Shown here in pieces: positions 1 through 64,000 of a stretch of DNA of 64,000 nucleotides. Location: contig OX597838.1 of the NCBI GenBank assembly GCA_951406725.2, forward strand, positions 29,946,001 through 30,010,000, given 5' to 3'. Both the position numbers and the translations under genes were made by a program. The stretch comes from Octopus vulgaris (Eukaryota). The notes under the pieces are model-generated. The model had not been told where the DNA came from, did no database searches, and worked only from the letters and a program-made list of their open reading frames with translations. Each line of letters starts with the position of its first letter. The stretch's first letter is position 1.

Positions 1-1
1 C

Positions 2-121
2 TTGGGTGTCATTCGGATCCGTGCGGCCCACAAACGAACCCAGGTGGTTGCTGTAGATGAGAAGCAGGAAATGGAATGGGATAACTCTGCACTTAACATC
101 ACTGTGAATCCCATGGATCAG
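2..121 (+). CDS. CLSTN1: Calsyntenin, penultimate coding exon (partial, begins upstream of window): end of TM segment and first W-acidic motif
   Basis: LGVIRIRAAHKR...EMEWDNSALNITVNPMDQ matches the calsyntenin juxtamembrane signature (vertebrate LGVFRIRAAH...EMDWDDSALTITVNPME). Ends at donor CAG|GTAAGA (121/122), phase 0. Confidence 0.93.
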
Positions 122-149
122 GTAAGACGACATGGTCTGCATGGTTCTG

Positions 150-771
150 TGAGTGCCCGAGTGTCTGAATGCCCAAGTGTCTGAATGCCCGAGTGTCTGA
201 ATGCCCGAGTGTCTGAATGCCCGAGTGTCTGAATGCCCGAGTGTCTGAATGCCCGAGTGTCTGAATGCCCGAGTGTCTGAATGCCCGAGTGTCTGAATGC
301 CCGAGTGTCTGAATGCCCGAGTGTCTGAATGCCCGAGTGTCTGAATGCCCGAGTGTCTGAATGCCCGAGTGTCTGAATGCCCGAGTGTCTGAATGCCCGA
401 GTGTCTGAATGCCCGAGTGTCTGAATGCCCGAGTGTCTGAATGCCCGAGTGTCTGAATGCCCGAGTGTCTGAATGCCCGAGTGTCTGAATGCCCGAGTGT
501 CCGAATGCCCGAGTGTCTGAATGCCCGAGTGTCTGAATGCCCGAGTGTCCGAATGCCCGAGTGTCCGAATGCCCGAGTGTCCGAATGCCCGAGTGTCCGA
601 ATGCCCGAGTGTCTGAATGCCCGAGTGTCTGAATGCCCGAGTGTCCGAATGCCCGAGTGTCCGAATGCCCGAGTGTCCGAATGCCCGAGTGTCCGAATGC
701 CCGAGTGTCCGAGTGTCCGAATGCCCGAGTGTCCGAATGCCCGAGTGTCCGAATGCCCGAGTGTCTGAGTG
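150..771. repeat. 16-bp minisatellite (GAATGCCCGAGTGTCY), about 38 copies, in the last calsyntenin intron
   Basis: Tandem array seen directly; it explains the repetitive ORFs at 99-803. Confidence 0.97.
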
Positions 772-1053
772 CATAATTTTTTGTTACAACTATTGAAGTA
801 CATCCCTTTCAGAATATATCCATTCTACCAATATTACCCTAAAATCCCTGCCCCTAGAAACTTTCCAGAGGTACCAGGTGTTGCCATAAGTTGTTTTAAA
901 AATTATTTTTGGTTAAAATTTTGACATTTACTTCCCACCGTCTCTCCCACACTATTTGTACTCTTTTTATATATATTTTTATATACTATATATGTTATAT
1001 ATATATATTTATATACATATGTATTTTATATATATTTTTATATACTATATTTG

Positions 1054-1086
<33 letters not shown>

Positions 1087-1345
1087 GCTGGCTGGCTGGA
1101 TCACCGTCATTATCTCCCTTTCGCTTAGCTTCTTTCTTCCAGTCATTTCATTATGTCGAACCATTAGTCCTTAACACATTATTTTCCATTCTCTCTCCAT
1201 CTTTTCCTCCTGATCCTTTCTGTCGAAGAGCATAGGCTCGAAACGTAAAAGACTTTTCCGTTCTTCCCAAGGGCATTAAACTAATACACCTGCTTGTTCT
1301 TCCTACACCTATCTTTGTCTTTTTGTGTTCTGTAAATTTGAACTA
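1087..1345 (+). mobile_element. Penelope-like 3' terminal fragment in (TA)n, with a degenerate hammerhead-like motif
   Basis: Flanked by (TA)n; contains GAGC-ATAG-GCTC-GAAAC. The same 3' end (taaattt[g/c]aactatata) recurs at about 19385(-), 35935 and 61815. Confidence 0.5.
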
Positions 1346-1448
1346 TATATATATATATATATACACACATATATATATATGTTTATTTATTTATTTTTTT
1401 ATACATTTATTCTCATTTTGTTTTTCTCCTTCTTTCCATTTCCTCCAG

Positions 1449-1625
1449 CCTTATGATAGAGGTGACAGTGCCATGCAAGCATTACGTGTTGCCGACAGCG
1501 ATTCTGATGATGATGATGACGACACGTGTCATGACAGCTCCGAGGAGGAAGCAATGGAGAAAGGCACCGCTCCGACCAAAGTCGGTCGGGAGCTTGAGTG
1601 GGACGATTCCATCTTGTCTTTCTAA
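1449..1625 (+). CDS. CLSTN1: Calsyntenin, last coding exon: acidic tail and terminal LEWDDS motif
   Basis: Pyrimidine tract and CAG acceptor at 1448, phase 0, in frame with exon 2-121. PYDRG...DSDSDDDDDD...SSEEE...LEWDDSILSF* matches the calsyntenin C-terminus LEWDDSTLSY. Confidence 0.93.
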   Translation, partial: PYDRGDSAMQALRVADSDSDDDDDDTCHDSSEEEAMEKGTAPTKVGRELEWDDSILSF

Positions 1626-3035
1626 GCATGTGGAATATTTGTATGTATGTATGTATGTATGTACATATGTATATGCGTGTGTTTGTCATGTGGGAGGGAT
1701 GCACGCACACACATACATACTCATGCACACACATACACACACATATACACAAACACACACACACATGTGCATGCACATATATGAAACAGTAAGGAAGAAG
1801 AAAAAAAAAACGTAAAAACAAACAAAGATGATTGGAAAATAAGAAGAAAAAGCCTCTACAAAAACATTCTCAAAATTTAAAGAATGAAAATAAGCAAGAA
1901 CTTATACACACACACACACACATGCACGCACACACATCATATTACACACTCACACACACACATTACTAACAACAGCGGCACTACCACCAACCAAACATAC
2001 TACCATCACCCCTCTCCCCACCACCACCACCACCACCACCACCACGGCTGGGTCATCATCATCATCAACTACAACAAATCTTGAAACCTAATTGTCAGTT
2101 ATCAGCAAACAGGGGTTTTTTTTTTCCTCTCAAGAAAATTTACTACTACTACTACTACTACTGCTGTGGCTAGTGTTAATGCTTGTTTTAGCAATGGTAT
2201 TAGTACTACTACTACTACTAATACTTACTATTAATGTTATTACTACATTTACTAATATTTACAGCAAAGATTCTTACTACTACTACTACTACTACTACTA
2301 GTACTAGTAATAATAATAAAAATAATAATAAGGTTGATAACATTAACAACAATAATGATGATAATTGTAAAAATAACACTAATAGCATTGATGATAACAC
2401 TAATAATAATAATGATAATGGTAACATTAATATTAGTAATAATAATAACGATATGGTTATATTAATAATAAAAACTAAAATTTAATTCTTCAAAGAAAAG
2501 GAAAAAGTTTGGGATAAAATTGTAAAAAAAAACTAATAAAGGAACAAGAAGAAAGCAAGACTAAGTGTAGTGAATAATTAATAATAATTAATAATAATAT
2601 AAATGATGATGCTACTGCTACTACTAGTAATAATAATGGTAATAATTATCGTTCTTGGTGAACTGATGATGTAAATGATGATGATAGTGATGATGATGAT
2701 GGTTATGCTAATGATGATGATAGGGATGAAGTCAGTGATGATTAAATATGATGATAATAATTATAATAACGAGAACGACAGAGTCGTTATTGGGAGCTGA
2801 TTAAAAGAAACAAAGGAAAAAAAATGCTGAGGAAAAATAAAATTAAAAAAACCGAATTAACAAGAGAAACATTATTATTAACAATAATGATAATAATAAT
2901 AATTGATGATGATGATGAAAATTAAAATATTCTGTATAAATTAATTAAATAAATAAAAAAAATCAGAAAAATTAAAACAAAAAAAAAACTTCCTAAATGG
3001 AAGAAATTTTTTTTCAAAATCAAATGTTCATCAAA

Positions 3036-3083
<48 letters not shown>

Positions 3084-4344
3084 GTCATCATCAAAGGCGA
3101 CGGATTGGCAGGTTAGGTAGGGTGTCGGACTAAAATGCCTTGTGGTGTTGAAGTTAATGTCCCTTTTACCTTCTGAGTTCAAATCCCACCGAGATTCGAC
3201 TTTGCCTTTCTTCCTCTTCCAGGGGTCGAGGAAAAAAAAAAAGAAAAAGAAAAACCAAGTACCAGTGAAATACTGGGGAGGAGAGGCAGAGCTGATATAA
3301 TTAACTCTTATAGCTATTCCCTTGGCCTTGTGCCTACGTTAGATTCATAATCATCATCATCATCATTATTATTGTTATTATTATTATTATTATTATTATG
3401 ATTATTATTATTGTTGTTGCTGTTATCCATGTTGTTATTCCTATTTCTCAGAACTTTAGCCAAACAAATAATGGAAGAATATTAAAAAAAAAAAAAAAAC
3501 CTCAAAAAAACCCCCAAAATGTTCTTTTTCATTTGAGATGGTTAGAGATAGAGAGAAAAAGATAGACAAACAGACAGACAGATAGTGGTGTAAGAGAGAT
3601 ATAGATAGACTGAGAAATAAAGGTGCAAGAAGTTTAGACAGATCAATAGGTGATTAATGATTGATAAAAAAGATAAATAGATAAAAGGAATATTAATGGC
3701 ATATATATTTTTCTGACCTGTAAAGGTCACAGACGGGGTTAATTTCTACTGATTCTGTTATTAAAGGACAAAAAATATCAAAACCCACACACAAAAAAAA
3801 GGATAGGTATAAAAGGAGGGTAAATAAGAAAAATAGGCAGGTAAATATGTGTAGATAGAAAGAGATAGATAGAGAGAGAGAGAGAAGTAAAAGTATGAGA
3901 TGAGTAGAAGGTGGAGAGGTAGAAGTTTAAGAGATTTATATAGATGGGTAGTGGAGTAGGGGTAGATTGAGGAAAACGACCAATATCTTCAGGAGGGAAC
4001 CGAAATGTTTAGAATCTTTGAGTTGGTAACATGAGGATAGACAGAGGGAGGAAGTCAGAATGAAATGAGAATTTGTTTGTGTGATTGATAGACAAAGAGA
4101 GAAGTATACTGAAAGAAATATATGTATATATATATATGTATATATATATATGTATATATATATATGTATATATATATGTATATATGTATATATATATGTA
4201 TGTATATATGTATATATGTATATATATGTATATATGTATGTATATATATATATGTATATATGTATGTATATATGTATGTATGTATATATGTATATATATA
4301 TATGTATATATATATATGTATATATATATATACATACATATATA

Positions 4345-4577
4345 GGGCGGCGAGCCAGCAGAATTGTTAGTACACTGGGCGAAGTGCTTAGCTGTATTTT
4401 GTCTGCCATTACGTTCTGAGTTCAAATTCCGCCGACGTCGACTTTTCCTTTCATCCTTTCAGGGTCAATTAAATAAGTACCAGTTACTCACTGGGGTCGA
4501 TGTAATTGACTTAATCCCTTTGTCTGTCCTTGTTTGTCCCTTCTGTGTTTAGCCCCCCTGTGGGCAATAAAGAAATG
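4345..4577 (+). mobile_element. tRNA-derived SINE, family A (ggcggcgagctggcag head), full length
   Basis: A-box/B-box head (gagttcaaattcc), central ctttcatcctttcggggtcgat domain, aaagaaat tail; dozens of copies in the window. Confidence 0.85.
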
Positions 4578-6472
4578 TATGTATGTATGTGTTTTTCTTC
4601 TCTAAGGAGTCTTTACAGAATTAAGCTTTTGGTGGTGGTGTTTCTTGATGGTCGTCATACTGGTTGCTGTGTTTAGCCCCCTCCCTCCCATCCTAGGTCA
4701 TTCCTAGGAGAGCAAACCGAAGGATCGGTTGTGTTTTCGTTGTGATCACTCCAGTCTTGTTGCTTTTTTTATTCTCTTATTTCTTTTTTTTTTTGTTCCA
4801 CAGCAAACTGGCTGGTAGGGTGTGGCTTCTTGCATGTCCAGTAACCCAACCCTGCCCAACGTAGACGTTCCCCCACCTCCGCTCCTTTAAGGCCCAAAGT
4901 CAGATAGGCTCTTAGTCAGGGTATTAGTTTAGACTTTGTTATATAGTCATGGCAACTCCTCTTCCATCCATCCCTCATCACAGCTTTTAATTGTTAGCGA
5001 GATGAAATGCTTAACAGCATTTCACCTGCCTTTAGTTCTGAGTTCAAATCCCACCAAGATTTACTTTGTTTTCCATCCTTTGGTGGTGGCACTGAGGGAT
5101 CAATAAAATAAGTACCAGTTAAGTACTGGGGGTTGAAGTAATTGACTTAACGTCTTTCCTTTAAGAAATTGCAGGCCTTGTGCCTAAAGTAGAAAGGATT
5201 ATTACCATTAATAAGGCAGTGAGCTCGCAGAACCGTTGGTGTTGGTAGAAAAGCTTTGTGGTGTTTCTTCTGAACCTTTATGCTCTGTGTTCTAATCCTG
5301 CCAAGATTTTCAACTTTTTGGGGTCCCAGTCACATACTGAGGTTGATGGTGGCAATGAGTCATCTCCCTTTATAAGATTGCTGGCCTTGTGCCCAAATCA
5401 GAAACAATCAATATAATTGTTATTCTGGAGGAGGTGGGGGTTCATAAAGTACCAGTCATATGCTATGGGCCACTATAACTGATTATTGATTATACTCCTC
5501 TCCACCTCATACCCCCCCCCCAATCCCACCATGTCTATTATTAGAGATTTAATAAAATTTTCGTGCCAGAAAGGAAAAAGAAAATACCTTTTGGTATTTA
5601 CTTTCTTTGACATCCTGAGTTCAATTCCTGCGGAGGGTAAGTAAGAGGAGTGGGGGTGGGGTTTCGATAAAATTAGTAACGATCAAATAACTCGTCTTTT
5701 TAATCAAATAGTCTTCTTTTCTCCCTCTTTTCAAATGTGTGGCACCTGTACTCATCATCACCATCATCATCATCATCATATATTTGACCTCTAATACTGA
5801 AATGCATTACTAAATTTTTGTTACGCCCCCTCCCCCACTCATTCTTTGACTCCCCTCCCCCCACCCCGCACCAACAATTCAAGCTTCTTCGTTTGTGAGT
5901 TGGAAAATTCTATGACTAGGGTCTTTGATTCTTGTGAGTGTCTGCTGCTTTACCTTTCTTCAGCGCCCACCTTCAGAGAATGGAAACGGCATTGGTGTGT
6001 TTATGTGTGTAGTGTGTGTGTATGTGTGTGTGTGTGTGGTAGGGTAAAAAGCAGTGGTTGGTTTTTTTTTTTTTTTTGTTTTAGTTTAAAATGCAGAATC
6101 AAAAAAAAAAAAAAATTGGAGATGTTTATCTTTTTCTTTTTCAAATGACAAAATCAGAAAATCAAAATCAAAGAACCCCTCCCCCCTTCCTACATGCACA
6201 CACACACACATACATACACTCATACATACATACATACATACAAAAGAAATTCAAGTTCTGCTCGCTTCCTCTGCTTTCATTCGTCCCCTACCCATCTCAG
6301 TTTTGAAATTGAAAGAACCCTGCCCCCTGCACTATTTTATCTCTATCCTTTTCTTTCATCTTCGTCTGTCTATCTCCACTTTCCTACACTCTATCACCAA
6401 CTTTAAGATCTATCTATCTATATTTCCAGTTACCTATCTACCTGTCTATTTATCTGTCTATCCAGCTACCTG

Positions 6473-6540
<68 letters not shown>

Positions 6541-6653
6541 GCTACCTGTCTGTCTGTCTATCTATCTAGCTACCTGTCTGTCTGTCTATCTATCTATCTA
6601 CCTGTCTGTCTGTCTATCTATCTATCTACCTGTCTGTCTATCTATCTATCTAC

Positions 6654-6695
<42 letters not shown>

Positions 6696-7251
6696 GCCTG
6701 TCTATCTAGTTTTGTCAAATTGAATAATTAAGCAATTAAATTTAATTACAAGCTGAAATAAAATTTAAATCAATTAAAATTACTCTCTTGTCTTGCATTT
6801 TCTCTTTTTCTTCCCCCCTTCCAACCTTTTTACCGCTTACCACCACCACCACCACCACCACCACTGTTACTACTTTCCCTAGTGGTCCTACTACTACTGT
6901 CACTCAATATCTCCAGTGTCTCCCATGGCCACCACCACCAACCATGGTTGCATTGGTGTTGGTGTTACATGAAAATAACTGTTGATGATGATGATATGGG
7001 AATGGTGAAGGGCGGTTGTGTGAACTGCATCAGGGCCAACCCCTCTGCCCTTCCAGAGGGTGTTGAGTAGGGGGGAAATTAGAGCATGTAGGCAGGAGGA
7101 TATATCTAAAGGTGTGGGTAGGTGTGTGTGTGGGTGAAGAAGGTTGCACGTGGTTGAGTGAGGAGGGGAGGGCATGGTTGGTGGGGTTTCTTATCTGTGT
7201 ACATTCCAGTGTTCTTTTTATCTTTCTTTTATGATCTAGCTCCTCTTCATT

Positions 7252-7289
<38 letters not shown>

Positions 7290-8813
7290 TCTTTCCCTTT
7301 CTAAAAAAACCCAAATTAAATAGTGACCTTTTATCCTTTCAGAGGTGGTGGTGATAGTGGGGGTTAATTAAAAAAAAAATAAATCAGATACCAGTCATAT
7401 ACTGGGGTCCTGTAAATTGTCCCAGACTTGAATAAGACTTTACAAGGTGATGAAGACTTTGGACTACCAGCAGCATTGCCATCAGCACATCTTCAGAAGC
7501 AAAAAACAAAATGCCAATAAGCTGTACAAATTGCGTGTACTGCAGTACTGCATATTTAACAACATTGCATCTCTATCAAACCCACCGAAACATGGATGAT
7601 ATACTACAGAAAACCACCACTGTTTTATACCATCATACCATTCCATACCATTTCCATTCTTTGCTGATTGGTTCATGGTAGTTTCTACTTCTTCCTGAAA
7701 ATCTCCAGACATAAGCATGCACTTCCTTGAAGCATGTCAATGCATGTGCATGCCGTAGCACTTGAGAATGCAGTAAAATGCACACATACATCAGCTTAAA
7801 ACCAAGATGTGCATAGAACAAAAAATACCACACACACACATTTGGATATACATTGATATCTTGCTATGTACCATTCCTAACTCTGTTACAAATCGCTGCA
7901 TCATTCCATCCATCCTGCAACTTGCTGCATTTCTCAATGCACCACTCTATACTGAAGATATCACCACACTGCAATATTGAGAAAAAACACGTTAAACTCA
8001 CAAGAGTGCTATTTTCCAAAGGGAAATGCTGAGCTGGACACAAGGTACAACATATAGCTGTACACAAGCACGTGCAAACCTAAGCATCATTCAGTCTCGC
8101 AAAAATGCATTCGCACACTACAAATCTAAACATTTCAAACCCCCTCTGATACACACTACTCATGTTTTTTTTCTCCCTTGGCCTCATATATATTCATTCA
8201 CTACATATAGACCTTATTCCAACTCTGGTTTGGTTTTAAATGTGGTGTCAGTCAGTGTAAAAGAACAACACAAATGGGGTTTAAAATTTACTACAGCTGT
8301 TTCGGTAGCATTTTATAGATGCATTTATAAATTAGCATAAATCCACCACCCTCAGGCAAAAACCTTAAACAGGTGTACAATGGCAAGGTAAAATCTAGAT
8401 GACCTATTTACCACGTGATTCACTACTTATATATATCTTGTTTCAGTCATCAGACTGTGGCCATGCTGGGGCACAACTACCCTGTTATACACTCTCTCTC
8501 TCTTTCTCCATACATTTACACAATGGTATGCATATTCTTCAGTGTCACACTCTAACCCTGCATTATGCTACACTTCACTCTGTTGCACAACATTGACATA
8601 TTTACTCAACACTGCTGCATGCTGTTGCACTCCATTATTCCACACTAGGATTGCATTATAACTGTAAACAGTAACAACAACAACAATAATAATAAATTAT
8701 AAAAACTGTCTTAATTCAATAATCTGGGTGTCTTTTTTTTTCTTTCTCTCTCTCAGTATTTTTTTCTCTAAAATTCTCTCAGTAGCTTATGCCTACCAAT
8801 AAGTATTCCAGTT

Positions 8814-8846
<33 letters not shown>

Positions 8847-8866
8847 CACTACCACTACCACCACTA

Positions 8867-8915
<49 letters not shown>

Positions 8916-9253
8916 AATAGAATACTTAGCAGCATACCATTATCATCATTTGTAAGAATCTTAGGCATCAATAACAACCACAATGGCTCAAGCATTTCAG
9001 TGACCCTGTTGCAAACAATGCAGTGGCTCAGTTAGAATAGTGACCACCACTGATGGCTCAGCCGTAGTTCTAATAACAGACTGACTAAGTTTGCAACCAC
9101 CACCATCACCACCACCACCACCACCTAGCTACAATGACATTGGTGACATCTAACCCTTCCACTAACCCTTCTCTCCAACTGAAACACATCTATACTATAC
9201 TGCACATACATACATACATATATACATACCACACATATATGTACATACATACA

Positions 9254-9314
<61 letters not shown>

Positions 9315-9526
9315 CACACACTCATATTATACATATCATGTTTGCATTTTCTAGATAACTATGGAATGCTGTCGATGTATGGAGTTTTTTTTTATGTAGA
9401 TTTATGAAGATAAGGTTGTCTATTTGTCTGTCTGTGTCTCTTCACTCTCTCTTTCTGTCTGTCTGCCTGCTTCTCTCTCTCTCTCTCTTTCAAACTATTA
9501 GGAGGGCAATATTCTAGAATAAAAGA

Positions 9527-10605
9527 TGGCAGTGAGCTGGAAGAATTATTGGCATGCCGAACAAAATCCTTAATGGCATTTCGGCCGTCTTTATATTCTG
9601 AGCTCAAAATTCCGCCGAGGTTGACTTTGCCGTTTATCCTTTCGGGATCACCAAAATAAGCACCAGTGAAGCACTGGGGGGTGGGGGCAATGGAATTGAC
9701 TTACCCCCTCCACCCTGATCTTGCTGGTCTTGTGCCAAAATTTGAAACTAATATTCTAGAAGAAAAGTTTGGAATTCTAGGGTCTCAAAACTGTATTTTT
9801 CATTTACAGGAGAGGCAACTGGTAGTGGAGGTAACAGTGCCACCGTCTGTCTGTGTGTCTGCCTCACAGTAAATTTTCACTTTACTTACTATGACTGAGG
9901 TGGGGGAAGGGGACGAAGTGTATTTTTTTTTTTTTTAAGAATTTTTACTTCCTCCAAAATTAAGGTGCAGGTTTGTGTCAGTACTGCGTGCGTTTGCCTG
10001 GATTATTATTATTATTATCATTATTATTATTATTATTAAGCTGGTGAGCTGGAAGAATTATTAGCAAGCCAGGCAAAATGCTTGGTGGCATTTCATTCAT
10101 CTTCATGTCCTGAGTTCAAATTTCACCAAAGTCAACTTTGCCTTTAAATAAGGCAATGAGCTGGCAGATTCGTTAGCATGCCAGACGAAATGTTTAGTGG
10201 CATTTCATCTGTCCTTATGTTCTGAGTTCAAATTCCACCAACGTTGACTTTGCCTTTCTTCCATTTGGGGTCAATAAATTAAGCACCAGTATAGCACTGG
10301 GGACGATGTAACCAACTAGACCTCTCTCCCTCAAATTTCAGGCCTTGTGCCTATACTAGAAAGGATTATTATTATCATTATTATTATTTAAGGTGGTGAG
10401 CTGGCAGAATCATTAGCACGCTGGGCAAGATGCTGTAGCAGCATTTTGTCTGTCTTTATGTCCTAAGTTCAAATTCCGCCAAGGTTGACTTTGCCTTTCA
10501 TCCTTTCAGGGTCGATAAAATAAGTACCAGTTGAACACTGGGGTCAATGTAATTGACTCATGCCCTCCCCAAAAGTAGCTGCCCTTGTGGCAAAATTTGA
10601 AACCA
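9527..10605 (+). mobile_element. Cluster of four diverged family-A SINEs with (ATT)n tails
   Basis: Heads at about 9527, 10039, 10152 and 10392, all + strand. Confidence 0.8.
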
Positions 10606-10990
10606 TAATTATTATTATTATTATTATTATTTTTCACAACTCAATGCAGAGGTAAAAAAATGGGTGTAAAGAAATAAAAACCCCCCAAAAAACAAAAGGT
10701 TTTTTTTAATATTCTTCTAAGCTTTTTTTTTATTTTTAAATTTTGCTACCCTGGATGGTGGTGGTACTGGTGAGAGGGGGAGGAGTGGAGAGAGAAGATA
10801 TTCTGTGAAAGTGGAATAATTCTTCAAAACTATAAGCTTCCTTTTTATCATATCATTTTACAGTTTATGCATTTTGTGTCTATGACTGCATGTATAAGAC
10901 CATGTGTGTATATATATATGTGTGCATGTGCGTATGTATGCACTATATATATTTTATATATATATATATGTATATATATACATATGTATG

Positions 10991-11026
<36 letters not shown>

Positions 11027-11038
11027 GTATGCACTATA

Positions 11039-11080
<42 letters not shown>

Positions 11081-11929
11081 GTGTATGTAATGTACACACA
11101 CACACATATGTATATACCCCCCTAGCTGAAATATTAGGGCAGTGCCCCTAGGAAACCGTTTGATATATTTACTGCATAATTTTGACTTTTGCTTTGTTGT
11201 TCTGTTGCTTTTTATTTTTTTTGCTGCTGCAATGTTTTTTATGATTCTGCAACCGTATAATAAATACAGCTTTGATATACATATCCACACACACACACAC
11301 ACACATATATATACACACATCTGCATTTACTGACACTAAAAAACCCCCAAAGAATATCCAAGGATAGTATTTGACAAAAGTGTGTGAGTGTGTAGCTGGC
11401 TGTTGAACCTAAATTTTGTTTTTCCTCCTCGTTGCAAAGGTAATAGCTCTGCAAATCTGACGTACACCTTAATAGCAGCATCTTCTACAGGTTGCTGCTT
11501 AAACCAGGTGTGAATGAATGGAGGAAAGAACAAAAAAAAAAAAATGAAATAAAATAAATAAAAAAAAAAAATAAAGAATGGAAAAAAAAAAAGAAAGAAA
11601 AGATGAGAACTTGTGTCAATATAACATTACATAATTAATGGTCGAAATTCATCAAAACAAAAGGAAAACAAACTTATTTCTACATAACATTTGTTTTTTT
11701 TTCTCTGATTTTTCAACACATGTACGCATAACACATGTCTGTTATCTTTTATAACACAAATATATTATTTGCAATGTAGTGTGAAACAGTTATATATATA
11801 CAAAAAAAAAAATAAATATATATATATATATATAAACAGGACTTTTGAAAGAGATGTGTATTCATCATCATAATTGCAATTATTATTATTATTATTATTA
11901 ATATTATTATTGTTATTATTATTATTATT

Positions 11930-12784
11930 GTGAGGGTGGTGAACTGGCAGAATGGTTAGAGTATGGGACAAAATACTTATTGGCATTTCTTCTGGTCTTT
12001 CAAGTTCTGAGTTAAAATCCTCTCAAAGTCAGCTTTGCCCTTCATGCATTGAGGGTCGATAAAATAAAGTACCAGTCATGTACTGGGGTTGATGTATTTG
12101 GCTAACCAACCCTCTCCCTACTTCACTGAAAAACTTCTGGCATTGTGCCAAAATTTGAAACCATTATTATTATTTTTAATTACGCCAAGGTCGACTTTGC
12201 CTTTCATCCTTTTAGGGTCAATCAATTAAGCACCAGTTGAGCACTGGGGTCGATGTAATCGACTCATGCCCTCCCCAAAAGTGGCTGCTCTTGTGACAAA
12301 ATTTGAAATTATTATTATTATTATTAGGGTAGTAAATTGTGAGGGTTGGTGGTGAGAAATAGATTTAAAATTTTGTGCTGTTTAGTTACATCCCTTTACT
12401 GCTGTGTGAGTTCAAATCGCAGCCTTGACCACCACTACCACAAGGGGTCAGCTTTAAAGGTCCAGTGACATACAGATGGAGTGGGATCAAATTATTTGGC
12501 TATATTTGTTTCCCTATCCACTTCCACAAACATCACGAAAATCAATTACCCCAATTACACACGGCTTCTAATTTAGGCACCATTTTTTGGGGTGGCGAGG
12601 GAGACTCGTAGAGACCATTGACTCCAGGACTCGACTGAGTCTATATTATTGACTCTGAATACACGAAAGCAAAGCTGACCTCTATAGGACTTGAACTTGC
12701 AATGTTCTGAGTTGGAAGAAATGCTACGAAGCGTTTTTCTCGACACTTGAAAGATTCTTTCATTTTGCTACCAACAATGTTGAA

Positions 12785-12845
<61 letters not shown>

Positions 12846-13427
12846 TAAAGGCGGTGAGCTGGCAGAATGGTTAGCGCTTTGGATAAAATGTTAAGTGGAA
12901 TTTTGTTTTTCTGGCTCTTTTAATGTTCTGAGTTCAAATTCTGCCGAGGTCCACTTCTGCCTTTCATCCTTTCTGGGGTCGATAAAATAAAGTACCAGTT
13001 ACGGTACTGGAATCAATGTAATCAACTAACTTCCCACCCACTCTTGAAGAATGACTGGCCTTGTGCCTAAATTTGAAACTTAGAGTTATTCCAAAAAAAA
13101 AAAAAAAAAAAATGGAGAACCGAAAAAATTCCCAAGATCTTTTTTTCGGTGAAGTTTCACCTACGAAAAAAAAAGAATAAAAGGAAAAGAAAATAACAAA
13201 ACAAAACAAAACAAAGAAGCATCAACATACTTCTTCATGAGATAGAAAACAGCTTAAAAAAAATAAACAAAAAGAATGAAAAAATGAGACTGTCCTCCAA
13301 GATATTTTGTCTATCCTGTGGTTTGTGTTGTCGGTAAATAAAAGAACTCAATACTTGAGACTACGTTTCGTCTCAAGATTACAATAGATAAAAACTTTTG
13401 ATACTTTTTCATTTTTTTCTTGCACGC

Positions 13428-13466
<39 letters not shown>

Positions 13467-13940
13467 TATATAAGGCGGCCTGCTGGCAGAATCGTTAGCA
13501 TGTCAGACAAAATGCTTAGCGGTATTCCGCCCGTCGCTACATTCTGAGTTCAAATTCCGCCGAGGTCGACTTTGCCTTTCATCCTTTTTGGGGTTGATGA
13601 AATAAGGACCAGTTGAGCTCTGGGGTCGATGTAATTGACTAACACCCTCTTCCCTTGGGCCTATTGTAAAAATGCATTATTATTATTATTATTATTGCTG
13701 TTATTAGTGTTGTTAAGGTGGGGAACTGGTCGAATCATTAGCATGTTGAACGAAATGCTTAGCAGTATTTATTCCGGCTTTTTACGTATCAAGCTCAAAA
13801 ACCAGTGAGGATAACTTGGCCTTCCATCCCTTTGTGGGTCGCTAAAATAAAGTACCAGTCAGATACTGGGGATTAATATAATCGACTTACATCCACTCCT
13901 CACCTCTCCCAGAAATGTCAGGCCTTGTGCCTAGAATAGA

Positions 13941-13973
<33 letters not shown>

Positions 13974-14145
13974 TTCTGGCTCTTTATGTTTTGGGTTCAA
14001 ATCCCGCTGAGGTCAAATTTGCCTGTCATCCTTTCAGGGGGTTGATGAAATAAAATACCAGCGAAGCACTGGGGGCCAATGACATCGACCACTCCCCATT
14101 CCCCTACCAACTTCAGAATTGCTGGCCTTGTGCCAAAATTAGAAA
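11930..14145 (+). mobile_element. Cluster of diverged family-A SINEs (one degenerate minus copy at about 12570-12775)
   Basis: Heads or bodies at about 11932, 12185, 12400, 12849, 13473, 13716 and 13975, mostly separated by (ATT)n. Confidence 0.75.
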
Positions 14146-14436
14146 CAGTGATTGTAAATTTCCTTTTTTTTTTTTTTGTGTAATTTTTATTTTTTGAAAA
14201 GCTTATTTTTATTTTTTTCCCATTTGCTTTTTATTCTTTCCCCATCTCCACCACCAGCTTTCAAGATTGCTTTCCTTCTTACGTATTATATAAAATGCAT
14301 ATATGTATGCGTCTCTCTAATCTGTAATATATACATATACACACACACACATACATACATATATACATATATATATATTATATATATATATTTATATATA
14401 TATATATATATTATATATATATATATAACATATATA

Positions 14437-14473
<37 letters not shown>

Positions 14474-14777
14474 GCATATGTGTATGCGTTGATAATCTGT
14501 ATTAACCAACCTACATCTTACAAAAAAAACGTAAAAAAAAACAAGAAACAGGAAACTGAAAAAAAAACAAAAACAACAGGGATTTAATATTTTTGCTGTT
14601 TTTTTCTTTTAATTTTTATAATAATAATAATAATTATTATTATTACTATTATAGTGATTGATTAATATATATATATATTGATTTCAATATTTAGCTTCCT
14701 CCCCACCCCCTTTCCACCCTTCATCAATATTTCTGAGTACTAAAATTGTGAAATTTAAAAATTTTTAATACTCTACT

Positions 14778-14840
14778 AATAAATATATGTATATTTATAT
14801 ACACTCTAAAATACTGAGTATTCTTAATTTTCTTGTTTTC
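14778..14840 (+). terminator. Candidate distal polyadenylation signal
   Basis: AATAAA at 14778-14783 followed by U-rich ttcttaattttcttgttttc, at the compositional boundary. Confidence 0.35.
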
Positions 14841-15086
14841 AATATTCTATATTAGACACAGTCACTCGCATATCTATTGAAAAATTATTTGTTTTGATTA
14901 TATATTTTAATTCCTTTTGGCGAAAAATGTATTAGATTCTCTCGTGTTTATTTTACATTTTTTAAATTTCTATATCTGGACTACTGTGCTGTTGAGGCCA
15001 GATAAAGACATAAGCGTATCCGTAAATGATCCTCATCTCTGAAACAAAAACCAACACGAACTCAGTTGTGAAATTATTTTAAATTT

Positions 15087-15359
15087 CTTTTATGTGCCGG
15101 TGGCACATAAAAGCACCATCTGTTCGTGGCCGTTTGCCAGCTCTGTCTGGCACCTGTGCGGGTGGCACGTAAAAGTAAAAAGCACCCACTACACTCACGG
15201 AGTGGTTGGCGTTAGGAAGGGCATCCAGCCGTAGAAACACTGCCAGATCTGACTGGGCCTGATGAAGCCTTCTGGCTTCACAGACCCCCAGCTGAACCGT
15301 CCAACCCATGCTAGCATGGAAAACGGACGCTAAACGACGACGATGATGATGATGATGAT
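15087..15359 (+). mobile_element. Retroposon 3' end (gttggcgttaggaagggcatcc domain) with (GAT)n tail
   Basis: The same domain occurs at about 15970-16140 (+) and 21048-21200 (-), the latter joined to an RTE ORF end. Confidence 0.7.
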
Positions 15360-17182
15360 CTCCCCTTCTCACATAGGGTAGCTAACAATTACCGTTAGGT
15401 TTTTGTTTTCTTTCTCTGTGGCGGAAGGAAGTCTTAGTAACTTAAGAATTTATCCTGCACAGTATCGAGTACCCTTACGTTATGTATGCATGAAGTATTT
15501 TGGCTTTTTTTCTAATGTCAGTATGAACAAGAAACCGTGATCCATCGTAGAATTAAACCAAAGGTAAAAAAAAAACGTGAAATATTTAGTGAATGTTGTT
15601 TTCTCCCATTTATTCTGGTCCTCTTTCATCGCTCTCTTTCTGGATCACATAAAACTTCTATCCTCTCCTTCGTTTCTCAATCACCTTGCTTAAAATACTG
15701 CACTTATCATTCACCCCTTCATCACTCTCATCACGTTATTCATACCTCTATCACTCTTCTATGTCACTCTGTAGTGAGACTGTTGGGCAGAGACATGGTG
15801 TTGTGAGGTCCCTTTAGTTCTGCCAAGGACACAGATAATGCTGATGTCACAGAAAGCAAACCCAGTAGACTGTGGAGTATGAGGTGAGGATTCATTAGTT
15901 ATATTGAGGACAAGGCCACTACTCTAGTGTTGGTGTCACGAAGCGGGGAAAAACCCCCCACTAAGCACGCTCTGTGAAGTGGTTGGTGTTAGGAAATTCA
16001 GCTGTAGAAACCGAGCCAAACCCAAACGTGATGGAAATGAGATACCCTACTTTTCTAGATAGGCAGCGCCCTTGAATACGTGCTACTACTAGTCGTGATG
16101 TTTCATCCAACCCATGCCAGCGAGGAAAGCAAATGAAAAACCAGAATGATAGTTATCGTATCGCTTTTTCTATCTGTATTTCATATTTTCTTAGAGATCC
16201 TTTGAAGTTTATTTGGAACTAAACATTACTGGCTCGAGGAATGTTTCGCTTCCAAACAAACTATGGAAATCATGAGGAGAGAGTTAATAACAAAAAGAAG
16301 AAAAAAATATATAAGTAACGTGCCGTTGTTTTTAATACGTTTATTTATTTTTTTCCCCACTTTGTTTGGAAGGGAGCTGTAGCTCCTTCGAGCTTTGATT
16401 TTCAGGGCCCTGAGACTGATTGGAGAAAGGAAGCTATTTTCAAACCAGAGATCTGGCTTAAATACTTTAAACCAGGCTAAACTCTTCCAAAAGCATCGAA
16501 GGATAAGACGGAACAATGTGGTTACTAAGCAGACCCTAAACCAGGCAACAAGAAACAGCCCTAGGGACCAATTTAAGGAATTAATGGTGGGGATTTTCTT
16601 GTAAAGTTACATCCAACATTATAGGAATCAGTTTCCTTATTTTACTTGTGTCAGTTTTTTTACTGCTGCCATGCTGGAGCAACTCTTTGAAAGGTTTTTG
16701 TAAAAAAAAAAAACGACCCCCAGGACTTATTCTTTGTAAGTCTAGTACTTATTCTATGAATATCTTTTGTCGAATCGCTAAGTTACAGGGACATAAACAC
16801 AGCAACATCGGCTGTCCGGCGATGGTGGACACACACACACACACACACACGACGGGTTACTTTCAGTTTTCGCCTACCAAACCCACTCGAGGCTTTGGTC
16901 GGTCCGGGGCTGTAGTAGAAGACACTTGCCCAAGTTGCCGTGCCGTGGGACTGAACCCAGAACCCTGTGGTTGGGAAGCAAGCTTTTTACTACACAACCA
17001 TGCATCTGTTGATGTAGAAAACAATAACAAAATCCGTTGACGCTAACTGGTTCTGTTGTCTTCCCTCTCGGATTAGTTGTTTACGATGCCTAGATGGTTT
17101 GTGCGTTAGCAAGAGATCAAACGTAGAAGGCGGTCAGCGAGAAATCTTTTGTGTGTTACATTTGCTAAATTTCAAACTTTAA

Positions 17183-18903
17183 GCCAGTCTGCTATATAAA
17201 TATCGATACTAACACAACCGAAGATATTTTTAGACACGAATGATTATTTCCCTCTCAACCAGAAACTGAGAGATATTCAATAGAAAGTACATCAATGGAG
17301 CTACACCTGCACAATTATTTCACAACCATCGGAGTGTGAAGCTCCTCCCGACCGCAGATTCGTCAGATGGTTGTGATCTGTTAACAGTTTTGCGTAGTAG
17401 GAACCGGAAAGAGAAGTATGAACACGCAATGCGCTTGTCAAAATAAAACGGAAGAGAATAATAAAAAACGCCATGTCAAACAAGTTATATGATGATCTGC
17501 ATACAACGTCTGGCTCCACTATCATGCAGCCTCGCTGCAGTTTTCTTGTTTCTTTTATAATCTATCAAAACGACTTTTAAGAGAGGTGAACATAAGAGTT
17601 ATACTCGCTTAAGCAGTGCGTTACAAAAATTAATCGTTCATATAATCAGTCTTAAGTTCGTAAAAACACCTTTTTCGTATACAGAGTACAAATCTTAAAA
17701 GCTTTGGTCCAGGATTTGTTTTGATGCAGTAAATTCAAAAGAATGTTAAAACTATTTATTCCATTGTTTTTTTTTTATAGAAATTAGATAGCGTCATGGC
17801 GTTCTTCTTTTGAACTGTGGTTATCGTAGCCATTTTTGAAATATCTAATAGTCATCACTATATAATATCTGTGTGAAAAGTCATCACTATATGGATGGAA
17901 GCACTCCGTCGGTTACGACGATGAGGGTTCCGGTTGATCCGAATCAACGGAACAGCCTGCTCGTGAAATTAACGTGTAAGTGGCTGAGCACTCCACAGAT
18001 ACGTGCACCCTTAACGTAGTTCTCGGGGATATTCAGCGTGACACAGAGAGTGACAAGGCCGGCCCTTTGAAATACAGGTACAACAGAAACAGGAAGTAAG
18101 AGTGTGAGAAAGTTGTGGTGAAAGAGTACAGCAGGGATCACCACCCCCTGCCGGAGCCTCGTGGAGCTTTTAGGTGTTTTCGCTCAATAAACACTCACAA
18201 CGCCCGGTCTGGGAATCGAAACCGCGAGTCCGCTGCCCTAACCACTGGGCCATTGCGCCTCCACCATCACTATATAATATCTGTGTGAAAAGACTGGCTG
18301 CATACACGTTAGCATATGTCAGGAGCATACAATTGACAACACAGTTAATTAAGATTTATTCAGTGAGTTCTATTCAACACGTGTTTACACGTGGAATCTA
18401 TTAGATGAAGGCATTTTCAAAGTTTTGGCCGAAAAAGTTGAACTGAAAAACCCTACAACGAGGCATGAATTGCACGAAGCCGTCTTGCAGTCTTGGGAAG
18501 AGCTATCTGAGCGGAAAATTCGTGGATGTATTCAACATCACTCTCGTGTTCGGCGTCAAATAGTTGACTGTCGTGGTGGTAACAGATTCGTGGAATAAAT
18601 TTTGTGTTTATTTTTGTTTCATAATATATATTTTTTTCGGATGCAGCCAGACTTTTCACACAGTAACAAGCTAACTATCAAGTTGCTGAATATACGAACG
18701 TTCGTTTTTTGTTACGTATTAAGCGAGTATAACTCTATGTTCAGTTAGTGTTACCTCACTTAAAAGTCGTTTTGTGCAGATGTAACCCCCTTGACATAGC
18801 TTCTGTTGAATATTTCCCAGTTTCTGGTTGAGAGGGAAATGTTCATCCAAGTCTAAAAATATCTTTGGTTGTTTTAGTTCTGACATTTATAAAGAAGGGT
18901 AGC
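17183..18903. mobile_element. Old non-autonomous DNA transposon with long imperfect TIRs and TTAA at both ends
   Basis: 17183-17310 plus 17566-17620 is the reverse complement of 18715-18903 (e.g. tttccctctcaaccagaaactg / cagtttctggttgagagggaaa). TTAA at 17179 and 18904. Confidence 0.6.
17893..18263 (-). mobile_element. tRNA-derived SINE, family C, with 28-bp TSD
   Basis: Minus-strand tRNA head; body shared with copies at 27487, 41020(-), 43678, 50882, 52545 and 63075(-). TSD at 17853-17880 and 18265-18292. Confidence 0.85.
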
Positions 18904-19194
18904 TTAAGCCATTGAATGTTGCGGCTTTTCGAATAAAATTATGTTTACTTGCCTGTGTCAAAAATTAATTTTAATGAATTTAATATTAGTATGGGCTCGT
19001 GAGGGCGCTATGTGAGAATTGTTCGACTATCCGTCTTAAATACTGAAAGTAATAAAATAAAGATCATTAATTATAGACAAAAAACACAACAAAGCTTGTA
19101 TTTTATTTCTCCGTTTGATTTCTGTCGCAGTGGGGGTTTGTGTGCAAGACTACAAGCGACTCCCTAAACGAAAAGATCTGAAATTTTTGCAAAA

Positions 19195-19790
19195 TGCACA
19201 CAGGTGTGGCTGTGTGGTAAAAAGCTTGCTTCTTAACCATATGGTTCCGAGTTCAGTCCCACAGCGTGGCACCTTGGCCAAGTGTCTTCTACTGTAGCTT
19301 CGGGCTGACCAAAACCTTGTGAGTGGATTTGGTAGACGGAAACTGAAAGAAGCCCGTGGTATACATACATACATACATATATATATATATAGTTGAAATT
19401 TACGGAAAAACAAAAGACGAAGACAAGTGTATACACACACACACACACATATATATATATAGTTTAGCGGTTCGGCCAAAGAGACCCATAGAATAGCCTT
19501 GTGAGTGGATTTGGTAGACGGAAACTGAAAAAAGCCCGTCGTATATTTATATATGTATGTGTGTGTATATGCTTGTGTGTCTATGTTTGTCCCCACCCAA
19601 CGTCGCTTGACAACCGATGCTGGTGTGTTTATGTCCCAGTAACCTAGCAGTTCGGCAAAAGAGACCGATAGAATAAGTACTAGGCTTACAAAGAATAAGT
19701 TCTGGGGTCGATTTGCTTGACTAAAGGCGGTGCTCCAGCATGGCCGCAGTCAAATGACTGAAATAAATAAAAGAATAAAAGAAAAGAATA
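19195..19790 (+). mobile_element. tRNA-derived SINE, family B (gtggctgtgtggtaa head), internally rearranged
   Basis: Head, duplicated ccttgtgagtggatttggtagacgg segment, internal microsatellite and aaaga tail. Confidence 0.8.
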
Positions 19791-20279
19791 TATATATATA
19801 TATATATATATATAGCACAATAATTTAAATCAATGGGAATAAAGTCAATTGTATGGTACATCATTGTTTCAGTATATGTGGATGATGGATGGGCGAGGGG
19901 TTAACAGAGGAGTAAATCAGCTCTACATTACTGTTCCAATATATCTGGATGTTCAAAAGAAAATGAATTAATAAGGAACAGGATCAGCTGTACATCACTG
20001 TCCCGTTAAAGCTGGATGCTTAAAGGAAGAAGGATTAATAATAAGCAAATGGAACGGAACATTGCCGAAAAGATTAAGACGTGGATAAGCAGAAATAGGT
20101 TTAACTTGTGCTCTGTAAGAAAATGTAATGAATCCACATCAGATATTTATAATGACGAAACATTTGCAACATGTTAGCGAAGAGAAAAACTTCAGCTTTG
20201 CGTTAGACAAAGACGTTTTCCTTTCCGATCCATTCCATGTAAAACAGAAATGTAAAAGCAGAAGAATCAGGCGATTTTT

Positions 20280-20575
20280 TTGTTTTAATGTTTAGGATTA
20301 AAAAGACACAAGATTAAAACCTGATGTTTTAAATGTCGATATAGATTTAAATTGTAAGAACGTGGTGGATTTGTTTTTAAATGTCAACAGAAAGAGATAA
20401 AAAGCGTAAAACCTGTTGTTTTAAATGGCATGAGATAAAAAAGGTAAGAACCTGATGTTTTAAATGACAACAAAGATAAAAAAAAAACAATGGAAAGAAC
20501 CCGTTGGATTTGTTTTTAAATGTGAAAGAAAACGATAATAAAACGAAAGTATTTAGTATTTTAAATCTCAACAAA
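20280..20575. repeat. Degenerate 40-55 bp tandem repeat anchored on TTTTAAATG
   Basis: About seven units ending in aacctg[a/t]tg or tggatttgtt. Confidence 0.6.
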
Positions 20576-20990
20576 GGCGCAGGAGTGGCTGTGTGGTAAG
20601 TAGCTTGCTAACCAGCCACATGGTTCCGGGTTCAGTCCCACTGCGTGACATCTTGGGCAAGTGTCTTCTGCTATAGCCCCGAGCCGACCAATGCCTTGCG
20701 AGTGGATTTGGTAGACGGAAACTGAAAGAAGCCTGTCGTATATATGTATGTATATATATATATATATATGTGTGTGTGTTTGTGTGTCTGTGTTTGTCCC
20801 CCCACCATCGCTTGACAACCGATGCTGGTGTGTTTACGTCCCCGTCACTTAGCGGTTCGGCAAAAGAGACCGATAGAATAAGCACTGGGCTTACAAAGAA
20901 TAGTCCCGGGGTCGATTTGCTCGACTAAAGGCGGTGCTCCAGCATGGCCGCAGTCAAAATGACTGAAACAAGTAAAAGATAAAAGAGAAA
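20576..20990 (+). mobile_element. Family-B SINE, full length
   Basis: tRNA-like head, conserved core, internal (TA)n(TG)n and 3' domain. Further copies at about 16660(-), 24850(-), 25590, 27828 (two heads), 31845, 34043, 36695(-), 41345(-), 44785, 45225 and 50448. Confidence 0.88.
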
Positions 20991-21047
20991 AAAGTTAAAA
21001 AAAAAGAATCTGACGAGATTATTTTTGATTTCAACAGAAACATTTTG

Positions 21048-21760
21048 GGAGGATGCCCTTCCTAACGCCAACCACTCCGAGAGTGTAGTGGGTGCTTTTA
21101 CGTGCCACCGGCACGAGGGCCCGTTTGGTGGTACTGGCAACGGCCACGCCCAAATGGTGCTTTTTACGTGCCACCTGCACAAGAGCCAGTCCAGCGGCAC
21201 TGGCGACGATCTAGCTCGAATATTTCACATCCCACCAGCACAAGTGCTAGTAAAAGGACACGGTAACGATCAAGTTCGAATGGTGTGCTTAACGTGCCAT
21301 TGGCACGAAGGCCAATTCACTCGTACGGTACTCTTAGCGCTCCACTAGCAACGGATGCCTGTCACCGAATTTGATTTCGACTTCGATTTCACTTGCCTCA
21401 ATTGGTCTTCGCAAGCAGAGTTTAGTGTCCAATGAAGAAAAGGTACACATAAGTGGGCTGGTTACACCCCTAGCATAGGCCACAAGGTTATGGTCACACT
21501 TGCACTTGCCGAGCCCTCTGCAGCACAGCATATTTCCAGAGGTCCCGGTCACTAGTCATTGCTTCGGTGAGGCCCAATGTTTGAAGGTCATGCTTCACCA
21601 CCTCATTCCAGGTCTTCCCGGGTCTACCTCTTCTACAGGTTCCCTCAACTGCTAGGGTGTGGCACTTTTTCACGCAGCTATCCACATCCATTCTCGCCAC
21701 ATGACCATACCAGCGCAGTCGTCTCTCTTGCACACCACATCTGATACTTCTTAGGTCCAA
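21048..21760 (-). mobile_element. RTE-clade LINE 3' fragment with UTR
   Basis: RRLRWYGHVARM...EGTCRRGRPGKTW...DRDLW is the typical RTE C-terminus. Confidence 0.85.
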
Positions 21761-21959
21761 CCTATATATACATACATATACCTATACATGATGGCTGCCC
21801 CCTCGTTATCGAGTATGGCCATTGCACGAAGCTTAACTGTTATTGGTGCTGAGATCGAATGTGACTTTTATTTGCTTTTTAAGGCTACAGCCAGCTATTC
21901 AGTTGAGACTCACAGCACTATCAACAATCATGAACAATCCGAAAAGAAGAACAAGTCAA

Positions 21960-22361
21960 CACCATTGGAAACCACTGAGCCGCAGGTTTTATGTCGGAGT
22001 TATCCCAGTTACCTGAGTTACCTTCTCCTAGAAGGATGCCCTAACAAAGGCTAGGAGTCCTTCACTCCCAATGGTTTAACCGCGCGATCGGGTACTCAGT
22101 CCGATTATTTCTATGTCCCTGCGCATGATACAGTCTTAAGCCTTAAAAAAAAAAACAAATACACATTTATTGGATGGCCGTTGATTCTCAAGAGTTCCTC
22201 CGCCCTTTGACGGGTTTTGTTTTTCATCCCGCAGGGTGTCCAATAAACACCCTCCTCACCAAGCAAGCTTGGTGGGGTTGCCGGTTTAGTCGCCGACGAC
22301 CCGACCATGTGACAGGTAGTACTGGGTTACATGTTACCTGTAGCACACGAAAGTGACCTGA
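21960..22361 (-). mobile_element. Probable RTE-type 5' UTR fragments
   Basis: GC-rich and hairpin-rich; the ctaggagaaggtaactc motif resembles RTE 5' UTRs (recalled similarity only). Confidence 0.4.
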
Positions 22362-22926
<565 letters not shown>

Positions 22927-23649
22927 TTTAATTCTTATATAATCGAAAATTACACTGTCTGAAAGGTATTTGTAGAAAATTTCTTCAAAACAAATACCCA
23001 TATTTTTGTTTTAAGTGACGCGGAAACAAAATGCGAGGTGAAGACACACATCATGTCCGGATGTCAATATACCTCTAGGAAGTTATAAAGAAACAAAATC
23101 GAAGGAGTAATTATGCCAAATTGTTATATACAAAAATAAAATATTAAGCTTTTTTCTTACTTCTGTTTGGAGCTATTTCTTCTAAAACGAGCGGCAAAGT
23201 GTTGACACGCCATAGCGTGAATGTCGTCTGCTTTGTTTGAATGTCGTCTGCTTGTTTCATTTAATGACGTGATGATATATATCCTTTAAACAGTGTTCTT
23301 TTTTTTTTTCTCTGTTGTATTTTATTCTATCTTATTTTAATTTTTAATAAAAAAGTGTCTAAATTTATTGAAATAAATAAGTTAACACCGGATAAGAAAG
23401 CAAAAGAGGAAAAAAAAAACAAAAAAAAACATTGTTATAAACTATCACAATAACAATTTTTATTCTCTAACTCTCGCTTTGCTCTGTCGTTTGACACCAG
23501 CACAACTTAGATCGAATGTGTGTGTGTGTATGTGTGTGTGTGTTACCTTTTATATTTTTTTTTAGTAAATAAACTACGGCCGTGCTGGAGCACCACTTTC
23601 AAGAATTTTAGGCACACCAACACAAATTTGTCCCCCCCAACCTCACCCC

Positions 23650-24316
23650 AATTTTGTTTCTTCATAACGTCCAGAAAAATGAATATTCTTCAATAATAGT
23701 TTTCTGCAAGTACGCTTCGGATAATGTAAATTCCAAATGCATCGTAATTTGCTTTGAAAAGGAATATTTTCCGAGGTTGGGGAGAAGAATTTCTGTAAAT
23801 TCAAACGAATCGGCTTTGTTTCCTCATAACGTTTTAAAAAATGGATATTTTGTAATTGAAATTTTCTACAAATACCCATCAGATAATGTAGATTACCATT
23901 ATATCGGAATTTAATGGGAAAGATAAAGTTCTTGGACACGCACAGATACATACTCACATACGTCGCAATTTTCTTCGAAATTTCAAGTTTTATTTCGTAG
24001 ACATATGTCGTGTGTCAGTATGTATGTTGTGCCAGCCCACCAATTGGTTTTCTTATTAAATTCCGATATAATCATCATCTACTCCATCTGAACGGTATTT
24101 GTAAAAAATTTTATTAAAAAATATCCGTTTTTCTGAAAGTTATGAGGGGGAAAAAGCCGACTCGTGTGAATTTTCCGAAATTCCTCTCCTTGTTCTAGGA
24201 AACATTTTTTCCAAAACAAATTCCGATGTAGTTGGCATCTACACCATCTGAAGCGCATTTGTAGAAAATTCCATTGAAGGATATCCATTTCTCTGGAAGT
24301 TATGAGGAAACAAAGT
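23650..24316. mobile_element. Old foldback/MITE-like element with diverged inverted arms of about 270 bp built from subrepeats
   Basis: 23650-23921 is the approximate reverse complement of 24048-24316 (tatatcggaatttaat / attaaattccgatata). Related fragment at 22935-23100. Confidence 0.6.
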
Positions 24317-24445
24317 CAAGTGGAGGACACACTTGTGTTGTTATATCTAATTCCAGCACTGCCCATCACTTGGTTTTGGTTTTTACAAACCCGGGACACT
24401 TATTTTATCATCATCATCACCACCACCACCACCACCACCACCACC

Positions 24446-24492
<47 letters not shown>

Positions 24493-25044
24493 TTTTTTTT
24501 TTGCCGAACTATTAAGTTACGGGGACATAAACACAGCAACACCATTCGTCAAGAGTTGGTGGAACACACACACACACACACACACACACACATCACGGGA
24601 CCGAACCCGGAACTACACATCCGGGACCGAACCCGGAACTATGTGGTTGGAGAACAAACATTTTATCGCACAGCTGCGCCTTCACCTCTATGTATGTGTG
24701 GGAATTTATTGGACGTATTTTGCTCAAATTCTGCCGAGGTTGGATTCAATAGATAAAAAAAAATAACAGTCAACTACAGGAGTCGATGAAATCGATTTGT
24801 TCACTTCCTTCAGTATTGCTGGCTTTGGGTCAAAATTAGCTCTAATTGTTTTTAGTCATTGGACTGCAGCCATGCTGATATACAGCTTTGAAGGGTCTTA
24901 ATCGAACTAATTCATCCCAGGACTTACTTTTTCTGTTTTAAGCCTCGTACTTATTCCATCGACTATTTTTAACCGAACCGCCAAGTTATGGGGACATAAA
25001 CACACCAACACTGGTTGTCAAGCGGGAGTGGAGGGACATATTTA

Positions 25045-25355
25045 TCTTTATATATAAAACTTAAGTTGTGTGTGTGAGAGTCTGTCTACTCCGATTTAGA
25101 TTCCTAACTATTCCCACATTTTGCGGTGCAGTTTAACCAAAAGCGGGTATCTTATAGTCGTGATTCATATCGAGCCCTTCTGGGTATTAGCGCGCGTCTA
25201 CGATGAGTCTACGATTAAAAAAAAAATTACCATCATTTTTTTCGTTTTTTTAAATGCATTTTTTACTCGGTTTTATATAAGGGAAGTAACTCTCTAAAAA
25301 TGCTTATATAGTTATTTCCCTTACAAACCCGAGCAACGCCGGGCGATACTACTAG
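25045..25355 (+). mobile_element. Non-autonomous Helitron nested in a family-B SINE
   Basis: A|TC start, 3' hairpin cccgagcaacgccggg, CTAG|T end; termini shared with 42177-42571. Confidence 0.8.
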
Positions 25356-27034
25356 TATAATATATACAACAGGCTACTTTCAGTTTCCGTCTGCCAAATC
25401 CGCTCACAAGGCTTTGATCAATTTGAGGCTATAGTAGAAGACACTTGCCCAAGGTGTCACGCAGTGGGAATGAACCCAGAATCATGTACTTGGGGAGCAA
25501 ACGTCTTAAAACGCATCCACGCCTACGTCTATTATTTAACATATTTCATTTTCAGTTCATTTTTTTGTCTTTGGAAATATATTTTCCACAGGAGTGGCTG
25601 TGTGGTAAGTAGCTTGCTAACCAACCACATGGTTCCGGGTTCAGTCCCACTGCGTGGTATCTTGGGCAAGTGTCTTCTGCTATAGCCCCGGGCCGACCAA
25701 TGCCTTGTGAGTGGATTTGGTAGACGGAAACTGAAAGAAGCCTGTCGTATATATGTATATATATATATATGTGTGTGTGCCTGTGTTTGTCCCCCTAGCA
25801 TTGCTTGACAACCGATGCTGGTGTGTTTACGTCCCCATCACTTAGCGGTTCAGCAAAATAAGTCCTGGGCTTACAAAGAATAAGTCGATTTGCTCGACTA
25901 AAGGCGTTGCTCCAGCATGGCCGCACTCAAATGACTGAAACAAGTAAAAGAGTAAAAGAGAATATTTCTCTCGAATCTTGCGACAAAAATTTGCAGCCTT
26001 ATCTTCGGCAAAATACCTATTGCTCCAGTCTTTATAAAACCTCTGATACTCTCCATTTCTTGCAAATTGGTTGGTATAAGACAGTCATGTGCGGTTTGCA
26101 GCCTGCGAAACTTTCTGAATGGCACACTTAAGAAAAATGACCTTCAGGTTTTTAGTGATGTGGCCTGACTAATGATGACCATGTTTCGTGCGGACCGCTT
26201 CTCGAAAAAGGTGCCCATGCCTGACATTAGAGATGGCTCCTACACCAATATATTTGGGCTTATCTATTTTAAGGTATTCGCAGGCAATGGGTAAAGGGTA
26301 AAGGCCCCACTTCGATCATGAATGACCATGGGGTTGCGTCTAGAAAGTTCCCTTCCGAGGCACAAGTCGGGGCAAGGTTGTTTTATGGAAGACCAGCAGT
26401 CTCCCATGCACACGAGCCTTCCGTCTCCACGTCACCGATGTTATCCAAGCGAAAAGCAAAGGGGCCGATACAGCTTGGCACCAGTGACGTCGTAACTAAT
26501 TTCTGCAGACGAGTGAAATAAAGGGTCTCTTAAGCAACTATACATAGTCGCCAAATCTCCCTCAAAATCATATCCTGCCTTTGTTTAAAAAAGGGACACG
26601 TTATAATGCATAAACTTAGGTACACTATACTTGAGACCCCCCCCCCCCCAAAAAAAAAAAACTACTATCCGGTATGTGAGCATAAGTGCTTTTATGTGGT
26701 GTCTCATCCTGCTAGAAATAACAGCCAAATCTTCCTGAAATCACATTCTAAACTGCTTGAAAAAGAGCATGCCAAATAATGTGTTTAATTTCTCTGAATT
26801 GATGAAAAGACGGGCTGCTCACGATTGGAATGCTTTTGATCATAGTAGTTTAAACTGCTAGAAATAACAACTACATCTCTCTCAAATCAAAACCTAGTGT
26901 CTTAAACGTAGGGAAGTAAATATTATTCAACGTAGCGTTGCATATATGGAGAGGCGAGGCGGTATGGTAGAAATGTCTTCATTCATTGGTGTGCTGAGTC
27001 ACGCCTGGCTGGAGCCAATCAACAGAAAGTATCA

Positions 27035-27452
27035 GTCGAACCAATTCTACAATATGGCTCAGAAACCTGGACGTTATCAAAGAAGCTTAGAGGCGGTTGG
27101 ATGGAACCTACACTCGCTTCCTTATGAGAGCTCAAAATCTCTCGTGGAAGCGTCATCCAACCAAAATGCAAATATATGGGAAACTACCACCTGTGTTATC
27201 TCTTGTGAAAGGTAGGAGAGTCCAGTTTGCTGGACATTGTTGTAGAGCTGAAAACGAGGCAATTTCTACTCTTCTTCTCTGGAAGCCATCTACTCGTGAT
27301 ACCAAAGGGCGCACACTCTCCTACCCTGGTGTAATCTCCAGGAATACAGGCATCCAGCAACAGGACCTCCGTAATGCTATGATGGACCGTGAAGTCTGGC
27401 ATAGCATGGTAAATTCCATTGTCTCGACCACGGTCGAACAATGATGATGATG
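27035..27452 (+). mobile_element. RTE-like LINE 3' fragment
   Basis: YGSETWTL...DGTYTRFLMR...RRVQFAGHC...DREVW with one frameshift; (TGA)n tail. Confidence 0.85.
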
Positions 27453-28277
27453 AAAGTATCACAAGTTTAAATTAGGAACTCTAGCGTAAAGGTGCGTGGC
27501 ATATTGGTTAAGATATTCGGGTCATGATCGTTTGGTTATGAATTCAACACCTAGTAGCGCATTGATGCAAAAATGAGTGGTATCTGTAATTAAAAGGACC
27601 GGCCTTGTAACATTTAGCATTTCTCTGAATCTTCCCGAGAACTGCATTAAGGGTACGTGTGTCTGTGAGGTGCTCAGCCACTTGCATTTTAATTTCGCTG
27701 ACAGGCGGTTTTATAGATCGAATCGACTGGAAACCTGATCGTCGCAACCGACGAAGTGCCAGTATCTTATTCCGTATCTTATGAACAAATGGGCAGAATT
27801 CTGCTTTAAGCACCCCATATAACCTCTCCGTGTGGTAAGTAGCTTGCTAATGAACCACATGGTTCCGGGTTCAGTCCCACTGCGTGGCACCTTGGGCAAG
27901 TGTCTTCTACTATAGCCTCGGGCCGACCAAAGCCTTGTGAGTGGATTTGGTAAACAGAAACTGAAAGAAGCCCGTTGTATATATGTATAGGAGTGGCTGT
28001 GTGGTAAGTAGCTTGCTTACCAACCACATGGATCCGGGTTCAGTCCAACTGCGTGGCACCTTGGGCAAGTGTCTTCTACTATAGCCTCGGGCCGACCAAA
28101 GCCTTGTGAGTGGATTTGGTAGACGGAAACTGAAAAAGATGTTTTATAAACTATGCCTTAATATATATTAAATACAAAAACTTAATGAATTAAAAACATA
28201 TTTTCTATTTCATTTCAACAATGTTACTCTTAACATCAAACCCAATTCCCCCTACATTTTTGCTAGATTTATTTAAT

Positions 28278-28359
<82 letters not shown>

Positions 28360-28729
28360 TTCTCATTCCACTTCGGTCTGTACAGTGAAGTCGATGCCTT
28401 TCTGCAACACAAACACCCTCAGACTCAATGGCTTCTCTCGTATGACCACTGAAACGATTCCATGCCAAGATCTATCGGTTCTCGTTCTTGTTACTCATTA
28501 TCTTCATGAGGATGATCTTGGACGAATCCTCGGTATCTTAGCTTGGTCATTAATCCACTTTTACATTCACCCCTCGACAACGCATCGCTCGTTCTTTCAT
28601 AAAATCTAATGCTCTCATATTTACCGACACTTTTCAGGGGAAACAACTCTCTGATTTTATTAAAATCTAAACTGAATTGTCTCCCTTGAAACTTTTTTCG
28701 TCGTCTCGGTAATTAATTTGAGACCAAGC

Positions 28730-29020
28730 TTAAACAACCCCTTTTGAGAAGTGGGCCGCATTAGACCTGGTTTATCACGAGGTGGGCCACACTACTAAAA
28801 GAAATCCAAGGAATGGTTTTGTTGGCCTGTCATACGGTAAGTCTCGCAAGCTGCACTTTGCTTATGACTGCTCTAAAGTGTAGAATCGGGCCGCATTAGA
28901 CCATGTTTATCATCAAACGGGCCGCACTAGTTCTGAGAAAAAAAAATGAAAAAGGGTTGAATGTAATTTTTCGTTGAGCACAACCATGCAGAAAATCTGG
29001 TGGGCTGTAGATTTCCCCCA
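28730..29020. mobile_element. hAT-like MITE relic
   Basis: Repeated subterminal-type gggccgca motifs and an internal duplication of about 45 bp. Confidence 0.4.
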
Positions 29021-29256
29021 ATATTATTTTAGATATTGATTGCTCTTTTTACAAATGAAGAATTATTTGAATTAGTCAAAAATGTCTTGGTTGCTCGCTA
29101 TACTAATGCCGACTTTACTCTTAAATTTTCGAGCAGCAGGTGTCCGTGAGTGCTTTCCACCAGAAACGTTGAGGAGAGGTGGAGTTTTGTATGATCGTGA
29201 TCCTTGTTTGCTAGTCACCACTGGATTATGAAAATTGTGTTAGGTGAAAGCAAAGT

Positions 29257-29328
<72 letters not shown>

Positions 29329-30055
29329 GACCAAAGCCTCCCCACCAGAAATGACCAAAAATATATAATGAAAAGAAATATAACAAGTAACTGCAGAATA
29401 TTTAGAGATGGACAAAAAACACTAAATCATATTATCTCTGGCTTCCCAGTCCTGGCTAAGAAGGAATATATTCACAGACACGACAGAATTGGGACCTACA
29501 TACACTGGAAGCTATGCCAACATTATGGAATAACAACAGAAAAAAGATGGTATAGGCACACACCAGAAAAGGTCACAGAAAACGAGAAAGCAACCATACT
29601 CTGGGGTATGCCAATACACACAGATAGAGAAATTAAGGCCAACAGGCCAGATATAGTTGTCAGAGATAATGAAGAAAAAAATTGCTTTCTAATTGATGTA
29701 TCAATACCAGCAGATGACAACGTGTCTCTAAAAGAAATGGAGAAACTTTCAAAATCAAAAGACCTGGAAATAGAGGTAACTCGAATGTAGAATCTAAAAA
29801 CAGAAACAATTCCTATCATAGTAGGTGCATTAGGCCTGATAAAAAAATATTCAGACAAATACATAGCAAAAACACCAGGACTTACAAACACACATACCAT
29901 ACAGGAAATTGCACTACCAGGCACTGCACACATCCTACGCAAAACACTTTCAATACAGTAGCCATCAGAGCATCACAACAAATCACAGCACATACCTAAG
30001 GCACACACAGCTGCGCTCGGTAGTGAAGTGAAAGCACGCTATAAAAATAAAACTA

Positions 30056-30060
<5 letters not shown>
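29329..30060 (+). mobile_element. R4/Dong-clade non-LTR retrotransposon, 5'-truncated (restriction-like endonuclease), inserted in (TAA)n
   Basis: Decayed CCHC knuckle, RHD, RPDIVV...LIDV...KL.K motifs and a premature stop at 29788; (TAA)n on both sides. Confidence 0.88.
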
Positions 30061-30135
<75 letters not shown>

Positions 30136-30162
30136 TATGATGATGATGATGATGATGATATG

Positions 30163-30211
<49 letters not shown>

Positions 30212-30289
30212 TAATGATGATGATGATGATGATGATGATTCTCATTAATAATAATAATAATAATAATCATCATAATAATAATAATTATT

Positions 30290-31320
30290 GTGATATAGTG
30301 CTCAGGTGCAGTACAACTTATCAGATGGTGCATGTATAGTGCATGATGAATTATGTAATAATAATACCATAAAGGGAACAGTTTATGAGTCATGATAATA
30401 CATGTGTGCATGCGTATGGAGGGGGAAGGGTGTATAGGTGTAGTGTGGGCAATGATATAATGCATTATGAGGAAGCATGGAGATAGCATTTAAAGGATTC
30501 AATGTCTCGGCAACTAACAAATGATGCGGGTAGCTTGTTCTGTGCTTCAGCAAAACTCTGAGTGTGAAAGCATGTTTCTGAAACTCAAGGGAGCTGTGCT
30601 GTTTTTTCTGATTTAGTGGGAATGCCCACATGTGTTAGACACATGGAGCTCAAAAAGGTGCTCAAGGTGGTTATTAGCAACATGGTCAATAATTTTGTGG
30701 GTGTTTATCAAGTCAGTTGCCAGACATCGGAACTTCAGTGTATCTATAACTAGGTAAGCAAGGCGTCCAAAGTATGGTAGATGCCTGTTGGAGGGTATTC
30801 GCTTGGTTGCACGTCTCTAAGCAGTTTCCAGGAGGTCAATATCCTGAGCAAGATTTGCCTCACCAGTTCCAGACTGGTGATGCAAATTCCAAGTGTGGCC
30901 GCGCTATAGCCATATATAGCCTTAAATAGATACCTGGAGAGCAACTGACAAAGGTCTTACTGAGTGATGCCAAGACACCCTCAGCCTTCTTGACCATTTT
31001 AGAGATGTGCTTTGTCCAGTGCAAATTGTTGCTGACAGTAATGCCCAGGTTACGTCCACAAGAAGTTTCCTTGATATTAGTGTTGTGGAGAGAGTGTGTG
31101 GAAGCTGGGATTTTCCTCCCAAAATGTATGGTGGTACACTTGTCCACAGCCAGCTTGAGATGCCAGTCTGTGATCCATTGTTGCATTGTGTCCGGGTCCG
31201 ATTGCAGGAAAGATCTATAGCGTTCAGGATCTGTCCTTTTCATCTCAAGGTTCAGCTTGATGTCATCTGCATATTTCAGCACTGTGGCATTCCTTAAGTT
31301 GGCATCTATGTCATTAATGA
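30290..31320 (-). mobile_element. CR1-like LINE 3' fragment (RT C-terminal half)
   Basis: KYADDIKL...LQSD...W.LKLAVDKC...NLGITV...RPHLEFASPVWN. Confidence 0.88.
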
Positions 31321-31643
31321 CTGTTTTTCCTTCTTTCCGGTTCTCAGTACGCGGTTTCGTCTCAGTGTCCAGCTCTCCGATGAAGATTCTGGCATCGACT
31401 GGTAAGCAGTGACGGTAAGATGATAAGAATTGGGTGGGTTAAAATTAATTTCTGAAGGATCCTGACCTAATGTTTGGATACTCAAAGCGTGGGAGGCAAC
31501 ACGAAAATACTAAATTTGAAAGTTGTGTTCCCCTACAATAAGTACCTTTAATACTAAGCAATCTCGGAGAGAAAGAGAGAAGAGAGAGAAGGAAGAGAGA
31601 GAGAGAGAGAGAAAGGGAAGAGAGAGAGAAGGAGGGAGAGACT

Positions 31644-31696
<53 letters not shown>

Positions 31697-32024
31697 GCAG
31701 AGAGACTTAGAGTGAGAGCGATCAAACTATAAATCGATCCTAGTTCGTGATTAGCAATTTATTTATCGTTTGCAGCGCGGAAGACACAAGTGAGCCATTC
31801 AGAGACACAAAAAGACTGCCAACTTCACTTAAACATTTTCATGGACGCAGGCGTGGGTGTGTGTGTGGTAAGAAGTTTTGCCTCCCAAACACATGGTTCC
31901 GGGTTCAGTCCCACTGCGTGGCACCTACAGCAAGTGTCTCTTGCCATAGCTTCGGACTGACAAAAACCTTCTGAGTGGATTTGATAGACGAAAACTGAAA
32001 GAAGCCCGCCGTAGACACACACAC

Positions 32025-32071
<47 letters not shown>

Positions 32072-32479
32072 CACACACGCACATGCGCACACACACATGT
32101 ATGTATATATATTTATGTGTGCGTGTCTTTGTGTCAATTACATCGACACCCAGTGTTCAACTGGTGCTTAATTTATCGACCCCGAAAGGATGAAAGGCAA
32201 AGTCGACCTCGGCGGAATTTGAACTCATAATGTAGTGGCAGACAATATGCCGCTAAGCATTTTGCCCTGCGTGCTAACGATTCTGCCAGCTTGCCTACTT
32301 AGTGAATATAATAATGATATATAAAACATTTTCATATCAAGTTTTGGCTTAGAGAAGAACGATTCAGAATGAAGGCGAGGAATGTCCACGTCGGGTAAAG
32401 GCCCCCCCTTTTTTTTTTTACCTGATAAGGGACAAGCAGCCTTGGGTATTTGGTCGCAGGAAAAAAATTCAATTCTGTG

Positions 32480-32790
32480 TTTGGCGCTGTCCGATCATGC
32501 CTCATCTGTCATCTTTTTTTCGCCTCAAGATCAGTCTTGAGTGCTTTCTAGAAGGAAAAAGGCAGCGTGGCGAATGATGCGTCTCCAGACTTTGTGACAG
32601 GAGGCTATAGTTGACCACAAGCGAAGGTCAGTGTGACAGGCATCAGTGTAATTCTTCAAGAAGTTCTTCTGCCGTTTCTTTGCTATTCCTCTGTCACTGT
32701 AGCCAGTGGATGGTAGATACTTCGTCAAACCTAGCTGTCATAATAGACAGGCCACCATCCTTTGTCTTAGAAATGTTCCCTGCTCAACCC
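32480..32790 (-). mobile_element. Decayed RTE LINE 3' fragment
   Basis: STGYSDRG..KKR.K..LK...ACH.D...WRR resembles the RTE C-terminus. Confidence 0.6.
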
Positions 32791-33077
32791 AGACGTAATT
32801 TTATCAATATTACTCAACATCAATACTGCTAACACCATCCTGTTTGGAGGATTTCAATGTTACTAGCAAAGTTATTCCGGTGAAGGTCTAGGATGGATGG
32901 ACAGGGCTGAGTGCAGCACAAATAGACGCGCTCAATGAACCGTCGTAGGGGTGACAGTAGGTAAACCACGACTGAAAAACCATTTAGGGGAATGGAAAGT
33001 ACAACGGATCTGCGTACGTTGGTCTTTGTTATTTCTTTAGATATTAGTTATTCCGGACACTTTCGTAGAGTCAATAT

Positions 33078-33530
33078 ATTATCACCCAAGGCGAGCTAAC
33101 AGACTTGTTCGCTCGCCGGACAAAATGCTTACCAGGATTTCGTCCGTCTTTACGTTTTGAGTTAAAATTCCCCTGAAGTCGACTTTGTCTTTTATCCTTT
33201 CGGGGTCGATAAATTAAGTACCAGTTGCGTCCTGGGGTCGATATAATCGACTGGACCTCTACCCCCCAAAATTTCGGGCCTTGTGCCTAGAGTAGAAAAG
33301 AATATTTCATCATCCAAGGCGATCTAACAGACTTGTTCACACGCCGGACAAAATGCTTACCGGCATTTCGTCCGTCTTTACGTTCTGAGTTAAAATTCCG
33401 CTGAGGTCGTCTTTACCTTTCATCCTTTCAGGGTCGATAAAATAAAGTATCAGTTGAGAACTGGGGGGAAATGAAATCGACTTTGCCCCCTCTTCCGAAC
33501 TTACTGGCCATGTGCTAAAATTTGAAACCG
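33078..33530 (+). mobile_element. Tandem dimer of family-A SINE
   Basis: Both units share a private head variant (ccaaggcga.ctaacagacttgttc). Confidence 0.8.
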
Positions 33531-33544
33531 ATATTTCAGTCTCC

Positions 33545-33700
33545 AATAGCTGTTGACGCTCTACAAAGCAGAAATGAAATCCGCATGGGGTACTGTTTCC
33601 ATATTTGGGACACTGAAATCGAGGATAGCATCCAAAGAAGGGCCAGTCCACTGATTGGCATTCGACCACAAAGGGACACACTCCAACCTCTGGTTTATTG
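33545..33700 (+). mobile_element. Decayed LINE RT C-terminal fragment
   Basis: LLTLYKA...YCFHIWD...DSIQRRA..LIG across a frameshift. Confidence 0.55.
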
Positions 33701-34469
33701 CCCTAACGTCTTCCCTTTCTGTTTTTTTTTTTGTTTGCTATTATAATGGCCTGCGTTCTTTAGAACTGGCTGGACTCATCCCTCCACTCCTCGGGTACCC
33801 ACTTATATCTCCACATTTCTTCACCCTTTTTGCGCCAAACCCTCTCCGGCCCCATATTCGTCAGTAACCCAGTCCTTTTTCCCCAGACCAATCACCCCTC
33901 TGGAGTCCTCACACACCTCGTCATATCTTCTTTGCAGTTATTGACCCCCAACATTTTAAACAGCAACAAACTCAACGATCTCAGGGACCCTACAAAGGCT
34001 ATGGGCTCTACCCCATCATCTAGACACAACTAATAAAAATATGTGGCTGTGTGGTAAGTAGCTTGCTAACCAACCACATGGTTCCGGGTTCAGTCCCACT
34101 GCGTGGCATCTTGGGCAAGTCTCTTCTGCTATAGCCCCGGCCCGACCAATGCCTTGTGAGTGGATTTGGTAGACGGAAACTGAAAGAAGCCTGTCGTATA
34201 TATGTGTATATATATATATGTATGTGTATGTGTGTCTGTGTCTGTCTCCCTAGCATTGCTTGACAACCGATGCTGGTGTGTTTGCGTCCCCGTCACTTAG
34301 CGGTTCGGCAAAAAGTGACCGATAGAATAAGTACTGGGCTTACAAAAGAATAAGTCCCGGGGTCGATTTGCTCGACTGAAGGCGGTGCTCCAGCATGGCC
34401 GCAGTCAAATGACTGAAACAAGTAAAAGAGAGTAAAGATAAATAAGAAATTTCTATAAAACAAAATCCT

Positions 34470-35100
<631 letters not shown>

Positions 35101-35440
35101 CGTAAATGGTGAGCGGATCCCGGTAGTTATACACACATACATACACACATACACACACATACGTACATACATACATACATACATACATACACACATACAC
35201 ATACACACACATACGTACATACATACATACATACATACATACATACATACACATACATACATACATACACACATACATACATACATACATACATACATAC
35301 ATACATACACACATACATACATACATACATACATACATACATACACACACACATACGTACATACATACATACATACACACACACACACCTACATACATAC
35401 ATACACACGCACATACATACACACACATACATATACACAA

Positions 35441-35476
<36 letters not shown>

Positions 35477-35757
35477 TTAAATGTATATATGTATATGCAT
35501 ATATTATATAGCTGTGTGTGTGGGCGTGTGTTTGTGTGTGTGTGTAATCAATAAGTTGATAATGCGGTATGTACAAAGGAAAAATAATTTAAGAAGCCAA
35601 TCAACTGTCGTTCAATTATGCATAACTATTGAAATATTCAATAACAGAATGTTCACACACACACACACACAGATACAGACACACGGACACACATACATAA
35701 TATATATATATATATATATATGTATATGTGGATACATACATACATACATACATACAT

Positions 35758-35842
<85 letters not shown>

Positions 35843-35845
35843 CAT

Positions 35846-35889
<44 letters not shown>

Positions 35890-36041
35890 GCATACGTCGT
35901 TTATACGCCTGTCTTTGTCTTTTGTTTATGTCTAAATTTCAACTATATATATATATATGTGTGTGTATATATGTATATATATATGTGCATATATATATAT
36001 GCACACACACACACACACACACATATGTATCATATATATCG

Positions 36042-36417
36042 TATAACCCCTAACATTTGGCCTCCTAATTCCCCAGATCTCAATTCATTAGACTATTACA
36101 TGTGGAGCGTTGTTGAGAGAGAGATCAATGAATATGCCCATAACACCAAAGATCCTTTAAAAGCTGCCATAATCAGAGTAATGTCCAATATGAACCAGGA
36201 CCACTTGATTCGAGCATGTACACGATTTAGATCTCACATAGAAGCAGTTGTTGAAGCTGAAGGTTGCTTTATTGAATAACATTATAGAAAAGAAGGTTTA
36301 TTTCTATCCTCAGAGCATTTTTTTGATAAATAAATTTATTATCTGTTATCATAAATCTGTTGTTTTTTTAAAGATACAAACATAAATCTGTCCTCAAATA
36401 TATTACGTACTCTGTAT
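36042..36417 (+). mobile_element. Tc1/mariner-superfamily (DDxD type) transposase C-terminal relic with 3' end
   Basis: WPPNSPDLNSLDYYMW...RACTRFRSHIEAVVEAEG; ends ctg|ta. Confidence 0.85.
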
Positions 36418-37019
36418 ATGTTTGTGATTCTTATCTGGAATAGATGAGCTTGAATCGCTGCATGGAATAACATATTGAACTCGTATCATACAAATTATGA
36501 CTGTGTATTCCACGAAACGTAATTACAGCGTTTATACGCGCTATTATTATCAGCATATAGACTTGTGTCTGGTTTAACCAGAATCCTGTGTCTTATCCAT
36601 CCATCCGGAGTTCAGTGATTTGATCTAATGTATTTGAGTGGATGTGTCATTACAATGTTCATAGATGGGAGAATTTACACGAGTGAAAAATTCTTTTATT
36701 CTTTTATTCTTTTACTTGTTTCAGTCATTTGACTGCGACCATGCTGGAGCACCGCCTCTGGTCGAAGAAATCGACCCCAGGACTTCTTTGCAAGCCTAGT
36801 ACTTATTCTATCGGTGTTTTTTTGCCGAACCAACCGCTAAGTGACGGGGACGTAAACACACCAGCATCGGTTGTCAAGCGATGGTGGGGGGACAACCATA
36901 GACACAGAAACATATATATATATAGGGCGGCTTTTAAGCTAGCCCTTGTGGAGGGCTCTTCATTGGGCCTCGGGCCCAACAATGACACTTCATGCATTGA
37001 GTACATATTACATTTTATT

Positions 37020-37352
37020 AAACTTGACCAACATTTTTCAAGCGATGAGAAATTTTCATCAAAACAATGATTTAGAAGCAGAAAAACCTCCTTGCACCCA
37101 TTTTCAACCTCGTCCACATTGTTGAACCTCTGTCTATGCAGGAAATGAACCTTGGCTTTTGAAAGGTGGTTATCTGGTGGTGCAAGGTCTGGACTGTAGG
37201 CAGGGTGAGGCAGCACTTTCAACCCCCACAAGTTCCTTAAGTTTGCGCTTGATCACATTGGCAGGGTGTACTGGGGCATTATCATGCTGTAGGAGTGCGT
37301 GTCTTCGATCGACCAATGCCGGGTAGCAGTCTTTGAAAGCATCATATAAGCA
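37020..37352 (-). mobile_element. mariner (DD34D-like) transposase relic, C-terminal part
   Basis: LLQHDNAPVH and LPHPAYSPDLAPPD motifs. Confidence 0.85.
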
Positions 37353-37468
37353 TTATATGTACATCCCGCATTATCAACTTATTGATTACACACACACAAC
37401 CACAAACACACGCCCACACACACAGCTATATAATATATGCATATACATATATACATTTAAATATATAT

Positions 37469-38333
37469 GACAGAAATATTTAAGACAGAAACAAAATGCA
37501 ACTGAATGAGGGAAAATTTGAGCTGATGCATTTTGGAAGAAATTCCTCACTAAAACAACCATACTCTCTTCCTTCAGGGGAACCGCTCACAGCCTCTAAC
37601 AATATCAGAGACCTGGGTGTAATTGTTGATGACGATCTCAGTTGGAGTGCACACATCAACAAGAAGGTCGATATAGCTCGTAGGATGAGTTCCTGGATCT
37701 TAAGAACTTTCCGGTCCAGAGAACAAGGTGTCATCATACCACTTTTTTCCTCCTTTGTACGGCCACACCTTGAATACTGCTGCCCACTGTGGTCTCCTCA
37801 CACAAGACAAAACATCTCCAGAATTGAGTCACCCCAGAGGGCTCTCACTAAACAAATTGAAGGCATGGCTGCTCTCGATTATTGGGATCGCCTTAAAGCC
37901 TTGAAACTTTACTCCCTCCAGCGTCGCCGTGAGCGGTACATCATTTGTACGATGTGGAAAATATACCGCCAACTTTGCCCAAACGACCTAAACATTAGCT
38001 TCAAGGTTCATCCAAGACTTGGGCCACGGGCTATACGTCCCCTGCCAAATTCAAGATCACAACATACATGTACACTGCAACATAATTTCTTTTCCTCAAC
38101 AGGCCCTGCCTTATTTAACATTGTCCCGAGGAGATCAAAGTCTGGATAGATTCCTTCAAAGAATACCAGATAAGCCACCTATAATTGGATACAACTCACC
38201 CAACAAGAACTCACTACTTGAACAAAACTTGACTTAAACAGGATTCGAATAATCCTATCAGGTGGTGCTATTAAGTTAGACATGGCCTGGACCAATCTCT
38301 GGTCGAAACATATCTAAGTTTTATCTAAGTTTT
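37469..38333 (+). mobile_element. CR1-like LINE, 5'-truncated, with (tatctaagttt)2 tail
   Basis: MQLNEGKFELMHFG...RDLGVIVD...RPHLEYCCPLWSP...LYSLQRRRER; 3' stem-loop followed by a tandem tail. Confidence 0.9.
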
Positions 38334-38704
38334 ATGTGTGTGTGTATTTATATATACATAAATATGTATATATATATGTGTGTGTTTGTGTGTTTGTGTA
38401 TATGTATGTGTGTGTATGTATGTATGTATGTATGTATGTATGTATGTATGTATGTATGTATGTATGCATGTGTGTGTGTATGTATGTATGTGTGTATGTA
38501 TGTATGTATGTACGTATGTATGTATGTGTGTGTATGTATGTATGTATGTATGTATGTATGTATGTATGTATGTATGTATGTATGTATGTATGTATTTATG
38601 TATGTATGTATGTATGTATGTATGTATGTGTGTGTGTGTGTATGTATGTACGTTTGTATGTATGTATGTATGTATGTATGTATGTATGTGTGTATGTATG
38701 TATG

Positions 38705-39030
38705 CATAAAAGTTAGTGTTTACAGCACGACTATCTGGGACAAGCTCAAAATGCAAAACATGTTCTTCTGTTCAAATCACCATTGTTTGGCAACAGATTC
38801 TGAATCTGGCTGGAACGAAGACAGTGATTTGTCTTTTAGGATTACGAAAATAGATCCATTTTTTTACTTCTAGTTTACAGTTCGATGCTAAAAGAAGGGA
38901 AGTTTTTTTTTTTTTTTTTACAAATGTTCAGACGCCGTTGAGCCTGGGCTTTCATGAGGATCTTCTTAACAGCATTTCTTCACAGCATCGAACTTATGGA
39001 GGTGTCGATTTCTGATGCTTTGAGAAGGAC
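38705..39030 (-). mobile_element. mariner relic, upstream part of the same element as 37020-37352
   Basis: KKWIYFRNPKRQ (decayed GDEKW region) and HFELVPDSRAVNTNFY on the minus strand. Confidence 0.65.
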
Positions 39031-39052
39031 CAAGTACAATATATATATATAT

Positions 39053-39094
<42 letters not shown>

Positions 39095-39098
<4 letters not shown>

Positions 39099-39356
39099 TA
39101 ATAAATAAAATATATGCATACATACAAACATATATGTACGTACCTACATCTACATGTATATATACATGCATATATAAATATATATACGTGAGTACAGGAC
39201 ACCACAACTAGACGTAGAACTCAACGAAAACGGAAAAACAAGCATGGAACAAACCATTTTTTTACAACAGAAAAACAGAGTACAAGACAAACTACACAAG
39301 GAAAAATCCCCTTCATCAGCTGTCTCTAGTTCAACTCTAGCGTGTTTCGAAGGTAA
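39095..39356 (-). mobile_element. Penelope-like terminal repeat fragment in (TA)n
   Basis: Homologous to the arms of 44104-44556; the minus strand has CGAAAC...CTGATGA half-motifs. Confidence 0.5.
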
Positions 39357-39590
39357 ATATATATATATATATATACAGATACGGCCTGCTCGCTTAGCCT
39401 GCGGGGTGGCGTCATTTGAAGGCTAAAACAATGCGAAGCGCATTGTGACCAGCGATATGTAGCAACATCTGATAGCCTGGTCGGTCACGGTGATCACGGT
39501 GATATACAGATACACACACAAACACACAGACATACACACAGACATACACACAGACATACACACACACATATATATGTATGTATATATGTA

Positions 39591-39672
<82 letters not shown>

Positions 39673-40465
39673 GGCATACATACATAAAACACTTTTGCAT
39701 TCAAGATTTCCTTCGATCACAAAACAATTTGTCTTCGAGAAGTTTTGATTCTAACCGATACACGGATGGTTCCTACGCATATCTAATTCTATCGTCATTT
39801 TAAGTGGGATCTACAGCTGGAGAACCTTCCTCAGATTTTAGCGCTCACAACCTGGTTTTCACGTGATGGCAATGCACTTGAAAACAAAGTGGTTTGTTTT
39901 GATCTAAAATGAATCGCACTCTGTTCCTTATTTGGTAAATAGGAACTAGGATGAGATGAAAGCAATGCCACCTGTCTATAGAGGAAAGGATTGACTATTG
40001 AAGAGTTTTCCCTTCAGTTGTAGATCTTAGTACTCTGAAGGAAACAGAGATCCCGAGAACAATATGTCATATCTAGGGACTAAAGAATTCGCTGTTATAA
40101 ATAAGAAAAATAAATGTGATTATATTTGTTGGTATGTACAAATTTCCGACTGTATTTTCATTGAGATGTATTTTCCGAGATGGGTAGCTAACCACCATTA
40201 AAACAACGATAATATAAAGGAATGTTTTTTTAATCGATTTTTCAAGGTAAAGCGTTCTTGTATGCATTCTAGAGAAAGGGTTCTATTTATGGATGGGTGG
40301 GGTCACATGAAAGAAATGCTACGAGTAATGTTGAGCCGCTTCTTCCCTTGACCCTTCATGCTGAATGCACCCTTTGCAAAATCTATCTCAGAGACTTTCA
40401 AATCGCTATTAATTTATAATTCTCCCTTTTGAAATCATATCATACACTGGTATTAAGGGTTTATT

Positions 40466-40698
40466 AAGGCGGCGAGCTGGCAGAAACGTTAGCGCGCCAG
40501 GCGAAATGCGTAGCGGTATTTCGTCTGCCGTTACGTTGTGAGTTCAAATTCCGCCGAGGTCGACTTTACCTTTCATCCTTTCGGGGTCGATAAATTAAGT
40601 ACCAGTTACGCACTGGGGTCGATGTAATCGACTTAATACCTATGTCTGTCTTTGTTTGTCCCCTCTATGTTTAGCCCCTTGTGGGTAATAAAGAAATA
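40466..40698 (+). mobile_element. Young family-A SINE with 17-bp TSD
   Basis: TSD ggtatta(a/g)gggtttatt at 40449-40465 and 40699-40715. Confidence 0.9.
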
Positions 40699-42134
40699 GG
40701 TATTAGGGGTTTATTTCGCCTATTTTTCGGAGGTAGGGTCAAATTTGCTTCCTTACGATATAGTATTTTACCTGTGGTAGTATTCGGGATAGTTCTGATG
40801 TTGGTACAACCGTTACTTAAACGTTTTTCTAGTAAGTCTCAGAAATGCTGTAATTTTAATGAATTATTTTATGCAGTTGTTGTCGCCTGTTAAACTCTGC
40901 AATTGCTCATGCGTTGATTCGCCCAAAATATTGATTCAGTCATTTGACAATTGCGGTTATTTTCTCTTCTTTAGCTTCTATTGTTATGAAGGATTCATCG
41001 GTTATGCAACATAATTATTTTGTCAGTTACGACGAAGTGTTGTTCCAGCTGATCCGATCAGCGGATCAGCCTGCCATTTAGAAAGTAACGTGCAAGTGGC
41101 TGAGCACTCCACAGACACAGGTAGCCTTAACGTAGTTCTCAGTGAGATTCAGCGTGACAAGGCTGGCCTCCTTTGGAATTACAGGTACAAATCATTTTTA
41201 CAAGCCGAATGGACCGGAGCAACGTGAAATAAAGTGTTTTCCTGAAAGGCACAATGCGCTGCCAAGAATCGAACCCACGCTTTTATGATTGTGAGCCAAA
41301 TATCCTAACCGCTAAGCCAGGCACCTTCACTTACTTAAGGGGTTATTCTTTTACTGCTTTCAGTCATTTGACTGCGGCCATGCAGGAGCACCACCTTTAG
41401 TTGAACAAATCGACTTATTCTTTGTAAGCCTAGTACTTATTCTATCGGGTTCTTTTTTCCGAACCGCTAAGTTACAAGGACGTAAACACACTAACATCGG
41501 ATGCTAAATGATGATGGTGGTGGTGGTGGGGTGTGTGACAAACACAGACACACAAAGATATACATATATATACATATATACGACGGGATTCTTTCAGTTT
41601 CCGCCTACCAAATCCACACACAAGGTTTTGGTTGGCCCGAGGCTATAGTAGAAGACACTTTCCCAAGGAGCCACGCTGTGGGACTGAACCTGGAACAGTG
41701 CGGTTGATAAGCAAGCTTCTTCCCACACATCCACGCCTGTTGTAGAATATCTAATATTTATATTGCACTTATCCATATATGCAGTCTGTCGTCTTCGTCG
41801 AGGGTGATAGTGCATAGCTTAGTTGTTAGGGCATCGGGATCACAATCATGAGGCTGTGAGTTCGATTCCCGCGCCGGGCTGTGCGTCGTATTCTTGAGCA
41901 AGACACTTTATTTTATGTTGTTCTATTTCACTCAGCTGTAGAAATGAGTTGTGACGTCACTAGTGCCGAGCTGTATCGGCCCCTTTGCATTTTCCTTGGA
42001 TAACATCAGTGGCATGGAAAGGGGACACTGGTATGCATGGGTGACTGCTGGTCTTTCATAAACAATCTTGCCCGGACTTGTGCTGTGCCTCGTGGGGTGG
42101 GGGAACTTTCTAGGTGCACTCCCATGCTGATTCA

Positions 42135-42787
42135 GACAATGATAGACATAAACCAACTCATAAAGAAAAAATAAAATCTCTCTCTATATAAAACTGAAGT
42201 TGTCTGTGTATGGCAGGTTTGGTAGCCTTCAACTAACATTATCTCCTCCGGGACCCTGCGGGGCAAGTTGACCAAATTTGAGAGTATGAAAGAAGAAGGC
42301 TTGCTCTTCATTCTGTAGAAGATAAAATTCAAATCGGACCATGTTAACATCAAAAATTATTTACATCAAAAAGATGCTTTTTTTTTCTATGAAAATCCCT
42401 ATTTTTTACGATTTTTTGACTCCCGTGTCACCATTTTTCGGTGTATTTCAACCAGAAAAAATATTCACTTAAAGAGATTAACAAGCTACATAATGCAAAT
42501 TTTTTACTTTTCAAAAATTCCAATTCTAAAGGGTCGAAACAAACCCGAGCAACGCCGGGCTATACTGCTAGTATATGATAAAACATATATCTAGATAACA
42601 AAAAGTACATAATAATAAATTTAAATTTAATTGTAATTCGAATTGAAGTTATAGCCACAAAACTTACGTAGTCTTTTTACTTATTATATAATGTTTATTC
42701 ATTGTTTTGTAATTTTTGTGATCTAGATAAATGTTTTATCATATATTTTACTTTTTCTATATGATATGGTTTATATCTATCATTGTT
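42135..42787. mobile_element. AT-rich palindromic MITE interrupted by a Helitron
   Basis: acaatgataga...aaaa|tatatgataaaacat..atctagat pairs with atctagat..atgttttatcatatatttt...tctatcattgt. Confidence 0.65.
42177..42571 (+). mobile_element. Non-autonomous Helitron
   Basis: A|TC...cccgagcaacgccggg...CTAG|T with no TSD; the host MITE is restored if it is removed. Confidence 0.82.
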
Positions 42788-43309
42788 TCAATTACATAAT
42801 AATGATTTTTCTCTAATTACATAATAATGATTTTTCTCTAATTTATATATATATATATATATATTTGTGTTGACAACTGATGCAAAGGAGCATGATAGAA
42901 TAAATACTAGGCTTACAAAAAATAGGTCGACTAAAGGTGGTGCTCCAGCATGGCCGCAGTCAAATGTCTGAAACAAGTACAAAAGATAATAATGAAAGAA
43001 TTTGTCAAATTTCTCCACTGCACAAAATATTTTAACAATTATTTTATAATCTTTAATTAATATTCAAGTGTAAAAATATTATGGAATGTTTCGAGGGGCT
43101 ATGAGGGCCCGCCCGAGTAAAACAGAAATCCCAAGTGTCCATAGGTAAAAAAAAAGGGGTTGAGACCCACTGCTTTAAAGGGAAACGAAATATGTGTTTT
43201 GTAAGTTGATTGTTTTTAATAAAACATTCGCAAACAGACGACGACGTTTTTGTTGTTTATTCTAAGCGGCCATTTTCAGAGGAATTCATCCCGCCACAGT
43301 TATGAACGT

Positions 43310-43397
<88 letters not shown>

Positions 43398-43402
43398 ATC
43401 TA

Positions 43403-43473
<71 letters not shown>

Positions 43474-43494
43474 GTCTGCCTATCTGTCTGCCTG

Positions 43495-43607
<113 letters not shown>

Positions 43608-44004
43608 TTCTCTATCTATCTATCTATCTATCTACACATACATATGTATGTATATGTATATGTATATGTATATGTGTGAGGGCGCGTGGCTTAGTGGTTA
43701 GGGCATTCGGCTCATGATCGTAAGGTTGTGAGTTCGATTCCCGGCGACGCGTTGTGTCCTTGAGCAAGACACTTTACTTCACGTTGCTCCAGTCCACTCA
43801 GCTGGCAAAAATGAGTTGTACTTGTATTTCAAAGGGTCAGCCTTGTCACTCTCTGTGTCACGCTGATTATCCCCGAGAACTACGTTAAGGGTACACGTGT
43901 CTGTGGAATGCTCAGCCATTTGCACGTTAATTTCACGAGCAAGCTGTTCCGTTGATCGTATCAGCTGGGACCCTCGTCGTCGTAACCGGCGGAGTCTTTT
44001 TTTA

Positions 44005-44556
<552 letters not shown>

Positions 44557-44610
44557 GATAGAACGCACGCATCCACTTGTAAGTTTTATCTTAATATATA
44601 TATACATATT

Positions 44611-44697
<87 letters not shown>

Positions 44698-44709
44698 ATA
44701 TATATATAT

Positions 44710-44785
<76 letters not shown>

Positions 44786-45533
44786 GCAGGCGTGGCTGTG
44801 TGGTAAGAAGCTTGCTTTCCATTCACATGGTTCCGGGTTCAGTCCCACTGCGTGGTACCTTGAGCAAGTGTCTTCTACGATAGCCTTGGGCCGACCGAAG
44901 CCTTGTGTGTGAATTTGGTAGACAGAAACTGAAAGAAGCCTGTCGTGTATATATATATATGCACGACAGGCTATATATAATTATGTATTTATGCATGTGT
45001 GTCAGCATTTGTCCTCTCCACCATTGCTTGACAACCGATGTTGGTGTGTTTACGTCCAGCAAAGGAGGAGATCGATAGAATAAGTATCACGCTTACAAAG
45101 AATCAGTGCTGGTGTCGATTTCTTCGACTAAATGGCGGTGCTCCAACATGGTCACCGTTAAATGACTGAAACGTATAAAAGAATATATATATATATATAT
45201 GTACACACACACATATATATGCGTGTGTGAATGTTTGTGTGTCTGTATTTGTCACCCCACCATCGTTTAACAACCGATGCTGGTGTGTTTACGTCCCCGT
45301 AATTTCGTGATTCGGCATAAGACCCCGATAGCATAAGTACTAGACTTACAAAGAATAAGTCCTGGGGGTCGATTTGCTCGACTAATGGTGGCTCCAGCAT
45401 GGCCTCAGTCAAATGACTGAAATAAATAAAAGAGTAAAAGAGTAAAAGTGTATGTATATGTGTGTGTGTGTATATATATATATAATATATAAATATATAT
45501 GTGTATATATATAATATATAAATATATATATAC

Positions 45534-45596
<63 letters not shown>

Positions 45597-45611
45597 TACA
45601 TATATACATAT

Positions 45612-45648
<37 letters not shown>

Positions 45649-45704
45649 CATACACACACACACACACACGTGCATATTTATGTATTAATAAAGTCTTTAT
45701 TGTT

Positions 45705-45809
45705 TAATAATTTCAACAGTTCTAGATAATTGGACGAAAGTTAATAAATTGCGTTTTTCTTTGTAGTTCCCGGATTACCAACGTTAACTGCACGTACACA
45801 CACACACAG

Positions 45810-45845
<36 letters not shown>

Positions 45846-46197
45846 ACACTTAAACACACTCAAACACGCCCAAACACACATGCACAGACATTGGCCTGTA
45901 AACTAAATGTCCGGTTCCCCTATTTATGTGACTCCATTATGACCAGGTGCCGTCGTTTAGAAAATGTTTTGATGCGATTTGATGACGTCCAGGTGTTGTT
46001 TTGTGGTGAATAATAAAAAACTTACAACCAAGATAACATTCCTAGAATCAATTATTCGCCAATAATTGTCCGATATTTAGCTTTCATAGCAAATGGTTAC
46101 CATTATCCTTGCCCCACTCTCCTGGAGGCAGGAGTGGTGGTTGTTTGTCAGTTCAAACATCAGGGTTGCAAGATCGCGTTTGAGCTCAAGACAGACG
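45705..46197 (-). repeat. Right copy of the long-range inverted duplication
   Basis: Reverse complement of 34470-35100. Confidence 0.85.
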
Positions 46198-46329
46198 AAG
46201 TTGTTGATCTTTTTCTAATATTATTTTTTTTTTAATGTTTGCGAGTTTGAAGAAAAAAAGCAGCGCACGTGGCTCTTGCAGGGTCCCTGAGAATGATCTG
46301 AGAATGGTGCTGTTAACAATCTGTTTCTG

Positions 46330-46800
46330 TTGTTGCAGGTTGAAATATGCTGAAAGACTGCAAAAAGGCCAAAACGAATTTGGCGCGTCTTTGGTGGATG
46401 ATTGGAAAAGCATACGATACGGTTCCCCCGTGTCGTGGATTATAGATTGCTTGGAAATGTTTGGAATTGTACGCAGCACTGTGTATCTATTGATCAGAAG
46501 TATGAATGGATGGGGCATTGAGCTTAAATTTGGAGGCAAACCATAGGCTTTGTCAACATAGATAAGCGAGAAAAAATCGTGCCTGATCATAGACACTGTG
46601 TACCTTGAAGACTGAAGAATCATCGGGAAAGGAGAAAATCTAACGAGATATGATGCTCTGCAGAGAGAAATCATAAAGTTATGGCAAAGGGAAAAGGTAC
46701 TCCGGATATAGTGAGCATAGAAATTGAAAATTGGTTGGAAAAGTTAAGAAAATAGAGCAGATCCAGAATACAGCATCACTTGGCAGTGCAAAGCTCTTTA
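46330..46800 (+). mobile_element. Heavily deleted R4/Dong-like LINE relic
   Basis: KAYDTVP.SWIIDCLEMFGI (RT) joined to CLIID...RYDALQREIIKLW (endonuclease). Confidence 0.65.
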
Positions 46801-47264
46801 AAAGAACATACTACCTTAGTTCACAAGAAAAGAACAGCTGGTATATTGCTTTCAAGTTTTGTCACAAAGCCAGTGATTTCGGGGGAGGTGGGTGAGTTGA
46901 TTAAATCTCTGCCAGTGTTATTCTATCGGTCCCGCAAGGATGAAACGCAAAGTCAACCATGGTAGAATATGAACTCAGAACCTAAAGAAGGACGGAATGC
47001 CACGAAGCATTTTGTCTGGCGTGCTGAGGATACTGTTGGCCGCCTGAAACGGCTGGTATATTAATGCCACTCACATCAGCAAGCTGAATATGTCAGATAC
47101 AATAACAGCAACAACAGTACAAGGCCCGAGAGGATGAAAAGCAAAGTGGACCTCGGCGGAATTCGAACTCAGAATTTAAAGACGGACGAAATACCGCTAA
47201 GCGTGCTAACGATTCTGCCAACTCGCCGACTTCTCGATTATAATAATAATTATTATTTAAAATT

Positions 47265-48210
47265 TTGCCACAAGGGAGGCCATTTTTTTGGGGGGGGGGA
47301 GAGAATGAGTCAATTACATCGACCTCCGTGTTCAACTGGAACTTATTTAATCGACCCCGAAAAGATGAAAGGCAAAGTCGACCTCGGCGGAATTTGAACT
47401 CAGAACGTAGCGGCAGACGAAATACCTATTTCATTACTACCCACAAGGGGCTAAACACAGAGAGGACAAACAAGGATAGATAAACGGATTAAGTCGATTA
47501 CATCAACCCCAGTGCGTAACTGGTACTTAATTTATCGACCCCGAAAGGATGAAAGGCAAAGTCGACCTCGGCGGAATTTGAACTCAGAACGTAGCGGCAG
47601 ACGAAATACCTATTTCATTACTACCCACAAGGGGCTAAACACAGAGAGGACAAACAAGGATAGATAAACGGATTAAGTCGATTACATCAACCCCAGTGCG
47701 TAACTGGTACTTAATTTATCGACCCCGAAAGGATGAAAGGCAAAGTCGACCTCGGCGGAATTTGAATTCAGAACGTAGCGGCAGACGAAATACCTATTTC
47801 ATTACTACCCACAAATGGCTAAACACAGAGAGGACAAGCAAGGATAGATAAACGGATTAAGTCGATTACATCGACCCCAGTGCGTAACTGGTACTTAATT
47901 TATCGACCCCGAAAGGATGAAAGGCAAAGTCGACCTCGGCGGAATTTGAACTCAGAACGTAGCGGCAGACGAAATACCTATTTCTTTACTACCCACAAGG
48001 GGCTAAACACAGAGAGGACAAACAAGGACAGACAAACGGATTAAGTTGATTACATCGACCCCAGTGCGTAACTGGTACTTATTTAATCGACCCTAAAAGG
48101 ATGAAAGGCAAAGTTGACCTCGGCGGAATTTGAACTTAGAAGGTAGCGGCAGACGAAATACCGCTAAGCATTTCGCCCGGAGTGCTAACGTCTCTTCCAG
48201 CTCACCGCCT
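47265..48210 (-). repeat. Head-to-tail family-A SINE array, 184-bp period
   Basis: ctacccacaa recurs at 47437, 47621, 47805 and 47989. A dimer with the same junction lies at 48540-48930. Confidence 0.93.
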
Positions 48211-48239
48211 TACTGCTAATTTATTATTGCAAGTTCTAA

Positions 48240-49292
48240 TACCACTTACAAGTGAACTAAACAGAATAGTCCATGGTTATAAAATCAGCAACAGGAAAAT
48301 AAGCCATCTATGATGAGCTTGAAGGCTTATTATGTACTGCGAAAACATTCAGTGATGACATAGGAATGGAGCTTGATCTTTATAGGTGTGCCAAGGCCAG
48401 TTTCAAGAAAGCGAGATTGACAAACTCAAATACAATCAAATGCTGAAACAATCATAATAAAAGAGACAAATCTATAAAAGCCTAGGATTAAATGAAGACT
48501 ATGGCATTCAGCATGCAAGCATGAAAGAGATCTTTTTTACTCTAGGTACAAGGCTCGACATTTTTGGGAAGGGAGCCAGTCGATTAGATCGACTTCAGTG
48601 CGCAACTGGTACTTAATTTATCGACCCCGAAAGGATGAAAGGTAAAGTCGACCTCGGCGGAATTTGAACTCAGAACGTAGCGGCAGACGAAATACCTATT
48701 TCATTACTACCCACAAGGGGATAAACACAGAGAGGACAAACAAGGACAGACAAACGGATTAAGTCGATTACATCGACCCCAGTGTGTAACTGGTGCTTAT
48801 TTAATCGACCCCGATAAAGGTGAAAGGCAAAGTCGACCTCGGCGGAATTTGAACTCAGAACGTAAAGACAAACGAAATACCACTAAACATTTCGCCTTGC
48901 GTGCTAACGTTTCTGCCAGCTTGCCGCCTTATGACAGAGAAGATCAGGAGAAAATGTTATAGGAGAGTACGAGCAGTTCTGAAATCTGAGCCAAATGCAC
49001 AAAACAAGGTGTTAGCCATGAATTCCTGAGCTGTTCCAGTTGTCACTTCTAGCTATAATGTATTGAACTGGAATATCGGTGAAATAAAGAAAATTTATAG
49101 AAAAATTCGCAAGTTGCTGACTTGTAATAAGGTGCACGACCGAAAGGTAAACGTGGATCGTCTTCATCTTCCCAGAGCCTAGGGAGGTCGAAGCTTGTCC
49201 AAGTTTGAACGCTCTTACAAAACCACTGCACTTGGACTGGTCAAATAACTTGAAACAACAAACGAATGGATGCTAAGACTCACTGGAAATCA
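48240..49292 (+). mobile_element. R4/Dong-like RT relic interrupted by a SINE dimer
   Basis: KISHL...KTFSDDIGME...CAKA and YRRVRAVLKSE.NAQNKVLAMNS*AVPVV...RKIRKLLT. Confidence 0.75.
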
Positions 49293-49389
49293 CGAGACGT
49301 AAGTGATCTCATACCAAGGTAAACAGCACAAGACTTTGCAGATGGGGCCCAGTGAGAATTTTCTTCAAGTCGAGTAACCCATCTCGCTC

Positions 49390-50139
49390 ACGAAATTTTT
49401 CCCACGACAGTTCTGGACCCCATTAAAGCGAAGATGAAGCAAGCCTTCACTCTCTACTTTTAGCCCTGAACTGTACTGATGGGCATGCTCCTGATAGACG
49501 TAAGAAGCTTCATTCTACCTTGAAGGAGAGCAAACAAAATTTGCTAATGATTTCCTGAATGGTACCAAGGCTGAACAGCTTGAAGGAAGGAATGAATTGT
49601 TGCAAAGAAATTAGAATCAATGGTAAAGAAAAAAGCGCATGATCAATCGACTGTTTGGTGGGTGTAGAAACCTTTGTATGGTAAATATGTAGCCTGTAAC
49701 AAACGAGCTGATGTAAACAAGGAGCACGTCCATCAGGAGCACGCCCATCAGAGTATGCCCATCAGAGGCACGCCCTTCAGAAGCACACCCATTAGAGGCA
49801 CGCCCATCAGGAGCACACCCATCAGAGGCACGCCCATCAGGAGCACGTCCATCAGGGGCATGCCCATCAGGAGCACGTCCATCAGGAGCCCGCCCATCAG
49901 AGGCACGTCCATCAGGGGCACGTCTATCAAAAGCACGCCCGTCAGGGGTATGCCCTTCAGGAGCGCGCCCATCAGGGGGGCACGCCCATCAGGGGCACGC
50001 CCATCAGGAGCACGTCTGTCAGGAACACGTCTATCAGGAGCATACCCATCAGTAGAGTTCAGGGCTAAAGGTAGAGAGTGAAGGCTTGCTTCATCTTCGC
50101 TTTACTGGGGTCCGGAACTGTCGTGGGAAAAAATTTCGC
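49390..50139. mobile_element. Non-autonomous TIR element containing a 15-bp tandem array
   Basis: Termini [a/g]cgaaattttt-cccacgacagtt[c]tggacccca at both ends; same outer TIR as 52978-54276. Confidence 0.7.
49720..50050. repeat. 15-bp minisatellite (CATCAGGAGCACGCC-like), about 22 copies
   Basis: Seen directly; explains ORFs 49674-50081 and 49748-49972. Confidence 0.92.
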
Positions 50140-50376
50140 GAGCGAGATGGGTTACTCGGCCTGAAGAAAATTCTCACTGGGCCCCACCTGCAAAGTCATG
50201 CACTGTTTACCTTGATATGAGATCACTATGTCTCGCAGATATGGTTATGATACATGTGCCTGGTGTACCTTTATCAGACGGGTAGTCATGATGGGTATAC
50301 TGGGCTTCGTATATTTTACCCCAGTGTCACTTTGATGGCATGCACTGCTCTGTCACTCAATAATAATAATAATAAT
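50140..50376 (+). mobile_element. Probable LINE 3' UTR ending in (AAT)n
   Basis: Ends ...ctctgtcactc(aat)n like the other R4-type ends; family assignment is from recollection. Confidence 0.55.
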
Positions 50377-50637
50377 GAAAATACCACTTAGACCCATGAA
50401 TAGTCAAGAAGGAAAGCGAAAAAATAGATAAAAAGTACGAAATACTTGACAACTGGTGTGTTTACGTCCCCGTAACTTAGTGGTTTGGCAAAAAAGACCG
50501 ATAGAATAAGTACTAGGCTTACAAAGAATAAGTCCTGAGGTCGATTTGTTTGACTAAAGGCGGTGCTCCAGCATGGCTGCAGTCAAATGACTGAAACAAG
50601 TAAAAGAGTAAAATATATATATATATATAAAAGAGTA

Positions 50638-50689
<52 letters not shown>

Positions 50690-51274
50690 CATTATAAATC
50701 TTTCTTTCAGGAAGTTGCTGATTTGTTTGTAGCCAGAAGATTTTCATTTTAATAAAATCTTTTTTGTTGGTAATTTTGTTTTCTACAAATTAAAATTGTG
50801 ATCTTATATGAAGTATACTATGTTTTTCTCTTCAACTTACCCAGGTGCATATAGCCCACCAGTTTATCTGGTTTGTTTGGTGAAGGCATGTGGCTTAGTG
50901 GTTAGGGTATTTGGCCCACGATCTTAAGGTCATGAGTTCAGTTCTTGGTGCTGCATTGTGTCCTTGAGCAAGACACTTTATTTCACGTTGCTCCAGTCTA
51001 TTCAGCTAGCAAAAAATGAGTTGTGCCTGTATTTCAAAGGGTCACCCTTGTCACATTCTGCGCCATGCTCTGTGGAGTGCTCATCCCCCTACACATTAAT
51101 TTCATGAGCAGGCTGTTCTGTTGATCGGAGCAATTGGAACCCTTGTTGCCATAACCGACGGAGTGCCAGCTTGTCTGGTTTGTGTGTATATGTATGTTTA
51201 TCATAGAAAGATCCATTGATGTCTACTTTTTTGTTGTAAAATAGAAAAATAAACGAAGTGGCTGTGTGGTAATT

Positions 51275-51561
51275 AGCTATGGAAAATGAAGAAGGTGAAG
51301 ATAATGCCAATTATTATTGGGTCCTTGGGAGCAGAATCAGGAAGCATCAAGAGGAATATAAAGGAAATTGGGAAAGAGTGCCCAGTAGAACTGTTACAAA
51401 ACGTTTGCCTCCTTGACACGGCCAGAAGAATCAGGAAAGTATTAGATAGCTGAAAGGAACGAATAGCATGGTACCGTAGGCTGCAGGTAGTAAACCCGCT
51501 ACGCATGCAAGACCCCAGGAACTCCAACAAAACCTGACAAAAAGAAATAATAATAATAATT
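51275..51561 (+). mobile_element. R4/Dong-like 3' end
   Basis: LWKMKKVKIMPIIIGSLGA...LLQNVCLLDTARRIRKVL* followed by an (AAT)n tail. Confidence 0.75.
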
Positions 51562-51778
51562 TTCAATTTAGGCCCAAGGCTATCAATTTTAAGGGGATCG
51601 GATTAGTTGATGTCATCAACTCTAGTACGAGATTAATATTTTATTTTTATCAACCCCCCAATGAAGGACTGTCAAAGCTGACTTCAGCTGAATTTGAACT
51701 CAGAACGCAAAGTACCGGAACTGAATACTTCAAGACATTTCGCCCGAAGCTGAAATGACTCTGCCAATTTGATTGTCC

Positions 51779-51810
<32 letters not shown>

Positions 51811-51940
51811 TAACCCTGGGCTAACTGAAATCCAGTGTTTCAGTGGTTAAGGAGGCAATCAGCCATTGATTGAGAGCGACTTGGCGCTCCAATCCTGGAA
51901 ATCCGGATCCTGTTTTGTTTTCTTTTGTTTGTTTTCGTCC

Positions 51941-51948
51941 TGACGTCA
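51941..51948. promoter_or_regulatory. Perfect CRE palindrome TGACGTCA
   Basis: About 80 bp upstream of a strong-context ATG in a repeat-free island; function not shown. Confidence 0.35.
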
Positions 51949-52028
51949 TACCACGATCCCTCGGTCGTTGATCTTGCCATCAGCCTACACAGCACCACAC
52001 CACACAAACGAAGAATTAAGGAAGTAAA

Positions 52029-52058
52029 ATGGGAGTGCAGAGAAACTCTAAGGATACG
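52029..52058 (+). CDS. Candidate first coding exon (MGVQRNSKDT) of an unidentified gene
   Basis: AAAATGG context; possible donor ACG|GTACTG, phase 0, compatible with exon 56248. Confidence 0.3.
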
Positions 52059-52977
52059 GTACTGGCAGCAGCAGCAGCAGTAGCAGCAGTAGTAGTAGTA
52101 TTAGCAACAACAGTAGGGATAGTAGTTGTGGTAGTAGTAGTAGCCACAGTGGTAGCAGTAACAATAGTAGTAGTGGTGGTTGTGACAATAGTAGTAGTGG
52201 TGGTTGTGGCAATAGTAGTAGTGGTGGTTGTGGCAATAGTAGTAGTGGTGGTTGTGGCAATAGTAGTAACAGTAGCAGTAGCGGTGGCGGTGGTGGTAGT
52301 TGTGGCGGTGGTGTTAGTTGTGGCGGTGGTGTTAGTTGTGGCGGTGGTGGTGGTAGTTGTGGCGGTGGTGGTAGTTGTGGCGGTGGTAGTAGTTGTGGCG
52401 GTGGTAGTAGTTGTGGTGGTAGTGGTAGTTGTGGCGGTGGTGGTAGTTGTGGCGGTGGTGGTAGTTGTGGTGGTAGTTGTGGTGGTGGCGGTGGTGGTAG
52501 TTGTGGCGGTGGTGGTAGCTGTAGTAGTACCAGTGGTAGAATGCTACGCGCAGCTTAGCAGATAGGCTATTCGGCTCCGGCTCACGAACATAAGGGCGCG
52601 AGTTCGATTCCCGCCGATGCGTTGTTTCCTTGAGCAAGACACTTTATTCCACATTGCTCCAGTCAACTCTGCTGGCAAAAATGAATTGTACCTGTAATTC
52701 AAAAGGGGGCCAGCCTTGTCACATTCTGTGTCATGCTGAATCTCCCTGAGAACTACGTTAAGGGTCACGCGTGTCTGAGGAGTACTCAGCCACTAGCACG
52801 TTAATTTCACGAAACAGGTTGTTCTGTTGATTGGATCAGCTAAAAAGACTCGTCGTTGTAATCGACGGAGGGCCGTCAAGTTGTTGTAGTGCGAGTAACA
52901 GTGAAGGCGCATGGCTCAGGGGTTAGAGCGTTGGGCTCACAATCATGAGGTAGTGAGTTCGATTCCCGGACCGGGAT

Positions 52978-54276
52978 GTGAAATACTTTTCCCACGAAAG
53001 TTCCGGACCCCACTAATGAACTCCTTTGCATACAGCCAATCAGAGCTCACCTTGACCTTGTTGTCAAGTTAACAAACACACTCTACCAAGGAAATTCAAG
53101 ACGAAGAACGGTGTTGTTTTAATGCTTAGCGGTATTTATTTCGTCTGCCCCAACGTTCTGCGTTCAAATCCGCCGAGGTCGACTTTGTCTTTCATCCTTT
53201 AGGGGTCGATTAAATAAGTACCAGTTACGCACTGGGGTCGATATAATCGACTTAATCCGTTTGTTTGTCTTTGTTTTTCCTCTCTGCGTTTGACCCCTTG
53301 TGGGTAGTAAAGAAATAGGTATTTCGTCCGCCGCTACGTTCTGAGTTCAAATTCCGCCGAGGTCGACTTTGTCTTTCATCCTTTAGGGGTCGATTAAATA
53401 AGTACCAGTTACGCACTGGGGTCGATATAATCGACTTAACCCGTTTGTTTGTCTTTGTTTGTCCTCTCTGCGTTTGACCCCTTGTAGGTAGTAAAGAAAT
53501 AGGTATTTCGTCCGCCGCTACGTTCTGAGTTCAAATTCCGCCGAGTTATGTCTGGTTTTAGAAGGAGACAAGTAATTAGATAGATTTGCATCTATACCTA
53601 TTATCGGATTTTGTTAGGGCCCCTTATGGTAAAAATGTGGATGGGAAAAATGTGGGTAGAGGATGATCTGCTAGTAACCCTCTCCCCTTACTGTTTTACA
53701 AAGTAAACAACAACACAAATAACTACGCTGAGGCAGCCATGGTTGGAACAAGAACAAGATCAAGGAGCATTATTAAAAGAGAAGAGAAGCATGGTCATTC
53801 CTTAACCAAGTGACCTTATCTTATCGCCAATCACTCATTTTGTGCTCATTAGTTAGTTTGATGGTTGAACTCTGATTGGCTGTATGCAAATGAGTTCATA
53901 ACTGGGGTCCGGAACTCGCGTGGGAAAAAAATCATCTATACCTATTATCGGATTTTGTTAGGGCCCCTTATGGTAAAGATGTGGATGGGAAAAATGTGGG
54001 TAGAGGGTGATGTGCTAGCAACCCTCTCCCCTTACTGTTTTACAAAGTAAACAACAACACAACTATGCAGAGGCAGTCATGGTTGGAACAAGAACAAGAT
54101 CAAGGAGCATTATTAAAAGAGAAGAGAAGCATAGTCATTCCTTAACCAAGTGACCTTATCTTATCGCCCATCACTCATTTTGTGCTCATTAGTTAGTTTG
54201 ATGGTTGAACTCTCATTGGCTGTATGCAAATGAGTTCATAACTGGGGTCCGGAACTCTCGTGGGAAAAAAATTCGC
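52978..54276. mobile_element. Non-autonomous DNA transposon (MULE-like) with TIRs of about 75 bp and a 9-bp TSD, inside a family-C SINE
   Basis: TSD gaccgggat at 52969-52977 and 54277-54285. Nested SINE-A array at 53120-53545. Right end tandemly duplicated (53590-53933 / 53934-54276). Confidence 0.78.
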
Positions 54277-54618
54277 GACCGGGATGTGTGCTGTGTTCTT
54301 GAGCAAGACACTTTATTTCACGTTGCTCCAGTTAACTCAGCTGTAGAAATGAGTTGCGATGTCAGTGGTGCCAAGCTGTATCGGCCCCTTTGCCTTTCCC
54401 TCGGACAACATCGGTCCAATGTAGAGGTGGGGTGTGGCTGGTATGCATGGGTGACTGCTGGTTTACCATAAAACAACCTTGCCCGGGTATGTGCCTCGGA
54501 ATGGGGGCTTTCTAGGTGCAGTCCCATGGTCATTCATGACCGAAGAGGGTCTTTACCCTTTGCCCTTTTTACTAGTAACAGAAGCAGCAGTAGCAGCAGC
54601 AACAGCAGCAGTAGCAAC

Positions 54619-54669
<51 letters not shown>

Positions 54670-54711
54670 TATAATTGTGGTGCAGATTGTTGCTGTGGTA
54701 GAGGCGACAGT

Positions 54712-56031
54712 AGATGCCGTTGAGCTGGCAGAAACGTTAGCACGCCGGGCGAAATGCGTAGCCGTATTTCGTCTGTCGTTACGTTCTGAGTTCAAATTCC
54801 GCCGAGGTCGACTTTGCCTTTCGTCCTTTCGGGGTCGATAAATTAAGTACCAGTTACGCACTGGGGTCGATGTAACCGACTTAATCCGTTTGTCTGTCCT
54901 TGTTTGTCCTCTCTGTGTTTAGCTCCTTGTGGGTAGTAAAGAAATAAGAAACGTTAGCACGCCGGGCGAAATGCGTAGCGGTATTTCGTCTGCCGTTACG
55001 TTCTGAGTTCAAATTCCGCCGAGGTCGACTTTGTCTTTCATCCTTTAGGGGTCGATAAATTAAGTACCAGTTACGCACTGGTGTCGATGTAACCGACTTA
55101 ATCCGTTCGTCTGTCCTTGTTTGTCCTCTCTGTGTTTAGCTCCTTGTGGGTAGTAAAGAAATAAGAAACGTTAGCACGCCGGGCGAAATGCGTAGCCGTA
55201 TTTCGTCTGCCGTTACGTTCTGAGTTCAAATTCCGCCGAGGTCGACTTTGTCTTTCATCCTTTAGGGGTCGATAAATTAAGTACCAGTTACGCACTGGTG
55301 TCGATGTAACCGACTTAATCCGTTCGTCTGTCCTTGTTTGTCCTCTCTGTGTTTAGCTCCTTGTGGGTAGTAAAGAAATAAGAAACGTTAGCACGCCGGG
55401 CGAAATGCGTAGCAGTATTTCGTCTGCCTCTACGTTCTGAGTTCAAATTCCACCGAAGTCGACTTCACCTTTCATCCTTTCTGGGTCGATAAATTAAGTA
55501 CCAGTTACGCACTGGGGTCGATGTAATCGACTTAATACCTATGTCTGTCCTTGTTTGTCCTCTCTGTGTTTAGCCCCTTGTAGGTAGTAAAGAAATAAGA
55601 AACGTTAGCACATCGGGCGAAATGCGTAGCCGTATTCCCCCTGCCATTACGTTCTGAGTTCAAATTCCGCCGAGGTCGACTTTGTCTTTCATCCTTTCGG
55701 GGTAGATAAATTAAGTACCGGTTACGCACTGGGGTCGATGTAATCGACTTAATCCGTTTGTCTGTCCTTGTTGGCCCCCTCTGTGTTTAGCCCCTTGTGG
55801 GTAGTAAAGAAATAAGAAACGTTAGCACGCCGGGCGAAATGCGTAGCCGTATTTCGTCTGCCGTTACGTTCTGAGTTCAAATTCCGCCGAGGTCGACTTT
55901 GCCTTTCATCCTTTCGGGGTCGATAAATTAAGTACCAGTTACGCACTGGGGTCGATGTAATCGACTTAATACCTATGTCTGTCCTTGTTTGTCCCCTCTG
56001 TGTTTAGCCCCTTGTGGGTAGTAAAGAAATA
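54712..56031 (+). repeat. Six-unit head-to-tail family-A SINE array, 217-bp period, inside one 15-bp TSD
   Basis: gaaacgttagc at 54731, 54948, 55165, 55382, 55599 and 55816. TSD ggtagaggcgacagt at 54697-54711 and 56032-56046. Confidence 0.93.
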
Positions 56032-56247
56032 GGTAGAGGCGACAGTGAAGGTGGTGGTGGTGGTGGTGGTGGCATTGGCGACGGCAGTGGCAACGGTGGA
56101 GGTGACGGCGACAGCGGCGGTTGCGGTGGCGGCGGTGGCGGTGGTGGCGGCGGCGGCGATGGTGGCGACGACAACGGCAATGACGACGAAGGGCGGTGAT
56201 GACGATGTTCGCCATCTTTTCCAATTCGGTGTGTTTTTATCTTTCAG

Positions 56248-56374
56248 AAATTTAAGGAAACAAAATGGAGAAATGGAGGGAACTGTGTACTTCAGGACAT
56301 CCTGACCATTGGCTGTGTGTTTAAAGGGCTTTTGTATTACCTCTACACTTCAATTACATACACTCCTACCGGAG

Positions 56375-56376
<2 letters not shown>
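56248..56376 (+). CDS. Candidate 129-nt internal exon with a hydrophobic, signal-anchor-like segment
   Basis: Strong acceptor tttttatctttcag; open phase-0 frame KFKETKWRNGGNCVLQDILTIGCVFKGLLYYLYTSITYTPTGD; possible donor GAT|GTGTGT. Confidence 0.45.
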
Positions 56377-56411
<35 letters not shown>

Positions 56412-56536
56412 TGCATGTGTATTTCCCACCGAATATGTATGTACGTATGTATGTATGTATGTATGTATGTATGCATGTATGTATGCATGTATGTATATAT
56501 ATATATATATATATACACGTATATACATATACATAT

Positions 56537-56569
<33 letters not shown>

Positions 56570-56661
56570 CATACATACATACATATATATGTATACATAT
56601 GTATGTATATATACGTATATATATATATACATATGTATATATGTATATGTATATATGTATT

Positions 56662-56719
<58 letters not shown>

Positions 56720-56851
56720 CGCGTGTGTGTGTGTGCATGTTTATATATACATGTATATATATGTATTTGTTTGTGTGTGTGTGTATTGTTATATCTGCTG
56801 GTAGCGAGCTCTTATTAGAAGAAAAGGCCACTTAACCGCCCAGTCTCATTA

Positions 56852-56900
<49 letters not shown>

Positions 56901-57096
56901 CGCACACGCACACACGCACACAACATGCACGAATACACGAAATACAAAATAAAGCAATATATGGGTGTGTGTGTGTGTGTGTGTATATGTGGTGCATGTG
57001 TGTGCTTTATTGTGTTCATGAGAAGGTATTTGTATGTATGCATGTGTGTGTGTACGAATGCATATATGTATATATGCACACATTTTTGTGTGCATA

Positions 57097-57260
57097 GGCG
57101 CAGAAGTGGCTGTGTGGTAAGTAGCTGGCTAACCAACCACATGGTTCCGGGTTCAGTCCCACTGCGTGGCATCTTGGGCAAGTGTCTTCTGCTATAGCCC
57201 CGGGCCGACCAATGCCTTGTGAATGGATTTGGTAGACGGAAACTGAAAGAAGCCTGTCGT
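57097..57260 (+). mobile_element. Family-B SINE 5' half (host of the palindrome)
   Basis: Head and core end in (TA)n; the 3' half resumes at about 60715-60936. Confidence 0.88.
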
Positions 57261-57261
57261 A

Positions 57262-57328
<67 letters not shown>

Positions 57329-57339
57329 TATATAGAAGG

Positions 57340-57390
57340 AGCTTCTACAGGACTAGTACTGTTTCATTCAAGAGAAATCTTCAGGAAGCT
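57340..57390 (-). ncRNA. Type I hammerhead ribozyme motif (mirror copy)
   Basis: Exact reverse complement of 60527-60577. Confidence 0.7.
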
Positions 57391-57735
57391 ATTTAACAAG
57401 AATTGTATTAGCATTTATACATTTAGGCAGGTTTAAAGGAGTGGTGGTGGGGGACTTTTTGGGGGTAGGCATAGCGCAAAATATCATACTTGGGGGAGTG
57501 GTCAAGGAGTCAGTGGTAAGTTAGATGAAAGAATAGATAAATAAAAAAAAATAAAATAATAAAAAATAAAAAAATAAAAAATATATAAAAAATATATATA
57601 TATAAAAATATATATATAAAAAAATATATATATAAAAAAAGGGGGATAGAGTTATAGGTAAATAAGGAGATTCTCACTTATACCTATACACACATGTATA
57701 CGTATCTACACACACATACATATACACATATATAT

Positions 57736-57774
<39 letters not shown>

Positions 57775-58238
57775 CACATACATATATACACACATACATA
57801 CATATCTACATACACACATACATACACCCGCCCACATATACAAATTTATACACATGCACATGCCTATACCTGTCTACACATACACACACGTATATATGCA
57901 TACACTCACTCCCATGCATGCACGCATACACACATGTATATATATATATATATATACCCACGACCACACATACATATATACACAGAAAAATATATATTCA
58001 TACGCACATACACTCATGCACACACAACACACCTAGTTCCCTATATACACATATTTACCCCTATATATACCTACACCCACATACACCTATGTACATATAT
58101 ATATATATATATATATACATATACACGCATACATATATATACATGTGTGCACATACATACATACACACATATACATACACATACACATACACATGTGTAC
58201 CTATACATACCTACACATACACACATACATACATACAA

Positions 58239-58269
<31 letters not shown>

Positions 58270-58966
58270 CTATCCAATACAGGCCCATTCCCTAATTTTA
58301 ATTTTATTATCTTCATTTATTACTTTTGTTATCTTTGATCGCTAGGGCTAAGAATCCTGGCTATGGCTGCATGTCCATTTGTCTGTCTACTAGAAGGCAA
58401 GTACTCATTCCCGCACGCACACTCATTAGCACGTACATTCACCCATTCATACACTCATACACATACACGTACGCACGCGTTATATTCATACATACAAACA
58501 TCTACATACGTTCACGTATATACACATACGTACTCGTACCTACAGATTCGTGTCTACACTTTAGGAGGCTAGTCTATACATATACACCAAAAAACATACA
58601 TATATATATATATACACACATATACATATATACTCCTATGTATATGTATATATATATATATATGTATATGTATATATATATATGAGTGCGTGTGTGTATG
58701 TATGCATATATGTATGTATGCATGTATATGTGTATGTATATATATATGTGTGTAAGTGTGTGCATATATGTATATGTAAGTATGTGTGCGCGTATGAGTA
58801 TGTATGTATGCTTGCACACGTGTATATATATGTGTGTGTGTGTATATATATGGATGCGCGTGCGTGTGTGCACGTGTATGGGTACGCATGTATATGTGTA
58901 TGTGCGTGTATGTGTATACGTGTATGTATGTATGTGTGTGCGTAGATTTGTATATGTATGTGTGAG

Positions 58967-59002
<36 letters not shown>

Positions 59003-59176
59003 GATGGGTGTGTGTATGCGTATAAATGCATGTAAGTATGGATGTATGGATGTATGTATGTATGTATACGTATGTATGTGTGTATGTGTGTATGTATATA
59101 TATGTGTGTATATATGTTTGTGTATGTATATATATGTGTATGTATGTGTGTGTATATGTATGTGTGTATGTGTATG

Positions 59177-59240
<64 letters not shown>

Positions 59241-59643
59241 GGTATGTATCTGTATGTAGGAGTATATATGTGTGTGTGTGTGTATGTATATGTGTGTATA
59301 TATATATATATATGTATGTTTTTTGGTGTATATGTATAGACTAGCCTCCTAAAGTGTAGACACGAATCTGTAGGTACGAGTACGTATGTGTATATACGTG
59401 AACGTATGTAGATGTTTGTATGTATGAATATAACGCGTGCGTACGTGTATGTGTATGAGTGTATGAATGGGTGAATGTACGTGCTAATGAGTGTGCGTGC
59501 GGGAATGAGTACTTGCCTTCTAGTAGACAGACAAATGGACATGCAGCCATAGCCAGGATTCTTAGCCCTAGCGATCAAAGATAACAAAAGTAATAAATGA
59601 AGATAATAAAATTAAAATTAGGGAATGGGCCTGTATTGGATAG

Positions 59644-59676
<33 letters not shown>

Positions 59677-60140
59677 TTGTATGTATGTATGTGTGTATGT
59701 GTAGGTATGTATAGGTACACATGTGTATGTGTATGTGTATGTATATGTGTGTATGTATGTATGTGCACACATGTATATATATGTATGCGTGTATATGTAT
59801 ATATATATATATATATATATGTACATAGGTGTATGTGGGTGTAGGTATATATAGGGGTAAATATGTGTATATAGGGAACTAGGTGTGTTGTGTGTGCATG
59901 AGTGTATGTGCGTATGAATATATATTTTTCTGTGTATATATGTATGTGTGGTCGTGGGTATATATATATATATATATACATGTGTGTATGCGTGCATGCA
60001 TGGGAGTGAGTGTATGCATATATACGTGTGTGTATGTGTAGACAGGTATAGGCATGTGCATGTGTATAAATTTGTATATGTGGGCGGGTGTATGTATGTG
60101 TGTATGTAGATATGTATGTATGTGTGTATATATGTATGTG

Positions 60141-60181
<41 letters not shown>

Positions 60182-60526
60182 ATATATATGTGTATATGTA
60201 TGTGTGTGTAGATACGTATACATGTGTGTATAGGTATAAGTGAGAATCTCCTTATTTACCTATAACTCTATCCCCCCTTTTTTTATATATATATTTTTTT
60301 ATATATATATTTTTATATATATATATTTTTTATATATTTTTTATTTTTTTATTTTTTTATTATTTTATTTTTTTATTTATCTATTCTTTCATCTAACTTA
60401 CCACTGACTCCTTGACCACTCCTCCAAGTATGATATTTTGCGCTATGCCTACCCCCAAAAAGTCCCCCACCACCACTCCTTTAAACCTGCCTAAATGTAT
60501 AAATGCTAATACAATTCTTGTTAAAT

Positions 60527-60577
60527 AGCTTCCTGAAGATTTCTCTTGAATGAAACAGTACTAGTCCTGTAGAAGCT
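60527..60577 (+). ncRNA. Type I hammerhead ribozyme motif
   Basis: AGCUUC-CUGAAGA-U UUC ucuu GAA U-GAAA-CAG uacuaguc CUG-UA^-GAAGCU: 6-bp helix I, intact core, GUA cleavage triplet at 60569-60571. The U-U at the base of helix II is non-canonical. Confidence 0.72.
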
Positions 60578-60660
60578 CCTTCTATATAATAAATTAATTT
60601 TACTCTGCTATGTATTGAGTACCTTACTTACTGTGGTTAACCCCGAATCAACCCGGGACC

Positions 60661-60713
<53 letters not shown>

Positions 60714-60714
60714 G

Positions 60715-60936
60715 TATGTGTGTGTGTTTGTGTGTCTGTGTTTGTCCCCCCTAGCATTGCTTGACAGCCGATGCTTGTGTGTTTACGTCCCCGTCACTTA
60801 GCGGTTCGGCAAAAGAGACCGATAGAATAAGTACTGGGCTTACAAAGAATAAGTCCCGGGGTCGATTTGCTCGACTAAAGGCGGTGCTCCAGCATGGCCG
60901 CAGTCAAATGACTGAAACAAGTAAAAGAGTAAAAGA
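60715..60936 (+). mobile_element. Family-B SINE 3' half
   Basis: Continues 57097-57260 colinearly with the intact copy at 20576. Confidence 0.88.
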
Positions 60937-61082
60937 GTGTGTATGTTATGTATGCATGTGTGGTGTATACTTGTAGGCATGTTTCTATACATGTATGTTA
61001 TGTATGTATGTACGTATGTGTGTTTTCTTTGTCTGTATATATGCCTGTTACATATGTATGCTTGTGTCTATGTATGTATATC

Positions 61083-61127
<45 letters not shown>

Positions 61128-61257
61128 GTATGTATGTATGTATGTATGTATGTATGTATGTATGTATGTATGTATGTATGTATGTATGTATGTATGTGTG
61201 TTCGTATGTGTGTATGAGTATTTATATGTTTGTATATATGTATATTTGTGTACATGA

Positions 61258-61648
61258 AAGGCGGTGAGCTGGTAGAATCGTTAGAACATTGGGCGAAATG
61301 CTTAGCGGTATTTCGTCTGCCGTTACGTTCTGAGTTAAAATTCTGCCGAGGTCGACTTTGCCTTTCATCCTTTCGGGGTCGATAAATTAAGTACCAGTTA
61401 CGCACTGGGGTCGATATAATTGACTTAATACCTATGTCTGTCCTTGTTTGTTCCCTCTGTGTTTAGCCCCTTGTGGGTAATAAAGGAATAGGTATTTCGT
61501 CTGCCGTTACGTTCTGAGTTAAAATTCCGCCGAGGTCGACTTTGCCTTTCATCCTTTCGGGGTCGATAAATTAAGTACCAGTTACGCACCTATGTCTGTC
61601 TTTGTTTGTCCCCTCTGTGTTTAGCCCCTTGTGGGTAATAAAGAAATA
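61258..61648 (+). mobile_element. Family-A SINE dimer with TSD
   Basis: Junction aataggtatttcg; tgtatatatgtatatttgt repeated at 61231 and 61649. Confidence 0.85.
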
Positions 61649-63399
61649 TGTATATATGTATATTTGTACAAATGTTTATTTGTGCAAATGTATATTACAT
61701 ATGTATATATGTATGTATAGCTCGAAACGTCGAAGATTTTTCCATTCTCCCCAAGCGTCACACTAACATACCTGTTTTTTGTTCACTCACCTGTTCTCAT
61801 CTTTGTTTTCTATAAATTTGAACTATATATTTAAATATGTTCATATGCATGTTTTCTTTAATATTTATTGAAATTCTTAAGGTCGACTTTGTCTTTCATC
61901 CTTTCGGTGGGGGGCGGGGTTCGATTAAATAAGTACCAGTTACGCATTGGGGTCGATGTAATCTACTTAATCCCTCCCCTCAAATTTGAAGCCTTGTGCT
62001 TCCAGTACAAAGGATATTTATTGAAGTTCTTAATAGCATTTGTGAGTTAAAACAATTTCTGGTTTTAGTAAATATGTGGTTAATTCAGTGTGTATATATA
62101 CGAAGGTGTATACACATGCACTAACGTTCTGTGTGGACCTCTTCCTTTAGGAGTGAGATCAGTGGTACTCAACCACTTTTTTGTCCATGGACTTCTTCTA
62201 CTTCTGTTTTACTCTCCTGGGCCGCCAAAACCATTCAATGTATATAAAAAAATCTTTTATAATCTTACTTTTATAATTAAATGTTACTATTAAGGCGGCG
62301 AGCTGGCAGAAACGTTAGCGCGCCGGGCGAAATGCTTGGCGGCATTTCGTCCGTCTTTACGTTCGGAGTTCGAATGCCGCTGAGGTCCGACTTTGCCGTT
62401 CATCCTTTCGGGATCGATAAAATAAGTAATTGGGTCGATATAAGAGATTAACTTCCTACCCCAACCAAACTTTAGGTCTTGTATCCATAACAGAAAGGCG
62501 AATTGTTTGGCGATCGATGCTCTTCGTGGTCACTGGATATTCTAGAAATAGCAGTCAACATCGCCATCAAATCGTAGATTGATGCCTTGAAAATAAGAGG
62601 AGGCACATATTTCATAATGTAGTCTGTGATACACTTTATGTGAAAAGACGGGGTGGTTACGGTTGGAACGTCTTTGATCAAAGGTCTTGCGGGGTCGGAG
62701 CTGATTTGGGGCTAAACAACAATAGTAGTAACAGCAGCAGCAGCAGCAGCACCACCACCACCACCACCACCACCACCATCATGATCATCATCACCAACAG
62801 CAACTACACCTCTATAATGAACGAATAAAGGAGTCCCTATCTGGTTGTTCGAGTTGCTAGAAATAGCAGTTAAATACTTATCAAACAACACCATACCACC
62901 TTAGAAAAAAAAGCAGGTATATTTGACAACGTAGGCGTAGACAGAAAACAAACATTGATAGTCACGGCTGGAGCGCTTTTCATCAAAACCCATTGGGTTA
63001 AATAAAAATAAAAAAGAAATTCAAAAGAAGCTTTTCTAGTTGAGGATTAACTTCGACGGTGATAAATGGTTCACCGTCGGTTACGACGACGAGTATTCTA
63101 ATTGATCTGATTAACGGCACAGCCTGCTTGTGAATTTAACGTGCAAGTGGCTGAGTACTCCACAGACACGCATAACCCTCTACGTTGTCTCTCGGTGTGA
63201 TTCAGTGTGATACAGAATGTGAGATGGCTGACCCCCTTTCAATTACAGGTACGACTCATTTTTACCAGCCGAGTGGACTGGGGCAACGTGAAATAAAATG
63301 TCTTGCTCAAAAACACAACGCACCACCGGGAATCGAACTCATGACCTTACGATCGTGAGCCATTCGCAAATCATGCTATATGCTACAATTTTGTGCCAG

Positions 63400-64000
63400 A
63401 GAGAAGGGCCATTGCACATATATAAAATATATCCAGGGAGAGGAAATTCTTATGAGACGGCGTATAAATATTATAAACCGTCTCAACAGAGAACTCAACG
63501 GCAGTGAGAAACCCCCGCCAAGAAACAGCACTGCTGGAGATTGAAAAACAACTGAAGCACTCCCATGGGAAATAAAAATCAGACAGAGAAGCCTGGGTCA
63601 TAAGAAATATTAAATCCGAGCATAAACCCTTCCTTAGGTACATATTTCTTTACTACCCACAAGGGGCTAAACACAGAGAGGACAAACAAGGACAGACAAA
63701 CGGATTAAGTCGATTATATCGACCCCAGTGCGTAACTGGTACTTAATTTATCGACCCCGAAAGGATGAAAGGCAAAGTCGACCTCGGCGGAATTTGAACT
63801 CAGAACGTAACGGCAGACGAAATACGGCTACGCATTTCGCCCGGCGTGCTAACGTTTCTGCCAGCTCGCCTTAGGTACAGCAAGGAGACTGTCTCTCTGC
63901 ATTGCAGGGTAGGGCCACTCTTCCAAAACGATGGCTCCCTCACGGGAAACCCAATGACGATAAGTGAAACACTGAATGAACGGTTCAAAAGTGTCTTTAC
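63400..64000 (+). mobile_element. CR1-like LINE ORF relic interrupted by a minus-strand family-A SINE (63643-63870)
   Basis: LLEIEKQLK...NIKSEHKPFLRY|SKE...VGPL...SETLNERFKSVF; TSD ttaggtaca at 63634 and 63871. Confidence 0.7.

Follow-up and report, generated by a model that had tools for sequence, protein, structure and literature searches.

The stretch of DNA analysed here (the window, 64,000 nucleotides from Octopus vulgaris) is microsatellite-rich eukaryotic DNA with many SINE-like repeats. Positions 57323-60663 are taken up by a 3.34-kb insertion that consists of two head-to-head arms with a hammerhead motif near each outer end. The insertion and its target comprise the following features:

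57093-57259, + strand: 5' half of a split host SINE-like repeat
57260-57322, no strand: (TA)n target on the left side, within which a target-site duplication cannot be told
57323-58638, − strand: left arm, an inverted, 5'-truncated copy ending at a short 3' end equivalent to 60594
57340-57390, − strand: second hammerhead, identical to the first and part of the inverted arm, predicted to be cut between 57346 and 57345
58639-59256, + strand: unpaired spacer, 618 bases of simple repeats, G-rich on the + strand like the right arm
59257-60594, + strand: part of the right arm common to the left arm, non-coding and microsatellite-rich
60527-60577, + strand: type I hammerhead with U10.1-U11.1, cut predicted after A60571
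60568-60586, + strand: predicted hairpin of 8 bp that overlaps both the cut site and the helix I 3' strand, competing with the active fold
60595-60663, + strand: 69-nt tail, on the right side only
60664-60701, no strand: (AT)n target on the right side
60702-60937, + strand: 3' half of the same host SINE-like repeat

As the flanks are two halves of one repeat in register and the same repeat is uninterrupted elsewhere in the window (about 20572-20987 and 34043-34430), where it provides empty sites, the sequence between the flanks is a 3.34-kb insertion within a TA repeat. Four other copies of the host repeat were aligned and are intact, with a short (TA)n at the insertion point. The left arm differs from 59257-60594 by one substitution and seven small indels over ~1.3 kb. 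A record of RNA editing in the arms was rejected because the right arm shows C to T, and not A to G, at this sole substitution. We infer that the spacer between the arms belongs to the right copy, as its longer 5' part. Just before the tail ends, a stem-loop whose loop is A/C-rich is predicted at about 60642-60657.

The arms are non-coding and contain no open reading frame with a telomerase-like reverse transcriptase and a GIY-YIG endonuclease, as an autonomous element would. Of 309 candidate frames, 89 picked among the 150 longest were compared with Pfam, as was the tail frame. Among these 90 frames, five gave weak matches, none at the curated cut-off and none inside the insertion. Two frames near the ribozyme were considered and rejected: the ATG at 60550-60552, which would place an open reading frame start inside the ribozyme as in the anole element PAc, reaches a stop after four codons, and the frame past the cut site stays open through 30 codons, as far as the tail end, with no ATG and no Pfam match. 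Elsewhere in the window, a decayed reverse transcriptase fragment lies at 30863-31438 on the minus strand (RVT_1, E 5e-6, below cut-off); by its motifs it looks like a LINE type, not a Penelope type. Young SINE-like tandem arrays occur at 47308-48162, 53137-53545 and 54730-56031, with periods of 184, 184 and 217 and repeats 94-96% alike; no hammerhead fitting the strict descriptor given below was found in these three arrays.

A type I hammerhead with a U-U mismatch

A structure built by position resolves the motif at 60527-60577 into these parts, all on the + strand:

60527-60532/60572-60577: helix I, 6 Watson-Crick pairs
60533-60539: core CUGAAGA
U60540 opposite U60551: U-U mismatch at the base of helix II
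60541-60543/60548-60550: helix II, 3 bp, with loop UCUU
60552-60555: GAAA
60556-60558/60567-60569: helix III, 3 bp plus A15.1-U16.1, with an 8-nt loop containing ACUAGU

The hammerhead consensus (C3UGANGA9, G12AAA15.1 and U16.1-H17) is present in full, the triplet before the predicted cut is GUA, and three helices of 6 bp, 3 bp and 3+1 bp surround the core, with the ends of the motif joining in helix I as in type I. The one departure lies at position 10.1-11.1, which is usually paired (mostly G-C) and is U-U here. These results bear out the original prediction of an intact CUGAAGA/GAAA/GUA core with a 6-bp helix I and of a U-U beneath a 3-bp helix II. The mirror cleavage site that it placed on the minus strand proved to be that of the second copy at 57390-57340, in which 30 of 30 bases were matched in the search and across which the arm alignment contains no difference. 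A minus-strand hammerhead within 60527-60577 itself was rejected, since no core is present there. An alternative register for helix II with an extra base was rejected by inspection, as the U-U persists and pairs are lost.

With a strict descriptor (helix I at least 6 bp, helices II and III at least 3 bp each; thresholds chosen after the motif was seen), two matches were obtained in the window, which as parts of one element count as one independent match, vs none in 300 dinucleotide shuffles of the whole window. The folding energy of the 51-mer is unremarkable vs shuffles (z -0.17). Rfam gave no match at the gathering score, and none of 25 weak matches was a hammerhead. Word pairs of the form CUGANGA...GAAA are found eight times in the window where 2.2 are expected; six further pairs (at 7952, 8503, 21010, 46612, 47024 and 52775) all fail the helix filters of the descriptor. 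Judged by its sequence, the motif at 60527-60577 is confirmed as a real and complete type I hammerhead.

An abundant family with little variation in the ribozyme

The 3' stretch of the insertion (60372-60664) is present in 20 of 24 listed public sequencing runs (nine studies, three organism labels), some of them of only 2 million letters; among the listed runs with the stretch, none is on record as RNA. Aligned to four runs at 80% likeness, it met 12469, 2262, 1323 and 2484 contigs, where contig depth is not to be equated with copy number. The aligned runs consist of contigs, in which RNA ends cannot appear. In all four runs some contigs (19, 12, 14 and 12) depart after 60594 into (AT)n, while other contigs of the same runs continue from 60594 into the tail. 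These exits fall at the very point at which the left arm stops, and the short end is a trait of the family. The interior (59325-59642) was met by 2490, 560 and 351 contigs in three large runs and by 16 in the fourth, X4, a run guessed to be RNA whose 16 interior contigs say nothing on expression. Per base, the density of interior contigs is 0.18-0.24 of that at the 3' end, as 5' truncation would give. At 59363 and 59464, the letters common to both arms differ from 97-100% of the depth in the three large runs. Since both arms carry the same rare letters, they come from one source. Metagenome scans with the exact and with a relaxed family pattern gave no match in either case, and no diverged relative was found in them.

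At 60527, where helix I begins on its 5' side, breaks recur in other copies: 19 contigs in run X1, 7 in X2 and 2 in X9. The loose letters at these breaks are the reverse complement of the 5' half of the hammerhead in X1 and are mixed or different in X2 and X9, which suggests for X1 head-to-head junctions centred on the AGCT palindrome. At 60436-60448, some contigs share the last 220 bases and differ upstream; these are possibly sister subfamilies, and could possibly lead to a coding partner.

Within the motif, only two of 51 sites vary at 2% or more of the depth. At 60537, the core position N7, A changes to U in 11-19% of the depth, and at 60560, in loop III, T makes up 72-92%, a change that leaves CUAG in place. 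The palindrome ACUAGU claimed for helix III therefore exists in this copy and is the minority allele of the family; CUAG centred on the helix III axis is common to both alleles. No variant at 2% or more was seen at U10.1 or U11.1, so that the U-U is a family trait and not damage in this copy. Both variable sites are free positions (p 0.06), and the 38 constrained sites contain no variant vs 10 of 242 (p 0.23) and 24 of 318 (p 0.06) flanking sites. The pattern would suit a working ribozyme, although as a sign of selection it is statistically weak. The run contigs show no compensatory change in the helices, where no site varies at 2% or more.

Folding and prospects of cleavage

Nearest-neighbour predictions, which leave out tertiary contacts and Mg2+, give the active fold about 2.5% of the monomer ensemble of the 51-mer and 0.05% or less with the full tail. 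With the 5' end set at 60440, the predicted share of the active fold drops from 0.017 to 0.0007 once 60586 is included and the 8-bp hairpin of 60568-60586 can close over the cut site. Helix III pairs have probabilities of about 0.7 in the isolated 51-mer. The usual contact between loop I and loop II of hammerheads uses an A in loop II, and loop II of the motif consists of pyrimidines only, with no A. Based on the small active-fold share and this missing A, the motif may be nearly inactive.

The helix III segment is predicted at -1.4 kcal/mol as a monomer and at -15.2 and -12.8 kcal/mol as in-register homodimers of the two alleles; for the whole motif, the values are -7.3 kcal/mol for the active monomer vs -27.0 kcal/mol for the swapped dimer. 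A sense-antisense duplex of the two copies would reach -92.9 kcal/mol. As the two copies lie on opposite strands, no transcript of the insertion contains two sense copies and no dimer can form in cis; read-through at this locus would rather give a 1.3-kb hairpin in which the ribozyme is fully paired. A dimer would thus be possible only in trans or in tandem source elements, none of which was observed. The suggestion of dimer-dependent cleavage accordingly keeps the favourable swapped fold and a published U-U precedent (described below) and loses the cis dimer. By analogy with that precedent, slow or dimer-aided cleavage is plausible, and an ordinary, slow-cutting variant is likely what the motif represents.

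A more elaborate scheme can be drawn from these predictions, one we hold only tentatively and think unlikely to be right as a whole. The ribozyme would be gated: the U-U would weaken helix II, and the 8-bp hairpin would hide the cut site within about nine further bases, so that the RNA stays whole for reverse transcription. Cleavage would occur only upon a CUAG-mediated helix III swap between two sense copies or upon opening of the hairpin by the element's protein, and each two-armed insertion would represent the two ends of a single DNA break, both of them primed on the same RNA from starts 69 nt apart.

Origin of the insertion and relation to known hammerheads

The explanation that we consider likely is a slow type I hammerhead with a U-U, cutting better as a dimer or with protein help, that is present twice in mirror image in a 3.34-kb non-coding fold-back insertion, itself likely written by a Penelope-like reverse transcriptase with an endonuclease. 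Published insertions of endonuclease-bearing Penelope-like elements have at their 5' end a copy that is inverted and 5'-truncated, bear a tail on only one side and lie in microsatellite targets (PMC8557442; PMC3846280). The locus presents the same arrangement, with a hammerhead 23 nt before the short end, an inverted 5'-truncated copy placed head to head, a one-sided tail with both ends recurring in the family, and an AT-rich microsatellite target. In the anole element PAc, AT-rich DNA is cut on both strands by the endonuclease, the tail is set by reverse transcription from two internal sites, uncut RNA serves as the main template, and hammerhead cleavage takes place only when protein is present (PMC11167929). 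The stem-loop before the tail end at 60642-60657 resembles the start site reported for PAc (PMC11167929).

Following this literature, the endonuclease of the element would cut AT-rich DNA and reverse transcription would begin inside the RNA at two sites, giving the short end at 60594 and the long end at 60663. Both arms would be copied from one source, each stopping at its own 5' point, and would then be joined head to head. The template would be uncut RNA, because both ends lie beyond an intact cut site, by 23 and 92 nt, and a slow ribozyme would fit such a template. In folding predictions, the active fold would be a small share of the monomer ensemble, masked further once 60586 has been made, and a helix III swap between two sense RNAs would be favourable. 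The ribozyme at this locus is likely a passenger without a role of its own. The locus would be classed as a Penelope-mobilised, truncated or non-autonomous insertion, where the name Penelope rests on layout and motif without protein homology and a clade (Penelope/Poseidon, Neptune, Nematis, Hydra) cannot be assigned. The Penelope link made in the original prediction is thus upheld by the insertion layout and not by the motif alone, while its assignment to the minimal type is at odds with a helix III of 3 bp plus A-U and with the short helix II.

The alternative that survives best, which we nevertheless regard as improbable, is that the hammerhead in the same Penelope-type insertion is a dead relic: the source would have lost an ancestral G-C to U-U by decay and would then have been amplified without any need for cleavage. 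The selection signal is not significant, and the low predicted share of the active fold and the competing hairpin would suit such a relic. PAc with a mutated ribozyme can still insert in vitro, and RNA ends at its cut site were not seen (PMC11167929). Furthermore, none of the 56 representative Penelope hammerheads in Figure S3 of PMC4209133 starts helix II with U-U, a count read by eye from extracted text and from a source whose descriptor required a pair. However, the other core letters, the three helices and GUA are intact family-wide and both variable sites are free, the change from G-C to U-U takes two steps, and natural U-U variants exist, of which the axolotl one cleaves (PMC3088659; PMC7229834).

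A non-LTR retrozyme family, made of short tandem units and circular RNA, of which the copy here would be an odd and dispersed member, is very unlikely. The closest U-U precedent is a retrozyme hammerhead (PMC7229834), and animal retrozymes have been proposed to derive from Penelope ends (bioRxiv 10.64898/2026.07.22.740005). Yet retrozymes consist of head-to-tail units of 150-450 bp with one hammerhead each, and no tandem unit of that size exists in the insertion, where the longest period among 25 tandem repeats listed is 58. Each arm also reaches 1.3-2.0 kb upstream of its single hammerhead, the interior 1 kb upstream is abundant as well, and the only joint listed among run contigs is a 32-base skip.

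We give slightly less credence still to a fold-back that arose as an assembly or library artefact, or when one ordinary copy later underwent a local inverted duplication. The near identity of the arms would be expected from this, and no read or contig spanning the locus was found among the run contigs. The arms nonetheless differ by the substitution and indels given above, the end of the left arm coincides exactly with the short end seen in other samples, and the flanks are halves of one host repeat in register, with nothing outside the insertion duplicated. A foldback- or MITE-type DNA transposon with long terminal inverted repeats and a hammerhead arising by chance would account for the long inverted arms and the TA target, but is hardly credible given the unequal ends with a 69-nt tail on one side, the fall of contig cover towards the interior and the position of the hammerhead near an end, which is a Penelope trait.

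Neither the U-U mismatch nor the layout of the insertion is new. No paper on this hammerhead family was found in the literature on octopus hammerheads and U10.1 variants, where the small Penelope hammerheads of Lunse et al. 2016 may include such variants, and the O. vulgaris repeat paper contains no occurrence of the word ribozyme. The locus adds an abundant invertebrate Penelope-type family with U-U at 10.1-11.1. As Rfam and descriptors that demand a paired helix base miss the U-U form, ribozyme counts in such genomes are probably low. With empty sites in the window, two defined 3' ends and two loop III alleles, the locus is a clean specimen, suited to testing the cause of slow cleavage in Penelope hammerheads and the way in which two-armed insertions arise. 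Overall, its importance is modest.

Among known hammerheads with this mismatch, a natural U10.1-U11.1 has been described as the best tolerated mispair at that position (Perreault et al. 2011, PMC3088659). Those hammerheads share the mismatch with the motif here, although the core-variant legend of that paper names phage and bacterial examples and not Penelope elements. In a scan of phage loci with a loose U-U pattern, the 120 loci listed of about 670 contain 132 matches, two of which pass the helix filters. These two form full U-U hammerheads and are unrelated to the insertion family:

L008, 301-338, − strand: phage U-U hammerhead, helix II 4-5 bp
L078, 301-344, − strand: phage U-U hammerhead, helix II 4-5 bp

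With minimal Penelope hammerheads, the motif shares type I topology, AU-rich flanks, a palindromic helix III centre (CUAG, centred in both alleles) and a free N7 (PMC4209133). In the minimal consensus, A9 is followed by an extra base, helix II is long and opens with G10.1-C11.1, and helix III has 0-2 bp, whereas the motif here has none of these (PMC4209133). With 3 bp plus A-U, its helix III is not too weak for a monomer, and a monomer fold is possible. A U-U reading of the Hydra row in the 2014 supplement was rejected, as the GAAA column was lost in the extracted text.

Published Penelope-like insertions resemble the locus in the hammerhead near one end, the inverted 5'-truncated copy, the tail at one end and the AT-rich or (TA)n target. 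Their tails measure 30-40 nt, whereas the tail here measures 69 nt and no open reading frame for a reverse transcriptase or GIY-YIG endonuclease is left.

The axolotl hammerhead HHR_Amex2, with U-U at the base of helix II and about 60,000 copies (Cervera and de la Pena 2020, PMC7229834), is like the octopus motif an animal type I hammerhead with this mismatch in very many copies. It differs in a helix III of 2 bp with a tetraloop and in a contact between loops 1 and 2, in place of the 3-bp helix III, 8-nt loop and pyrimidine-only loop II found here. Its setting differs as well, as HHR_Amex2 lies in 350-bp tandem retrozymes that yield circles, while the octopus insertion carries one hammerhead per arm of a kb-sized fold-back. 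As a monomer, HHR_Amex2 reached 22% cleavage within 1 h, and its dimer cleaved much better (PMC7229834).
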